Below the pieces are notes generated by a model. That model had not been told where the DNA came from. It saw only the letters and a list, made by a program, of their open reading frames with translations, and made no database searches. Positions 1 through 64,000 of a DNA stretch of 64,000 bases are shown here, in pieces. Where the stretch lies: assembly GCA_963751455.1 (NCBI GenBank), contig CAVVUN010000009.1:288001-352000 (forward strand), written 5' to 3'. Position 1 is the stretch's first letter. Every line of letters begins with the position of its first letter. Source of the stretch: Nitrospirota bacterium (GTDB taxonomy: Bacteria > Nitrospirota > UBA9217). A program made the translations under genes and the position numbers.

Positions 1-1336
1 TTCTGCGTGAAGGTCTTGGTCTTGTTGCTCGGTCTTCCCGGTAAAGTGCGCGAACTGGCGGGTTACGGTCACATCGGGATTCTTCATGCACTTTGCTCTG
101 AATTGGCAGGGGATGCAGTCTCTCTTGGTTCCATGGTACTTGATGGCGTGTAGTCCATTATGGATTGCGTTGCCGCTTTTGTACATCCGTTTCCCGGCCG
201 GGCAGATGCAGAAGCTCTTGTCAGGGCTTACCGTGAAGTCGCGAGGCTGGAAGATGATGGCTCGGTCGAATCTTTTCGCGACCTCTTTATTGAACCGCTC
301 CTTGTGTCGGTCCGCATCGGCGAACCGGGGATCGCGGTGACGGAATTTATTGTCTGCGATGTATGCGTCGATGCCGTCCTCGATTACCATCTCCACGTTC
401 TTTTCGGAGTGGAAGCCGCTGTCGCTGGTCAGTTTGGTCTTTTTGAAGATGTCTTCTTCTTTCCCGATCGCCTTGAAGTTCTCCCGCGTTCCTTCGACCA
501 TGGGTTTCAGTATTGCGGATTCGGAGTCTCCGGTCGCCTCTGCATGGACCACGACCTGATGCTTGCTGTCGACCATCGCTACGCCGTTGTAGCCCTGGAC
601 GACGCCGTGGGAGGTCTTCATGTTGGCGCTTTCATTGTCGGTGATGTTGCTCTTCCTCGGTTTGCCCTTGCTGCCGGGCTTGTCGTCGTTTTCCTCGAGC
701 CAGGCTTTGATCTTTTTGACCTTCGCCTTGAGGGTGGAAATGTATTGCTCTTCCTTCTCTATGACCGCCTTGTCGGTCTCGGTTTTGTCTCGTTCCTTAT
801 GCTTGCGCGATGATCTGCCGGATGGCCTTTTCCATCTTCTCTTTTTTATGCTGGAGATCTTTCTTGGTTCCGCTCCATTCCTTTGAAGCATTCGAGGGGA
901 GCTTGCAGCCGTCTACCGCGAACATCTCTTTGCCGATCAGGCCCATCTCGTCGCAGATAAGAAGGACTTCGAGGAAGAGCTTGATCGTTTCCTGGTCATG
1001 CGAGGAGATGAAGTCGGCTATCGTCGTGAAGTGCGGCCGGGTGTCGGCGGAGAGGGCCATGAAGATGACGTTCTCGTTGCAGCAGTCGGCGATCTTCCGG
1101 CTTGAGGTGATTCCCTTCGAATAGGCGTACAGGACGATCTTTAAGAGAATCCGGGGATCGTAGGCCGGGGCGCCGGTCTCGTCGTTCTTGTAGCGAAGGT
1201 CAAATGCGGAAAGGTCGAGTTCGTTGTCGATGAGATAATGAAGCGTGTGTTCGAAGGTGCCGTGAAGGATCTGTTTATCGAAGTTGATCGGAATGAACTT
1301 GCCTTGGGAATAATCGTACTCCTTGTATTTCGCCAT
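1..1336 (-). pseudogene. IS1182-family DDE transposase with apparent frameshifts (pseudogene or sequence error)
   Basis: N-terminal DUF772-like region (GAPAYDPRILLKIVLYAY..GITSSRKI..AVDGCKL). After skipping one base near 805 the frame continues KHKERD..KSNITDNES..QGYNG..DSGFHS..CPAGK. A second one-base shift near 31 restores KTFTQK. Confidence 0.8.
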
Positions 1337-1425
1337 ACGCCTCCCGTGGGTGAGGGGTATTTGATGATTCCTTACAGCGTTTTGATGGCGTCATTATAGC
1401 ATAAAATGACTTTTCCTACAGGTTC
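1..1425 (-). mobile_element. IS1182-family insertion sequence, left part; runs off the window edge
   Basis: Transposase starts at 1336. Probable terminal IR GAACCTGTAGGAAAA (1425-1411, minus) directly abuts the GTT of an attC site. Extended -10 TGnTATAAT at 1401-1393. Confidence 0.8.
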
Positions 1426-1480
1426 AACACGCGCCTGACGCGCCGCCTTTGGCGCGTCGCTGTCGAGGCGCACGTTAATA
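1422..1480 (-). other. attC (59-base element) integron recombination site
   Basis: Minus strand TATTAAC-GTGCGCCT(C)GAC...GTCAGGCGCGT-GTTGAAC: 59 bp imperfect hairpin with one extrahelical base and AAC/GTT cores, 15 bp after the stop of 1496-2377. Confidence 0.8.
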
Positions 1481-1495
1481 CTCTCTAAAAATAAT

Positions 1496-2377
1496 TTATC
1501 TGGGGCCGCCGTGCTCCCAAGCCATAAAAAATAATAATTGCAGCGGAGAGGTTACAACGTCAAAAGCAACGGTCAGCGGCGTGCCTATGCTCCTTATAAC
1601 GAGAGGGTAATCATATATTTTCTCTGGTCGAAAAAGATAGAATTTTATCGGAAGAGGCTGTTTTTCCTGTGGCAAGATTGCCATCCATCCGCTTGTATCA
1701 AACTCTTTTAGAATAACTGCGTCTGATTTATAACAACATAGCGAATAATAGTATAAATGAGATCCGTCAGGTTTATAATTATAAGAAAAATCAGATGGAA
1801 GAATAATCGAAGGATAATGAAAATAGCTATGAAATGGCGGAATCGCTTCGACGTGTTGGGATCGTGAGCCCACAAGCGAGGAAGACTCGCGGTCTTTAAA
1901 GTAAGTGCCTATCACAGATGGTAGCTTGAATGTGACATTTAATTCCCAACTATTATTTTTATCAACTTTTATTGCGTAGAGATCAATTGGACTAATTAAG
2001 CTTTTAAATAATGCTTCATAGTTTGTTTTTATAAATGAATCAGGGTTTCCTGGAATATAAGAACCTTTTTCTTTTATAATAAGGAAGCCATCTAAAACCC
2101 CGGGAAAGGATTTATTTTCTTTTTGATCTTGTTTAATGTGAAATGGGACACAATAGGTTTTAAAATTTACGGCCTTCGATTCCCCATGAGAATCGTCAAT
2201 TTTCCCTTTATCATAGCTGACATAAATTTGATCAGCCTCGCCAATCATCAACTTCTCTGCTCTAACCCCTTGCTGATGGTTCCACAATAAAGTCGTGGCA
2301 CATCCGCTGCATACTGAAGAGATAAACAAAAAGAGACTAAATAGAAGTATCTTCCTTGGCTTCTTAAAATACGCCAT
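1496..2377 (-). CDS. Hypothetical lipoprotein (gene-cassette ORF)
   Basis: 293 aa; signal peptide with lipobox-like CSGC; C-terminal TPLTVAFDVVTSPL resembles YceK/YidQ-like lipoproteins; AT-rich; bounded by attC-like sites. Confidence 0.7.
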   Translation of the reverse strand: MAYFKKPRKILLFSLFLFISSVCSGCATTLLWNHQQGVRAEKLMIGEADQIYVSYDKGKIDDSHGESKAVNFKTYCVPFHIKQDQKENKSFPGVLDGFLIIKEKGSYIPGNPDSFIKTNYEALFKSLISPIDLYAIKVDKNNSWELNVTFKLPSVIGTYFKDRESSSLVGSRSQHVEAIPPFHSYFHYPSIILPSDFSYNYKPDGSHLYYYSLCCYKSDAVILKEFDTSGWMAILPQEKQPLPIKFYLFRPEKIYDYPLVIRSIGTPLTVAFDVVTSPLQLLFFMAWEHGGPR

Positions 2378-2408
2378 CGGGAACCTTTCATGACATGTCT
2401 AATGAAAA

Positions 2409-2680
2409 CATTAATGCGGCAGCTGAGCCATGACCCCGAAGGGGTTCTCCCGGCGTGGTTTTCGCGCCGGGTTAGGAGCGATGGCTCAGCTGCCGCATTC
2501 TCGCGGCGCGAAGCGCCGGGAGAATCGCGCCGGTCACGCGCCGTCCGACGCTGTGGACCGGCAGGTTGGAACTTATTATATTTTGCAATGCAGCAGCTAA
2601 GCCTTACTTGATAGCGACCGACGGAGAGGTAGCGCAAAAAGCGAAGCTGTCAAGCGTCGGGCTCCAACTGATTGTTAGAG
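2409..2680 (-). repeat. Cluster of three stacked attC-like hairpins
   Basis: 2583-2680 (CTCTAAC..CAGTTGGAGCC/GGCTTAGCTG..ATTGCAA); 2519-2571 (TTCCAAC..CCGGTC(C)AC/GTGACCGG..ATTCTCC); and a perfect 19-bp IR at 2413-2431/2481-2499 ending ATTAATG. Confidence 0.65.
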
Positions 2681-3393
2681 AGAGCATTTTCATGTTTGGC
2701 TATTTCTTCTTTCAGCTCGTGAGCTCTAGCCGCAATATCTTTCCGTATACAATCTAAAACATACTTGTAACTATCCTCTCCAAACATTGATGTGGAGTAT
2801 GCGAGCGCTCCGAATAGCAAACTATATTTATTGATGATACTAATGGCTCGTTCCAAGAGAACTTCGATTTCAGCAAATTTCAACGGATCGAGCACGACAC
2901 TGTTCGGAGAAAGCGTTTCTTGCGGGTTTCTGTGCGCGCCTATATTATTCCTCCAGGCAAGGAGATGACGGACCCGGGGGTCTGCGCTAGACACAAAGGC
3001 AATGTCCGACTTCAGTTCATCCTTATCGGGTATTCGAGAGTCATTTGCCAAGCTTTCAACGAAAGGATTGTCTTTCAGCCTTTTAATAAATTCTGGAGTA
3101 TCGAATATGTGTAGGTTGGCTTGGATTGTTGCCAGAAGGCGCGGGAGGCTAAGAGATGATGTATGAGAATCGTAAGCACGACACAATCGCAACAAGGTTG
3201 CATCTACCTGGGCATCTATGGCCAGATTCCAGAAAGCGGCGGATTGATTTAGTTCGGTGACGTATTCGGGTATTGCGTTGTTAAGATTTTGATACAAATG
3301 GAAATGGACATGTGCATCAACGATGTCTCGGGCCAAGCCTTTCATCAGCGAGTCGAATTCTGCCGAGTTCTTTATTCGCATCGGCTTACTCAT
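2650..3393 (-). CDS. HEPN-domain (AbiU2-like) putative RNase / defence protein
   Basis: 247 aa helical protein with an Rx4-6H motif RNNIGAH and LxLCRxYD..SLSL pattern. The ORF reads through the attC R'' site (..ALSNNQLEPDA*), as cassette ORFs often do. Confidence 0.7.
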   Translation of the reverse strand: MSKPMRIKNSAEFDSLMKGLARDIVDAHVHFHLYQNLNNAIPEYVTELNQSAAFWNLAIDAQVDATLLRLCRAYDSHTSSLSLPRLLATIQANLHIFDTPEFIKRLKDNPFVESLANDSRIPDKDELKSDIAFVSSADPRVRHLLAWRNNIGAHRNPQETLSPNSVVLDPLKFAEIEVLLERAISIINKYSLLFGALAYSTSMFGEDSYKYVLDCIRKDIAARAHELKEEIAKHENALSNNQLEPDA

Positions 3394-3402
3394 GACTGTT
3401 CT

Positions 3403-3486
3403 CCCTAATGTTTAGGCTTCTTTCCGAGCGCCAAAAACGAAGTCCAAGTCTCGGGGCGCTCTCGCTCAGAAAGAAGCTGGTTGGAC
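3403..3486 (-). other. attC-like hairpin fused to the IS91 end
   Basis: GTCCAAC (RYYYAAC) at 3486-3480; 15-bp IR arms at 3463-3477/3416-3430; ATTAGGG at 3409-3403, just before the HEPN RBS and start. Confidence 0.55.
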
Positions 3487-4007
3487 TAAGCCGTTCGCGC
3501 GCCACGGTCTATGGAATTTCAAATGATTTCGCTTTTAAAGATTGGTCAATCTGAGCAGTGTATCCGGGGGCATGAGATGTTTTGCGAGGTCTGTTCCGGT
3601 GAAAAGCGGCACTTCCGGACAAATCCGCAAGCCCCTTTCATTGACGACTATACAGGAATCGAGGCTTTTGGGCAATAGGATATCGTTGCGAAACACAAGG
3701 CTGTTTTCGGGGATTGGGCACCGTGTCAGGTTATCGCGTTCGAGTGCGGTCGTCATATACGCGGAGGTCCTTTACAGCGCGCGGGCAGTATCGTCTCCGT
3801 TCTCATCGTTCGTTCCCCACAGTTCGGGCACTTGCCGACTTCGAACCCGGTAAGTCGAAGCAGTCGCTCCTGCCAGGTCTCGGTCTTCTCTTCCGGCTGC
3901 TTTCGCTCAGCCGTCTCAGCCCCAAGAAGCTCCCTTGCCCGCTCGATTTTCATCCTCCGGCATCGATTTCCCAAAAATCCGTAGTGCCTGATCTTGACGA
4001 ACCTGTG
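3480..4007 (-). mobile_element. 5'-truncated IS91-family (Y2, rolling-circle) element: transposase C-terminus plus downstream end
   Basis: FVKIRHYGFLGNR...CPNCG...KGPP (3753-4007) is the typical IS91 transposase C-terminus. The non-coding tail ends GAAATTCCATAG..CGGCTTAGTCCAAC. Confidence 0.75.
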
Positions 4008-4034
4008 ACTTAAAATCTCCATTGATCAGGAGTA

Positions 4035-4076
4035 AGAATACCAGAATCTAATAATTCCCCTATGACCTGGGTCATA
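4035..4076 (-). promoter_or_regulatory. Crp/Fnr-family box with class II promoter facing the IS91 remnant and cassette array
   Basis: Palindrome TATGACC-TG-GGTCATA at 4061-4076; TGnTATTCT -10 (4040-4035) 21 nt from the 14-bp core. Confidence 0.55.
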
Positions 4077-4115
4077 CGTATGGAGACAAAAGCGAGCTAC
4101 GCGGCTCAGGAGATT

Positions 4116-4430
4116 TCAGTCAACCGGCGTTACCACGGCCATGACTACGAGATCGGATCCCTTGTTCGCCTCGAAGCCATGGGGAACTGACGGATCGCAG
4201 AGAATGGCTGTTTTTTCTCCAGCTTCGATCTTTTCATCTCCTACAGTGAACGTGCCCTTGCCCTGGACACAGTACATCATGAGCCGTAGCGGCGCCTTAT
4301 GGGGTTCGAGCTTCTGGCCGGCCTTCAGGCACATGAGTGCGACACGCATTTCAGGCTTGTCCGAAAGCATTTCCCGGGAAATCCGGTCAGGGCTGAACCT
4401 GATGAGAGTGTTGATATTAAGCACGTCCAT
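4116..4430 (-). CDS. Cupin domain protein
   Basis: 104 aa from an ATG preceded by AAGGAGG; cupin motifs LKAGQKLEPHKAP..CVQGKGTFTVG and PHGF. The longer ORF-track start lies inside the MITE. Confidence 0.85.
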   Translation of the reverse strand: MDVLNINTLIRFSPDRISREMLSDKPEMRVALMCLKAGQKLEPHKAPLRLMMYCVQGKGTFTVGDEKIEAGEKTAILCDPSVPHGFEANKGSDLVVMAVVTPVD

Positions 4431-4471
4431 ATATTCCTCCTTCATGGTTTGAATAACCGAAATAATCTTAG

Positions 4472-4624
4472 CAGGCTGTTGAAAAACGATTTTTCGCAGG
4501 CTAAAGCGTCTCGACTGAGCTCGTCGAAATCCTGCGGCTACCAAAAGTCACATTGATAATCAACCAGGTAGCCGCACCCTTTAGGGTGCGTTTATGCTGC
4601 GAGAGGGACTTTTTCAGCAGCCTG
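4472..4624. mobile_element. 153-bp MITE with IS5/IS1182-like ends
   Basis: TIRs CAGGCTGTTGAAAAA (4472-4486) / TTTTTCAGCAGCCTG (4610-4624), flanked by TTAG and CTAG; no transposase. Confidence 0.8.
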
Positions 4625-4632
4625 CTAGAAGA

Positions 4633-4674
4633 AGTATAGCAGGGACTTTCGGCTGCGGGTATGACCTGAATCAT
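4633..4674 (-). promoter_or_regulatory. Crp/Fnr-family box with class II promoter for the cupin gene
   Basis: ATGAC-CTGA-ATCAT at 4661-4674 (FNR-like TTGAT-N4-ATCAA geometry), 22 nt from TATACT (4638-4633), i.e. centred near -41.5. Confidence 0.65.
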
Positions 4675-4708
4675 AGAGTGGCTGGTGAGACTTGGAAGAA
4701 GGAAAACG

Positions 4709-6664
4709 TTATGAATTAAGAGGGGATTTGGGGGAGACTGTTTTATGCTCGGTAATGACTTTACGGATGGTGTCGCTCAGTTTGGCGATGGTATATGGCT
4801 TCGAAATGACGCCGCAGAAGCCGTAATCCGAATATTGCGCCATAATAGGATCGTTGGAGTAACCGCTTGAGACGATTGCTTTGGCAAACGGGTCGATTTC
4901 ACAGAGACGTTTTACCGCTTCCTTGCCCCCCATTCCTCCCGGAATAGTGAGGTCCATGAGAACGACGTCGATACGCCTGCCGGCTTTAAGTTCACGTGTA
5001 TAAATATCAAGCGCTTCAGATCCGTCTCTCGCATTAGATACATCGTAGCCGAGGCGGGTGAGAATCTCGCCCGCGACTTCCCTGACCATGTCTTCGTCGT
5101 CCATGATCAAAATCTTGCCGCTGCCGGCTGCCGATGTTAACATGTCCGGTTTTTTATGCGGGGGGCCGGCGGCGGCAGGAAGGTAAACATGAAACGTCGT
5201 GCCCGTTTTGACGACCGAATCTACGGAAATATGTCCATGATGGCGTTTTATGATCGAGTAGGTAGTCGCAAGTCCGAGCCCGCTGCCTTTTTCCTTTGTC
5301 GTAAAATACGGATCGAAGATTTTTTCGAGATATTGCGGGGATATGCCGATTCCCTGATCTGCTATGGATATTTGCACATAGTTTCCGGGTGCGAGCGGCA
5401 GTTCGTCTGCAGCGGTAACGGCAATGTTCCGATCGGATATTTTTATTGTCCCGCCGTCGGGCATCGCCTGGTCCGCATTGATAATCAGGTTGTTGAACAC
5501 CTGGCTCAATTGGCCTTCGTCAGCCTCGACATTCCAGAGGTCGCTGCAAAGCGCAAAATCGCATTTGCTTTTTGAGCCGTGAAGCGCAAACGACGCGACA
5601 TCGCGAACAAGTTCCATGATGGAGAGGTTCTTCTTGACGGGAGCGCCGCCCCGCGAAAACGTTAAAAGCTGCTGCGTGAGCATTCTCGCTTTTTCCAATG
5701 CGCGCTCAGCTTCCTCCATTCTTTCATAGATCATGTCACCGGGACCGGAATCCAGTTTTGCAAGCGTGATGTTGCCGAGGATCGCGGTCAGGAGATTGTT
5801 AAAGTCGTGGGCCAGTCCTCCGGCGAGGACGCCGAGCGATTCCAACTTTTCCGCTTTCAGAAGCTCATCCTCCAGTTTTCTCTGCGCGGTCACATCGGTA
5901 ACCATCGAAAACCGGGCCTGTCTTTTGCCGAACAGGATGGGGTGCGAGATCATTTCGACTTCAATGACGGTGCCGTCCTTCCTGCGATGTTTCCAGACAC
6001 CTGCGATATGCGGATCCGAGTTATCAGAAAGAGAATTCATGAGGCCTGGCAGCGTATCCGGGGGACAGATGTCCTCAAGGTTCATCCCCAGAAATTCTTC
6101 ACGCGAATATCCGTAGTGCCTAATGGCCGCGTCGTTCACCGCAAGAAAAAAAAGGCTCTTTATATCGAAAACCCACATGGGCTGCGGATTATGCTCGAAC
6201 AGCTGCCGGTAACGCTCTTCGCTTTCACGGACGGTTTCCTGCAGCCTGCGGCGTTCTTGAATCAGCTGCTGACGGTACAGCACCTGGTTTATAACCGAGG
6301 GAAGGACATCCAGAAATTTCAGTTCCACGTCCTTTACAATATAATCGGCCGCGCCCAGTTTGATCGATTCTACAGCAATTTCCTCGTTGCCCTCACCGGT
6401 AATCATGATAGTGGCGGGGAGCTGATTTGTTTTCCCAAGCATCCGTATGACTTCAATACCTCCGAGGACCGGCATATGGTAATCCACTATCAGCAGATCA
6501 TAGGGCTTGGATGCCGCCATGGAAAGACCTTCCTGCCCGTTCAATGCGACCGAAACACCGTATCCCTGCCGCTCCAAACGGTTCTGGAGGAGACGGCAAA
6601 GGCCCGGGTCGTCCTCCATAATCAGTATCTGTGTTACAGCGCCGTCTATCATGGGCGAAACCAC
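4709..6664 (-). CDS. Hybrid sensor histidine kinase (REC-PAS-HisKA-HATPase-REC)
   Basis: N-terminal receiver (ILIMEDD..VDYHMP), PAS, H-box AHDFNNLL, N/G boxes (NLIINA, DQGIG, GSGLGL), C-terminal receiver (MDDE..MDLTIP). Confidence 0.93.
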   Translation of the reverse strand: MVSPMIDGAVTQILIMEDDPGLCRLLQNRLERQGYGVSVALNGQEGLSMAASKPYDLLIVDYHMPVLGGIEVIRMLGKTNQLPATIMITGEGNEEIAVESIKLGAADYIVKDVELKFLDVLPSVINQVLYRQQLIQERRRLQETVRESEERYRQLFEHNPQPMWVFDIKSLFFLAVNDAAIRHYGYSREEFLGMNLEDICPPDTLPGLMNSLSDNSDPHIAGVWKHRRKDGTVIEVEMISHPILFGKRQARFSMVTDVTAQRKLEDELLKAEKLESLGVLAGGLAHDFNNLLTAILGNITLAKLDSGPGDMIYERMEEAERALEKARMLTQQLLTFSRGGAPVKKNLSIMELVRDVASFALHGSKSKCDFALCSDLWNVEADEGQLSQVFNNLIINADQAMPDGGTIKISDRNIAVTAADELPLAPGNYVQISIADQGIGISPQYLEKIFDPYFTTKEKGSGLGLATTYSIIKRHHGHISVDSVVKTGTTFHVYLPAAAGPPHKKPDMLTSAAGSGKILIMDDEDMVREVAGEILTRLGYDVSNARDGSEALDIYTRELKAGRRIDVVLMDLTIPGGMGGKEAVKRLCEIDPFAKAIVSSGYSNDPIMAQYSDYGFCGVISKPYTIAKLSDTIRKVITEHKTVSPKSPLNS

Positions 6665-6711
6665 TCCCTGTAAGGGGAATCAACTCACCGGATTACTCAT
6701 GAGGAAGGCTC

Positions 6712-7629
6712 TTACCACCATCTCATAAGCGCAATAATGAAGGTAATGACGAAAACAAGAACGAGATTCATATATGCGAAAAAATAAAATAGCCGCTCAT
6801 GAAAAGGCCGTTTCGAGTCAGGCGCGACCAGTAACCCGATACGCGGCATGGCAGTGATCTTGTTTTCATCATGCGGGGCAGTGGTGAGGAAAGCGGTCAA
6901 GTCCTCACCTGCGCAGTGTTTCATGCCGTGCACTCCGTTTTTCCAGAGATTGCTTTCCGTTACATCATAAATAACATCTTTATAGCTTATGTAAGCGGGC
7001 CTTCCTTCTTTCCCGTCGAAATACCGAAGCCCTTCCTCATTATATACCCCGGCACCTTCAACTGCGACGGCATTTTTTTGTTTCCGCAGCCGGGGCCCGA
7101 TAAAGCGCGTAACGATTACGGCGCTTATAAACATGATAATGAAAAGGATAATCTTTATGCCGAGGAGTATGCCGAATCTGGTCGTCCAGAATACAGGCCA
7201 TGCAGGCACCCTCGCGATAGTCAACAGTATCCCGGTAATGAGAACCATGGGCATCGTCGCCCATGCCAATCGGAGTTCACCCCTCGGAAGCCCCTTTGAG
7301 GCATAAGCAGGTTTGAGCAGCAGATGAACGTACATTATGGTCCCGAACCAGGCAATTGCAGACAAAAGATGCAGGTATCCCACTGCCACGCGCATTGCCT
7401 TACCAGTACCGGACAACGGATGATAGAGCTGCAGCTGCTTCAATTGCTCCAGAAATATTTTGCCCTCTTCTGTAAGGTCCCCGCCTCCCGCAGGATTAAT
7501 ATGGCAATGAGTACACGTCATCCCGGTCTTTTTGGAATATTCCGGAGTTGCAAATGCAGGGCAGGGGAAGGAAAAGAAAAAAAGCGGCAGCAGTATGAAT
7601 ATGAGAAACGAAGACAGTTCGTTTTTCAT
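6712..7629 (-). CDS. Membrane protein: c-type heme motif + CopD-like TM region + cytochrome b5-like domain
   Basis: Signal peptide ending AFA, CTHCH, TM helices (YLHLLSAIAWFG), b5-like DGKEGRPAY..YDVT..W..G.H..H.AGEDLT..APH, final TM. Confidence 0.8.
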   Translation of the reverse strand: MKNELSSFLIFILLPLFFFSFPCPAFATPEYSKKTGMTCTHCHINPAGGGDLTEEGKIFLEQLKQLQLYHPLSGTGKAMRVAVGYLHLLSAIAWFGTIMYVHLLLKPAYASKGLPRGELRLAWATMPMVLITGILLTIARVPAWPVFWTTRFGILLGIKIILFIIMFISAVIVTRFIGPRLRKQKNAVAVEGAGVYNEEGLRYFDGKEGRPAYISYKDVIYDVTESNLWKNGVHGMKHCAGEDLTAFLTTAPHDENKITAMPRIGLLVAPDSKRPFHERLFYFFAYMNLVLVFVITFIIALMRWW

Positions 7630-7697
7630 ACGCGAATTATAGAGTATCGCATCCCAAATGTAAATACATTTGTACCCGGTTCCGTTCACGAGCGAGA

Positions 7698-8537
7698 TCA
7701 CTTTCGGACAACCACAGATACCCATTTGTCATCAACTAACCGCTCTACCATACGCAAGCCGTTTTTTTTCATTTCAGCGATTACCTCGCCTTCCTGGCCC
7801 TGCAGCATGCCGGAGAGCAGAACGATGCCGGCCGTATTCAGTCGAGCAGCAAACTGCGAAGCGAGAAGCAGCAGGACGCCGGAAATTATATTGGCCGCGA
7901 TTGCGTCGAAGACGCCTGATATTGAAGCGATGCTTCCTTCCCTGATTTCTATGCGTGGTACATTGTTAAGGCCTGCGTTCATGCGGGCTGCCGTGATTGC
8001 TACAGGGTCGGTGTCAAGTGCTGTTACGTGCTTGTAACCCAGTTTTGCGGCTGCAATTGCGAGAAGCCCGGTGCCCGTGCCCAGGTCCAGGAAGCGTTCT
8101 TTTGCCGAAAGAGCGCAGTATTTTTCCATGAGAACGAGGCAGGACCGGGTAGTTGCATGATGGCCCGTGCCGAAGGCCATTCCAGGATCTATGACGAGAT
8201 TGATTCGTCCCTCGTGCTCTTTTTCCCAGGGAGGGAGGACCGTGAAGCGCTCTCCTATCCGCAGGGGTTGAAATCCTTTTTTCCAGGACTCGTTCCAATC
8301 CTGGTCCGGAATCAGAACGTTATTGAACGTCAGGGTTCCGCTGCCGGATTTTTCGAGCAGCATATCCAGGATTGCCAGATCTTCGGTAATTTTTTTCATG
8401 TCAGCTGCTTCGGCGAAATAGGCGGTTATGCCGTTATTTTGTTCAATAACCCCGAGGCTGCCCGCGGCCATGAGTTTTTGGATCAGCCTGTCCCTGACGT
8501 ATTCGCGGCTCTGTATGGTCAATTCGTAGTAAGACAT
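7698..8537 (-). CDS. prmA: Ribosomal protein L11 methyltransferase
   Basis: DWNESWK, IDPGMAFGTGHHATT, LDLGTGTGLL, ANI, LSG motifs. Confidence 0.95.
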   Translation of the reverse strand: MSYYELTIQSREYVRDRLIQKLMAAGSLGVIEQNNGITAYFAEAADMKKITEDLAILDMLLEKSGSGTLTFNNVLIPDQDWNESWKKGFQPLRIGERFTVLPPWEKEHEGRINLVIDPGMAFGTGHHATTRSCLVLMEKYCALSAKERFLDLGTGTGLLAIAAAKLGYKHVTALDTDPVAITAARMNAGLNNVPRIEIREGSIASISGVFDAIAANIISGVLLLLASQFAARLNTAGIVLLSGMLQGQEGEVIAEMKKNGLRMVERLVDDKWVSVVVRK

Positions 8538-8676
8538 GAAAGTTGTGTTATTGTATCAGGCGTCGTAAGGGCATGTCAAATACTCGATTATGAATAGGAA
8601 ACAGAAAACTAAGCCAAAAAAATCCGTTCCACGGCCGAAAACATGGAACGGGACCCGGGTTTTGATTACTTTTTCC

Positions 8677-8706
8677 TTGACAACTCCATGACTTACATGC
8701 TATTTT
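8677..8706 (+). promoter_or_regulatory. sigma70-type promoter for rplU-rpmA
   Basis: TTGACA-18 nt-TATTTT with a TG extension. Confidence 0.55.
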
Positions 8707-8759
8707 ACGTGCTCTTCACGAGAAAAGAGACAGGATTACAACCAAGGAGGGTTGAGCAC

Positions 8760-9071
8760 ATGTATGCAGTTATCGCTTCCGGAGGAAAACAATATAAAGT
8801 TGCCCCCGGTGATATTGTCAGAATAGAATGCATTGAAGCCAAAAAGGGCGATACCATCGAGATCAAGGACGTTTATATGATCGCTGACGGCGACAAGATA
8901 TCCGTGGGCAAACCCATGCTTGCGTCCGCAAAGGTCACGGCCGAAGTCATGGGCGACGGGAGAGGCGAGAAACTTCTTATATTCAAACACCGCCGACGGA
9001 AGGGGTACCGCAGGACGAACGGTCACCGCCAGAATTTTACGGCGATCAAAGTGAAGGAAATAACAGCATAA
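8760..9071 (+). CDS. rplU: 50S ribosomal protein L21
   Basis: MYAVIASGGKQYKV...GHRQNFT; SD AAGGAGG upstream. Confidence 0.97.
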   Translation: MYAVIASGGKQYKVAPGDIVRIECIEAKKGDTIEIKDVYMIADGDKISVGKPMLASAKVTAEVMGDGRGEKLLIFKHRRRKGYRRTNGHRQNFTAIKVKEITA

Positions 9072-9073
9072 AT

Positions 9074-9158
9074 TCAGGAATCAGGAGGCAGTGAGTCAGG
9101 AGTCAGGAAAAAAATGAGACATTTTTCCCGGGCTTCTGAATACTGACTTCTGTCTCCT
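9074..9158. repeat. Heptamer tandem repeats in inverted arrangement
   Basis: About five TCAGGA(A/G)-like units at 9074-9109, facing TTCTGAA/TACTGAC/TTCTGTC at 9134-9158. Confidence 0.7.
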
Positions 9159-9181
9159 TGTTCAATCCGGAGGATATCAGA

Positions 9182-9442
9182 ATGGCACATAAAAAGGGAG
9201 TCGGCAGTTCGAGGAACGGAAGAGACAGCAATCCCCAATATCTGGGCGTAAAGCGGTATGCAGGCGAAAAAGTGCTCGCGGGCACAATCCTCGTGCGGCA
9301 GCGCGGCACCAAATTTCACCCCGGAATGAACGTGGGCAAGGGCAGCGACGATACTCTTTTCGCAAAGATAAACGGTGTGGTGAAATTCGAAAAATACGAC
9401 AGAACACGTAAACAAATAAGCGTATACGAAGCGGCTTCGTAA
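9182..9442 (+). CDS. rpmA: 50S ribosomal protein L27
   Basis: [30 protein letters not shown]. Confidence 0.97.
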
Positions 9443-9466
9443 GAGCTTTCGAAAAGCATTTCGCAA

Positions 9467-9499
9467 GGCGGCATTAAACCATGCCGCCCTTTTTATTTT
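9467..9499 (+). terminator. Rho-independent terminator
   Basis: GGCGGCAT/ATGCCGCC stem followed by a T-tract. Confidence 0.8.
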
Positions 9500-9734
9500 G
9501 ACCCTGTTCGCACAGGTTCCTTTTCATCTCCTGCCCGAGCCTCCTCAAGGGAGGCGGAGACCTCCAAAAAATAACGCGACTCGCGCAGCCCGCGTCGTAT
9601 TCTTTCCCCGTTTTTAGCCGGGAAACTCCGAGCTCCGGGATTGACTCTTGCATTTTCATGCATAACTCTGTATATTCTTTACATAATCTCAATGATCTGA
9701 CCCCCCTCCGGTTCAGGGGAGAGAGCGTATCATC

Positions 9735-10772
9735 ATGTCCAATTTTATAGACCGGGTTAAGATCAACATAAAAGCAGGCCATGGCGGACCGGGCGCCATC
9801 AGTTTCAGGCGTGAAGCATATGTGCCCCGGGGCGGACCTGACGGAGGAAACGGCGGCAAAGGCGGAGATATCATTATCCGCGCCGACAGCCAGCTCGGGA
9901 CGCTTATCGATCTCAGGTACCAGCAGAACTATTTTGCCAAAAACGGCGTACAGGGCAGCGGCAAACAGTCGTCGGGAGCGGATGCGGATGACATCATAAT
10001 CCGGGTCCCCGTCGGGACGCTGATCTATGAGGCAGAGACCAGAGAACTGATCTCCGATCTTGACGCCGATGGCAAAGAATTCATGGCTGCCAGGGCGGGC
10101 AGAGGCGGCAAAGGAAACGCTTTTTTCAAGAGCGCGACGCATCAGGCGCCGCGGTTCGCGCAGCCCGGAGAACCAGGCGAGGAAAAAACCCTGTTCCTTG
10201 AGCTGAAGCTCCTCGCCGATGTGGGGCTTGTCGGTTTTCCGAATGCGGGCAAATCGACGCTCATCTCGCGCATTTCAGCTGCCAAACCAAAGATAGCGGA
10301 CTATCCGTTTACTACACTGACACCGGTGCTTGGCGTCGTGAAACCGGAAGGCAGGAAGAGTTTTGTGGTTGCCGATATTCCGGGCTTGATCGAGAATGCC
10401 CATAAGGGAGCAGGACTGGGGTTCGAATTCCTGCGGCATGTGGAACGAACATCCATTCTCCTTCACCTGGTCGACGTGTCCGGGCTCGTTCCCGGCGGTC
10501 CCGTTGAGAACTTCAAGAAGATCAATAAGGAGCTTGAACTTTACAGCCCGGAGCTGCTCCGCAAATTCATGGCAGTAGCGGCAACCAAGATAGACGCCGC
10601 TGAGCCGGAAAAACTGAATGAACTGGCGGAATTCTGCCGTGCGGAGGGACTGGATTTTTTCCCGGTCTCCGCTGTTACCGGCGCCGGGCTCGAACCGCTG
10701 ATCGGCTTTCTTGCCGGGACGGTCGAAGCGAATAAAAAAGTGACGGTGAGCGATATCGGACAACCTGACTAA
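9735..10772 (+). CDS. obgE: GTPase Obg/CgtA
   Basis: Gly-rich Obg fold (PRGGPDGGNGG), GFPNAGKS, YPFTTL, DIPG; TTGCAT-17-TATATT promoter at 9648-9676. Confidence 0.97.
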   Translation: MSNFIDRVKINIKAGHGGPGAISFRREAYVPRGGPDGGNGGKGGDIIIRADSQLGTLIDLRYQQNYFAKNGVQGSGKQSSGADADDIIIRVPVGTLIYEAETRELISDLDADGKEFMAARAGRGGKGNAFFKSATHQAPRFAQPGEPGEEKTLFLELKLLADVGLVGFPNAGKSTLISRISAAKPKIADYPFTTLTPVLGVVKPEGRKSFVVADIPGLIENAHKGAGLGFEFLRHVERTSILLHLVDVSGLVPGGPVENFKKINKELELYSPELLRKFMAVAATKIDAAEPEKLNELAEFCRAEGLDFFPVSAVTGAGLEPLIGFLAGTVEANKKVTVSDIGQPD

Positions 10773-10862
10773 AGAAATGAAATCTGATTCGGGGACCCGC
10801 CCTGGATTCTTGTCGCCCTGCTCCCCCGATTTTCTCTCTTTAATTTAAAAGCTGTTTTCTGA

Positions 10863-11930
10863 ATGAAATCAACACAGAAAAAAATCCTGGTAATGCGTTA
10901 CCGTTTCATAGGCGACACGGTCCTGACCGTGCCGTTTCTGCGAAACCTGCGCAAGGCCGAACCGCATGCCGCAATTACGTGGATGGTCGCCCCGGGTTCA
11001 TCCGATGCAGTATCAGGGATACCGTATGTAGATCATCTGTTGTACTGGGACCCGGTTACCATACACGCGGACAGCAGGGGCGCTCATCGAACACTCTCAT
11101 CAAAGCTGACGTTCATCAAAGAACTGCGGAAGGAGCGCTTTGACAAGGTTTACGTGCTCAAGCGGTCATTGTCCAGCGCAATCATCGCCTGGTTAAGCGG
11201 CGCGCCGGAGCGGGTAGGCTTCGATACAGAGGGGCGAGGGTGCCTGCTGACCCGGAGGGTCGCTTACCGGCACGATCGTCATGAAGTCATGAACTTTCTG
11301 GCTGTTTTGAACGAAGACGGAGTGAAGGTCCATGACGATTTTCTGGAAATATGGTCAACGCCCGAGGAAGAACTAAAAACTCAGGACAGAATCACCCGGA
11401 GCGGAATCAACGCTTCTGCGCAGTTCGCCGTAATCCATCCGTTTTCCGCAGTTGTCGAGCGCGGATGGCCGCTCGAAAACTTTGCTGAACTGGCTTCACG
11501 GCTAAACGCTGACACCGGGTGCAGGGTGATCGTCGTTGGCGGGCCGGGTGACAGGGAGACCTTCGCACGGGTTCGTGCTGTGTTCGGGCCTGATATCGTG
11601 GATCTCGTCGGCAAATGCAGTATGCGTGAAACGATCGCCCTGTTGCGGCGAAGCAGCCTCTTTATCGGAAACGACAGCGGCGTTATGCATCTTGCCTCAG
11701 CAGCAGGGGTTCCGCTCGTGGCGCTCTTCGGCCCTCAATCGCCGGTTAAATTCGGGCCGTGGAGCAAGCGGGCAAAAGTAATATATAAAGGAATGAACTG
11801 CTCGCCCTGCAGACAGAAGTTTTTTAGCGAATGTTCGCCGTCTTCGCGAATGAGGCCGGCATGCATGGAAAACATTTCAGTAGAGGAAGTTTTTCAGGAA
11901 TGTATCAAGATTGCCGACTTAAAGCCTTGA
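10863..11930 (+). CDS. waaF: GT9 lipopolysaccharide heptosyltransferase (WaaF-like)
   Basis: IGDTVL..P, GNDSGVMHLA..VPLVALFGP, C-terminal Cys cluster. Confidence 0.75.
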   Translation: MKSTQKKILVMRYRFIGDTVLTVPFLRNLRKAEPHAAITWMVAPGSSDAVSGIPYVDHLLYWDPVTIHADSRGAHRTLSSKLTFIKELRKERFDKVYVLKRSLSSAIIAWLSGAPERVGFDTEGRGCLLTRRVAYRHDRHEVMNFLAVLNEDGVKVHDDFLEIWSTPEEELKTQDRITRSGINASAQFAVIHPFSAVVERGWPLENFAELASRLNADTGCRVIVVGGPGDRETFARVRAVFGPDIVDLVGKCSMRETIALLRRSSLFIGNDSGVMHLASAAGVPLVALFGPQSPVKFGPWSKRAKVIYKGMNCSPCRQKFFSECSPSSRMRPACMENISVEEVFQECIKIADLKP

Positions 11931-11970
11931 GCCGCAGCAGTAACTCACAAAGTAGAAAGTTAGCCTGAAC

Positions 11971-12008
11971 AATTTGCACTTTGCAATTTGAAATTTGCAA
12001 TATGCAAT
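11971..12008. repeat. Heptamer tandem repeat (AATTTGC-like x5)
   Basis: AATTTGC ACTTTGC AATTTGA AATTTGC AATATGC in the spacer before the GT2 gene. Confidence 0.75.
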
Positions 12009-12016
12009 AAATCTTT

Positions 12017-12790
12017 ATGACCCATAAACTGTCAGTCGCCATTATTACCCTGAACGAAGAAGCGAACATTCGTCGTACGCTGGAAAGCGTGAAATGGGCG
12101 GATGAAATCGTTGTTATCGATTCGGGCAGCTCCGATAAGACCGTTTCAATATGCCGCGAGTATACGGATAAGGTGCTTCTTCAGCCGTGGCTGGGCTTTG
12201 CGGCCCAGAAGAATTTCGCCATCGATCGAACTACAGGTGACTGGATCCTGAGCCTTGATGCTGATGAACCGATAGAGCCGATGCTTGCGGATGAAATCCG
12301 TGCCATTATTTCCTCTGCGACAGCATTCGACGGCTACCACATCCCCCGAAAAACGTTTTTTCTCAGAAGGCAGATGCGGTACGGCGGCTGGTATCCGGAT
12401 TATAATCTTCGGTTGTTCCGCCAGGGAAAAGGCAGGTTCGAGGAAAGGGCAGTCCATGAGGCAGTCAAAGTCGCTGGAACTGTCGGACAGACCCGGAATG
12501 CAATCAATCACCATGCTTATCCGGACCTTGCCGGCTACATGTCCTCGATTAACAGATATTCCTCACTGGCCGTGAACGTAATGGCTGAAAAGGGCATTTC
12601 CGGCTTCAAGACAAGCTGGATCAATATCGCCGGCCGGCCGGTTTTTACGTTCATCTTTAAATATTTCTTTCGCCTCGGGTTCCTTGACGGGAAAGCAGGA
12701 CTCCTGCTCAATCTTTTCCATTCTTATTATGTGTTCGCAAAATATGCCAAGGCGTGGGAATATAAAAAACGCATAGGGCATAGCGCATAG
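12017..12790 (+). CDS. GT2 glycosyltransferase (WaaE/KdtX-like, LPS core)
   Basis: IITLNEE, DSGSSDKT, WILSLDADE, GFLDG motifs. Confidence 0.9.
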   Translation: MTHKLSVAIITLNEEANIRRTLESVKWADEIVVIDSGSSDKTVSICREYTDKVLLQPWLGFAAQKNFAIDRTTGDWILSLDADEPIEPMLADEIRAIISSATAFDGYHIPRKTFFLRRQMRYGGWYPDYNLRLFRQGKGRFEERAVHEAVKVAGTVGQTRNAINHHAYPDLAGYMSSINRYSSLAVNVMAEKGISGFKTSWINIAGRPVFTFIFKYFFRLGFLDGKAGLLLNLFHSYYVFAKYAKAWEYKKRIGHSA

Positions 12791-12835
12791 CGCAGGTTCT
12801 TTGTTCTACGCGCGCTGCGGCATACGGCTAATATC

Positions 12836-13936
12836 ATGAAGATTCTGTTTGTGAACAATTCACGGGGCCGGGGCGGCGGAGAGGAATTTCTTCGAGATCT
12901 GCTGCCCGGTCTCTGTAATAAGGGCATTGATGTCGGGCTTCTCTGCAGGCCGGATACCCCTCTTACCGAAATGTTCAAAAGCAGCAGGATCAAAGTGCAT
13001 CCACTGGAACGCTCCGGACGTCATGCGCTGACCGCCGTCTTTAAAACCGCCTCCATCATTCGATCCGGCGGATACGACATTATCAATATACAGCGACGCC
13101 ACGATATACTCCAGGCTTTGCTGGCGGTCCGGCTTTCCGCCAGATCTCCTCACTTGCTGTATACCGTGCAGGTGCCGGAATTCATGAAGTCTCTTTTTAT
13201 CCTTTCCCGCATGAAAAAGATTGTCACCATCTCACGCCATATCAGGGACCGGATGACATCCGGCTTTCCGGAAATAGCGCCGAGAATCAGAATCATCCAC
13301 TACGGTATAGACCTTGATAAGTTCAAACCCTCGACAATCAGTCGAGGCCGGTTGCGAAAACGGTTCGGGCTGGAACAGGATACTAGAATTATAGGCTCCG
13401 TCGGAGACCTCTGGAAAAACCAGATTGAATTTCTTGATGCGCTCGTACTTATCAGAAAAGAAATTCCGGGCGCCCGGTACGCACTTGTGGCTGCGGAATC
13501 GGGAAGCGGTCATGTCGAAGAGTTCAAACAGCGGGCATCAGCGCTCTGCGTTTCGGATGCACTTCTATGGACCGGGCGGCTGTCCAAGGACGACATGCTC
13601 TCATTTTATTCCGACATCGATGTCGCCGTTAACACTCATCGCAATGAAGGTTTCGGCATCTGGGTGCTGGAAGCACTGGCGGCAGGCACTCCCGTCGTTT
13701 CGGTGAACGAAGGAGGCGTCCGCGATTCGCTCGATGGCTGTCCCGCAGGAGCGCTCGTGGATGGCGGTGCAGATGCCATGGCGCGCGAAGTGATCAGGAT
13801 ACTGGATGACAGGTCCGTGCATAGGCGTATGGCTGAGGCGGGACCCCGCTGGACATCCGAAAGATTCAGTCGGGAACGGATGGTCGGCGACTACTTTGAA
13901 TTCTTCCAGCACTTGGAGGAGAACTTGAACAGCTGA
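12836..13936 (+). CDS. GT4 glycosyltransferase
   Basis: GGGE N-terminal motif; EGFGIWVLEALAAGTP (EX7E). Confidence 0.9.
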   Translation: MKILFVNNSRGRGGGEEFLRDLLPGLCNKGIDVGLLCRPDTPLTEMFKSSRIKVHPLERSGRHALTAVFKTASIIRSGGYDIINIQRRHDILQALLAVRLSARSPHLLYTVQVPEFMKSLFILSRMKKIVTISRHIRDRMTSGFPEIAPRIRIIHYGIDLDKFKPSTISRGRLRKRFGLEQDTRIIGSVGDLWKNQIEFLDALVLIRKEIPGARYALVAAESGSGHVEEFKQRASALCVSDALLWTGRLSKDDMLSFYSDIDVAVNTHRNEGFGIWVLEALAAGTPVVSVNEGGVRDSLDGCPAGALVDGGADAMAREVIRILDDRSVHRRMAEAGPRWTSERFSRERMVGDYFEFFQHLEENLNS

Positions 13937-13962
13937 TGCAAGAAGAACTCAGGAGAACGGCA

Positions 13963-15096
13963 ATGAAAATTCTGTATATTTCGAACGGATCAAATTTTTT
14001 GAGTGCAGGCGGAATGGAATATCATATGATCGACGTCACCGAATGGCTGAAAAAGAAAGGTGTTCAGTCGGCAATGGCCATACGGAAGGGTACCTTCATG
14101 CATAAAAATCTTGTGTCTGACAGACCGAACATCTACCCGCTGTCGTGGACCGGCCCGGCGAAAATTATTTCTTTTTTACAGGTTGCCCGTGCGATTATTG
14201 ACTTTTCTCCGGACATCATTTCTATTAACAGAGAACGGGACATAAAGCGTATTTATTACATCGTCAAGTTCATGGAGCTCTTCTTAAAGAATAAAATCAA
14301 ACTCATCTCAATATTTCAAAATGTGGGATGGAGAAGCTCTTTCAAACTGGAGAAGCTTGACGGGCTTATTTTTCTCAACGATTACACGAAGCAGGATTAC
14401 ATTTCCTGGAATAAAGGTGCAGAAAACAAGTCAGTAACCATAAATTACGGAATCCATCTGCCCGAAGTCGATCGCCAAGAAAAGTCCAAATTGAACAGAG
14501 CGCGTAAATTTTTCAAGGGTACAGGGTTCCCGTTGATCGGCATGGTGGGCGAATTCCGCAAAAACCAGACCGAATTGATCGACGTGGCTTGCCATCTAAA
14601 GAAAAAACTGCCCGATTTTACCATTGCCTTCATCGGGAGAGGGACAGAGGAAGAGACGAGGCCGCTGAAGGATAAAATAGAACGAATGGGCTTGACGAAA
14701 AACTTCGTTTTTACCGGCAGAGTTGACAAAGAGCGCATACCGGACATTTTTTACGACCTGGATGTGTCCGTCACAACAAACCGGTCTGAGGCTTTCGGCT
14801 TGGTTTTTATAGAATCGCTTGCTTCGTGTACGCCCCTCGTAGCGTATAATTCGGGTGGTCCCGTCGAAATTCTTGAAAAAGGAGGCGGCCTCCTGGTATC
14901 CGGCGGTCCGGAGGAAATGGCTGACAAACTTTTCACGATCGTCTCCGATCATGATTTAAGAAACTCGCTGGGTGCGGCCGGACGAGACATTGCGGAAAGA
15001 TACTTCAGCATCAACGCAATGGGGGAAAGGCATTTTAATTATTATTCTGAAATTCTCGGAAAGGCTTATGTACGCCAGAGCCTTGCAGCGGGGTAG
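13963..15096 (+). CDS. GT4 glycosyltransferase
   Basis: GGME; EAFGLVFIESLAS (EX7E). Confidence 0.9.
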   Translation: MKILYISNGSNFLSAGGMEYHMIDVTEWLKKKGVQSAMAIRKGTFMHKNLVSDRPNIYPLSWTGPAKIISFLQVARAIIDFSPDIISINRERDIKRIYYIVKFMELFLKNKIKLISIFQNVGWRSSFKLEKLDGLIFLNDYTKQDYISWNKGAENKSVTINYGIHLPEVDRQEKSKLNRARKFFKGTGFPLIGMVGEFRKNQTELIDVACHLKKKLPDFTIAFIGRGTEEETRPLKDKIERMGLTKNFVFTGRVDKERIPDIFYDLDVSVTTNRSEAFGLVFIESLASCTPLVAYNSGGPVEILEKGGGLLVSGGPEEMADKLFTIVSDHDLRNSLGAAGRDIAERYFSINAMGERHFNYYSEILGKAYVRQSLAAG

Positions 15097-15118
15097 ATTT
15101 GTTGCGATTGGATAAAGA

Positions 15119-17341
15119 ATGTCTTTAAGCATATTAATGATGATTTCAAAAAACGACCGTTACGGCGCCCAGCGTGTTTTTCTGGACCAGGTTTCCAGTA
15201 TGCACCGCATGGGACATTCCGTCGTGGTGGTCGGCCGGGGCACTGAAGGTTTTGTAACCGAATCAGTCCTTGCCATGGGTGTGGAGTATCACGGCATATC
15301 CATGAGCAAGGTGAACGATTTGTTCTTTCTGATGCGCCTCGTGAAAAACAAAAATATCGACATCATCCATACTGCGCTCGATCGGGCCGATTATTTCGGA
15401 ATCCTGTTGTCCAGGTGCACCGGCAAACCGGTCATCACTACGATGAACGTGAAGCGGTCCCACCTGGGGCACAGGCTGGCAGACAGAGTTATAACAGTTT
15501 CGCGTCAACAAAAGATCTTACTCATAAAAAAAGGCGTGAATGCCGGCAAGGTGCACATGGTTCGCCCCGGGATAGACATTGACCGTTTTTGCCGCCCCGA
15601 TCCCGGAAAGCGCCAATTCTGGAAGCAAAAACTGAACCGCGACACGCACAGCATTGTCTTCTGCCATATCTCAAGCATGCTGCCCCAGAAAAACCATTCG
15701 GTCTCTATAGATCTTGTGGATTCATGCAGAAAGCGGGGAGAAGAGCCGCTCCTGATTATTGCGGGCGGTCCGCTCGAGGGCGAATATTATACATCGCTGA
15801 AAAAAAAGATTTCGGATTCGGGACTCGACAAGAATGTATATTTTACCGGGTGGACCAGGGACCTGCCGGAGCTGCTTTCTTTGAGCCATTTTACGCTTCT
15901 CCCCTCGGTCCATGAAGCACTCGGCATGGTTTTGATCGAGGGTATGGCTGCGGGGACCCCTATCGTGGCATGCAAGGGCGAAGGCGGAGCCGAACTGATT
16001 GAAGATTACGAAACGGGTTTCCTGTACGATACCGGGGAAGGCGTTCCTCGGCTGGCGGAACGGCTTATGGCGCTGTACAGCGACAGAACGCGATATGCAG
16101 CCCTCTCTGATAAATGCCGAAATCTGGCGCGGAATGAATTGTCCCTCGACCGGTTCGGAGAACACCTTTTACGAGTGTATAGTGAGGTCGTGACTATACC
16201 GCGCGTCTTCTCTGACCGGCGAGATCGGATACATACCTCTGACACTCAGCGAAAAGACAAACAATCGCTGCGTATTCTGCAAATAATATCCAAAAATGAC
16301 CGGTATGGGGCTCAAAGGATCTTTCTGGATCAGATATCGACTCTTCATGCCATGGGCAACCAGGTGACCGTCGTAGGTAGGGGCACAGAAGGGTTTGTCT
16401 CGGATTCAGTACGCAATATCGGCATACCCTACCACGGTATTCCGATGAACGGAATCGGCGACATTCATTTCGTGCGTCGTCTGATAAAAGAGCATAATAT
16501 TGATGTTATACACACTACCCTTGACCGAGCCGATACCCTGGGTCTACTCGCTTCTCCGTTCCTTGGTTGTCCCGTTATAAGCACCATGATGGTGCCGCGG
16601 GTGCACCTCGGCTTTCGGTACATGGACCGCGTGATTGCCTTGAGCCGCAAGCTTCAGGTATTGCTGAAACAGAAAGGGGTCGACCCGTCGAGAATTGAAG
16701 TAATACGGCCCGGCGTGAATGTTGAGCGGTTCACCAACCTGGACGAACAGAAGCGGAAGAGTTGGTACGAGAGGGTCCGGAGAGAGCGATATAGTATCGT
16801 TTTTTGCCATATCGCGAGTATGATCCCGAGAAAAGCCCATTGCGTATCACTCGAACTCGCGGATGCCTGCAAAAAACGGGGAGAAGAACCTCTCCTTATC
16901 ATAGTAGGAGATCCCCTTCGCGGTTCCTATTACGAATCCTTTATCAACCTGGTCAATGATAAAGGACTTGCGGGAAACGTCTTCTTTACAGGCTGGACAT
17001 CGGAAATTCCAGAAATATTGTCGCTCAGCCACTTCACGGTGCTTCCATCCGAAAATGAAGCTCTCGGTGTTGCGCTTATGGAAGGGATGGCCGCAGGCAC
17101 CCCGATTATTGCACGGTCGGACGAAGGCGGTGCGGAGCTTATTGATGATTACGGAACAGGATTCGTGTTCAGGCCCGATAAAGGTGTGGAAAATCTTGCC
17201 GTGGAACTGTTGGACACTTACCGGAAACCGGGCCGCTACAGGGAACTGTCCGCCCGATGCACCACGACGTCGATCTCGGAATTTTCGATGGAAAAATTCG
17301 GCAAGCGGCTGACCGATCTTTATGCCCGGGCCGGCCTCTAG
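15119..17341 (+). CDS. Tandem double GT4 glycosyltransferase
   Basis: Two homologous halves, each starting ISKNDRYGAQR and each with an EX7E motif (EALGMVLIE, EALGVALME). Confidence 0.9.
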   Translation: MSLSILMMISKNDRYGAQRVFLDQVSSMHRMGHSVVVVGRGTEGFVTESVLAMGVEYHGISMSKVNDLFFLMRLVKNKNIDIIHTALDRADYFGILLSRCTGKPVITTMNVKRSHLGHRLADRVITVSRQQKILLIKKGVNAGKVHMVRPGIDIDRFCRPDPGKRQFWKQKLNRDTHSIVFCHISSMLPQKNHSVSIDLVDSCRKRGEEPLLIIAGGPLEGEYYTSLKKKISDSGLDKNVYFTGWTRDLPELLSLSHFTLLPSVHEALGMVLIEGMAAGTPIVACKGEGGAELIEDYETGFLYDTGEGVPRLAERLMALYSDRTRYAALSDKCRNLARNELSLDRFGEHLLRVYSEVVTIPRVFSDRRDRIHTSDTQRKDKQSLRILQIISKNDRYGAQRIFLDQISTLHAMGNQVTVVGRGTEGFVSDSVRNIGIPYHGIPMNGIGDIHFVRRLIKEHNIDVIHTTLDRADTLGLLASPFLGCPVISTMMVPRVHLGFRYMDRVIALSRKLQVLLKQKGVDPSRIEVIRPGVNVERFTNLDEQKRKSWYERVRRERYSIVFCHIASMIPRKAHCVSLELADACKKRGEEPLLIIVGDPLRGSYYESFINLVNDKGLAGNVFFTGWTSEIPEILSLSHFTVLPSENEALGVALMEGMAAGTPIIARSDEGGAELIDDYGTGFVFRPDKGVENLAVELLDTYRKPGRYRELSARCTTTSISEFSMEKFGKRLTDLYARAGL

Positions 17342-17584
17342 TTCCTGTCGCATTGAGCAAGCTTCAGCTATAATATTGTCTCCATCCCTCGCTGCCCTGA
17401 TTACCGATCAAGTGTAAATACAATCAGAGCTGCCCCGGCTATCTCGACCTGCCTTCATTTTTCAAAATGCCTGGATTTCCGCCAAGTAATATCAATTTAA
17501 AACTTTACTTTCATTAAATAATATTGTAATATTATCAGCCTATTAGGGAATTACCAGTTCGTCAGTTCGAGGAGAAGGGTGAAC

Positions 17585-18718
17585 ATGAAACGAGCTCTCA
17601 TAACGGGAATCACCGGACAGGACGGTTCATATCTTGCGGAGTTTCTTTTATCGAAAGGGTATGAAGTCCACGGGCTCATTCGCCGTGCAAGCACTTTCAA
17701 CACTGGAAGAATAGATCATGTCTACACCGACCCCCATGTCAGGGGGACCAGGCTGTTTTTGCACTACGGCGATCTTGCCGATGCGGGACAATTGACCCAC
17801 ATCATTTACAACATCAAACCGGATGAAGTATACAACCTCGCTGCACAAAGCCATGTAAGGGTCAGCTTTGACATGCCGGAATATACCGGAGATATTGTAG
17901 GCCTCGGCACGACCAGACTTCTGGAAACAATCCAAAAGAGCGGCATTCAGGCAAAATACTACCAGGCGTCTTCATCTGAGATGTTCGGCGCTGCCAAGCC
18001 GCCGCAAAATGAGAATACGGTCTTTTACCCGCGAAGCCCTTATGCCGCGGCAAAGGTATATGCATACTGGATCACGGTAAATTACCGTGAAGGCTACAAG
18101 ATGTTTGCCTGTAACGGGATATTATTCAATCACGAATCCCCCAGGCGGGGCGAAACTTTCGTAACGAGAAAAATATCCAGGGCGGTTGGCTCGATTCTAG
18201 CCGGAAAGCAGGAAAAACTGTATTTGGGCAATTTAAGCGCAAAGAGAGACTGGGGCTTTGCGCCGGAATATGTCGAATGTCAATGGCTGATACTGCAGCA
18301 GAACACGCCTGATGATTACGTGATCGGCACAGGTGAGAGTCACACGGTTCGTGAATTCGTCGAGCTTGCATTTCACTATACCGGTGTTGAAATAGAGTGG
18401 AAGGGAAAGGGAACAGAAGAAAAAGGGATCGTCCGTTCCGTCAGCCCGGGGACTGCATGGCCTATAAAAACCGGCGATGTTCTCGTAGAGATCGATCCCA
18501 GGTATTTTCGGCCGACGGAAGTCGATTTTCTCCTTGCGGACCCGTCGAAAGCCATGAAACAGCTCGGCTGGGAGCCGAAGATTACCTTCAAGGAACTCGT
18601 AAAAATCATGGTTGACGCGGATATGGAAATGATGGACCTTACCTCCCCCGGTCACGGAGTGAAGACCTTGCACGATAAAGGGATCCACTGGACGAAAAAC
18701 AGGGTCACATTAGGATAG
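17585..18718 (+). CDS. gmd: GDP-mannose 4,6-dehydratase
   Basis: [38 protein letters not shown]. Confidence 0.97.
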
Positions 18719-18743
18719 GAGTAGTCCCTTCCTGGTGCTGCTT

Positions 18744-19682
18744 ATGAACAATTCATCAAAAATATACGTTGCAGGCCACAGGGGACTCGTCGGATCTGCA
18801 CTCATAAAAAAACTCAAGGAACAGGGATACGGGCAGCTGCTCGTCAAAACGAGCCGTGAACTGGACCTGAGACGCCAATCTGCAGTTGAAGACTTTTTTG
18901 AGCATGAAAAACCGGATTATGTTTTTCTTGCCGCCGCCAAAGTAGGCGGCATCCTGGCAAACAACACCTATAAGGCCGAGTTCATTTACGATAATATTAT
19001 GATTGCGGCGAATATTATCAACGCCGCCTATAAATCCGGCGTAAAGAAATTACTCAATCTCGGCTCGTCCTGCATCTATCCGAAGTTTGCGCCTCAGCCA
19101 ATGAAGGAAGAACATCTGTTGACCGGCATTCTTGAGCCCACAAATGAACCGTATGCAATCTCGAAAATAGCCGCCATAAAGCTTTGCCGTTATTACAATG
19201 AGCAGTTTGGAACCAACTTCATATCCGTAATGCCTACGAACCTTTATGGACCGAATGATAATTTCGACTTTGAGACTTCGCATGTGCTTCCAGCATTAAT
19301 CAGGAAATTTCATGAAGCCGGGAAAGTGAATCAGGAATCAGTCGTCCTGTGGGGAACCGGGGAACCGTACAGGGAATTTCTCTACGTTGACGATCTGGCC
19401 GACGCCTGTCTTTTTCTTATGAAACGATACGATTACCGTGATATAGGTGAGTTTATCAATATCGGCACCGGCGAGGACATCAGGATAAAAGACCTCGCGG
19501 AACTCATAAAAAAAATCACCGGTTTCAGCGGAACGATTAAACACGATACCTCGAAACCCGATGGAACCCCCAGGAAACTCCTCGATGTGACGAGAATTTC
19601 CTCACTCGGCTGGAAGCCGAAGATCGACCTGGAAGACGGTATAAGAAGGACATATGAATTTTTCAGGGGAGCGGAGCGATGA
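18744..19682 (+). CDS. fcl: GDP-L-fucose synthase
   Basis: [42 protein letters not shown]. Confidence 0.95.
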
Positions 19683-20452
19683 AAGTCGTAATACTTGCCG
19701 GAGGCCTTGGAACCAGGATCAGTGAAGAAACGATAGTGCGGCCCAAACCGATGGTCGAGATCGGTGGAAAACCGATCTTGTGGCACATCATGAAAATATA
19801 TTCTCATTATGGATATAATGAATTTATTGTCTGCCTCGGTTTTAAAGGTTATATGATTAAGGAATATTTTTCGAATTATTTTCTTCATATGAGCAATGTG
19901 ACGTTCGATATGAAGCAGAATACGATGCAGGTGCACGAACAATATGCTGAACCATGGAAAGTAACCCTCGTCGACACGGGAACGGATACCATGACCGGAG
20001 GCCGCATAAAACGGGTCGCGCCTTATATCGGCAAAGAACCATTCATGCTCACGTACGGCGACGGCGTCGCCGATATCAATATCTCCAGCCTCGTCAAGTA
20101 CCACAAAAAACATGGAAAATTTTGCACGGTCACGGCCACGCAGCCGTCCGGCCGTTTCGGTGCTCTTCGTCTCGATGATGCGGGGCTGGTCGCCGCATTC
20201 CAGGAAAAACCTGCCGGCGACGGTTCCTGGATCAACGGCGGCTTCTTTGTTCTGGAACCGGGGATACTTGATTATATAAAAAGCGACGAAACTATATTCG
20301 AAAAAGAGCCTCTGGAACGGCTGTCAAGCGAGGGGCAGCTGGTCGCATACAAGCATGCTGATTTCTGGTACGCCATGGATACACTTCGCGATAAAAACCA
20401 TCTCGAAACGCTCTGGCAATCCGGTGATGCACCGTGGAAAGTATGGGAATGA
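19679..20452 (+). CDS. rfbF: Glucose-1-phosphate cytidylyltransferase
   Basis: [35 protein letters not shown]. Confidence 0.96.
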
Positions 20453-20476
20453 CAAGCAGGAGATACGAGGCCTTTT

Positions 20477-21580
20477 GTGATCGATAAAGAATTCTGGAAA
20501 GGGAAAAAAGTGTTCCTGACCGGGCATACCGGTTTCAAGGGCTCGTGGCTCTGCCTGTGGCTTCATTCACTCGGAGCCGAGGTCCACGGCTATGCTCTTG
20601 ACCCGCCCACGAAGCCGAGCCTCTATGAGTTATGCGGCATTCAGCAGCTCCTGCGATCGACGATTGCCGATATCAGAGACCGCGACACTTTAACAAAAGC
20701 ACTAACTTCGTCGAGGCCCGAGATCGTGATCCACATGGCTGCCCAACCGCTGGTCAGAGATTCGTACAGGATGCCTCACGAAACCTACGAAGTTAACGTG
20801 ATGGGCACGGTCAATCTGCTCGAGTCCATCAGAGCATGCAAAACAGTTAAAGCAGTCATCAATATCACGACGGACAAATGCTACGAGAACAGGGAATGGA
20901 TATGGGGATACCGCGAAAACGAACCGCTCGGCGGGTATGATCCCTATTCGAGCAGCAAGGCCTGCTCCGAACTGGTGACTGCCGCATACCGCAGTTCGTA
21001 TTTCAATCCGAAAGACTATCCGGTTCACGGTGTTGCGCTCGCCTCAGCGCGGGCAGGCAATGTTATCGGAGGCGGAGACTGGGCGACTGACAGGCTTATC
21101 CCGGATTGCGTCAGGGCCTTTTTAAACGGCACGAAAGTTGTCATTAGAAATCCCGAATCAATCCGGCCCTGGCAGCATGTGCTTGAGCCGTTGAGCGGAT
21201 ACCTGGCGCTCGGTCGGAAACTGTATGAAGAAGGCCCAGCGTATGGTGACGCATGGAATTTCGGACCGGATGAAGCCGATGCAAAACCGGTCCGCTGGAT
21301 CGTTGAAAGGCTTTCTAGAAAATGGGGTGAAGGAGCGCACTATCTGGTAGATACCGAAAACAACCCTCATGAAGCTCATTATCTTAAGCTCGATTGTTCA
21401 AAAGCGAAGTCCAAATTGATGTGGCGTTCCCGATGGGACCTCCCAACCGCTCTCGAATCGATCATTGAGTGGACTCGTGCGTACAGCGAAAAAAGAGACG
21501 TAAAAAATGTCTGCCTGAAGCAGATAGGCGATTATTCACGGGACTCATACACGGGCAGAACACTCCCGGCGCCAGCCTAG
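20477..21580 (+). CDS. rfbG: CDP-glucose 4,6-dehydratase
   Basis: GHTGFKGSWL, AAQPLV, TTDKCY, YSSSK, RPWQHVLEP. Confidence 0.96.
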   Translation: MIDKEFWKGKKVFLTGHTGFKGSWLCLWLHSLGAEVHGYALDPPTKPSLYELCGIQQLLRSTIADIRDRDTLTKALTSSRPEIVIHMAAQPLVRDSYRMPHETYEVNVMGTVNLLESIRACKTVKAVINITTDKCYENREWIWGYRENEPLGGYDPYSSSKACSELVTAAYRSSYFNPKDYPVHGVALASARAGNVIGGGDWATDRLIPDCVRAFLNGTKVVIRNPESIRPWQHVLEPLSGYLALGRKLYEEGPAYGDAWNFGPDEADAKPVRWIVERLSRKWGEGAHYLVDTENNPHEAHYLKLDCSKAKSKLMWRSRWDLPTALESIIEWTRAYSEKRDVKNVCLKQIGDYSRDSYTGRTLPAPA

Positions 21581-21655
21581 AGCATAAAATGTTTCATTCA
21601 GTTGTTATGAAAAAAAGATACAATAGTAAAAGAATCTTTTTTTCAGGAGGTAAAT

Positions 21656-22744
21656 GTGGTCAGAGATATTTTTGAAGACTTGTTCGTCCTGGAAATGACG
21701 AACAACCATAAAGGCGACGTCAAAAGAGGACTTGAAATTATCCATCAGTTTTCACGCCTCGTTCGGTTCAATAATGTGAGAGCGGCGATCAAGCTTCAAT
21801 TTCGCGATGTCGACTCCTTCATTCATAAAGATTTCAGGACCAGGGACGACATCTATTACGTGAAACGGGTACTGGAAACGCGCCTGAAACTGGAAGAGTA
21901 TGCTGCCTTGGTTGAAGCGATCCGCAAGTCAAATTGCATTCCGATGACGACGCCCTTTGACGAAAAATCGGTCGATCTTATCGAGTATTTCGACATGCCC
22001 TTCATTAAAATAGCGAGTTCCGGCTGCAACGACTGGATGCTCATCGAAAGGATTGCGAAGACCAGAAAACCGGTTATCGTTTCCGTAGGCGGCATGTCCC
22101 TCAAGGACATGGACGATATGGTCACGTTTTTCGAAAATAGAAACATCCCCGTCTGTTTACTGCACTGTATCGCGGCCTATCCGACCGAAGAGCGCGATCA
22201 GCAGCTTAACCAGATCGATTTTCTGAGGAACAGATATCCCAATCATACTATCGGCTTGTCGTCTCATGAATATCATGATTGGCATTCATCGGTCACGGCT
22301 GCATACGCGAAGGGCGCCAGGGTTTTTGAACGGCACATCGATATCGATACCGACGGGTCAAAAGTGGCTGCCTATTCCTCGCTTCCTCAACAGATAGATA
22401 CATGGTTCAAGGCATGGCATCATGCAAAACTGATATGCGGAGCGTCCGGAGAGACACGGCTGATGCCTATTGATAAAGAAACTGAATATCTGCATTCCTA
22501 CATACGGGGTGTTTACGCCAAAAAAGACCTGAAAGAAGGAGGAATGATCTCGGAATCCGATATTTATCTGGCCATCCCTCTGCAAAAGGGGCAGCTGTCC
22601 TGCCGGGAATTGATGCTCGGGCAGTGGGGCCACAAGATCTTGAAAAATATCCAGAGCGACCAGCCCATCATGATCGATGCGATCGATACCCCGTACGCCT
22701 CCAGTGATGAATTAAAGAAACTTATTTATGAAAGAGGAATTTGA
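21656..22744 (+). CDS. NeuB-family PEP-dependent ulosonate synthase (atypical) with C-terminal SAF domain
   Basis: E..NNH.GD, KLQ, TPFD, KIAS, LHC...YPT, GLSSH, ERH, RGVYAKKDL. No neuA/neuC nearby. Confidence 0.85.
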   Translation: MVRDIFEDLFVLEMTNNHKGDVKRGLEIIHQFSRLVRFNNVRAAIKLQFRDVDSFIHKDFRTRDDIYYVKRVLETRLKLEEYAALVEAIRKSNCIPMTTPFDEKSVDLIEYFDMPFIKIASSGCNDWMLIERIAKTRKPVIVSVGGMSLKDMDDMVTFFENRNIPVCLLHCIAAYPTEERDQQLNQIDFLRNRYPNHTIGLSSHEYHDWHSSVTAAYAKGARVFERHIDIDTDGSKVAAYSSLPQQIDTWFKAWHHAKLICGASGETRLMPIDKETEYLHSYIRGVYAKKDLKEGGMISESDIYLAIPLQKGQLSCRELMLGQWGHKILKNIQSDQPIMIDAIDTPYASSDELKKLIYERGI

Positions 22745-22817
22745 CGCGGTCCATCATCAAGAATGCTTTTCAATCGGCGTGTATTGCGGACTTCGCCGGC
22801 TGGAAATGAGGTGAGAA

Positions 22818-24170
22818 GTGGCGGGGAAAAACGAAGGCGAAGAAGAATTGCGGAGTCAGGTGGTCCGTGCCGCAGCGCGCTATTATGAGTACAAGCACAG
22901 GGAAAAAGCCGTTTTCAAACCCGGAGACCGGATCGCTTACGGAGGAAGGGTGTTTGATGAAAAGGAAATATGCGCGCTGGTCGATTCTTCACTCGATTTC
23001 TGGCTTACGACAGGACGCTATGCTCAAAGATTCGAAAAAGATTTTGCAGCGCTTCTCGGCGCCGCATTTTGTTCCCTTACGAATTCAGGTTCTTCCGCTA
23101 ACCTTCTCGCCTTCGTGGCGCTGACGTCACCCTCTCTCGAAAAAAGGATTCATAAAGGCGATGAGGTCATAACCGTGGCAGCCGGTTTCCCGACTACGGT
23201 TGCCCCCATTATACAATACGGCGCAGTTCCGGTTTTTCTCGATATCACTCCACCCACGTACAATATCGATTGCTCGGGACTCGAAGAGGCGCTCTCGGAC
23301 AGGACAAGGGCCGTGATGCTGGCCCATACGCTCGGCAATCCCTTCGATCTCGAGGCTGTAAAAGGTTTCTGCGACAAACATGATTTATGGCTGATCGAAG
23401 ACAACTGCGACTCATTGGGTTCGAAGTATCGTTATAAAGGAGTCTGGAAATACACCGGGACGATCGGCCACATGGGGACATCCAGTTTCTATCCCCCTCA
23501 TCATATAACCATGGGGGAAGGAGGCGCGGTCTATACGGACGATGCGCGTCTCAAGAAAATAGTAGAATCGTTTCGCGATTGGGGAAGGGACTGCTGGTGT
23601 CCTTCCGGGCGGGATAATTCATGCAAACAGCGCTTTTCGCGGCAATTCGGACAGCTTCCGGTGGGGTATGACCACAAATACGTTTATTCCCATTTCGGGT
23701 ATAATCTCAAAGTCACGGATATGCAGGCGGCTATTGGTTGCGCACAGCTCGAAAAACTGCCCGGCTTCATTGCGGCCCGCAAAAAAAACTGGAGAGTGCT
23801 GCGGGACGGCTTGTCCGCTTTGGAGGACAGGTTTATTCTGCCTGAGACGGGTAACAACACGGATCCGAGCTGGTTCGGTTTTCTGCTTACGGTAAAAGAA
23901 AAGGCAGGGTTTACTCGAAATGAGATCGTAAGCCATCTGGAAAAGAACGGGATACAGACACGCATGCTTTTTGCGGGTAATCTTATCAAACATCCCTGCT
24001 TCGATGAATTACGTGAAACGGGGGCCGGATACCGGGTGATCGACGAATTGAAGAATACCGATATGGTGATGGAACGGAGCTTCTGGATAGGAGTCTATCC
24101 GGGGATGCGGGAAGGCATGCTGGAATTCATGATCGAAAAAATCAGGGAATTTGCAAACCGAACAGTATGA
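22818..24170 (+). CDS. rfbH: CDP-4-keto-6-deoxyglucose 3-dehydrase (E1, PMP/[2Fe-2S])
   Basis: NSGSSANL, EDNCDSLG, SFYPPHHITMGEGG (His in place of the PLP Lys), GRDCWC..C, YDHKY. Confidence 0.95.
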   Translation: MAGKNEGEEELRSQVVRAAARYYEYKHREKAVFKPGDRIAYGGRVFDEKEICALVDSSLDFWLTTGRYAQRFEKDFAALLGAAFCSLTNSGSSANLLAFVALTSPSLEKRIHKGDEVITVAAGFPTTVAPIIQYGAVPVFLDITPPTYNIDCSGLEEALSDRTRAVMLAHTLGNPFDLEAVKGFCDKHDLWLIEDNCDSLGSKYRYKGVWKYTGTIGHMGTSSFYPPHHITMGEGGAVYTDDARLKKIVESFRDWGRDCWCPSGRDNSCKQRFSRQFGQLPVGYDHKYVYSHFGYNLKVTDMQAAIGCAQLEKLPGFIAARKKNWRVLRDGLSALEDRFILPETGNNTDPSWFGFLLTVKEKAGFTRNEIVSHLEKNGIQTRMLFAGNLIKHPCFDELRETGAGYRVIDELKNTDMVMERSFWIGVYPGMREGMLEFMIEKIREFANRTV

Positions 24171-25045
24171 AGATCCTGATAACAGGCGGCAGCGGCTTTA
24201 TCGGCAGAAACGTAAAGGAATATTTGTCCGCACGGTACAGCGTGCTTGCACCCGCTCATTCTGAATTGGAACTTCTCGATGAAAAGGCAGTTGAGAACTT
24301 TCTCGCAAAAAATTCCGTAGATATCGTCATCCACAGTGCCGTGAAGCCGGGCCACCGCAATGCCAAGGACCTTTCGGGACAGCTGTATACGAACACCCGC
24401 ATGTTTTTCAATCTCGCCAGGAATAATGATCGCTACGGGAAAATGATCTTCATCGGGTCCGGAGCGGTATACGACATGCGCGCATACAGACCCAAGATGA
24501 AAGAGGAATATTTCGATACGAGCATTCCTGCCGACGAGCACGGATTTTCAAAATATATCATTGCAAAATATATTGAGCGGACGGACAATATCCTGGAACT
24601 GAGGGTCTTCGGCATTTTCGGGAAGTACGAAGATTATGCCATACGGTTCATATCGAACGCGATCTGCAAGACGCTGCACGATCTTCCGATAACGATCAAG
24701 CAGAACCGCAAGTTCGATTATATCAATATTGACGACCTCGTGAAGGTGGTTGAGCATTTTATGCATAACGAGGGCCGGCATAAAGCTTACAATGTGACAC
24801 CGGACGCCTCTATAGATCTCCTTACGCTTGCCGAAAAAGTACGATCGCAGTCCGGGAACAAAGTTCCCATTCTCGTGAGAGAGACCGGGGCCGGATTAGA
24901 GTACAGCGGCGACAATTCTCGTCTCCGGGCCGAGATGCCCGAACTGAAACTTACTTCTCTTGATGAGTCCATTGCGCGGTTATACGATTGGTACGCTGCC
25001 CATCTTCACGTTATCGAGAGGGACAAGCTGCTGGTTGACAGATAA
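24167..25045 (+). CDS. NAD(P)-dependent nucleotide-sugar reductase/epimerase (YerF-like by context)
   Basis: GGSGFIG; SGAVY; HGFSK in place of YxxxK. Confidence 0.8.
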   Translation: MKILITGGSGFIGRNVKEYLSARYSVLAPAHSELELLDEKAVENFLAKNSVDIVIHSAVKPGHRNAKDLSGQLYTNTRMFFNLARNNDRYGKMIFIGSGAVYDMRAYRPKMKEEYFDTSIPADEHGFSKYIIAKYIERTDNILELRVFGIFGKYEDYAIRFISNAICKTLHDLPITIKQNRKFDYINIDDLVKVVEHFMHNEGRHKAYNVTPDASIDLLTLAEKVRSQSGNKVPILVRETGAGLEYSGDNSRLRAEMPELKLTSLDESIARLYDWYAAHLHVIERDKLLVDR

Positions 25046-25065
25046 GAACTCGGGGCCATTTTATC

Positions 25066-26883
25066 ATGATAAAGGTTTCTGATTACATCGTAAATAAACT
25101 CGTCGAGTACGGCGTGCAGCATGTATTTATGATTACGGGCGGCGGGGCAATGCATCTCAATGATTCGATCGGAAAATGCCGAGATATCGAATATATCTGC
25201 AATCATCATGAGCAGGCCTCTGCCATAGCGGCTGAAGGTTACGCCCGTGCCTCTGGAAAGCCTGCAGTGGTCGTAGTCACGAGCGGCCCTGGAGGAACGA
25301 ATACGCTTACCGGTGTCATCGGACAATGGCTCGATTCGGTCCCTGTCATTTACCTCTCGGGACAGGTCAAACAGGAGACAACGATAGAGTCATGCAGGGA
25401 ACTCGGTCTCCGGCAGCTCGGCGACCAGGAAATCAATATAATTGATATCGTGCGGCCTGTTACTAAATTTTCCGCTATTATAAAAAATTCGCGGGACATT
25501 AAAAAGCTCGTGGAAAAAGCCATGTACATCGCAACGCACGGAAGACCGGGACCGGTTTGGCTCGATGTCCCGCTCGATATTCAGGCGGCCATGATCGATG
25601 AAGAGACCCTGCAAGGTTACGACGAGAAAGAAGACGAGGTGCGTTTTGAACCGGCCGCAGTCAAAGCCCGGGTATCACGTCTCCTCGAAATGCTGAAGAA
25701 AGCCGAGCGCCCCGTTTTTCTTGCCGGGCAGGGGATACGGATTGCCGGGGGGCAGAAACTCTTTCTGGATGCCATTGAATCCCTGGGGATACCCGTTGTT
25801 ACATCGTTCTGCGGCTTTGATCTTATACCGACCGATCATCCGCTCTTCATAGGAAGAATAGGAACAGTGGGAAACCGGTCCGGAAATTTCACGCTTCAGA
25901 ACAGTGATTTGCTTCTGTCCGTAGGGTCCCGCAATAACATCAGGCAAGTCAGTTACAACTGGCGTTCTTACGCGCGAGCCGCCACCAAGGTCATTGTCGA
26001 CATCGATGCTTCGGAACTTAAAAAGCCAACAATCAAACCGGACCTTGCTGTTCATGCCGATGCAGCTGTTTTTTTAAAGGAACTGCAGGCCCAGCTTACG
26101 CACCAAAAGCTTCCCGAACGGAACAAATGGCTGGAATGGTGCCGGTTCAGAAAAGAGAAATATCCTCGAGTCTCGTCGGAACAGCGTTCTTCGACCGGCT
26201 TCGTCAATCCCTATTATTTTATAGAAATGCTGACCGGTTCGCTGCGTGAAGAAGCGATCGTGACCGCAGGGAACGGTACTGCCTGCGTCGCGCTGTTTCA
26301 GGCCGGCACTGTAAAACAGCGGCAGCGCATGTTCTGGAACTCTGGCTGTGCTTCCATGGGATATGATTTACCCGCTGCCATAGGCGCGTGCCTGGCAAGT
26401 GGAAGGAAAGACGTTGTTTGCCTGGCCGGTGACGGCAGCCTCCAGATGAACATTCAGGAACTGCAAACAGTTGCGCACAACCGGCTGCCGATCAAGCTTT
26501 TTGTACTCGATAACAGCGGATACATTTCGATCAGGCAGACTCAGGATGCTTTTTTTGACGGCCGACATATAGGATGTGATGCCGCCAGCGGTGTCAGTTT
26601 TCCGGATATTGAAAAAGTAGCCTCAGCCTACGGCATCAGAACCGCTGCGATAGAAAATCATAAAGAAATGAAAGATGCTATCTCAGTGGTTCTCGAGACC
26701 GAGGGTCCCGTGATCTGCCGGGTCCGTCTTTCTCCCGGTTACAAATTCGAACCCAAGCTCTCTTCGGAACGTAAACCGGACGGTAAAATTGTTTCAAAGC
26801 CGCTGGAAGATATGTTTCCGTTCCTGGACCGTGAAGAATTCAAAAGCAATATGCTCATTCCCGAATGGGACCCCGAACAATGA
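25066..26883 (+). CDS. ThDP-dependent acetolactate-synthase-like C-C ligase (YerE-like)
   Basis: HHEQ, TSGPGGTN, SGQ, GRPGPVWLDVP, SMGY, GDGS..MNIQEL..N; embedded in the CDP-dideoxysugar operon; no small subunit gene. Confidence 0.85.
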   Translation: MIKVSDYIVNKLVEYGVQHVFMITGGGAMHLNDSIGKCRDIEYICNHHEQASAIAAEGYARASGKPAVVVVTSGPGGTNTLTGVIGQWLDSVPVIYLSGQVKQETTIESCRELGLRQLGDQEINIIDIVRPVTKFSAIIKNSRDIKKLVEKAMYIATHGRPGPVWLDVPLDIQAAMIDEETLQGYDEKEDEVRFEPAAVKARVSRLLEMLKKAERPVFLAGQGIRIAGGQKLFLDAIESLGIPVVTSFCGFDLIPTDHPLFIGRIGTVGNRSGNFTLQNSDLLLSVGSRNNIRQVSYNWRSYARAATKVIVDIDASELKKPTIKPDLAVHADAAVFLKELQAQLTHQKLPERNKWLEWCRFRKEKYPRVSSEQRSSTGFVNPYYFIEMLTGSLREEAIVTAGNGTACVALFQAGTVKQRQRMFWNSGCASMGYDLPAAIGACLASGRKDVVCLAGDGSLQMNIQELQTVAHNRLPIKLFVLDNSGYISIRQTQDAFFDGRHIGCDAASGVSFPDIEKVASAYGIRTAAIENHKEMKDAISVVLETEGPVICRVRLSPGYKFEPKLSSERKPDGKIVSKPLEDMFPFLDREEFKSNMLIPEWDPEQ

Positions 26884-26941
26884 TGTGGAAACAGCACATT
26901 AAACCTTTACATTCATCGGCAAAGGATGAGGTGATGAGATC

Positions 26942-27607
26942 ATGAAACGTACCGTTCTCCTGACCGGCGGATCACGAGGAATAGGTTCAGCCGTGAAAAA
27001 GCGGTTGAGCAGCGAAGACATGGAAATATTGGCTCCAGGAAGGGCGGAACTCGATTTGCTCTCCAATGAATCGATCGGTTCCTTTCTGGCTTCACTGAAG
27101 CGTCCTGTGGACGTCCTGATAAACAATGCCGGAATCAATCATCTTGCATCCGTCGAGGAGATCACGACGGATACTTTGGAGGCGATGGTGCAGGTGAATT
27201 TAACGGCCCCCCTTAGGATTATTCAGGGCACACTGCCCGGAATGAAGAAAAACCGGTATGGAAGGATTCTTAACGTAAGTTCGATATTCGGAATTGTTTC
27301 AAAGGAGCGGCGCTTGCTGTATTCCGCCACAAAATCCGGGCTGATAGGAATGACAAAAACGCTTGCACTGGAACTGGGGCCGTTTAATATTCTGGTCAAC
27401 TGCATTGCCCCGGGCTATGTTTTGACCGAGTTGACGAGACAGAACAACAGCCCCGAAGAACTGAAACGGATTTCCTCATCCATCCCTCTCAATCGGATTG
27501 CGGAACCTTCAGAGATAGCCGAGGTTGCTGCATTCCTGTGCTCCGACAGGAACACGTATATAACGGGGCAGGCCATAGTTGTGGACGGGGGATTTACATG
27601 CAGGTGA
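26942..27607 (+). CDS. Short-chain dehydrogenase/reductase
   Basis: TGGSRGIG, NNAG, YSATK, VDGG. Confidence 0.9.
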   Translation: MKRTVLLTGGSRGIGSAVKKRLSSEDMEILAPGRAELDLLSNESIGSFLASLKRPVDVLINNAGINHLASVEEITTDTLEAMVQVNLTAPLRIIQGTLPGMKKNRYGRILNVSSIFGIVSKERRLLYSATKSGLIGMTKTLALELGPFNILVNCIAPGYVLTELTRQNNSPEELKRISSSIPLNRIAEPSEIAEVAAFLCSDRNTYITGQAIVVDGGFTCR

Positions 27608-28677
27608 TCAACATCAAATCCGCTGTGCGGAATTATACTGTCTCATTCCCGGTTCGAGACGATTTTGTGGGTGAATTGACCTCCAGGGCGGATTGCTTGT
27701 TTGTCATTGACAGTACTGTATGGAATCTTCACAAGGACGGCTGTCTCAATCAATTAACAAAATCAGATAAGATAATTTTACCAGTCGCTGAAGAGCGAAA
27801 GAATCTTGACAGCGTTCAAGAGTTGTATGACGGATTTATGGACCGGTCGGCAAAGAAGAACATGACCATGATAACGATTGGAGGGGGCATTCTCCAGGAC
27901 GTCTCCGGCTTCGCCGCTTCTACCCTCTACAGAGGCATCAACTGGATATTCATGCCTACGACTCTGCTTGCCCAGGCAGACAGCTGCATAGGGAGCAAAA
28001 CATCCCTTAACTATAAACGATTTAAAAACCTGGTTGGAACGTTCTATCCGCCTTCAGAAGTGTACATATACACTCCCTTTCTCGAGACATTGAAGCCGAT
28101 AGATTTCTTCAGCGGGTTAGGAGAGGTCATCAAACTCCATATTATGGGTGGTCAACAGAAAACAGACGAATTGATTACCATATGGTCCGATCTTGTTCAG
28201 CGTAAACCTGAATCACTGATGTCAGCTGTACAGAACTGTCTTGCAATTAAACAGAGTTACATGGAGAACGATGAGTTTGACACCGGACGAAGAAATCTTC
28301 TGAATTTCGGCCATTGTTTCGGCCATGCTCTGGAAACAGTGAGCCACTATCGTATTCCTCATGGTCAAGCTGTGGTAATAGGGATGCTTTTTGCAAACAT
28401 AGTAGCCAAAAACATGGGGATACTCGGTTCCGCAACTGAGGATTATCTTGCACACAAGCTGCTCTTGAGTGCGGTCAATGCGAAGATAACGCGGTCCGAT
28501 CTTGACGCAAAACACATTGCTGAAGCCATGAAAAAGGACAAAAAGAGGGTCGGAAAAGATCTTGTTATTGTCTTAATGACTGAAGATTTCATCTTTGAAA
28601 AAATAACCAATTTCCGCGAAGAAGATCTGGCCCCAGGGATTGACGAACTTATAAACGTACTGCAATTGACTGAGTGA
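27598..28677 (+). CDS. AroB (3-dehydroquinate synthase)-related sugar-phosphate phospholyase/cyclase
   Basis: GGGILQD, YRG, PTTLLAQADS, KNLVGTF, EVIK, LNFGHCFGHALE, PHG; N-terminus divergent from housekeeping AroB. Confidence 0.85.
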   Translation: MQVINIKSAVRNYTVSFPVRDDFVGELTSRADCLFVIDSTVWNLHKDGCLNQLTKSDKIILPVAEERKNLDSVQELYDGFMDRSAKKNMTMITIGGGILQDVSGFAASTLYRGINWIFMPTTLLAQADSCIGSKTSLNYKRFKNLVGTFYPPSEVYIYTPFLETLKPIDFFSGLGEVIKLHIMGGQQKTDELITIWSDLVQRKPESLMSAVQNCLAIKQSYMENDEFDTGRRNLLNFGHCFGHALETVSHYRIPHGQAVVIGMLFANIVAKNMGILGSATEDYLAHKLLLSAVNAKITRSDLDAKHIAEAMKKDKKRVGKDLVIVLMTEDFIFEKITNFREEDLAPGIDELINVLQLTE

Positions 28678-28996
28678 TAGCTTTATTGTCTCATGAAAAC
28701 GACTTTCAGTTCTGTGGAGTAAGCACATCTGTGGCAGAGATACTCCCTTCATTATAAGTATTAACCTTCCTTCAATCCTCAAGGCAGCAAATGGCAACAA
28801 TGCGCAAATTAAATCAGTTTAATGCAGGAATAAACCCCGTACGATTCTTGTTCATCCCTTGTAATTGATATTTGGAATGAAGCGTGCTACGCTTAATTCT
28901 GTAACATCTGCTGTCCAAGTCTTGATAATCACACTTCCGATGGAATAAAAATATCTCCCCGCATGGGCTCTCGGAATAGCGATAAGGACATAATAG

Positions 28997-30010
28997 ATGA
29001 AGACTATCAGTATCGTCACGCCCTGTTACAACGAAGAAGAAAATGTAGAAAAGGTATATTGGGAAACAAAGAAAGTATTCGAAAGGCTTCGAAACTATTC
29101 TTACGAACACATATTTATCGACAATGCGTCTCGTGATGGAACGGTTCGAGTTCTCAAAGCAATTGCGAAACACGATAAAAAGGTAAAGATTATTGTGAAT
29201 AATCGTAATTTCGGGCATATACGCTCTCCGTTTTACGGCCTTTTGCAATCGACAGGGGATGCTGTCGTATTGCTGTGTGCGGATATGCAGGATCCGCCGA
29301 CCATGATCATTGATTTTGTTAACAAATGGAATGAAGGATACAAGGTCGTTTTAGGAGTAAAGAAAACGAGCCAGGAATCAGCGGCCATGTTCGCCATACG
29401 AAAACTGTATTACTATATTATTCATTCCCTGTCTGAAGTCCCGATTACTAAAAATCATACCGGGTTCGGATTATATGACAGGGAGGTTATCGATATTATG
29501 AGAAAACTCGGTGACCCGTATCCGTATTTCAGAGGTCTCATTTCCGATCTCGGGTACGAAAGCGCAAAGATATATTACGATCAGCCAAAAAGAAAACGAG
29601 GCATTTCAAAAAACAATTTTTACACACTCTACGATATGGCAATGCTCGGCATTACGAATCATTCCAAAGTTCCGCTTCGTCTTGCCACAATGCTGGGTTT
29701 CGCAATCGCTGCCTTGAGTCTCGTCGTTGCTTTCTGCTATTTTGTTGCCAAGCTTATTTTTTGGGATCGATTCAGCCTCGGCACAGCTCCCCTGATCATC
29801 AGTTTGTTCTTCTTTTCGTCTGTTCAATTATTTTTTATCGGAATTATCGGCGAATATATCGGATCCATACATACCCAAATATTAAAAAGACCCCTGGTCG
29901 TTGAAAAGGAAAGAATCAATTTCAATTCAAATGATGTCCTGGATTCACATGACGGAGAAATTTCGGGCGTCATGAAGGACAAAACTGTAAAGCATGAAGT
30001 TTTCCAATAA
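28997..30010 (+). CDS. GtrB-like polyprenyl-phosphate glycosyltransferase (GT2)
   Basis: PCYNEE, DNASRD, RNFG, ADMQDPP, two C-terminal TMs, GEYIG..RP. Confidence 0.9.
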   Translation: MKTISIVTPCYNEEENVEKVYWETKKVFERLRNYSYEHIFIDNASRDGTVRVLKAIAKHDKKVKIIVNNRNFGHIRSPFYGLLQSTGDAVVLLCADMQDPPTMIIDFVNKWNEGYKVVLGVKKTSQESAAMFAIRKLYYYIIHSLSEVPITKNHTGFGLYDREVIDIMRKLGDPYPYFRGLISDLGYESAKIYYDQPKRKRGISKNNFYTLYDMAMLGITNHSKVPLRLATMLGFAIAALSLVVAFCYFVAKLIFWDRFSLGTAPLIISLFFFSSVQLFFIGIIGEYIGSIHTQILKRPLVVEKERINFNSNDVLDSHDGEISGVMKDKTVKHEVFQ

Positions 30011-30452
30011 TGCTATTCAAACACAATTGAACAGCCACAGCGTCAAGACGAAATTTGTGATAGTTGGAATCTGGAATACATTTTTCGGCTATCTGGTATT
30101 TTATTTACTTGACTCGCTGTTCAGTTCTCGCTTGCAAACAAGAGCTGTTGCTTACATGAGCGCGATGACGTTTGCGCAGATCATTGGCGTCATAAACGCG
30201 TATTTATCCCACAAAAGAATAACATTCGAGACATATACGAAGGGAAGGGGAACGGTCATTGAGTTTTTTCGTTTTACCGTCACCTACGTCTTTTCGTTTT
30301 GTGTTAACGTTCTTTTATTGCCGGTCCTTGTTGAATCAATGAGCATCGATCCGAAAATCGCTGGTTTGATTCTTGTCATAATAACGACAATAACAAGTTA
30401 TCTTGGCCATTCAAGATTCTCATTTAAAAAGAAACTGCCGGAATTACAGTGA
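29994..30452 (+). CDS. GtrA-family flippase-like protein
   Basis: KFVIVGIWNT..Y, four TMs, F.F C-terminus; overlaps the GtrB-like gene. Confidence 0.85.
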   Translation: MKFSNNAIQTQLNSHSVKTKFVIVGIWNTFFGYLVFYLLDSLFSSRLQTRAVAYMSAMTFAQIIGVINAYLSHKRITFETYTKGRGTVIEFFRFTVTYVFSFCVNVLLLPVLVESMSIDPKIAGLILVIITTITSYLGHSRFSFKKKLPELQ

Positions 30453-30561
30453 CTTTCGGGTAATTTAGATCTGCATTGATTTTAAACCCTCTGGATATTT
30501 CTCCGGCTTCTCCTGCTTTTGTTCTGAATTAAATCTCGGACCTATGGAGAACTGACTCAGC

Positions 30562-33135
30562 GTGAATTACGCGGATAAGACATTAACGAATAAAGCAGCT
30601 GTGATGAAATATGCATCTGCGATTCATTATTTTGTCTGCAGTTTAGGGCTGATCGGACTCTCAAAATATCTATCTCTCATTCTCGGATCATTTCTATTCA
30701 AATCCCATGAACGTCTGCAAATTAACGAATATCTTGTAGCATATTTCTTCTATCCTGAAAAACGGTACGAGCTTCTGCATTACAGCTTGATACTGGCTCT
30801 TCTGGTCTCATACTATTTTTGTGTCCATATCATTTTCAATAGAATAATCAGGAAACGCCAGGGATCTATTGAGAACTTTAGCTCCTTTTTAACGGCTGAA
30901 ATAGTCGTTCTTTGTTTTAACCTCATTCTGCTTAATCCTCATAATATCCGCAACGCCTGGAGACTCATTTTGGGGGTATGTCTGTGGTTGATTCTCTTAT
31001 TTGCTCCTTTACTACAACAGTATCTCGAGCTGTCGCAGCGTAAACTCGATCGATATTACTACGTGGTACTATCCATTGTTATTGTACAATTCATTTTTGT
31101 TTTTTCACCGTTTATTATTCATGAGCCAAAAATGATAAATGAGTTTCTTGATATTCCGGAAAAAACGTTTATACAGAAGGAAGGCAGGCATGATAATTAT
31201 TCGGAGAAACGCGCCAACAACAGCGACAAGGATTACTTGACATTGATTGACAACAGCACATTTATAAATCACTTCAGACTGTTCGGGACGCACCTGAAAT
31301 ATGACTTACTTAATGATAAAGGCCAAGACCCTGTTCCTTCAATCGGAAATTACATTTTGTTTCCAAAAACGCCTAATCTTCAAAATTTTATTAATGACAA
31401 AGAACTGAATAGGGGTCTGAAATACTATTACGACGATCGGTATTCGGTTTTAGTTGCCATCGACAAAATATCTGCACTGGAAAAGACAGCTCTGAGCAAC
31501 CTCGCAAATGAGGAAAACAACAAAAAAGCCATTGAAGTGTTCTGCGATTCAAATGCCGGCGTTGTCCAACCCTCAAAGAGCGAAAACTATTCCGGTCCGG
31601 TGAAGGATTTTCTTAAAAAAAATGCCTTTGAAATACACTGGCAGATTTTGAATCGATGGGTAATTCATCATCATAATTTTACCCTGGCTCCTATGAACGA
31701 ATACGATCTTGGAAAAAATGTGAAAGATATTTACGCCCAGTACGGGCTTTTGAACCTGATTGTTACAAAAAAAGTCCTTGATCTGATTGGAGGGCTGAAT
31801 TATCAGAATTATCTGAAGACGTGGTTCTCGTATTACTATATTTATTATGGATTATTGTTTGTTCTGATAATATTCCTGTTCCGTGATGTGAAGTATGCGA
31901 CGCTGATTATTATCTTAGTTTCTTATCTGGTGACATCTGTCGGTTTCAATTATCTGTTTCTTGGTCCCGGTCTAAATCCTATCAGGCACTTTTTCGACAT
32001 CTTTACGATAGCCTTACTATTCCTTTATGTAACGAGAAAAAAGGATATATGGTTTTATTGCCTGCTGTTATCTTCAATGCTGGGTGTGTTCAACAATGCA
32101 CAGGTCGGCTTGTTTTCGCAGGTTTCTTTAATTCTCGTTCTTATAATGCTCTTTGTCAAAAATAACGAGGGGCTGGTTATTAAAAGAATATTGCCTGTGG
32201 TTGTTATCGCAGCTGCCGGAATGTATCTCGCTATCTGGGGAGAATTCGGAAAAGACGGGTTCTCAAAATATTATCTTGAAGGTTTGCTTGGATTTCCGCT
32301 GGGGCAAAAAAGAATGATCTCAGTGGCCGTCGTTATCAGTATCGGCTTTGCTTTCATGCAGGTGATGCTAAAAATAAAAGATAACCGTATATATGTCGCA
32401 TTATATTTATTCTTTTACTCTCAGGCACTTCTCGTCTATTATGTATGGGGAGCTACACACAATCATTTTCTCAACTTTGCGCCGATATATGCATTAACTA
32501 TTGTTTTATTCCTCAAATTAATCCTCAACCATTATCCTTTTACGGCAAACCGCCAGAGTGCAATAATCGGCATATTGATTTTTATATCGTTGGTCGCTTA
32601 TGCGTCTTCGCTGGAGCGCTACTATACTGAAAAAAATAATTATGATAACATATTCACGGTACACAAAACCTATGTTTGGGATTTCGAGAGGGCCCGGTTT
32701 ACCTCAACCATGGACCCTAAGTACTTTCAGGACGCCGTTACTTTGATAAACAAATATACTCCTCAGAATGATATCTTCATTCTTTCAAAATACGACAGTA
32801 TTATTCCGTTCCTCTCCCATAAGTATAGTGCTATGCCCTATTTCGACGTGTCCAATTTTTTAGTCACCCAAAAGGAAATTAACGATTGCATTGCCGCCGT
32901 AAAAGATGCTAAACCGGGCTATCTCTATGTCGATACTGATATCAGCAGAAATCTGAATACCGACATCATTCATGAAAATGTTCCCGTCATAGGGTACTTG
33001 CATAACGAATCTGTTTGGAGGGTCCACCGGCTTAGACTTCTCAAAGATATTTATAACGCCATTCGCGATGATTATCACCTTGTTGAAAAAGGCTATTTAA
33101 TTTCGGTTTATAAAAGAAACGATCTGGGTCTATAA
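30562..33135 (+). CDS. Large polytopic membrane protein, putative GT-C fold transferase
   Basis: 857 aa with many TM helices, a large soluble loop and HHHNF..AQYG motif; follows gtrB/gtrA; AT-rich. Confidence 0.6.
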   Translation: MNYADKTLTNKAAVMKYASAIHYFVCSLGLIGLSKYLSLILGSFLFKSHERLQINEYLVAYFFYPEKRYELLHYSLILALLVSYYFCVHIIFNRIIRKRQGSIENFSSFLTAEIVVLCFNLILLNPHNIRNAWRLILGVCLWLILLFAPLLQQYLELSQRKLDRYYYVVLSIVIVQFIFVFSPFIIHEPKMINEFLDIPEKTFIQKEGRHDNYSEKRANNSDKDYLTLIDNSTFINHFRLFGTHLKYDLLNDKGQDPVPSIGNYILFPKTPNLQNFINDKELNRGLKYYYDDRYSVLVAIDKISALEKTALSNLANEENNKKAIEVFCDSNAGVVQPSKSENYSGPVKDFLKKNAFEIHWQILNRWVIHHHNFTLAPMNEYDLGKNVKDIYAQYGLLNLIVTKKVLDLIGGLNYQNYLKTWFSYYYIYYGLLFVLIIFLFRDVKYATLIIILVSYLVTSVGFNYLFLGPGLNPIRHFFDIFTIALLFLYVTRKKDIWFYCLLLSSMLGVFNNAQVGLFSQVSLILVLIMLFVKNNEGLVIKRILPVVVIAAAGMYLAIWGEFGKDGFSKYYLEGLLGFPLGQKRMISVAVVISIGFAFMQVMLKIKDNRIYVALYLFFYSQALLVYYVWGATHNHFLNFAPIYALTIVLFLKLILNHYPFTANRQSAIIGILIFISLVAYASSLERYYTEKNNYDNIFTVHKTYVWDFERARFTSTMDPKYFQDAVTLINKYTPQNDIFILSKYDSIIPFLSHKYSAMPYFDVSNFLVTQKEINDCIAAVKDAKPGYLYVDTDISRNLNTDIIHENVPVIGYLHNESVWRVHRLRLLKDIYNAIRDDYHLVEKGYLISVYKRNDLGL

Positions 33136-33315
33136 CGCACATGCAATTCAAAACTGATACAGCAAGCCGGTTATGGATTTGAAGAATGATAGGCAAGAAG
33201 GACTGGACTTTTGCGAAAGCTGATGTTATAAAGACTTTAAGAAGGCTAAGGTTATTAAAAGAGAGCCTGAAAATCGGTTTTGATGGTGGTTAATTCGGCA
33301 AAAGGAATATAAAGC

Positions 33316-34275
33316 TTGATTAGAAAACAGTCCTCGGTCTCAATCTGTATCCCTACCTTTAACAGCTCGAAATATCTCGTGCACTGTTTGGACAGCATAG
33401 CTGCTCAGAGCTACCACAATATTGAAGTAATAATATCAGACAACGCATCCACCGATAATACTGTGGATATCATCAAAACCTATGCGGACCGCTACGGTTT
33501 TCAATTCTTCGTTAATAAAAGAAATATAGGCGCCGGCGCGAACTTCAACAGGCTCCTGGGTCTTGCCAAGGGTGATTATGTCGCAATCTACCATGCCGAT
33601 GATATGTATGGAAATACAATAGTTCAAGATTCGGTCAGAGTTCTGGACTTGGATGATACGATCGGCCTGGTAGGAACCATGGGGGACCTGGTAAATGAAG
33701 AAGGAGTTCCTTTCAACAGTTTTAGGCTGCCCCCGCATTTGAAAAAACTGAATAAAACGGTCTACTCGTTCGAGGAAGCTCTTTCGGGCATAGTAAAACG
33801 CGGATGGTTTTTTGTTACACCGACAATCATGGTACGCAGGAAAGTAATCGACCAACTCGGTACCTTCAACATAACGGATTATGGGTCTTCAGGGGATTAT
33901 GAACTCTGGATGCGAATAGCTAGTAATTTCAAGGTGGCAATAATCGATAAAAAATTAATCAGGTACAGGGTCCATAAAAACCAGGGCACGGAACAGGAAG
34001 TCAGGAAAAATCCGGAAGTTGCGGATATAGTTCTGGTCGTAAAGAAATACCGGGACCTGACAACGAATCACAAGTTAAAAAAAATGTGTGACGACTGCAT
34101 TAACTCAAATATCGTCAAGGCGGCGAGAAGACAGAATTACTACGGGCTGTATGATAAAAGCAGTCAAACTTTAAAGTTGCTGAAGTCAAATAACATTCGG
34201 TTTCTGCTTCATAAGTACGGAATCCGGTTTTTCAATGCTCTTAAGTTCTCCATAAAAAAGAGACGACTAGCATAG
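33316..34275 (+). CDS. GT2 glycosyltransferase
   Basis: IPTFN, SDNASTD, HADD, DYELWMR, YRVH. Confidence 0.9.
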   Translation: MIRKQSSVSICIPTFNSSKYLVHCLDSIAAQSYHNIEVIISDNASTDNTVDIIKTYADRYGFQFFVNKRNIGAGANFNRLLGLAKGDYVAIYHADDMYGNTIVQDSVRVLDLDDTIGLVGTMGDLVNEEGVPFNSFRLPPHLKKLNKTVYSFEEALSGIVKRGWFFVTPTIMVRRKVIDQLGTFNITDYGSSGDYELWMRIASNFKVAIIDKKLIRYRVHKNQGTEQEVRKNPEVADIVLVVKKYRDLTTNHKLKKMCDDCINSNIVKAARRQNYYGLYDKSSQTLKLLKSNNIRFLLHKYGIRFFNALKFSIKKRRLA

Positions 34276-34380
34276 AGCGTTCCGTTTTCACACCCTGTTT
34301 GGCACTTTGACCGACAAAAGCATTGACGAAACACCTCCTTGTATGAGATAATTACGCGTTTTTAACTATAAAAATTAATA

Positions 34381-35862
34381 ATGAGGAATTCTATGTTTGC
34401 TGTCATCATGGCGGGTGGATCTGGTACTCGATTCTGGCCTCTTTCCCGGGAAAAAATGCCGAAGCAGCTTTTGAAAATCGGCGGTCAGGACACACTCATC
34501 TGCACCACGGTGAGCCGGATGCTGCCCCTGATGCCGATGGACAATATGTTTGTCGTCACGAATCAGGCGCTCGCTGATATCATCGGTTACCAGCTTTCGA
34601 CCAGGTTCGAACGCACTTGGGACGCGAACTTCATTCTCGAGCCTGAGGCTAAAAATACAGCGCCGGCGCTGGGTCTTGCCGCGCTTCATCTGGAGCGCGT
34701 GGATCCTGAAAGCGTAATGGTGGTCCTCGCTGCTGACCATTCGATAAGAAGGGAAGAGGCTTTTCTTGACCTGCTTCGCAAAGCCGACGCAGCAGCTCAA
34801 TCGGGATATCTGGTTACGCTGGGCATCAAACCTGACCGTCCCGAAACCGGTTATGGCTATATAAAAGCCGGAGAAAAATGTAAAGATGGGGGGACAGACG
34901 GCATTTCCAGGGTCGAGGCGTTCGTTGAAAAACCTAACATAGAGACGGCCGGGGAGTACCTGAAGGACGGCCGCTATTTCTGGAACAGCGGCATTTTCGT
35001 ATGGAAGACGAAGACGCTTCTTGCTGAAATAGAAAAGTACCACCCGTCACTGCACCGTGGCCTTTGTGACATAAGAAAAAGCATCGGAACAGATAAGGAA
35101 GCGCAGGTAATCGCAGGCGTCTTTAAAAGCCTTGAGCCCATTTCTATTGACTACGCGGTAATGGAAAAAACGGACCGGGCGGCGGTCATTCCTGCGGATA
35201 TAGAATGGTCGGATGTCGGCAGCTGGACCGCTCTGGACCAGGTTTCGGAAAGAGATCCGTCGGGAAACGTTATATCAGGCAACGTAATCGACCTCGGCAG
35301 CCATGATTCCATCATTTACGGCGAGAAGCGTCTCGTGGCGACCATAGGGCTTAAGGACACGGTCGTCGTGGATACCCCCGATGCGACTCTCGTCTGCAGC
35401 AAGGATCGGGCCCAGGACGTAAAGAAAGTCGTGGACGAGCTCAAGCGGCGCAAGGCTGAAGAGCACCTGACCCATCGTACAACATACCGTCCCTGGGGCT
35501 CCTATACGATCCTCGAGGACGGTGAACGATACAAGATCAAACGCCTTGTAATCAATCCCGGCGCCAAACTTTCGCACCAGTTGCACTACCACAGGAGTGA
35601 GCACTGGGTTGTTGTGGCAGGCACTGCCCGGGTAACCAATGGCGATCGGGAATACGATGTCCATCCGAATGAAAGTACCTATATCCCGATGTCCACGAAA
35701 CACCGGCTTGAAAACCGCGGAAAAGTAGCCCTCCAGATCATCGAGGTCCAGAACGGCGAATATCTTGAAGAGGACGACATCGTTCGTTTTGACGACGATT
35801 ACCGCCGGCACGAAAAAGACAAGCGAAAACCCCTTCCTTCCATTGACAATAAGATCGCATGA
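34381..35862 (+). CDS. manC: Mannose-1-phosphate guanylyltransferase / mannose-6-phosphate isomerase
   Basis: GGSGTRFWPLSR..PKQ, PETGYGYI, SIDYAVME, WSDVGSW, cupin RPWG..HRSEHW. Confidence 0.96.
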   Translation: MRNSMFAVIMAGGSGTRFWPLSREKMPKQLLKIGGQDTLICTTVSRMLPLMPMDNMFVVTNQALADIIGYQLSTRFERTWDANFILEPEAKNTAPALGLAALHLERVDPESVMVVLAADHSIRREEAFLDLLRKADAAAQSGYLVTLGIKPDRPETGYGYIKAGEKCKDGGTDGISRVEAFVEKPNIETAGEYLKDGRYFWNSGIFVWKTKTLLAEIEKYHPSLHRGLCDIRKSIGTDKEAQVIAGVFKSLEPISIDYAVMEKTDRAAVIPADIEWSDVGSWTALDQVSERDPSGNVISGNVIDLGSHDSIIYGEKRLVATIGLKDTVVVDTPDATLVCSKDRAQDVKKVVDELKRRKAEEHLTHRTTYRPWGSYTILEDGERYKIKRLVINPGAKLSHQLHYHRSEHWVVVAGTARVTNGDREYDVHPNESTYIPMSTKHRLENRGKVALQIIEVQNGEYLEEDDIVRFDDDYRRHEKDKRKPLPSIDNKIA

Positions 35863-37310
35863 TTAACCCAGAGATATTCCGAGAATACGACATACGCGGC
35901 ATCGCGGAACACGATCTTGCCTCCCCGGTGGTTCAAGCCTTGGGACGCGCCTTCGCCGCATATTTAAAACCGAAAAGTATCAGCGCCGTTACAGTCGGTT
36001 ATGACGCGCGGACCAGTTCTCCGCGGTTATGCGACTCGATTGTGGACGGACTTTCGTCCGCCGGAATGCGCGTAACAGTTCTTGGCCTTTGCCCCACGCC
36101 GGCCCTGTACTATTCTCTCTTCTCGTTAATGCCCGGCGCCGGTGTAATGATTACCGGCAGCCACAATCCCGCCGAGTTCAACGGGTTCAAGTTATGCGTC
36201 GGCACCGACACGATCTACGGTGAAGAGATACAGAAAATCATGCGAATCATGGAGGAGGAAGCAGGTAAAACAGACGGCTCACGGCCCGCGGCTCATCAGC
36301 AACTATCCCGTATGAATATGCCGGGAGTTTCCGTTCATCCCATCCTGCCGGATTACAGAAGATATCTCAAACAGCTGTTTACCTCCTATCGAGAACTGCC
36401 TCTGAAGGTAGTTCTCGATTCAGGAAACGGAACCGCTGGACAGGTTGCCCCCGAAGTCATTCGCGAAATGGGGTGCGAGGTAATAGAACTCTTTTCGGAG
36501 CCTGACGGCCGGTTTCCCAATCATCATCCTGACCCTACGATTCCCAAGAACCTGAAGGTACTGATCGAAACGGTAAAAAATTCCAGTGCCGATCTCGGTA
36601 TTGCGTTCGACGGAGATTCCGACAGGATCGGAGTCGTTGACGAAAAAGGGAACATACTCTGGGGCGATCAGCTCATGGTCATTTTTTCACGTGACATCCT
36701 CAATCAGCGCCCGGGGGCCATATTTGTTTCCGAAGTAAAATGCTCTCAAACCATGTACGATGACATCCGTAAAAACGGCGGAAAAGCGATTATGTGGAAG
36801 ACCGGGCATTCCCTGATCAAGGCAAAGATGAAAGAATTGCACGCTGACCTGGCCGGTGAAATGAGCGGTCACCTTTTCTTCGCGGACCGCTATTATGGTT
36901 ATGATGATGCAATCTACGCAGCATGCAGGATCGTGGAAATTTTAAAAAAAGTTCGTGTCGCCGGCGATGGACGAGTATCCTTGAGCTCGCTCCTTGCCGA
37001 TTTGCCGAGGACTTTTAATACGCCTGAAATTCGCTTCGATTGCCCTGATAACATCAAATTCAAAGTGGTGGATAAGGCCAAAGAGATTTTTCTTCAAGGA
37101 ATCGGCCTGTCACTGAAACCCAGGGAAGTTATTACCGTGGACGGAGTTCGTGCAGTGTTCGAAAAAGGGTGGGGACTTATCCGCGCATCGAACACTCAGC
37201 CCGTACTTGTTATGCGTTTCGAGGCGTCGGATCCCGGACACCTTGATACGATCAAAACCATGATGGAGCGTACGTTGAGCGACATCATATCAGGCCTCAA
37301 AACCGCCTAA
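35859..37310 (+). CDS. manB: Phosphomannomutase/phosphoglucomutase
   Basis: FREYDIRG, TGSHNP, FDGDSDR, GEMSGH, RASNTQP. Confidence 0.93.
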   Translation: MINPEIFREYDIRGIAEHDLASPVVQALGRAFAAYLKPKSISAVTVGYDARTSSPRLCDSIVDGLSSAGMRVTVLGLCPTPALYYSLFSLMPGAGVMITGSHNPAEFNGFKLCVGTDTIYGEEIQKIMRIMEEEAGKTDGSRPAAHQQLSRMNMPGVSVHPILPDYRRYLKQLFTSYRELPLKVVLDSGNGTAGQVAPEVIREMGCEVIELFSEPDGRFPNHHPDPTIPKNLKVLIETVKNSSADLGIAFDGDSDRIGVVDEKGNILWGDQLMVIFSRDILNQRPGAIFVSEVKCSQTMYDDIRKNGGKAIMWKTGHSLIKAKMKELHADLAGEMSGHLFFADRYYGYDDAIYAACRIVEILKKVRVAGDGRVSLSSLLADLPRTFNTPEIRFDCPDNIKFKVVDKAKEIFLQGIGLSLKPREVITVDGVRAVFEKGWGLIRASNTQPVLVMRFEASDPGHLDTIKTMMERTLSDIISGLKTA

Positions 37311-37356
37311 AATCTGCTGGTTAGAAATCACTATTGTCTGCGACATTTACGAACAT

Positions 37357-37395
37357 CAATTGTTAACCTTTAAAAGTTAAATTGGTTGACAATTG
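37357..37395. promoter_or_regulatory. BirA operator
   Basis: CAATTGTTAACC-N15-GGTTGACAATTG palindrome immediately upstream of bioB; matches the established TGTAAC-N14/16-GTTACA-type BirA box. Confidence 0.9.
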
Positions 37396-37419
37396 CGTCG
37401 CTATAAAGTAAAAGATTAC

Positions 37420-38403
37420 ATGCAAACAATGATGAAACAAATGATATCCGCCGCAGTTGACGCTGTACTGACAGGCAGGAACATAACCTATGAAGAAGCA
37501 TTACAACTTTGCCGCGTCAAGGGCGCTGATCTCTGGGACCTGCTTGCAGCTGCAAACAGGCTCCGCGATCATTTCCGCGGACAGGAGATAAATCTCTGCT
37601 CTATCGTGAACGCAAAATCAGGCGAATGCAGCGAAGATTGCTCCTATTGCGCGCAGTCGAGCCATCATAGCACCGGCGCTTCGGTCTATCCCTTGATCTC
37701 AATAGAGCGCATGGCGGAGGCGGCCGCAAGCGCCAGAAAGAACGGTGCTCGGCGCTTCTGCATTGTTACAAGCGGCCGGGGCATTGATTCCCCGGATGAA
37801 TTGGAAAAGATCGCAAATGGCATACGTCACGTCCGTGACATGGGTCTTTCTCCGTGTGCGACACTCGGCACGCTCGCCAGTGACCAGCTTGCGTATTTAA
37901 AGGATGCCGGCCTTGACCGGTATCATCATAATATCGAGACATCCAGGGAATATTTTCCCCGCATCTGTTCGACCCATTCCTTTCAAGACCGTTTAGAAGT
38001 TCTTAAGAGCGCCCGCCTGCTGGGGCTCTCTGTCTGCAGCGGCGGCATTCTGGGCATGGGAGAGAGTCTGGAAGACAGGATCAAAATAGCCCTGACCCTC
38101 CGAGAACTCGAGGTGGATTCCGTTCCAATCAACTTCCTGATGCCTATCAAAGGTACGCCGCTTGAAAACGTCAGCGCGATTACTCCTCTCGAAGGTCTTC
38201 ATTCCCTGGCACTGTTTCGGTTCCTCCTGCCTGATAAAGAGATCCGGGTCTGCGGCGGTAGAGGGACAGCACTCGGCCGGCTGCACCCCCTGATATTTAC
38301 TGCGGGCGCGGACGGCTGCATGGTCGGCAATTATCTCACCACAGCGGGATTAGATCCCCGGGATGACCTTAGCATGATTCATGAACTGGATCTTCACGTC
38401 TAA
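37420..38403 (+). CDS. bioB: Biotin synthase
   Basis: NAKSG.CSEDCSYCAQS, YHHNIET, CSGGI.GMGE, VPINFL, GNYLTT. Confidence 0.96.
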   Translation: MQTMMKQMISAAVDAVLTGRNITYEEALQLCRVKGADLWDLLAAANRLRDHFRGQEINLCSIVNAKSGECSEDCSYCAQSSHHSTGASVYPLISIERMAEAAASARKNGARRFCIVTSGRGIDSPDELEKIANGIRHVRDMGLSPCATLGTLASDQLAYLKDAGLDRYHHNIETSREYFPRICSTHSFQDRLEVLKSARLLGLSVCSGGILGMGESLEDRIKIALTLRELEVDSVPINFLMPIKGTPLENVSAITPLEGLHSLALFRFLLPDKEIRVCGGRGTALGRLHPLIFTAGADGCMVGNYLTTAGLDPRDDLSMIHELDLHV

Positions 38404-38406
38404 ACA

Positions 38407-39225
38407 ATGGCATCGAATAATCTCTATAGTGTCCGAATGCGCGCATCGAGACGGGGAAAACATGTTTCCGGCGCGGAAAAAATAGTTGCTTCAGAAAACA
38501 TTAATCTGTCGCTGTCGGAGCTCGCTGTTCGCGCCCTTAACAAGGCTAACCCTCCGGATGAAATCGTGCTTAAGATCGAAGATATCGGGACAAGACCCAT
38601 ACGGATGTTGAAGGCCCTCGATGTGATCACTATTAAAGCGGCTGATGCGGTTTCCGGAAGGATGTATGCATCGAAAGTGCTTTCCAGAGCCGGTGTTTCT
38701 GATTCGGCTGTTAAATCGGCTATTGACAATCTATCTAATGGTCCTTCTGCGTCGGGCGGAAACATGCGGGGCGCCATGATCATGAACGCGAAGACCGGCG
38801 AACGGATGGAACAGGACCGGGAACGCGGCATACGAGCAACAAGGTTTGATTGGGCAGGGCAGGCAGGAAAAGAGATTGACGGTTTGCTCAGCGGTATCGG
38901 TCTTGTCCATTTTCGTACTCGTGAAGCGCTGGCGTTGGCCACCAAGGTTGCTTACGGGCCGGGAGTAGTTGCCGAACTGTGCTGGTCGGATGATCCGGAG
39001 TATGCAGCAGGGTATGTTTCCTCGGTAAAAACAGGTTATGTCCGATTTTCAAACCTGAAACAGCTGGGAAATGAAACCGGAGGGAGAGCCATATTTATAA
39101 ATCCCGAAATGACCGATATCAGGCCGCTTATACGTTATCTGGAAGATTCTCTAATTCTAATCGATAAGGCCGGTTTATGCAGACCGGCAATAGAGCCGGA
39201 TGACTATTTCGAGTGTTTCAAATAG
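38407..39225 (+). CDS. bioW: 6-carboxyhexanoate-CoA ligase
   Basis: YSVRMRAS..HVSGAE, MRGA, EALALATKV, ELCWSDDPEY..GYV. Confidence 0.92.
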   Translation: MASNNLYSVRMRASRRGKHVSGAEKIVASENINLSLSELAVRALNKANPPDEIVLKIEDIGTRPIRMLKALDVITIKAADAVSGRMYASKVLSRAGVSDSAVKSAIDNLSNGPSASGGNMRGAMIMNAKTGERMEQDRERGIRATRFDWAGQAGKEIDGLLSGIGLVHFRTREALALATKVAYGPGVVAELCWSDDPEYAAGYVSSVKTGYVRFSNLKQLGNETGGRAIFINPEMTDIRPLIRYLEDSLILIDKAGLCRPAIEPDDYFECFK

Positions 39226-40388
39226 ATCTCATGTTCGAACAAGAACTCGCACAATTAAAAAAACACAATCTTCTCCGGTCACTGACGGACATCGAACCTT
39301 ACGACGGACCGCACGTTATCATGAACGGAAAGAAGAGGCTGCTCATGTGCTCCAACGACTACCTTGGACTATCATGCCGCCCCGCTCTTCGAGATGCGGC
39401 CACCCGAGCGATGGCCGTTTACGGTTTCGGATCCGGCGCATCACGGCTGGTTTCAGGCACGAATCCGCTTCATCTGCAACTCGAACAGAGAATCGCTCAA
39501 TTCAAAAAGACCGAAGCAGCGCTTCTCTTCAATTCCGGATATGCCGCGAATACGGGTGTCATTCCGGCGATAGCAGGAGAGGGTGACGCTATTATCAGCG
39601 ACACCCTTAATCATGCAAGCATCGTCGATGGGTGTCGACTAAGCGGTGCAGCTGTCCATATCTACCGCCATCGCGACATTGAACATGCGGAAGTCATTCT
39701 CAAAAAAGCGCATTCAGCCCGCCGTAGACTGATCGTTACGGACGGTGTTTTCAGCATGGACGGTGATCTGGCGCCTCTCAAGGAACTCGCTTTTCTCGCC
39801 GACAAATATAATGGACTGCTCATGGCGGATGACGCACACGCAACAGGCGTATTCGGGGCTGCCGGAACGGGAACCGCTGAACACTTCGGCGTGGCCGGTC
39901 GTGTCCCTATTCAGATGGGAACGCTCGGAAAGGCATTCGGTTCATTCGGAGCCTATATCGCGGGAGCCAGGGACCTGATCGAATACCTTGTAAATAAATC
40001 CAGGTCCTTCATCTACAGTACGGCCCTGCCACCGGCTGTTTGCGCAGCTTCCCTGGCAGCTCTCGATATTATTGAGCGTGAACCCGGTCTCCGGGAAAAA
40101 CTCTGGAAAAACAGGGAACGGTACGTGAAGGGATTAAAGGCTTTCGGCATTGATACCGGGGCATCTCAATCGCCTATCGTTCCACTGATGCTGCAGGATC
40201 AGACAAACGCCGTTGAGGCCGGAAAAAAGCTTGCCGAGTACGGCATCTATGCTCCTGCGATGAGGCCGCCGACTGTTCCCCAAGGAACAGCAAGGATCAG
40301 AACCACGGTAATGGCAACTCATTCATTCGAGCAGATTGACAGGGCGCTTGAGATATTGGGCATCATGAAGCATGAAGGTTATTTCTGA
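39213..40388 (+). CDS. bioF: 8-amino-7-oxononanoate synthase
   Basis: SNDYLGL, GSGASRLVSG, NHASIVDG, FSMDGD, DDAH, GTLGKA, RPPTVP. Confidence 0.95.
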   Translation: MFQIDLMFEQELAQLKKHNLLRSLTDIEPYDGPHVIMNGKKRLLMCSNDYLGLSCRPALRDAATRAMAVYGFGSGASRLVSGTNPLHLQLEQRIAQFKKTEAALLFNSGYAANTGVIPAIAGEGDAIISDTLNHASIVDGCRLSGAAVHIYRHRDIEHAEVILKKAHSARRRLIVTDGVFSMDGDLAPLKELAFLADKYNGLLMADDAHATGVFGAAGTGTAEHFGVAGRVPIQMGTLGKAFGSFGAYIAGARDLIEYLVNKSRSFIYSTALPPAVCAASLAALDIIEREPGLREKLWKNRERYVKGLKAFGIDTGASQSPIVPLMLQDQTNAVEAGKKLAEYGIYAPAMRPPTVPQGTARIRTTVMATHSFEQIDRALEILGIMKHEGYF

Positions 40389-40389
40389 T

Positions 40390-41130
40390 ATGGCATACGC
40401 GATACGCAAAAGGGTAATTATTGTAACCGGCGCTTCACGGGGACTGGGCAGGCAGATAGCTCTTTCGTTCGGCAGGGCAGGAGACAGGATCGTTGTGAAT
40501 TATGTATCAGCCGGGCAGCAGGCTGCGGAAGTCGTCAACTCGATACAGGCAGCAGGAGGAGAGGCAATTCCGTTTCGAGCTGATGTCAGGCTGGCCGCCG
40601 AAATCGAGGCGATGACTGCCGAAACGCGTGATCGATGGGGCACTATTGACGTACTTATTAATAATGCAGGCGTTGCCAAAGACTGCCTGACGGTCCGGAT
40701 GCCTGAAACCGACTGGAACGATGTCCTGGATACAAATCTGAAAGGCGCTTTTCAGGTAACGCGTTCGGCGGCAAATATTATGAAGGAAAACCGGGATGGT
40801 CATGTCATCAATGTCTCATCGATTGTCGGTTTGCACGGAAGAGAAGGACAAGCTAATTACTCCGCTTCGAAGGCCGGGCTAATCGGTTTCACCAAGGCAT
40901 GTGCCAGGGAATTGGGCGTCTATAACATAAAGGTAAATGCGGTATTGCCCGGATACATGACGACTGAGCTGGGAAACGGCGTATCCAGCCATATACTTGA
41001 CCGCGTCCTGAAAGATAATGCTCTCGACAGGTTCTCCGATCCGGTTGAAGTCGCGCAATTCATCTGCCACCTTTCGCTGATGCGAAACGTATCGGGCCAG
41101 GTATTTAATTTGGACAGCAGGATATTATGA
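40390..41130 (+). CDS. FabG-like 3-oxoacyl reductase inside the bio operon
   Basis: TGASRGLG, NNAG, GQANYSASKAG. Confidence 0.88.
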   Translation: MAYAIRKRVIIVTGASRGLGRQIALSFGRAGDRIVVNYVSAGQQAAEVVNSIQAAGGEAIPFRADVRLAAEIEAMTAETRDRWGTIDVLINNAGVAKDCLTVRMPETDWNDVLDTNLKGAFQVTRSAANIMKENRDGHVINVSSIVGLHGREGQANYSASKAGLIGFTKACARELGVYNIKVNAVLPGYMTTELGNGVSSHILDRVLKDNALDRFSDPVEVAQFICHLSLMRNVSGQVFNLDSRIL

Positions 41131-41144
41131 AAGACAACGCATAG

Positions 41145-41834
<690 letters not shown>

Positions 41835-41878
41835 CTCTTTGGTCCCCGCCTGCTCTTCACTTCAATCAATCCTTGTGA

Positions 41879-41907
41879 TTGACAAAGCGCGTAGGTGCTG
41901 ATATTAT
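41879..41907 (+). promoter_or_regulatory. sigma70 promoter for DUF62-miaB-mtaB
   Basis: TTGACA-17-TATTAT with a TG extension. Confidence 0.7.
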
Positions 41908-41939
41908 TCTCCAAGTTTTAAGCATTGTTCGGGGGATGG

Positions 41940-42746
41940 ATGTCTAACATCGTTACACTCACTACTGACTTCGGAACCAAGGATTCCTTTGCGGGAAGCA
42001 TAAAAGGCGTCCTTTTGAAGTTGAATCCTCAGGCCCAGATTGTCGATATTTCCCATGAGATCGGGCCTCAGGACGTATGGGAGGCTGCGTTCACGCTCAA
42101 AACAGCGTATCGTTACTTTCCAAAGGGCACAATCCATCTCGCGGTGGTCGACCCGGGTGTGGGAAGCGGCAGGCGTCCCATAATCGTTGTTACCGAAAGC
42201 TACTATTTTGTAGGACCTGATAACGGCATTTTCAGCCTCGTTCTCCAGGAAGCCGAGAGAATGCGTGTTCTCCATATTACAGCCAGTCACTATTATCTTC
42301 CCGATGCAGGCCCCACGTTCCATGCAAGAGACATATTCGCTCCTGTTGCGGCCTGGCTGACCAAGGGCATCCCCTCGGGAAATTTCGGCGAAGAAATCGA
42401 AGACTATGTTAAATTGAACGTTCCTGTGCCGAAGCAGACGGTAAACGGTGTGGACGGCCACGTTATTCATATAGATCGCTTTGGTAACGCTATTACGAAT
42501 ATCAGGCTGAGCGATATCCGGAAACTTGTGCCGGAAGTCGATGATTCCCTTCCTGTCTCAGTCAATATAGTGGGCAGAGAGATCAAGGGGCTCAGAAAAT
42601 TTTATGCAGAAGCGGCACCGGGTGAGCCCGCAGCCATCATCAACAGCTCCGGCTATCTCGAGGTATTCCTGTTCAAACAGAATGCACGCACCGCGCTTTC
42701 CATTAAAAGGGGAGAGGCGGTCAATCTGGTCCTCCGGCCTAAATAA
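41940..42746 (+). CDS. SAM hydroxide adenosyltransferase (DUF62; chlorinase/fluorinase superfamily)
   Basis: LTTDFG, VVDPGVG..RR, GPDNG, TFHARD, DRFGN. Confidence 0.9.
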   Translation: MSNIVTLTTDFGTKDSFAGSIKGVLLKLNPQAQIVDISHEIGPQDVWEAAFTLKTAYRYFPKGTIHLAVVDPGVGSGRRPIIVVTESYYFVGPDNGIFSLVLQEAERMRVLHITASHYYLPDAGPTFHARDIFAPVAAWLTKGIPSGNFGEEIEDYVKLNVPVPKQTVNGVDGHVIHIDRFGNAITNIRLSDIRKLVPEVDDSLPVSVNIVGREIKGLRKFYAEAAPGEPAAIINSSGYLEVFLFKQNARTALSIKRGEAVNLVLRPK

Positions 42747-42810
42747 CACCAGTCTCTTGTAGGCTGCCATGCCTGTTGTGTTAACCCGCTCGAGAGTATT
42801 ATAATAAGCC

Positions 42811-44121
42811 ATGAAATCATTTCATATCATTACGTTCGGTTGCCAGATGAACGAGCATGATTCCGAGAGAATGACCGGGATTCTGGAGATGCAGGGATGT
42901 TCGAATGCGCCAGATGCCGCGAGTGCGGACATGATCATTATCAACACGTGCAGCATCCGCGAAAAAGCTGAGCAGAAATTTTACAGCGAACTGGGCCGGC
43001 TGAAGAGTCTTAAGGATGCCAGACCCGGGCTGAAAATCGCCGTAGCTGGCTGCATTGCACAGCAGGAGGGATCGAACATCCTGACCCGCGCGCCCTACGT
43101 CGACATGATATTCGGTCCGTCCGATGTTGGCAGGATTTCCGGATTGATTGAAAAAAGCAATTCCCTGCCTTCACCCCTGATTGATATTAGCGGGGACCCG
43201 GATTACCACCGGAAGAGGTTACCTGCGTCGCGTACCGACAAAATCAAGGCGTGGGTCTCGATCATGTACGGATGCGACAATTACTGCACGTATTGTGTTG
43301 TGCCGTATCTGCGCGGCAGGGAACGGTCTCGTTTGCCTGAAGACATCATCGATGAAATCACCAGCCTGGGAAAACGCGGGTACAAGGAAGTGACCCTTCT
43401 GGGGCAGAATGTAAATTCATACGGTAAGGGACTGGAAGAAAACACCGATTTCCCGACGCTCCTCAAATTGCTCAATGCGGTGGAGGAAATCCAACGGATC
43501 AGGTTCGTTACGTCTCATCCACGGGACCTCTCTGATCGATTGATGTCCTCTGTTCGAGACTTGCCCAAGGTGTGCGAATGGCTTCATCTGCCCATACAGA
43601 GCGGTTCAGACTCCGTCCTTCATTCCATGAACAGAAAGTATGGACGCCTTGATTACCTGGATAAGGTTAAACGTCTGCGCGAAGCGGTGCCTCATATTGC
43701 ATTGACAAGCGATATAATTGTCGGGTTCCCCGGGGAGACGGATTCGGACTTCGAAATGACCCTCAGTCTGCTCGAAGAAGTGCAGTACGACAGCGTTTTC
43801 GGATTTAAATATTCGAAAAGGCCAGGTACGGCGGCTCTAAAGCTTGCCGGTCATATACCGGAACCCGTAAAGGAAGAGCGGCTCGCTCGCGTACTCGATA
43901 TACAAAAAGATATCACCATGAGGAAGAATAAATCATTAATAGGGACTATCCAGGAAGTCCTTCTCGATGGATTCAGTAAAAGAGGCGGAACGATCACCGG
44001 CAGGACCAGGGGAAACAAGGTCGTCAATCTCGAGGCTCCTGCGTCGCTTATCGGTTCCAGCGTATCCGTGAAAATCTCGGCCGCAGGCGTCAACTCTTTA
44101 ACAGGCAAGCTATGCGAATAG
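42811..44121 (+). CDS. miaB: tRNA i6A37 methylthiotransferase
   Basis: TFGCQMN, NTCSIREKAE, CDNYCTYC, GQNVN, TSHP, TRAM domain. Confidence 0.95.
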   Translation: MKSFHIITFGCQMNEHDSERMTGILEMQGCSNAPDAASADMIIINTCSIREKAEQKFYSELGRLKSLKDARPGLKIAVAGCIAQQEGSNILTRAPYVDMIFGPSDVGRISGLIEKSNSLPSPLIDISGDPDYHRKRLPASRTDKIKAWVSIMYGCDNYCTYCVVPYLRGRERSRLPEDIIDEITSLGKRGYKEVTLLGQNVNSYGKGLEENTDFPTLLKLLNAVEEIQRIRFVTSHPRDLSDRLMSSVRDLPKVCEWLHLPIQSGSDSVLHSMNRKYGRLDYLDKVKRLREAVPHIALTSDIIVGFPGETDSDFEMTLSLLEEVQYDSVFGFKYSKRPGTAALKLAGHIPEPVKEERLARVLDIQKDITMRKNKSLIGTIQEVLLDGFSKRGGTITGRTRGNKVVNLEAPASLIGSSVSVKISAAGVNSLTGKLCE

Positions 44122-45392
44122 CGTTCAATACACTCGGCTGCAAAATCAATCAATACGAAACGGATGTAATGCGCCAGGAGCTTCTTTCTCACGGCAACAC
44201 CATTGTGCCCTTCGAAGAAGAGGCGGATGTCTATATTATCAACACCTGTTCCGTAACGGCGAAAAGCGACTATCAATGCAGGCAGGTGATTCATTCAGCA
44301 GTGCGTCGAAGCCATGGCGCAAATATCGTGGTAACCGGCTGCTATGCGGAAACCCGGCCTGACGAAATCAGAAGCATTGAGGGTGTTAACGTGGTTATTG
44401 GGAACCGTGATAAGGCAACAATATCAGAACAAATCATCAAGCTTCAATTCGAACACGGAGATGATGCATCGTTAAAGGGCTGCTCCCTGATAAAGACGAA
44501 GGCTATCAAATCGAGAACGAGGGGGTTTCTGAAAATACAAGACGGCTGTGACAATAATTGTTCATATTGCATCGTGCCGCTGGCAAGGGGAAAATCTCGA
44601 AGCGCGGATCCCGATCAGGTAATTTCTGAATTTGAATTGCTCGTAAAAGCAAAATGCCCTGAAGTCGTCCTGACCGGAATCCATATCGGCAAGTATGGCT
44701 CCGATCTGCCCCGCGGGACCGATCTCTCGAATCTGATCGCGTCGTTGATTGCCAGGCAGGATAACACGAGGATACGGCTGAGCTCCATTGAACCAAATGA
44801 AATAACTGAGGATATCATCGGGTTTCTGGGCAAAGGACTCTGCAGGCATCTCCATATTCCGCTCCAGAGCGGTGATGACAGCATTCTGAAAGCCATGAAT
44901 AGAAATTATTCCTCCGCTTTCTATCTGAATCTGCTCAATACTGTTTATGATCGCGTTCCGGACATTGCGCTCGGGGCAGATGTGATGGTCGGTTTTCCCG
45001 GTGAAGGAGAGCAGGAGTTTCAAAACACGCTCGATCTTGTGGAACGATCTCATTTGACTCATCTTCATGTCTTCATGTACTCGCCAAGACCCGGCACATC
45101 AGCCGCTGAAATGCCGGCACAGGTACCGGAGCAGATCAAAAAGGTCCGCAGTAGCGTACTTCGCAAATTGGGCATGAACAAAAATTATGAATTCAGGAAA
45201 AAACAGATTGGCTTGACAAAGAAAGTAATAGTAGAAGATAAAATAAATTCGTTTGCGGGTGCGTTAACAGGCATTACTGACAACTACATAAAACTCGCTA
45301 TTCTAGGTGCAAACAAGGCGCATATAGGAAAACAAATCCACGTACGGATTGAAAAAGTAGAAGAAGATGTAAATTTGGCAGTCATTATTTAA
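44112..45392 (+). CDS. mtaB: tRNA t6A37 methylthiotransferase
   Basis: TLGCKINQYE, NTCSVT, KIQDGCDNNCSYC, RLSSIEP, HVF.YS.RPGT. Confidence 0.93.
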   Translation: MRIAFNTLGCKINQYETDVMRQELLSHGNTIVPFEEEADVYIINTCSVTAKSDYQCRQVIHSAVRRSHGANIVVTGCYAETRPDEIRSIEGVNVVIGNRDKATISEQIIKLQFEHGDDASLKGCSLIKTKAIKSRTRGFLKIQDGCDNNCSYCIVPLARGKSRSADPDQVISEFELLVKAKCPEVVLTGIHIGKYGSDLPRGTDLSNLIASLIARQDNTRIRLSSIEPNEITEDIIGFLGKGLCRHLHIPLQSGDDSILKAMNRNYSSAFYLNLLNTVYDRVPDIALGADVMVGFPGEGEQEFQNTLDLVERSHLTHLHVFMYSPRPGTSAAEMPAQVPEQIKKVRSSVLRKLGMNKNYEFRKKQIGLTKKVIVEDKINSFAGALTGITDNYIKLAILGANKAHIGKQIHVRIEKVEEDVNLAVII

Positions 45393-45698
45393 GTAACTGT
45401 TTTGTTAGGTATTTACCTGTATATTTATTGTGCAATTTGCATTTAATTCGCGCGAAAAGCATCTAAATAAAAGATATACACAGAGTTAGTAACATGTTTT
45501 CCACACGGTTTGTGCAAACAGATGATAAGCCTTTAGTTAATAATAGTTTTTATGCAGAAGAACTTTTAGAAGACTGGAACTGCAATTTTTTTAATTGATA
45601 CTTTAATTCTCAATAAGACACTTCCTGCACAGACTTGATTCTAAAAAATAATACTTTTTATCTATTCAAATTTTTTTCTGCAATGTTTAACTACAATT
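45393..45698. other. AT-rich convergent spacer with several DnaA-box-like 9-mers
   Basis: ATATACACA 45474, TTTTCCACA 45497, TGTGCAAAC 45511, TTATGCAGA 45550, TCCTGCACA 45623, TGTGCAATT 45429. Confidence 0.45.
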
Positions 45699-46781
45699 CT
45701 AGAATTTTAGTTCTTCTCTGTTCACGATATTGTATCGCGTATCTCTTTGACCTGCATCATAACCGGCATCTCTGATTAAATTTACAATTTCCTGTCTTGT
45801 CATCCGGAACGTTACGCCTGCTGCCGCCACGACATTTTCCTCGATCATAGTGCTTCCGAAGTCGTTTGCTCCGAATTCCAACGCTACCTGGGCTATTTTA
45901 GCGCCTTGCGTGACCCAGGATGCCTGAATATTGTCGAAATTATCAAGCATGATGCGCGAAAGAGCAAGGGTCTTCAGGTATTCAACTGCTGTGGCCGATC
46001 GGCCTCCGAGTTTGGTATTGCCCGGCTGGTAAGTCCAGGGTATAAAGGCGGTGAATCCTCGTGTCTGGTCCTGTATAGCTCTCAGCCTCATCAGATGTTC
46101 AACGATTTCCTTATCGGTCTCAAGGCTGCCGAACATCATAGTGGCTGTTGTCGGCATGCCGAGGCCATGCGCAGTTTTCATGACCTCCGCCCATTGTCGC
46201 CATCTGATCTTGTTCGGGCTTACTTTTTTACGCACTCGGTCAACCAGTATTTCAGCGCCGCCTCCCGGAATGGAATCTAATCCGGATGCTTTCAAACGTT
46301 TGAGAGCATCAAGAATTCCTATGCCGGCCTTGTTTGCCACAAAAGTAATTTCAGCAGGGGAGAGTGAGTGTATTTGGATCGTGAACCTGGACTTGATTGA
46401 TGAAAACAGATCTTCAAAGTATTCAATACCGAGGTCCGGGTGAACGCCGCCCTGCATCAGTATCTGTGTACCACCCTGTGCTATCGTCTCCTCGATCTTC
46501 CTGAAGATTTCACCTTTACTGAGAACATAAGCATCCGGGCTGTCAGCATCGCGGTAAAACGCACAGAATCTGCATTTATTGATGCAGATGTTCGTGTAGT
46601 TGATGTTGCGGTCTACGATGAACGTGACCAGCCGTTCAGGATGGAGACGTTTGCGGACCGCTGTTGCCAGTTCTCCGAGGGTCAGAAGGTCGGCTTTTCT
46701 GAAGAGAAGTAATCCTTCTTCGGGAGTGAGTCGTTTACCCTCTGTTGCCTCTGCTATTATCTTTTTTAATTCCCTGGCCAT
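45699..46781 (-). CDS. mqnC: Cyclic dehypoxanthine futalosine synthase
   Basis: DRNINYTNIC...CRFCAF, QGGVHP, SIPGGGAEIL, ASWVTQG, MIEENVV. Confidence 0.93.
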   Translation of the reverse strand: MARELKKIIAEATEGKRLTPEEGLLLFRKADLLTLGELATAVRKRLHPERLVTFIVDRNINYTNICINKCRFCAFYRDADSPDAYVLSKGEIFRKIEETIAQGGTQILMQGGVHPDLGIEYFEDLFSSIKSRFTIQIHSLSPAEITFVANKAGIGILDALKRLKASGLDSIPGGGAEILVDRVRKKVSPNKIRWRQWAEVMKTAHGLGMPTTATMMFGSLETDKEIVEHLMRLRAIQDQTRGFTAFIPWTYQPGNTKLGGRSATAVEYLKTLALSRIMLDNFDNIQASWVTQGAKIAQVALEFGANDFGSTMIEENVVAAAGVTFRMTRQEIVNLIRDAGYDAGQRDTRYNIVNREELKF

Positions 46782-46807
46782 CCCTGTTCATCCCCGGCAG
46801 AATCGTT

Positions 46808-47881
46808 TTACTTGCAAACCTTTACCACGTTGTAAATCGTATCTCTTTCCACCGGAATCCGTCCAGCCTGTTTTATCAGATGCACGATATCATCCTTCGT
46901 CATGCTCCCGTCCGTTGTGCCGCCCGCGGCCTTCGTGATCCGTTCCTCGACTACCGTGCCGTCCAAATCGTCGACGCCGAAGGCAAGGGAGACCTGGGCT
47001 GTCTTTTCTCCAAGCATTACCCAGTAAGCTTTGATGTGATCGAAGTTGTCCAGCATAAGGCGGGATATGGCGAGTGTCTTCAGGTCGTCAAAGCCCGTGG
47101 TGTACGCTGATTTTTTTATTTCCGTATTGGGTGAATGAAAACTGAGGGGAATAAAAGCCTGGAACCCGCCTGTTCTGTCCTGCAGGTCCCTGAGCCTGAT
47201 CAGATGGTCAATCCGGTCTTCGTGTGTTTCAATATGGCCATAAAGCATGGTCGCATTTGTCTTCAGCCCTGTTTTATGTGCCGCCTCAATCACGTCCAGC
47301 CAGCGATCACCGCTTATTTTTTCGGCGCAGAGGGTATTGCGAACCGAGGAGTTAAATATCTCCGCTCCGCCGCCCGGCATGGAATCGAGGCCCGCTTCCT
47401 TAAGCCTGACTAACGTTTCCCCGACGTTGAACCCCGATATCCGCGAAAGATAATCGATCTCTACGGCCGTGAAAGCCTTGAGATGGATATCAGGAAATTC
47501 TTTTTTTAACGCGGAAAGCATATCGAGATACCACTGAAACGGAAGGTCCGGGTGGAGACCGGAAACAATGTGAAGCTCCCGGATGCCTTTTCGTGCGCCC
47601 CGGGCTTTGTTCAAAATATCGTCAATGCTCATTTGATACGCGCCCGGCTCGCCCTTGCTTCTGCTGAACGCACAGAATTTGCATCGGTTGACGCATATAT
47701 TGGTCGGATTGATATGCATGTTCCGGACGAAGTAGACGTTATTGCCGTTCTTTACATGACCGACATGGCTTGCCAGGCGGCCGAGAGCAAGAAGATCATT
47801 CGACCTGAAAAGCTTAATACCGTCTTCACGGGCCAGGCGCCGGCTCGAATACACTTTTTCTTTGATATGATCAATCGACAT
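46808..47881 (-). CDS. mqnE: Aminofutalosine synthase
   Basis: HINPTNIC...CKFC, KAFTAVEI, PGGGAEIF, TMLYGHIE, HIKAYW, DGTVVEE.I. Confidence 0.93.
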   Translation of the reverse strand: MSIDHIKEKVYSSRRLAREDGIKLFRSNDLLALGRLASHVGHVKNGNNVYFVRNMHINPTNICVNRCKFCAFSRSKGEPGAYQMSIDDILNKARGARKGIRELHIVSGLHPDLPFQWYLDMLSALKKEFPDIHLKAFTAVEIDYLSRISGFNVGETLVRLKEAGLDSMPGGGAEIFNSSVRNTLCAEKISGDRWLDVIEAAHKTGLKTNATMLYGHIETHEDRIDHLIRLRDLQDRTGGFQAFIPLSFHSPNTEIKKSAYTTGFDDLKTLAISRLMLDNFDHIKAYWVMLGEKTAQVSLAFGVDDLDGTVVEERITKAAGGTTDGSMTKDDIVHLIKQAGRIPVERDTIYNVVKVCK

Positions 47882-47927
47882 TATTTTTAAGGTTCGGAGG
47901 TATGATGCAGATGTGCGAACAAGGCGT

Positions 47928-49208
47928 TTAACGTGGATCATGCATCGTGGATCTTTTTTTATCAGTATAAATTATTTTCCCGTTGACCATCGTCATAATA
48001 CAGGATTTCGTTTCTCTGAGCAAGTCGGAATAGACATCCCCGGTATTTATAGTCGGCAGGGGAACAGCAATGATGTCCGCTTTTTTCCCGCGTTCTATTG
48101 TCCCGATTTCATGACCAAGACCCAACGCTTTTGCCCCTTCGATAGTTGCGAGTCTAAAGATATCATCCGGCTTTACACCATCCCGTTGATGAATATGATA
48201 TGCATACCGCATTTCATCCCACATGCTGAGACTCGGTGAACTGGCAAGACTGTCGGTGCCAAGACCAACCATTATACCCGAGTCTAAAAACTTTTTGAGC
48301 CGCATTTTTCCGACTCCGGTTTCCTTGTTGCTCCGGGGACAATGAACAACAGGCGAACCCGCTTTTCGCAGAATTTCAATATCTTCATTCGTTGCCTGTG
48401 TTGCGTGCACCGCGAGAAAATGGGGAGTGAGCAGTCCGAGTTTATTTAGATACTGAAAGGGTGAATCAGCAACCGGCGCCCATGCCACGTTCCAGCCGGC
48501 AAGTTGATAGAGCTTTTCTAAACAGCTTTTCCTGCCGCGCAGGAGCATGGTCTCATCTTTTGATTCCGCCACATGCATGCACAGGGACGGTTTCTTGCGA
48601 CCTGAAATAGCTTTTAGGTGACGCAATATACGTTCAGACACCGTGTACGGCGCATGGGGAGAAATACCGGTTCGTATTTTATGTGTTGAAGATCGTAAAG
48701 GAGTTTTGGAATGGCGCGGTAAGGGCGCGAGGGGATCCATGGAGATAATTTCCCGATAGATCATTGCTCGCAAACCGCTTCGCTTCAACACATCGGGACT
48801 GGCATTATGCGTGCAGATTTCAGCGACCATCGTCGTCCCCGTTTCAATGAGTGTTTGAACATTGTTCAACGCTGCTTTTCGGTAATCATTTATCCGAAGC
48901 CTTTTTTTTGCCGCGATCAGATTGAGTACCCATCCCGGGAATGTTTTGGCACGGACCGAATCGAGCAACTCGGGCAGTTCAAGATGGGCATGAAGGTTGA
49001 TAAGGCCGGGCATGAGAACCGCGTTCTTGAAAGAGCGCACGCGATGGGTCGGATATCTATTTATAATCTCGCTAGCAGGACCAACAGCTTCAATCACGCC
49101 TTGACTGACAACTATGGCGCCGCTATTGATCAATTTCATTCCATGCTGAAGTGCGAGCAGTTTCCGGGCGGTGATGATCATGGCAGTTGCGTGAATGCTA
49201 TCATTCAC
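47928..49208 (-). CDS. Metal-dependent amidohydrolase, probable aminodeoxyfutalosine deaminase
   Basis: PGLINLHAHLE, SPHAPY, HVAES, HCPRSN, GTDSLAS; co-oriented with mqnE-mqnC. Confidence 0.8.
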   Translation of the reverse strand: MNDSIHATAMIITARKLLALQHGMKLINSGAIVVSQGVIEAVGPASEIINRYPTHRVRSFKNAVLMPGLINLHAHLELPELLDSVRAKTFPGWVLNLIAAKKRLRINDYRKAALNNVQTLIETGTTMVAEICTHNASPDVLKRSGLRAMIYREIISMDPLAPLPRHSKTPLRSSTHKIRTGISPHAPYTVSERILRHLKAISGRKKPSLCMHVAESKDETMLLRGRKSCLEKLYQLAGWNVAWAPVADSPFQYLNKLGLLTPHFLAVHATQATNEDIEILRKAGSPVVHCPRSNKETGVGKMRLKKFLDSGIMVGLGTDSLASSPSLSMWDEMRYAYHIHQRDGVKPDDIFRLATIEGAKALGLGHEIGTIERGKKADIIAVPLPTINTGDVYSDLLRETKSCIMTMVNGKIIYTDKKRSTMHDPR

Positions 49209-49278
49209 ACAGTTTCATGTCAATCAGTGTTTTCTAACCGTCATCACCTTATCCAATATACACTTAATATGCCATTTT

Positions 49279-49372
49279 TTGTCACCATCATGTGACAATC
49301 AAAGTCAATTAAGCCTAAATACATACTCAACTACTTGATATTTAATAAATAATTAATGGCACAGTATCTGCA
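49279..49372 (+). promoter_or_regulatory. sigma54 promoter of pilA with IHF site and palindromic upstream activator site
   Basis: TGGCAC-AGTAT-CTGCA at 49357-49372; IHF consensus CAA-N4-TTGATA at 49328-49340; TTGTCAC-N6-GTGACAA at 49279-49298 (candidate PilR-type enhancer). Confidence 0.8.
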
Positions 49373-49490
49373 CATTCTATTCCGAAAAGTTTGAGGTCTT
49401 TGGAAGGAGGTGAAATCCATAAAAGAGATCTCAAGCCAAACAGGGACTATATTTGGAATTGAAAAATAAACACTTATGGGAGAAAATACA

Positions 49491-50105
49491 ATGAAAATGA
49501 ATAAAAAAGGTTTTACCCTTATCGAACTTCTGATCGTCGTGGCCATCATCGCGATTCTGGCGGCCATCGCTATTCCCCAGTTTTCTTCATACAGAATCAG
49601 AGGCTATAATGCCGCTGCCAACAGCGACATTAGAAATCTGAAACTGGCACAGGAGTCATTCAAAACCGATTGGCAAGTGTATCCCTCTACAATGGGTTGC
49701 GCTCCAAACTATCCATACGGCGGCTGCACTGGCGGTCTCGGAAACGGTGTAGTGGTAAATGGACCTGGTAATGTATCCATGAGCGTCATCCAGTATGGAA
49801 TCGTTGCTGGACAGTATCCGACAGCCGCCACGAAGCATGCTTTTGGTCTTTCAAACGGCGTACGTTCACAAATAGGTAACACCGCCGTAACTGCAGCGAA
49901 TTACATTGCACATACGGCCCATTCGCAGGGTGATACGATCTATAGTGCTGATTCTGACAATACCCAGATTAAAATGGGCGGAAAGACCGCTGGTGGAGCC
50001 CTAACCTCTTTGTCAACTAAAGTTGCCGGTGGCAACTTAGCACTTAGTCCAATTGCCTCGACAGCTGGAGATAACCTTACTGATCCCAACTATGCCAACA
50101 TGTAA
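49491..50105 (+). CDS. pilA: Type IVa major pilin
   Basis: Prepilin site KKG|FTLIELLIVVAII..IAIPQF; own promoter and terminator. Confidence 0.93.
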   Translation: MKMNKKGFTLIELLIVVAIIAILAAIAIPQFSSYRIRGYNAAANSDIRNLKLAQESFKTDWQVYPSTMGCAPNYPYGGCTGGLGNGVVVNGPGNVSMSVIQYGIVAGQYPTAATKHAFGLSNGVRSQIGNTAVTAANYIAHTAHSQGDTIYSADSDNTQIKMGGKTAGGALTSLSTKVAGGNLALSPIASTAGDNLTDPNYANM

Positions 50106-50126
50106 TTAGGTGAAATTACAACCATG

Positions 50127-50156
50127 AAAAGGCCGGGGAGATCCCGGCCTTTTTTT
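50127..50156 (+). terminator. Rho-independent terminator
   Basis: GGCCGGG-GAGAT-CCCGGCC-TTTTTTT. Confidence 0.9.
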
Positions 50157-50282
50157 AAACCAAATCAATCATCGGAGTTTAGCAGACAACGTCGCTGCTT
50201 CTTCCTTTCATCTTTACCGTGCCGTACCTTCCACGCAAATTCTAGTTGAAATTTCATTATATCGGGGGTATAACTTCATCCA

Positions 50283-51026
50283 ATGATAAAGATTGCAGGG
50301 ATTTCCAAAGAATTTAAAGACGGCGTCCGCGGCAAGAAGATCAAGGCGCTGGAACAGCTTGATCTCGAAGTGCATAAGGGAGAAGTTTTCGGTTTCCTCG
50401 GTCCGAACGGTGCTGGAAAATCAACGACGATGAAGCTCCTCATGAACCTTATTTTTCCGGATCAGGGGACTGCTCTGATTATGGGTCATGATGTCCATAA
50501 CCTGGAAACACGAAGGCATGTGGGATATCTTCCGGAAAATCCCTACTTTTACGATTATCTGACCGCCGAGGAATTGCTCTGGTTCGGAGGCAGGACATCA
50601 GGCATGTCATCCGCCTCCATAAAACAAAGAACCGATGAACTTCTGGTCAAAGTCGACCTTGATAATGTTCGGAAGCGGCAATTAAGAACATATTCAAAAG
50701 GGATGGTCCAGCGGGCAGGGCTCGCTCTGGCACTTGTTCATGACCCCGAGTTAGCGATCCTCGACGAACCCATGAGCGGGCTCGATCCCATCGGAAGAAA
50801 AATGGTTGGGGACCTCATTCTTGAGCTCAAAGCGAGGGGAAAAACGATTTTTTTCTCCTCCCATATTCTTACGGACATCGAGCGGTTTTGCGACAGGGTG
50901 GGCATCATCATCAACGGCAAGCTGCGAATGGTGGATGACTTAAAGCATCTCTTGTCTGTTTCCGCGGGTCTGGAAGAAGTCTTTATGAAGGAAGTGGAAA
51001 AAGCCGGCGGAGGTATCGGAGCATGA
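50283..51026 (+). CDS. ABC ATPase (Myxococcus PilH / Geobacter XapD-like)
   Basis: GPNGAGKST, YSKGMVQR, LDEPMSGLDP; directly after pilA. Confidence 0.9.
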   Translation: MIKIAGISKEFKDGVRGKKIKALEQLDLEVHKGEVFGFLGPNGAGKSTTMKLLMNLIFPDQGTALIMGHDVHNLETRRHVGYLPENPYFYDYLTAEELLWFGGRTSGMSSASIKQRTDELLVKVDLDNVRKRQLRTYSKGMVQRAGLALALVHDPELAILDEPMSGLDPIGRKMVGDLILELKARGKTIFFSSHILTDIERFCDRVGIIINGKLRMVDDLKHLLSVSAGLEEVFMKEVEKAGGGIGA

Positions 51027-51835
51027 GCGCACTTTGGCCTATTTCATTGATCACCTTTAAGGAGGGCATCCGGGACAAGGCAATCTTTGGAATCTTTCTG
51101 ATCGCGCTCTTTCTGCTTGTGGTAAATTCCCTGATTTGCAGCATGATTCCCCGGGAGGTCGGCAAGGTCGCGATTGATATCGCCTTATCCACTGTTTCTT
51201 TTTCCGGCCTCTTGCTCGTATTGTTTGTCGGCATTAACCTTATGGCGAAAGATCTGGACAAGCGGACGATTTACATGGTGCTATCCCGGCCGATTTCCCG
51301 GTCCCAGTATATTCTCGGTAAATTTTTCGGGATGGCCATGCTCATCGTGGCCATGATCGTATTTCTGAGTCTTTTTGCAATCTTTTCCATTTTCATGATC
51401 AAGTCGTCCTATCCGGGCTATTTCCCGATCATATCCTGGCGTCTGTTGCTGGCGGCCATTGCGTTTATCTCCCTGTCGCTCATCCTGCTTTCGTCCTTGA
51501 GTTTTCTTTTTGCTTCATTCACCTCATCGTCGTTCATTACCCTGGTTCTGACCGTGATCTCATACGTCATCGGCCATTCCGTAAATGACGTGAAAGCCCT
51601 TCTTGAATCATCACAAGTTTCCAGCATACAACCATCCGCCGTTACGATTGCCCTGGCGAAAGCAGCATACTATCTCTTTCCCAATCTATCGGTTTTCGAC
51701 ATCAAAATTCAGGTTGCCCACGCTCTTCCTCTTGCCTCGGAATATATAATCTGGGCCGTACTTTACGGACTCGTCTATACTTCGCTGGTTATTGCAGTCG
51801 CAGCCGTGATGTTTCGGAAGAAGGAATTTCCATGA
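51023..51835 (+). CDS. ABC-2 permease (PilI/XapB-like)
   Basis: Six TMs; KRTIY..LSRPISR.QYILGKF. Confidence 0.88.
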   Translation: MSALWPISLITFKEGIRDKAIFGIFLIALFLLVVNSLICSMIPREVGKVAIDIALSTVSFSGLLLVLFVGINLMAKDLDKRTIYMVLSRPISRSQYILGKFFGMAMLIVAMIVFLSLFAIFSIFMIKSSYPGYFPIISWRLLLAAIAFISLSLILLSSLSFLFASFTSSSFITLVLTVISYVIGHSVNDVKALLESSQVSSIQPSAVTIALAKAAYYLFPNLSVFDIKIQVAHALPLASEYIIWAVLYGLVYTSLVIAVAAVMFRKKEFP

Positions 51836-52698
51836 TAATGCGGAGACTGGCCCCAGCCATTCTGGTGATGCTCTTACTTGCCGCGCATTATATTTCTCTT
51901 CAAAAAATTACCGCAGCACTGAAGGCGCTTCCCAAAAATGAAAACACGGCCTATGTTGTGCCGCCGACGATTTTACGGATCACCGCACTGGAATTCCAGG
52001 GTATTATTTCCGACTATTTATTCCTTAAGTCGCTTGTGTTTATCGGCAGTACGATTGAAAGAACGGAGCGCCCGCGAGTAAAGACTTGGGAATGGAAATG
52101 GCTTTACAACATAATCGATGCCTCGTCGAGCCTCGACCCGTACTTCTTTGATCCCTATTATTTCAGCGAAGCGAATTTCACGTGGGATGCGATGATGATC
52201 GAGGATACAAATCTCCTCCTTGAACGGGGCGTCAAGTACCGTCCTTGGGATTCAACAACTCCATTTTTCATCGGCTTCAACTACTTCTACTTTCTTCGGG
52301 ACAATTTCAACGCCCGTAAATACCTGATCGAAGCTTCACGAAGACCGGATGCACAGGACCTGTATGCCGATCTTGCCGCCAAGCTTTCATCCGAGAGTAA
52401 ACGCACCGAAAATGCGATCAGTTTTCTGGAAGGATTGTTGAAGGGGACTGAGGATGAAGTCCTCCGGAAGCGGTATGAAGCGCGGATAGCGTTCCTCAGA
52501 GGCGTGCTCGAGGTGGAACATGCTGTGGAGCTCTACAAAAAAAGGTTCGCTCGGAAACCCGTTGATATCAGTGTATTGGTCCGTTCAGGTATGCTGCGTG
52601 AGGTTCCGGCGGATCCTTCCGGGGGACAATTATTCCTCGACTATGACGGGAGCGTGAAAAGCATAAGTGAATTGCAACCGGGCAGCGCGCTCCCATAA
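51832..52698 (+). CDS. Membrane-anchored TPR-like accessory protein (PilG/XapA-like)
   Basis: N-terminal TM, LDPYF, GFNYFYFL, C-terminal P..I..LV..G.L..VP.DP.G. Confidence 0.7.
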   Translation: MIMRRLAPAILVMLLLAAHYISLQKITAALKALPKNENTAYVVPPTILRITALEFQGIISDYLFLKSLVFIGSTIERTERPRVKTWEWKWLYNIIDASSSLDPYFFDPYYFSEANFTWDAMMIEDTNLLLERGVKYRPWDSTTPFFIGFNYFYFLRDNFNARKYLIEASRRPDAQDLYADLAAKLSSESKRTENAISFLEGLLKGTEDEVLRKRYEARIAFLRGVLEVEHAVELYKKRFARKPVDISVLVRSGMLREVPADPSGGQLFLDYDGSVKSISELQPGSALP

Positions 52699-52715
52699 GA
52701 CTGTGCCGCTGCGCG

Positions 52716-53153
52716 TTAGTTCACCTTCCTTCTTTGTTCATGCCTGATGTCTATGCGTTTCAGTTCCTGGATGCTCTTATTGAGCTGTTCATTCTCTCTC
52801 TTCAGTTCCAGCACGGTTTTAAGCACAGTACGCCAGTTCCTGGCGTCCGTAGCCTTATCATCAGAAGGGTAGAGACGCAGGAATTCTTCGAACTTCTGTA
52901 ACGCGACTCCATAATCCCTGGTTGGATTGTCATAATAGGCGCGTGTTATAGCCGAAGCGAACAGTGCATGTGCTTGATTTTTAGAATGTGGCGACTTCTT
53001 GACGATTTTATCGTAGATCGCAATTGCTTCTGAGTACTTTCTATCCGAAGCAAAACGCTCGGCATCAGCCAGTTGAGCGTCCTGCCCGTTAAAGCCTGCG
53101 CACCCGGAAACTATACAGGCAAGCAGCGCAGCGAAAATAATCAGTCTGCTCAA
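52716..53153 (-). CDS. TPR lipoprotein with C-terminal coiled coil
   Basis: Lipobox VSGC, TPR-like helices; overlaps the stop of the GGDEF gene by 4 nt. Confidence 0.8.
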   Translation of the reverse strand: MSRLIIFAALLACIVSGCAGFNGQDAQLADAERFASDRKYSEAIAIYDKIVKKSPHSKNQAHALFASAITRAYYDNPTRDYGVALQKFEEFLRLYPSDDKATDARNWRTVLKTVLELKRENEQLNKSIQELKRIDIRHEQRRKVN

Positions 53154-54553
53154 GAATTCCTCCGCTTGTCCACTACGAAGACGCTCTTTGGTATCGTTTT
53201 GGCGTAATCCTTGAGTTCGGCTGCTATTTCGGACGCCTCAAGCGCATTGTTAAGCTTCCTGCGCTCGTTCGTTACGATCGCTATTGATATCGACATGATC
53301 GGGAAATGCATCTCAACGCCCTGCCTTGTTTTTCCGTCAATGTAGCCGCGTGAGCGGTCTTCGGCGTCATAATATTCGGGAATCTGACGGTCGAATTTAC
53401 TGATGATTTCAGCGGCTATTTCACGCATCAGATCGGGAGTTGTAATGACAACGAAGTCGTCACCGCCCACATGGCCTATGAAATCCTGTGTTGACCCTTT
53501 CAGCCTCACTGCATTCTCAATGATATGCGCTGTTTTTTTGATGACTTCGCTTCCATTGGCGTATCCGTAACGGTCGTTAAAAGCCTTGAAATTGTCGAGA
53601 TCCAGGACGCAAAAGGCGAGGGGGTGCCCCGAATCGATCCGTTTTTTGAGAACATTTTCTATCGCTATCCCCCCCGGCAGACGGGTAAGAGGACTGGCAT
53701 CGAGATACATTTCTTCGAGTTTACGAAGCCGCTTCCCCATGGCAGTGAATGACTGCGAGAGACTGCCGATTTCATCTTCTGTCTCGATCCTGGCGTCGAA
53801 GTCGAAATTTCCCTCGGAAATGTGCTCAGTCCCGATTTTTAATTTATTGATCGAGGATGAGATGTGGTGAGTAATCAGCAGAGCGGCCAGCACCCCTGCA
53901 ATGATGCTGAAAACGCACAGCAGCGCGGTCGTAACAAAAGCTGTTCCGCCAATGCTGCTGATCCGTTTCATTTTTCTGTCTTGCGCGGCCTTTGCAATCG
54001 CAGAAGCATTCCTCAGCTCCTCGATCAGTTTTTGTTGTATGTTATTCATGGAGCTGTTCGATAAACTCTCGGCCTTACTGCTCTTTTTCGAACGCACCAA
54101 TTGAACTTCCTGATCGAAGAGCTCCGTATATTTATCGTGCAGTGCCTTGATGCTTTCTACCGGCAAGCTATTCTTATCAGACAGCTTTTTCAAAGAGGTG
54201 AGCCATATTTGAAATTCGTCCCCCCGTTTTGCAAAGAGCGCCTTCATATCGTCGCTTTTAAGGATCAGATAACGTTTTTCGAAGTTGTCCTGCGCCAAGG
54301 CTGCTTCTATCATCTGCTCTGCGGCTTTTTGGGCAAGGATATCACCTTTGACAATGCTTCTGTTAAGAATGTTAATACGCTGGATATTGACAAGGGCGTA
54401 CACGACAACGATAACCGTCAGCACGACAAGAATCATATATCCGAGCAGCATCTTACTGACGATGTTCAGTTTCCCGAAAAGCCTGGCGGGCACTAGTCTG
54501 TTCAGGATATCGGCAGGGAGAACGAGATTGATTTTAGATAGCTGAAAGCTCAC
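53150..54553 (-). CDS. Membrane sensor-HAMP-GGDEF dinucleotide cyclase with Hypr (Asp-to-Ser) signature
   Basis: Two TMs around a helical periplasmic domain, HAMP (DEIG.L...F..M), DLDNFKAFND.YG...GS, GGDDF. Confidence 0.88.
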   Translation of the reverse strand: MSFQLSKINLVLPADILNRLVPARLFGKLNIVSKMLLGYMILVVLTVIVVVYALVNIQRINILNRSIVKGDILAQKAAEQMIEAALAQDNFEKRYLILKSDDMKALFAKRGDEFQIWLTSLKKLSDKNSLPVESIKALHDKYTELFDQEVQLVRSKKSSKAESLSNSSMNNIQQKLIEELRNASAIAKAAQDRKMKRISSIGGTAFVTTALLCVFSIIAGVLAALLITHHISSSINKLKIGTEHISEGNFDFDARIETEDEIGSLSQSFTAMGKRLRKLEEMYLDASPLTRLPGGIAIENVLKKRIDSGHPLAFCVLDLDNFKAFNDRYGYANGSEVIKKTAHIIENAVRLKGSTQDFIGHVGGDDFVVITTPDLMREIAAEIISKFDRQIPEYYDAEDRSRGYIDGKTRQGVEMHFPIMSISIAIVTNERRKLNNALEASEIAAELKDYAKTIPKSVFVVDKRRNS

Positions 54554-54590
54554 GGCCTCAGGTTAACAAATAATGATGGTATTGTCAATA

Positions 54591-56612
54591 TTATAGTGGT
54601 ATTTCGGGTATTTCGTCCTCGTGAGTATTTGAAGACTCAACCTCCTTCATGGCTGTCTCTTCGCAATATTTTCTTGGTTCAGTTCCGGGTAGAAATGCCT
54701 CTCGAAGCCTTTGGCTGCAGTGTTCGGTGCTGAGCAGGCCGCTTCTTGGATCTATATCTTTAAAAATAATATCTTCAGGAACCGTGAAATCTTCAGGTTC
54801 ATGACCGGCAAGCGCTTTCTTCATAAATTCAAGCCAGATCGGGAGCGCACTATGGGCTCCTGTCTCTTTCGGCCCGATGCTTCGGTGATCATCATAACCC
54901 ACCCAGACTCCGGCAACAAGAGCCGGCGTATACCCAATGAACCATGCGTCGCGGTAATCGTTTGTGGTCCCGGTTTTGCCGGCTGCCGGTTTGCCGAGCT
55001 CGCGGGCCTTCCATCCTGTTCCACGCTCTATGGCTCCTCTGAGCAGGTTCGTTATCAAATAGGCGCTTTCCGTCTTCAGTACCTGCTCGGGAAGAGCTGT
55101 TCCCGCATACAGCACCTGGCCGCTGCTGTCCGTGATGGAAAGTATGGCAGCTGGCTCCAGTTTTATACCATGATTTGCAAAGATGGCATATGCAGACGTC
55201 AATTCGGCCAGGGTGACATCTGAACTGCCCAGTGCAAGCGACAAATACGGCCCCAGATGGCTTTTGATTCCGAACCTCCTTGCATACCGGATTGCGCTCT
55301 CGATTCCGATTTTATTCAGCAGGCGTATGGTCGGCAGGTTAAGTGACTGGGCCAGCGCCTTCCTGAGAGTGACCGCCCCCTGGTAGTTCCGGTTGAAGTT
55401 TTCGGGAGACCAGTTATTCTTCCGGTCCAATTTAACCGACAGCGGCGAATCGTCGAGCAGATCCGCGGAGCCGAACCCTAAATCGAGCGCGGCCGCATAG
55501 ATAACGGGTTTAAAAGCAGAACCGGGCTGACGCAAAGCCTGCCACGTTCGGTTGAACTGGCTTTCATTGAAATCCCTGCCTCCTACCATGGCGCGGATAT
55601 GGCCGGTCAGCGGATCAATAGCCAGGAGAGCCGCCTGCAAGGGCGCAGGAGACGCGGTTATTTTGCCGTTACGGGCACTAATTTTTGCCAATCCGGAGCG
55701 AACCGCTTCTTCAGCATGGTTCTGGAGTTCATCGTTTAGAGTTGTATAAATATTGATCCCGCCGGAATAGAGGAGGCTCGATCCGAACCGTTCTTCAACC
55801 TTTTGCCGGATGTACTCGACAAAATATGGAGCGCTCCATTTTGATTTAGAGTATGGTCGGGTCGGAAGTCCGGCCTTTTTTGCCTCTTCAGCCTGGATGC
55901 TGGTTATACTGTTCATGGCGACCATGCGGTTTAAAACATATGCCCGCCTGCTTATCGCCTGGTCCGGTGATTTAAAAGGAGAATAGTACCGGGGCGACCG
56001 GGGCAGACCGGCAAGCAGTCCGCATTCCGCTATGGTAAGGTCCCTGGCAGGCTTGTCGAAATATATCTGGGCGGCGGACTCAACACCGTAGGCGCCATTT
56101 CCGAAATATATCTGGTTCAGATACAGAGAGAGAATTTCATTCTTGGTGTAACGCTGCTCGATCTTGAGCGCCAGCGCGATTTCCTTCAGCTTGCGGCTGT
56201 AACTCCGCTCAGGGGTAAGAAACAATATCTTTGCCAACTGCTGGGTCAGGGTGCTTCCGCCTTCCAGCACTTTTTTCGCCCGGATATTTCTGACGAGCGC
56301 CCGTGCGATGCCGTGAAAATCGATGCCGCGATGGCTGTAAAACCTCGTATCCTCGGTCGCTATGATAGCATCGATCATGTTCGCCGGCACATCTACAAGG
56401 GCAACGGGTGTCCTGTTCTCCATGAAAAATTCAGCCAGAAGTTTGTTGTTTTCAGAATAGACCCGGGACGTAATGCTCGGTTTGTACTCTTCAAGGGCGG
56501 TCACTTCGGGAAGGTCCCATATCGAGTATATGAAAAAACCGGCCGAACCGCCGATGAGGACCGCCATGAGGATCAAAAAAAGAGAGAGCAGTAGGGATTT
56601 CCTATTTTGCAT
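54591..56612 (-). CDS. mrcA: Class A penicillin-binding protein (PBP1A family)
   Basis: EDTRFY.HRG, GGSTLTQQ, RKLKE, YLNQIY; SAFK, SLN, KTG. Confidence 0.92.
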   Translation of the reverse strand: MQNRKSLLLSLFLILMAVLIGGSAGFFIYSIWDLPEVTALEEYKPSITSRVYSENNKLLAEFFMENRTPVALVDVPANMIDAIIATEDTRFYSHRGIDFHGIARALVRNIRAKKVLEGGSTLTQQLAKILFLTPERSYSRKLKEIALALKIEQRYTKNEILSLYLNQIYFGNGAYGVESAAQIYFDKPARDLTIAECGLLAGLPRSPRYYSPFKSPDQAISRRAYVLNRMVAMNSITSIQAEEAKKAGLPTRPYSKSKWSAPYFVEYIRQKVEERFGSSLLYSGGINIYTTLNDELQNHAEEAVRSGLAKISARNGKITASPAPLQAALLAIDPLTGHIRAMVGGRDFNESQFNRTWQALRQPGSAFKPVIYAAALDLGFGSADLLDDSPLSVKLDRKNNWSPENFNRNYQGAVTLRKALAQSLNLPTIRLLNKIGIESAIRYARRFGIKSHLGPYLSLALGSSDVTLAELTSAYAIFANHGIKLEPAAILSITDSSGQVLYAGTALPEQVLKTESAYLITNLLRGAIERGTGWKARELGKPAAGKTGTTNDYRDAWFIGYTPALVAGVWVGYDDHRSIGPKETGAHSALPIWLEFMKKALAGHEPEDFTVPEDIIFKDIDPRSGLLSTEHCSQRLREAFLPGTEPRKYCEETAMKEVESSNTHEDEIPEIPL

Positions 56613-56772
56613 TGAAGCTATTATACATCGCGGAGCAAAAAAAGTAACCCCCGATAATTCGTGGTTCGTAGAAAAAGCGCAGACTCCAAAACCAACGTGC
56701 CTTGAGTTTTCATCACTAAGATGCTATGATTGACTAACAAATCGTAAACCGTTGTTCTGATAAGGAGGATAC

Positions 56773-57354
56773 ATGCCTTACACGCCAAAAGATTTTAGTT
56801 CCTTGATCGGGATGAAAGGATTCAGCGAGACGCTCCTGAAAAACCATTTTACGCTGTATCAGGGTTATGTGACCAATACGAATAAGACCGCTGAAATCCT
56901 TTTGCAGATGCTGAAAGACGGCAAAACAGGGACGCCGGAATATGCAGAAGTCAAAAGAAGGTTCGGGTGGGAATTCAACGGCATGCGGCTTCACGAACTT
57001 TATTTCCAAAACCTGATAAGCGCCGGCATGGACAAAGACGCGCCTCTAGCAATAAAGATGCAGCAGGAGTTCGGAAGCGTTGGGGCATGGGAAAAGGATT
57101 TCAGGGCGTGCGGGACAATGAGAGGCATCGGTTGGGTGGTGTTGTATTATGACCGCCAGGGCGACCGCCTGTTTAATTCATGGATCAATGAACATGATGT
57201 CGCGCACCTTGCCGGTTGTCAGCCGCTACTTGTTATGGATGTATTCGAGCACGCATATATGACCGACTACCAGCTTAAACGCGTGGATTACATCGAGTCT
57301 TTTTTCGGGAACATTAACTGGAAAGCGGTCGAAGAGAGGATGCGGTCATTGTGA
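56773..57354 (+). CDS. Fe/Mn superoxide dismutase family protein
   Basis: HFTLYQGYV, LHELYF, GIGW, DVFEHAY; SD AAGGAGG. Confidence 0.9.
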   Translation: MPYTPKDFSSLIGMKGFSETLLKNHFTLYQGYVTNTNKTAEILLQMLKDGKTGTPEYAEVKRRFGWEFNGMRLHELYFQNLISAGMDKDAPLAIKMQQEFGSVGAWEKDFRACGTMRGIGWVVLYYDRQGDRLFNSWINEHDVAHLAGCQPLLVMDVFEHAYMTDYQLKRVDYIESFFGNINWKAVEERMRSL

Positions 57355-57357
57355 TAC

Positions 57358-57429
57358 GCGTCAAAGTATCAGAGCGCCAAAGTGTCAAAGCAGTTACTTT
57401 GATACTCGGATTCTCTGACACTTGGATAC
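57358..57429. repeat. Octamer tandem repeats in inverted arrangement
   Basis: GCGTCAAA GTATCAGA GCGCCAAA GTGTCAAA facing TTTGATAC TCGGATTC TCTGACAC TTGGATAC. Confidence 0.7.
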
Positions 57430-57441
57430 AGAAGGCTTTTC

Positions 57442-57975
57442 ATGTCTGACAAGGGTCTTGTCATAATTTTTACCGGTGACGGGAAGGGAAAAACAAGTGC
57501 AGCCCTCGGAATAGCGCTTCGGGCATCGGGGCACAAGATGTACGTGTCCGTCGTTCAGTTTATAAAGAGCACTTCCGAAACAGGAGAGGTTAGGGCGGCA
57601 GAACGACTTGCACCGGAGCTGGAGCTCATTTCGCTGGGAAAGGGTTTTGTAAATTGTTGCGGCGGCACCACGCCCATGTATGAACACAAAAAGGCGGCAG
57701 AAGCGGCTCTTACGCTCGCCCGGCAGCGCATGCTGTCCGGCGGATGGGATGTCCTTATTCTTGACGAGATTAATACGGCCGTAACGCTTCGTCTGCTGGA
57801 TGTCGCCGCTGTTCTCGACTTGATCAGGAACAAGCCCCCAAAGCTCCATTTGATACTGACCGGCAGGAACGCGCATCCTGATGTCGTTACCCTTGCGGAT
57901 CTGGTCACCGAAATGCGTTCCCTGAAGCATCCTTACGATAAAGGCGAATCTGCGCGCAAAGGGATCGATTTTTAA
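57442..57975 (+). CDS. cobO: Cob(I)yrinic acid a,c-diamide adenosyltransferase
   Basis: TGDGKGKTSAA, QFIK, ILDEI, LTGR, HPY..G..A..GIDF. Confidence 0.93.
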   Translation: MSDKGLVIIFTGDGKGKTSAALGIALRASGHKMYVSVVQFIKSTSETGEVRAAERLAPELELISLGKGFVNCCGGTTPMYEHKKAAEAALTLARQRMLSGGWDVLILDEINTAVTLRLLDVAAVLDLIRNKPPKLHLILTGRNAHPDVVTLADLVTEMRSLKHPYDKGESARKGIDF

Positions 57976-58044
57976 AACTTGCGTCCAACGGCTTCATTCC
58001 ATGGCAGAGGGTTACCCGAGAAGCCATGATTATTAAAAGAAAAA

Positions 58045-58073
58045 TTGACATTGAAATTTCATAATGCTAGTAT
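58045..58073 (+). promoter_or_regulatory. sigma70 promoter upstream of phoH
   Basis: TTGACA-17-TAGTAT with a TG extension. Confidence 0.6.
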
Positions 58074-58198
58074 TTGATATTGAAAACCGTCCGTAAATTC
58101 CCTTCTAAAGAAGGGATGAATATCGGTATAATTTAATTATCCTGACATCCCGCATTAATTCCTCCCATCGGGGAGACGGTATAGAGAGAGATTTTCAG

Positions 58199-59167
58199 GT
58201 GAAAACAACAGCTGTTATTGTTACGATTGAAGATGAAATGGATCTGCCCGGTCTCTACGGCGACCTCGACAAGAACCTCAGGCTGATCGAGAATACCTAC
58301 GGTGTAATCCTGAATGCTCGGGGGAACAGAATTCAAATAGAGGGCGAGGAAAAATCCGTAGGCAAAGCCGAACGGTTGCTAAAACAGCTTGCCGACATGC
58401 TGTCCCAGGGCGTTATTTCCGGAAAAGAAGACGTATCGGCCGCTATCCAGGCTTACTGCGCGGACCCTTCCACTACATTGAAAGACCTTTTTCAGAAGCC
58501 GATCCCGGTTTCAAGCAGAAAGCGGCCTGTTTCGCCCAAAAACGAGACCCAGCGAAAGTACGTAGAGGCAATCAAGCAGTATGACATAGTCTTCGGCATC
58601 GGTCCTGCGGGCACCGGTAAAACCTATCTTGCCATGGCAACGGCGGTTTCCGCTCTGCTTCGGCGCGAAGTCAGCAGGATAATTCTTGTTCGTCCCGCGG
58701 TAGAAGCAGGCGAAAAACTCGGTTTTCTGCCCGGCGACCTTTACGAAAAGGTCAACCCGTATCTGCGGCCGCTCTACGATGCCCTCTATGATATGATTGA
58801 GACTGAAAAGGCGAATAAACTGGTCGAGCGCGGGGATATCGAAATAGCACCGCTCGCTTTTATGCGCGGACGGACTTTAAACGATTCCTTCATTATTCTC
58901 GATGAAGCGCAGAATACAACCAGCGAGCAGATGAAAATGTTTCTTACGCGGCTCGGTTTTAATTCGAAGACGGTTGTGACCGGTGATATCACGCAAATTG
59001 ACCTGCCGACGGGGAGAAACTCCGGACTGATAGAGGTCAGGAAAATCCTGGAAGGCGTTGAAGGAATACAATTCATCTACTTCACCAACAGGGATGTTGT
59101 GCGACATAAACTGGTTCAGCAGATCATCAAGGCGTACGAAAAGTACGAGGGGACGGATGAGCCCTAA
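58199..59167 (+). CDS. phoH: PhoH-family ATPase (YbeZ-like)
   Basis: GPAGTGKTYLA, RPAVEAGE.LGFLPG, FMRGRT, DEAQN, GD.TQIDL. Confidence 0.95.
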   Translation: MKTTAVIVTIEDEMDLPGLYGDLDKNLRLIENTYGVILNARGNRIQIEGEEKSVGKAERLLKQLADMLSQGVISGKEDVSAAIQAYCADPSTTLKDLFQKPIPVSSRKRPVSPKNETQRKYVEAIKQYDIVFGIGPAGTGKTYLAMATAVSALLRREVSRIILVRPAVEAGEKLGFLPGDLYEKVNPYLRPLYDALYDMIETEKANKLVERGDIEIAPLAFMRGRTLNDSFIILDEAQNTTSEQMKMFLTRLGFNSKTVVTGDITQIDLPTGRNSGLIEVRKILEGVEGIQFIYFTNRDVVRHKLVQQIIKAYEKYEGTDEP

Positions 59168-60941
59168 GCACGAGTCACTTGCCAAACTCCTGCCCGAGAT
59201 TGAAGTGCCTGATGGAGACCGTGAAACGCCGGCGCCTGTTTCGCGCTCGGCAACGGTGTTCAATATAGTTCTTATCGTCGGAGCTGCCGCTCTCCTGGCC
59301 GCCGTTCTCCTCCTCCCCAAATTCCGTTTTCTTCAAAAAGGCGATACCGCATCCCGGACGATTACTGCTCCGTATACGATCAATATCGAATACCAGGGGC
59401 CTGATATGACTCTTCTTTCCTACAAAATCAGCCGGGGAGAAGTCATAGTCGAGGCGGGCCAGCGGGTCACGGAAAAAGCGTACCGGGTACTTGAAGAGAT
59501 GTCGAGGAGGGAAGGGATCGGAATACGCCGGAATGCCTACATGGGGCTTTCTCTTGTGATCCTGCTTTTCTTTTACCTCATGTATCGCGATATCAAGCGC
59601 TATCGTCCCACTCTCATTGCTGATTCGAAAAAAATGTTCCTGTTGGTTATTCTGCTGGTCGTTACGGTCGTTATTTCGCAGTTTTCAAAATATGTATTAT
59701 CGTTCGCAGCCGACCAGCTGGCCCTGGATGCGGTCACCATAGGCTTTGCTCTGCCGGTTTCGGCGGGAGCCATGCTGGTCTGCCTTCTGCTGGATTTTCA
59801 TCTGGCGCTTTCGTTCTCCTTCGTGGTCAGCGTCCTGCTCGGAATCCTGTATCAGGGAGATCCATTCATACCGATATACTATTTTCTCGGCAGCATAACT
59901 GCGGCACTCTCTGTCATACACTGCAAAAAAAGAACCGCGGTGCTCAGGGCGAGCGCTTTGATCGGCCTGGTCAATATCATATCGATCACCGGTATCGACC
60001 TCTTCAAAGGGGAACTGGCAAGCCGTGGAATTTACGATCTCGCTTCAGGGATTTTCAGCGTCCTCATGGTATCGATGGTAGTGTCCGTGCTGCTTCCGTT
60101 TTTCGAAACGATTTTCGACATCGCTACCGACATCAAGCTGCTTGAACTTCTTGACCCCAATCAGCCACTCCTGAAAGAGCTGGTGTACAAGAGTCCCGGA
60201 ACTTATCACCACAGCATCGTCATAGGCAACCTGGCCGAAGCAGCAGCCGAAGCAATCGGCGAAAACCCCATTCTCGCACGGGTCGGGGCCTATTACCATG
60301 ATGTCGGAAAGATACGCAAACCGGAGTATTTTATCGAAAACCAGCGGGCATTCGAAAATAAACACGATCGATTAACGCCTTCCATGAGCAGTCTCATAAT
60401 CTCTTCCCATGTAAAAGACGGTGTTGAAATAGCACGTGCACAAAGACTTCCCCCTGCAGTTATAGACATTATCCGGCAGCATCATGGCACGGCGCTTATC
60501 TCCTATTTTTTTCAGAAGGCCAGGGATCTGCAGCCACTCATAAAAATAGCCGAAGAGGACTACCGGTACCCAGGTCCCAGGCCCAGAACAAAGGTTGCTG
60601 CTATCGTCATGCTGGCTGATTCCGTTGAAGCTGCTTCAAGGACCGTAGGCAATCCAACGCCCGACAGAATCCAGGCCTTGACGAACAGCGTCATCACCCG
60701 GATTTTCCTGGATGACCAGTTGGGAAAGTGTGACCTTACGCTGAAGGACCTTCGCGATATCGCCCGAAGCTTTAATCTCGTCCTCGGCGGTATTTTCCAT
60801 CAACGCATAGACTACCCCGGGATAGATTTTTTCGGAGAAAAAAAACGGCGTGAAAATCAGGATAAAAAGCAGTCTCAGGAAACCAAGGCCGGAAACGGCA
60901 GCAGTCGAAAAAAAGATCACCAAATTGCTGCGGATCCTTGA
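59157..60941 (+). CDS. 7TM-HD phosphohydrolase (PgpH-like)
   Basis: Multi-TM region, PGTYHHS, YYHDVGK, QHHGT, YPGPRP, LADSVEAA. Confidence 0.9.
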   Translation: MSPKHESLAKLLPEIEVPDGDRETPAPVSRSATVFNIVLIVGAAALLAAVLLLPKFRFLQKGDTASRTITAPYTINIEYQGPDMTLLSYKISRGEVIVEAGQRVTEKAYRVLEEMSRREGIGIRRNAYMGLSLVILLFFYLMYRDIKRYRPTLIADSKKMFLLVILLVVTVVISQFSKYVLSFAADQLALDAVTIGFALPVSAGAMLVCLLLDFHLALSFSFVVSVLLGILYQGDPFIPIYYFLGSITAALSVIHCKKRTAVLRASALIGLVNIISITGIDLFKGELASRGIYDLASGIFSVLMVSMVVSVLLPFFETIFDIATDIKLLELLDPNQPLLKELVYKSPGTYHHSIVIGNLAEAAAEAIGENPILARVGAYYHDVGKIRKPEYFIENQRAFENKHDRLTPSMSSLIISSHVKDGVEIARAQRLPPAVIDIIRQHHGTALISYFFQKARDLQPLIKIAEEDYRYPGPRPRTKVAAIVMLADSVEAASRTVGNPTPDRIQALTNSVITRIFLDDQLGKCDLTLKDLRDIARSFNLVLGGIFHQRIDYPGIDFFGEKKRRENQDKKQSQETKAGNGSSRKKDHQIAADP

Positions 60942-61287
60942 TCTCGGACACGCCGAATTGAGCGTCCTGTTTCTGGGGGACCGGGCAATGCGTTCTTTAA
61001 ACCGGAGATACCGGGGCAAGGATGCAACAACCGATGTGCTTTCATTTCCGCTGCGTGAAGGAACATTTCCCCATATCCAGCCCCATGTACTCGGCGATAT
61101 CGTCATTTCCGTTCCGACAGCGGAGCGGTACGCCGCCAAAGCCGGCCATTCGCTCGGCCGGGAAATAGAAATACTGACAGTGCATGCACTTCTCCACCTT
61201 CTCGGCTATGACCATGAACAGGGGAGGGATGAAACGCAGCGAATGGAGCGCCGGGAACGTCAATTGCTGAAAAGGCTGACTTCATGA
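60850..61287 (+). CDS. ybeY: rRNA maturation RNase
   Basis: LNRRYRGKD..TDVLSF, LGDIVI, HALLHLLGYDH. Confidence 0.95.
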   Translation: MKIRIKSSLRKPRPETAAVEKKITKLLRILDLGHAELSVLFLGDRAMRSLNRRYRGKDATTDVLSFPLREGTFPHIQPHVLGDIVISVPTAERYAAKAGHSLGREIEILTVHALLHLLGYDHEQGRDETQRMERRERQLLKRLTS

Positions 61288-61985
61288 AACCGAAAACATG
61301 GACCGAGAGCGCGAATGTAGCCATAGAGGGAATCATCTATTCCGTCAGGACGCAGCGCCACATGCGGTATCATATGTTCACGGCCCTTGCCGCGCTCATT
61401 GTCAGCCTGCTCCTTGATATATCGAGAACGGATTTTATTCTGCTTTGTGTCGCCATTATTCTGGTAATGACGACCGAGATGCTGAACACGGCCATCGAGG
61501 TCATCGTTGACATGATAGCGGATACCTACCATCCGCTCGGTAAAATCGCCAAGGACATCGGTGCCGGTGTGGTTCTTATCGCATCGATCGGTGCGCTCAC
61601 TCTTGCATATTTTATTCTGTACCCTGCACTCAAAAACACTATTGCAAAAGGCGTGTGGAGGATACAGAAGACCCAGGACGACATAGTGGCCTTCGTTTCA
61701 TTGGCGGTCGTCGTCATTGTAGTTGTCATTATCAAGGCAATCTTAGGCAAAGGCGAACCGCTCCGCGGCGGCATGCCGAGCGGGCATGCCGCTGTTTCTT
61801 TTTCAATATGGGTGGCGGCCATTTATCTGACCCACTCCGTTCCTGCAGGTATTTTGACGTTTCTCCTCGCTGTTATGGTAAGCTGGAGCAGGTGGTCATC
61901 CGGCATTCACCGCCCGCTCGAAGTGCTCTTCGGGGCAGTCCTGGGCTCGGGCTTGACAATGATCTTGTTCTGGTTGTTTACGTAA
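61284..61985 (+). CDS. dgkA: Diacylglycerol/undecaprenol kinase fused to a PAP2 domain
   Basis: EMLNTAIE..VD, KIAKD.GAG; C-terminal GMPSGH and SR....H. Confidence 0.88.
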   Translation: MKPKTWTESANVAIEGIIYSVRTQRHMRYHMFTALAALIVSLLLDISRTDFILLCVAIILVMTTEMLNTAIEVIVDMIADTYHPLGKIAKDIGAGVVLIASIGALTLAYFILYPALKNTIAKGVWRIQKTQDDIVAFVSLAVVVIVVVIIKAILGKGEPLRGGMPSGHAAVSFSIWVAAIYLTHSVPAGILTFLLAVMVSWSRWSSGIHRPLEVLFGAVLGSGLTMILFWLFT

Positions 61986-62116
61986 CCCTTGATTCCCATC
62001 TCCTGTTCTCAAAGGAGATGGTACGATAAGGGATTTCGTTTTTCGTACACTGGTCGCACACGTTTTTTGCGCCTTGCATAACCGCAGGCCTGAGCTTATA
62101 ACTATCAGGAGGAGCA

Positions 62117-62470
62117 TTGCTTAACCGCATATTAGAGGATCTTTTGGGTTCTGTCGACGGCGCAAAAGCTGCTATTTTCCTTGACAATGACGGAGAAGCG
62201 ATAGCTCAGGCAGGTGATGCCACGGGTGATATGAAGCTTTTGGGAGCATGGAAGGAAATCCATCTGGATCACATAAAGGAAATAAGCGGTCGCCTTGGAA
62301 TGGGGAACGTTCAGGCTGTTCTGTTCTCGCTGGAACATGGCAACGAACTGATTGCACCCGTTGCCGGCGAATATTCCCTGCTGCTCTTCCTGTCGACATT
62401 CGCAAACATTCATTCTGCAATGAAAGCCTTGAAAATTGCGATAGAACTTCTGAAAAAAGATATTGAGTAG
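62117..62470 (+). CDS. Roadblock/LC7 domain protein
   Basis: V.GAKAAIFL..DGE.I pattern; TTG start with SD AGGAGG. Confidence 0.75.
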   Translation: MLNRILEDLLGSVDGAKAAIFLDNDGEAIAQAGDATGDMKLLGAWKEIHLDHIKEISGRLGMGNVQAVLFSLEHGNELIAPVAGEYSLLLFLSTFANIHSAMKALKIAIELLKKDIE

Positions 62471-62549
62471 TGATGCACTCGCAATCTCTTTATAATTTAT
62501 AATACGTTTAAGCTACTTGAGGTCTTCAGGCGGTTATGTGGTTGGCAGG

Positions 62550-63509
62550 TCAAATCTGGTCGAACATTCCCAGTTTTCTGAATTTTTGATACCGGTTTTG
62601 AATAAGGTCGGCAGATGATACATTTTTTATCTCGCTTAAATTCCTGACTATCGCCTCTTTCAAAAGTTCTGCAGCTCTCCGCGGATCACGATGCGCTCCG
62701 CCAATAGGTTCTTCCACCATTTCGTCTATCACATTCATTTGAAAAAGGTCCTGGGCCGTTATTTTAAGAAGGTCCGCAGCCTCATTCGCTTTTGCGCCGT
62801 TGTTCCATAGAATAGCAGCGCAACCCTCCGGTGAAATAACCGAATAGGTTGCGTGTTCCAGCATGAGGACCTTGTCCGCGACGCCGAGCGCAAGCGCTCC
62901 ACCGCTTCCGCCTTCACCGATAACAACCGATACGATAGGTACCTTGAGCGTTGACATGACGTATAAGTTCCGCGCAATCGATTCCCCTTGGCCCCTTTCC
63001 TCGGCGCCGATGCCCGGATAAGCGCCCTGAGTATCAATAAACGTGACAATCGGTTTATTAAATTTCTCGGCAAATTGCATGATGCGGAGGGCTTTGCGAT
63101 AACCCTCAGGATTCGGCTGTCCGAAATTCCGGAACATCCGCTCCTTTAGGGTTCTTCCTTTTTGATGGCCGATGATGACCAACGGCATGCCGTCAAGCCG
63201 CGCCATTCCGCAAACAATAGCCGGGTCGTCAGCGTAACCACGGTCGCCGTGCATCTCGGTGAATTCGGTAAGCATCGCTTCTATATAGTCGAGGCTGTAA
63301 GGGCGGTTGGGATGGCGTGAAATCTGAACCTTCTGCCAGGGTGTAAGGCGGGAATATATCTCCGAACGCAGCTGGTCTGCTTTCTTGTGAAGCTTCAGTA
63401 TCTCTTCTTCCAAATCAAGGTTGCCGTTGGAAGTGAAGAGTGTAAGTTCTTCAATCTTTTTTTCAAGATCCGCGATGGGTTTTTCAAATTCGAGGTATTC
63501 GGGCGGCAA
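62550..63509 (-). CDS. accA: Acetyl-CoA carboxylase carboxyltransferase alpha subunit
   Basis: LEFEKPI, RHPNRP, PEGYRKA, AEERGQ, GEGGSGGALA, YSVISPEG. Confidence 0.97.
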   Translation of the reverse strand: MPPEYLEFEKPIADLEKKIEELTLFTSNGNLDLEEEILKLHKKADQLRSEIYSRLTPWQKVQISRHPNRPYSLDYIEAMLTEFTEMHGDRGYADDPAIVCGMARLDGMPLVIIGHQKGRTLKERMFRNFGQPNPEGYRKALRIMQFAEKFNKPIVTFIDTQGAYPGIGAEERGQGESIARNLYVMSTLKVPIVSVVIGEGGSGGALALGVADKVLMLEHATYSVISPEGCAAILWNNGAKANEAADLLKITAQDLFQMNVIDEMVEEPIGGAHRDPRRAAELLKEAIVRNLSEIKNVSSADLIQNRYQKFRKLGMFDQI

Positions 63510-63777
63510 GAGTTACTCCTGGATATGGCTGTTTAGTTTAAAACTAAAGACTTACTTCGAAATAACATTTTAGAAAACTGGTATTTCTGAAGCGCCCATT
63601 ATCGGATATTGACTAAGTATTGTCAAGGATTTGTTGGGAAACCACCTGTTTCATGCTGGTGAAAATAGCTTTTTGCCCCACTGAGACAAGAAAATGGAGG
63701 GTTGAAGAACTCTTGTAGAAGAGGTCTGCATTGAGCCGGGACATCCAGTCGCTTCTATAGTTGTGAGTTGAGATTTA

Positions 63778-64000
63778 TGGTACGGTTGAGCGGGATCCCA
63801 CGCGATTCTTCTTTCGGTCGTTCATCCCGAATGGTAAGTCGGAAAGTTGTCGGTTATGAATGAGATGGCGCCGCTGACCGGAATCTCACGCGCTTCGCTT
63901 CCACAGGGGGCCTGCCCCCTATGGCGTCACGTTCCGCGTGACTGTGACCCCGAAAGCATGGGGGAACCTTTCCCCCATACCCCTTTTTCGATTCTTCTTT
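63778..64000. repeat. Two degenerate direct repeats resembling tRNA 3' ends (minus strand); the second is interrupted by a 98-bp palindromic insert
   Basis: 63778-63814 aligns with 63866-63892 + 63991-64000 at 30 of 37 positions. Confidence 0.55.

What the first reader, a model, noticed from the sequence alone, without database searches (positions are those of the whole stretch)
52716..54553. Predicted 3',3'-cGAMP synthase (Hypr GGDEF) with partner lipoprotein abutting the pilin locus
Seen: DLDNFKAFNDRYGYANGSEVI; the residue nine positions after the conserved Asn is Ser (codon AGC, 53551-53549) rather than Asp, while the catalytic DLD and GGDDF motifs are intact. Established: this position (PleD D344) reads the guanine base, and Asp-to-Ser defines Hypr GGDEF enzymes such as Geobacter GacA, which make 3',3'-cGAMP linked to extracellular electron transfer. 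From memory, a membrane HAMP-type paralogue (GacB) also exists. Inference: a periplasm-sensing cGAMP module (TM-sensor-HAMP-GGDEF plus an overlapping TPR lipoprotein gene) converging on a Geobacter-like pilA-xap locus. If the host is Nitrospirota, this would extend cGAMP signalling beyond the lineages where it is best described.
Basis: partly seen in the sequence, partly recalled or inferred. Interest (0 to 1): 0.78.

Follow-up and report, generated by a model that had tools for sequence, protein, structure and literature searches.

The report
Lipoprotein-gated cGAMP synthase in Nitrospirota
A membrane signalling enzyme, a full-length relative of a Geobacter enzyme that makes the messenger cGAMP, is encoded beside a small lipoprotein that travels with it across two phyla, is predicted to clamp onto the enzyme's outer sensor and likely switches it on; the same genome carries RNA switches and a degrading enzyme predicted to handle cGAMP.

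Summary
Observation confirmed: Ser335 (AGC, 53551-53549) occupies the PleD D344 position, with GGDDF. The protein is not GacA. It is a full-length homologue (39% identity over 445 columns) of GSU1937, Geobacter's second, experimentally supported cGAMP synthase; Ser is kept in 120 of 120 closest relatives. The overlapping lipoprotein belongs to the system. It follows 47 of 58 membrane-type cyclases, GSU1937 included, and 0 of 43 cytoplasmic GGDDF relatives. The sensor's best PDB match is QseE (E 6.8e-4). A 2:2 model sets the lipoprotein's C-terminal helix on the sensor tip as in QseG-QseE (0.72, best control 0.00; possibly recalled from that structure). The host is most likely Nitrospirota. Its genome also holds three A20 GEMM-I riboswitches and an RxxQ HD-GYP protein, both family-wide, so a writer-reader-eraser circuit is predicted. 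The pilin adjacency is family-level synteny (30 of 33 genomes); in the GSU1937 genome the loci lie 472 kb apart. Product, binding and activation are untested. This scan noted the GSU1937 likeness and the QseG/QseE idea before on other DNA. Testable payoff: the missing lipoprotein may explain why full-length GSU1937 was inactive in E. coli.

The parts
53150..54553 (-). TM-four-helix sensor-TM-HAMP-GGDDF dinucleotide cyclase, 467 aa (GTG start), GSU1937 type
54380..54457 (-). TM1 (about residues 33-58)
   Evidence: hydropathy
53945..54379 (-). all-helical periplasmic sensor (about residues 59-203), QseE-like four-helix bundle
54227..54298 (-). sensor tip, residues 86-109 (Q88, K93, R94, I97, L98); predicted lipoprotein-binding saddle
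53867..53944 (-). TM2 (about residues 204-229)
53723..53878 (-). HAMP domain (226-277)
   Evidence: Pfam PF00672
53159..53701 (-). GGDDF catalytic domain (about 285-465); D318, N326, non-Arg cross-dimer G295, no RxxD I-site (S354xxD357)
53549..53551 (-). Ser335, Hypr signature (PleD D344 position)
53453..53467 (-). GGDDF motif (363-367)
52716..53153 (-). partner lipoprotein, 145 aa (TTG start overlapping the cyclase stop): two TPR hairpins plus a 44-residue C-terminal helix
53100..53102 (-). lipobox Cys18 (VSGC), in register with the Cys of homologues
52728..52775 (-). conserved C-terminal helix motif (mature residues 110-125: L114, K115, I117, D118, E122, R124); predicted sensor-binding segment
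54591..56612 (-). class A PBP (PBP1A) gene 37 bases upstream, same strand; family-level neighbour, probable co-transcription (inferred)
49476..52698 (+). convergent type IV pilin, ABC ATPase, ABC permease and uncharacterised gene (pilA/xapBCD-like; the xap labels are recalled); neighbour only, not shown to be part of the system

Best explanation
This is a GSU1937-type membrane dinucleotide cyclase (Ser at the base-reading site, GGDDF motif) that likely makes 3',3'-cGAMP along with some c-di-GMP, and its co-encoded TPR/coiled-coil lipoprotein is predicted to bind the periplasmic four-helix sensor as a 2:2 complex and likely activates it in the manner of QseG on QseE. [quoted passage not shown] Shown: sequence features, homology, gene linkage, conservation.
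For: 39% identity over 445 columns to the gene bounded by the four published GSU1937 deletion primers. Both lie in one 51-row clade of membrane GGDDF cyclases, SH-aLRT 98, quick tree. GSU1937 deletion lowered a cGAMP reporter by about 25% on fumarate and 70% on Fe(III) citrate, and one GGDDF fusion made cGAMP (PMC8835794). Ser335 in 97 of 101 aligned members, D318/D365/D366 in 101 of 101. Lipoprotein gene behind 47 of 58 membrane-type and 0 of 43 cytoplasmic GGDDF loci (19 of the 47 built the profile). Conversely, 30 of the 30 best lipoprotein loci in the Geobacter family have a Ser-GGDDF cyclase directly upstream. A sensor-only profile finds QseE (9M08) as best PDB match, E 6.8e-4, positions 4-196 of 205, and puts QseE V77/L78 and R73/Q74 on I97/L98 and K93/R94. 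Complex model: 0.72 against best of 3 controls 0.00; that mark was reached by 116 of 157 solved complexes and 2 of 215 mismatched pairs, counts that hold only roughly here; runs share at least 97% of contacts; partner pLDDT at least 84. The closest predicted contacts include L114 on R94/I97/L98, like QseG L209 on V77/L78. L114 90 of 91, acidic 118 91 of 91, basic 124 75 of 91, the spacing of QseG L209/E213/R219. A20 GEMM-I in 3 of 6 hits here and in 43 of 53 family genomes, reversed-pattern control 10 of 301. RxxQ HD-GYP: 1 of 17 typed here, orthologue in 42 of 53 relatives, Gln in 28 of 30 typed.
Against: No enzyme, binding or expression data for this protein. The GSU1937 fusion also made c-di-GMP at GacA-like levels, and 3 of 4 fusions were inactive. 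A D-to-S change left GSU3350 a pure diguanylate cyclase. The complex score may be recalled from the solved QseG-QseE structure: it shows the likeness, not that this copy binds. QseE R70, required for QseG binding, aligns with N90 here (Arg in 39 of 101). 11 of 58 membrane-type cyclases have no adjacent lipoprotein, and 6 of 10 second-copy lipoproteins in the Geobacter family have no detectable sensor beside them. Activation rather than inhibition rests only on the QseG analogy. The A20 aptamers resemble Vc2 G20A, which binds both ligands (53 and 120 nM), and 25 of 29 best-scoring GEMM-I hits in relatives are G20. The RxxQ protein has HH(L/Q/R/M)K in place of the usual HHE (consensus recalled). 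Some families with the Ser cyclase show no A20 pattern (f14 0/3, f25 0/9, f4 0/5).
Confidence: 0.6

Rival explanations
1. The module is a lipoprotein-coupled diguanylate cyclase (or a weak enzyme) whose main product in the cell is c-di-GMP; the Ser relaxes but does not switch specificity, and the A20 riboswitches are read by c-di-GMP.
For: The GSU1937 F4 fusion made c-di-GMP comparably to GacA. GSU3350 D-to-S stayed a diguanylate cyclase. The general-base Glu is Asp. Vc2 G20A and Cbe 1-2 bind c-di-GMP as well as or better than cGAMP. Asn replaces Ser in 8 of 63 membrane-type rows.
Against: GSU1937 deletion lowers a cGAMP-selective reporter in vivo. Ser is fixed in 120 of 120 close homologues while cytoplasmic GGDDF relatives keep Asp (44 of 48). 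The cross-dimer position is not Arg. A conserved RxxQ HD-GYP co-occurs.
Confidence: 0.2
2. The lipoprotein is not an activator: it inhibits or merely scaffolds the cyclase, or its real partner is the upstream PBP1A (LpoP/CpoB-like TPR lipoprotein).
For: Its fold matches are generic TPR proteins, among them YbgF/CpoB, LpoP and BamD (Z about 12). PBP1A lies directly upstream in this family. A structure model gives no sign of regulation.
Against: A PBP1A match was found in 0 of 20 loci from other families of the phylum, and none was noted among the ORFs of the one Geobacter locus listed, while the cyclase link persists. The conserved lipoprotein residues are the predicted sensor interface. Full-length GSU1937 without its neighbour was inactive in E. 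coli, as expected for a missing activator, though poor expression is an equal explanation.
Confidence: 0.13
3. The module is a dedicated pilus or surface sensor: it reads the state of the neighbouring pilin/xap machinery and drives electron-transfer genes through cGAMP.
For: Convergent adjacency within 5 kb in 30 of 33 family genomes with both genes, within 28 kb in all 33. Geobacter pilA-C and xap transposon insertions lower cGAMP and pilB insertions raise it. 50 stop-to-stop frames with 4 or more CxxCH in this genome.
Against: Convergent genes share no transcript. The pilin and the two xap-like membrane/uncharacterised genes matched 0 of 20 loci from other families (only generic ABC ATPase hits). 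472 kb separate the loci in the GSU1937 genome. The three A20 riboswitches here precede OmpA, DUF11 and PEGA genes. Only 1 of the first downstream ORFs at 34 loci examined carried CxxCH motifs.
Confidence: 0.07

Closest known systems
GSU1937 of Geobacter sulfurreducens (Hypr GGDDF; PMC8835794)
   Same: Full-length homologue (39%/445 columns): TM-sensor-TM-HAMP-GGDDF, Ser at the base-reading site, no EAL or HD-GYP, no I-site Arg, same clade, and the same lipoprotein gene overlapping its stop.
   Different: A Nitrospirota subclade (SH-aLRT 97), not a recent Geobacter transfer. LPGG instead of LPGN, Gly-Ser instead of Ala-Ser, longer sensor, shorter lipoprotein (128 vs 158 mature residues). Flanked by PBP1A and pilin genes rather than the Geobacter neighbours. 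The paper reports homologues only 'within Deltaproteobacteria' and, in the parts read, does not mention the lipoprotein.
QseE-QseG(-QseF) of Enterobacteria (PDB 9M08; PMC12691602)
   Same: Four-helix periplasmic sensor detectable by profile (E 6.8e-4), HAMP, lipoprotein gene directly downstream, helical N-terminal body plus long C-terminal helix, predicted 2:2 straddling of the sensor tip with matching hydrophobic contacts.
   Different: Output is a dinucleotide cyclase, not a histidine kinase; no QseF-like regulator gene. The lipoprotein gave no sequence or fold match to QseG in the rows shown. QseE R70 is not conserved. The N-terminal tether is about 5 residues against about 20.
GacA / Gmet_1914 (founding Hypr GGDEF; PMC6456294)
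   Same: Ser at the Watson-Crick site, Asn sugar-edge contact, central Asp, non-Arg cross-dimer residue.
   Different: GacA is cytoplasmic with a receiver domain, GGDEF with the Glu general base, and an I-site; this protein belongs to the separate GGDDF subfamily.
YfiBNR / TpbB (recalled, not tested beyond fold hits to YfiN GGDEF)
   Same: Outer-membrane lipoprotein controlling an inner-membrane HAMP-GGDEF enzyme.
   Different: YfiB acts through a periplasmic repressor and the product is c-di-GMP (recalled). Here there are two genes, a TPR lipoprotein and predicted direct binding.

Membership tests
Hypr GGDEF | Ser/Thr at PleD D344 | tested here: met
   Ser335; definition
Hypr GGDEF | Asp at the third motif position (Goldilocks rule) | tested here: met
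   D365, 101 of 101
Hypr GGDEF (GacA type) | Glu general base at the fourth motif position | tested here: not met
   D366, 101 of 101; tolerated in GSU1937
Hypr GGDEF (GacA type) | receiver domain and RxxD I-site | tested here: not met
   TM-HAMP architecture; S354xxD357
Hypr GGDEF | non-Arg cross-dimer residue | tested here: met
   G295 (Asn 55, Gly 46 of 101); register assigned by motif, and also non-Arg in Asp-type GGDDF relatives
Hypr GGDEF | makes 3',3'-cGAMP | not testable with these tools
   needs LC-MS or biosensor
GSU1937-type Hypr GGDDF | transmembrane HAMP architecture, Ser, GGDDF, no EAL/HD-GYP domain | tested here: met
GSU1937-type Hypr GGDDF | full-length homology and shared clade with GSU1937 | tested here: met
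   39%/445 columns, E 8e-105; 51-row clade SH-aLRT 98, quick tree, 13 of 111 rows left out by name as near-duplicates or cut
QseE-QseG | four-helix sensor homologous to QseE | tested here: met
   best PDB hit of the sensor-only profile, E 6.8e-4, modest
QseE-QseG | lipoprotein gene directly behind the sensor gene | tested here: met
   47 of 58 loci; 30 of 30 in the reverse test
QseE-QseG | lipoprotein homologous to QseG | tested here: inconclusive
   interface residue spacing matches the paper's numbers; QseG not among rows shown
QseE-QseG | C-terminal helices straddle the sensor dimer | tested here: met
   model only: 0.72 vs best control 0.00, may be recalled from 9M08
QseE-QseG | histidine kinase output and QseF regulator | tested here: not met
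   output is GGDDF; no regulator among neighbouring ORFs
QseE-QseG | outer-membrane anchoring and activation | not testable with these tools
   lipobox Cys18, +2 Ala; localisation and sign of regulation inferred
GEMM-Ib riboswitch | A at Vc2 position 20 in a GEMM-I fold | tested here: met
   3 of 6 in this genome; a terminator overlaps the aptamer 3' strand in the one folded
GEMM-Ib riboswitch | selective cGAMP binding | not testable with these tools
   A20 aptamers can be bispecific
cGAMP phosphodiesterase (PmxA-type) | Rxx(Q/N) motif in an HD-GYP domain | tested here: met
   RSYQ in G000:C1:625102-626271; Gln in 28 of 30
cGAMP phosphodiesterase (PmxA-type) | cGAMP hydrolysis | not testable with these tools
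   motif predicted activity in 5 of 6 screened candidates, 3 selective

The most novel reading that the evidence does not exclude
GSU1937-type cyclases are the cGAMP-output version of the QseG-QseE envelope-spanning switch: a short outer-membrane lipoprotein must physically reach the inner-membrane sensor, so cGAMP reports outer-to-inner membrane distance or envelope strain (for example from surface contact or pilus load). This would be the first known input for a membrane cGAMP synthase, conserved from Geobacter to Nitrospirota, the latter carrying its own full writer-reader-eraser cGAMP circuit.
Probability: 0.35. Interest if true: 0.82.

Novelty: new variant of a known kind. Interest (0 to 1): 0.65.

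Why it matters
GSU1937 is the main source of cGAMP when Geobacter respires Fe(III) citrate, yet its input is unknown and the full-length enzyme was inactive in E. coli (PMC8835794). A conserved partner lipoprotein with a predicted QseG-like interface gives a concrete, cheap test: co-express or delete the neighbour. It would also join envelope-spanning lipoprotein control to cyclic-dinucleotide signalling. The co-occurring A20 riboswitches and RxxQ phosphodiesterase suggest that a largely uncultured Nitrospirota family uses cGAMP to control surface and adhesin genes, outside the lineages named in the papers read.

Tried and rejected
GacA/GacB as closest relative: rejected by architecture, motif and tree. 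Geobacter-like pilin linkage: rejected as a general feature. Primer scans for GSU1937 in whole collections gave one chance match in metagenomes and none in genomes; the locus was found later in a family search. No viral relative with a distant member as query. QseG was not recovered by a lipoprotein profile (60 of 101 rows shown), a C-terminal helix profile (9 rows), Foldseek (no match at E<=0.001) or VIA-align (top 50 generic TPR). These absences do not show that the folds differ. The full-length model was of middling quality (pLDDT 74, pTM 0.40) and its fold search listed only GGDEF domains, so the Ser register rests on sequence alignment and DSSP (helix 331-352). The promoter/terminator scan was at chance level (6 vs 4.5; 5 vs 5.4). 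A kinase-linked version of the sensor-lipoprotein pair, reported in an earlier scan note, was not seen in 10 second-copy loci or in this genome. The search of 50%-identity representatives was never run, so the full taxonomic range is not known. Hallberg 2016 (PMC4763787) and Kellenberger 2015 (PMC4418906) are not held; their supplementary taxon lists may already include Nitrospirae.
Full report
Observation. The two reading frames, their 4-base overlap, the DLDNFKAFNDRYGYANGSEVI stretch, the Ser codon at 53551-53549 and GGDDF at 53467-53453 are as described. Alignments to solved diguanylate cyclases place Ser335 on the guanine-reading Asp, the substitution that defines Hypr enzymes (PMC6456294 section 12; PMC7288161 passage). 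It is fixed in the 120 best homologues and rare in this genome: 2 Ser, 1 Asn and 38 Asp among 41 typed GGDEF domains. GGDDF is a variant motif: the fourth residue is the proposed general base, normally Glu.

What the enzyme is. PMC8835794 (parts 1-5 of 6 and the supplement read) describes GSU1937, a transmembrane HAMP protein with the Hypr Ser and GGDDF. Its deletion lowers a cGAMP reporter by about 25% on fumarate and 70% on Fe(III) citrate. Full-length protein and 3 fusions were inactive in E. coli; a fourth fusion made cGAMP and c-di-GMP. I located the gene through the paper's deletion primers: 1 of 87 genomes in the family of a Geobacter record matched, and all four primers match exactly around a 436-codon gene in handle G324. 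The window protein aligns with it at 39% over 445 columns, E 8e-105. A quick maximum-likelihood tree of 104 domains (SH-aLRT only; the careful search did not finish; 13 of 111 collected rows were left out by name as near-duplicates or cut, and 6 canonical domains were added as outgroup) puts both in a 51-row clade of membrane GGDDF cyclases (98). The window protein lies in a mostly Nitrospirota subclade (97), apart from Asp-type cytoplasmic GGDDF proteins and far from GacA-like enzymes. Among all collected rows, membrane-type proteins have Ser 55 and Asn 8 of 63 (one row duplicated); the others have Asp 44, Ser 3 and Asn 1 of 48. Catalytic D318, D365 and D366 are invariant in 101 aligned members, the cross-dimer position is Gly or Asn rather than Arg, and there is no I-site Arg. 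'GacB' in the papers seen is the Myxococcus enzyme.

Host. The genome is 5.72 Mb, 100% complete, 5.37% contaminated. Homologues at 69-71% identity are named 'Nitrospirota bacterium' by NCBI, and same-phylum handles intermix with titled Nitrospirota records in the tree. The cyclase is found in 47 of 53 genomes of the family. Of the 139 of 301 phylum hits at that cut-off, many weaker ones are shorter proteins, and those typed were Asp-type receiver or other cytoplasmic relatives.

The lipoprotein is part of the system. It folds with high confidence (pLDDT 96) as two TPR hairpins and a 44-residue C-terminal helix; Atlas neighbours are unnamed TPR lipoproteins of Nitrospirota, Thermodesulfobacteriota and Methylomirabilota. 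A profile of it finds a gene directly behind 47 of 58 membrane-type cyclases with enough flank (4 more too short; 19 of the 47 built the profile) and behind 0 of 43 cytoplasmic ones. These include records titled Geobacteraceae, Desulfuromonadaceae and Syntrophales and GSU1937 itself (E 1e-20). In the reverse test it is in 83 of 87 genomes of the Geobacter family, and the 30 best loci all have a Ser-GGDDF cyclase upstream. Two genomes carry a second copy in one frame with a sensor and, in the one translated, a degenerate cyclase. Against: 11 membrane-type cyclases lack it, and 6 of 10 second copies have no sensor beside them.

How it likely works. A profile of the TM1-sensor-TM2 region alone (61 sequences) has QseE from the QseG-QseE structure 9M08 as best of 177,635 PDB sequences (E 6.8e-4, positions 4-196 of 205; the isolated QseE sensor at E 0.15). 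PMC12691602 (parts 1-3 of 8 and passages read) shows an outer-membrane lipoprotein dimer whose C-terminal helices straddle the sensor dimer and activate it, through QseG L209/E213/R219 and QseE V77/L78/R70/R73. The alignment maps V77/L78 to I97/L98 and R73/Q74 to K93/R94; R70 falls on N90 and is not conserved. The lipoprotein's most conserved residues, L114 (90 of 91), D/E118 (91 of 91) and K/R124 (75 of 91), have the QseG spacing. A 2:2 model scored 0.72 against 0.00 for the best of 3 controls. That mark was reached by 116 of 157 solved complexes and 2 of 215 mismatched pairs, counts that hold only roughly for this job; runs share at least 97% of contacts, partner pLDDT is at least 84, and lipoprotein 110-125 packs on sensor 86-109. 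Because a like complex is solved, the pass may be from memory and shows likeness rather than binding. QseG itself was not recovered by sequence or fold searches with the lipoprotein (see Tried and rejected), so homology of the two lipoproteins is open. Outer-membrane anchoring and activation are inferred. A hand estimate at 1.5 A per helical residue gives about 15 nm for the whole span, against 16.9 nm plus a 20-residue loop for QseG-QseE; this is the basis of the speculative ruler reading.

Readers and eraser. The genome has 6 GEMM-I hits; 3 have A at Vc2 position 20, the GEMM-Ib signature (PMC6140456 passages). In the one folded, a strong terminator overlaps the aptamer's 3' strand, an ON-switch layout. 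They precede an OmpA lipoprotein with a DUF11 surface protein and a PEGA operon. GEMM-I occurs in 52 of 53 family genomes. An A20 pattern occurs in 43 of 53 family genomes and 70 of 301 phylum genomes, with 10 of 301 for the reversed control and 2 of 60, 0 of 12 and 2 of 30 in three large families. Kin are not independent, and some families with the cyclase lack the pattern. The best-scoring aptamer per genome is G20 in 25 of 29, and A20 aptamers can be bispecific. One of 17 typed HD-GYP domains has RxxQ, the PmxA signature (bioRxiv 10.1101/600031, passages and part 3 read). Its orthologue is in 42 of 53 relatives with Gln in 28 of 30 typed, but its metal-binding motif is atypical.

Pilin locus. 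The convergent arrangement is kept within 5 kb in 30 of 33 family genomes with both genes, and PBP1A is usually upstream. Neither was seen in 20 loci from other families of the phylum. In G324 the homologue of the last xap-like gene lies 472 kb from GSU1937. Geobacter pil and xap mutants do change cGAMP levels, so a functional link is possible but not shown.

What is in print. Searches: Hypr/cGAMP/GacB, GSU1937 (2 papers listed), GEMM-Ib, QseG structure, GSU1938 + Geobacter (0 papers; that tag is my guess from gene order), Nitrospirota + cGAMP/GGDEF/riboswitch (15 of 61 listed, none on this by listing), QseG + GGDEF (10 of 188 listed, none on this by listing). The QseG-QseE paper has no occurrence of GGDEF, diguanylate, Deltaproteo or Desulfo. 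PMC6456294 was read in sections 8 and 11-14 and passages; PMC12285248 in passages. The 2016 and 2015 PNAS papers were not available, and their supplements may list Nitrospirae. Earlier scan notes on other genomes reached the GSU1937 and QseG/QseE readings; I had reached both before looking, and could not confirm the kinase-linked version one of them reports.

Verdict. A member of the GSU1937-type Hypr GGDDF clade, working like QseG-QseE at its input but not a member of that kinase system. New variant of a known kind. Rough odds: cGAMP among the products 0.75; lipoprotein binds the sensor 0.8; whole mechanism with activation 0.6. Interest 0.65.

Noticed in passing
G000:C15:613967-615121 (+) (L042:5968-7125): A second Ser-type enzyme, GAF-GGDEF with the GacA-like Tyr-Arg cross-dimer pair but a GGEEF motif. 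Found in 52 of 53 family genomes; Ser + GGEEF in 30 of 30 typed. PMC6456294 found Ser/GGEEF inactive and absent in nature, so this is either a conserved pseudo-enzyme or an exception to that rule.
   Followed up: partly
L297:1937-3949 and L298:1983-3896 (G334, G335): One open frame joins a sensor, a degenerate cyclase (GGDSF, no DLDNFK in the one translated), a hydrophobic segment with lipobox and the lipoprotein domain: a natural fusion of the two partners, or two in-frame genes that lost the stop.
   Followed up: partly
L019, L020, L036, L047, L055, L102, L112: Paralogues with Asn at the specificity site; in this family (L019, L020, L036) their lipoproteins have much longer coiled coils, about 230 residues. 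Product unknown.
   Followed up: no
G000:C12:560339-560725 (-) and 536124-536249 (-): Three A20 GEMM-I riboswitches (two in tandem) before an OmpA lipoprotein plus a 2277-codon DUF11 surface protein, and before a lipoprotein/PEGA operon. Most A20 aptamers in the phylum also read GCAGAGC where the consensus has GCAAAGC.
   Followed up: partly
G000:C12:592676-637724: Cluster of very large multiheme cytochrome frames (34, 32 and 21 CxxCH motifs), about 30 kb from the A20 riboswitches; nifH- and nrfA-like motifs elsewhere in the genome.
   Followed up: no
L030, L061 (family f8): These same-phylum copies nest inside the Geobacteraceae clade (SH-aLRT 93-99), suggesting a transfer; not tested formally.
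   Followed up: no
L117, L118: Cytoplasmic GGDDF proteins with Ser at the specificity site, one from an Actinomycetota record: candidate Hypr enzymes in a further phylum.
   Followed up: no
G000:C12:152282-155063 (+): A G20 GEMM-I riboswitch directly upstream of an 866-codon HD-GYP gene: a likely c-di-GMP feedback loop.
   Followed up: no
window 54554-54590: The 37-base gap between PBP1A and the cyclase holds an exact TTGACA (54588-54583, - strand); the consensus scan did not call a promoter there.
   Followed up: no
G000:C10:29853-34654 and C15:1598988-1604493: A near-identical chemotaxis block (CheW, MCP and neighbours) occurs on two contigs, one at a contig end; possible assembly duplicate in a genome with 5.37% contamination.
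   Followed up: no
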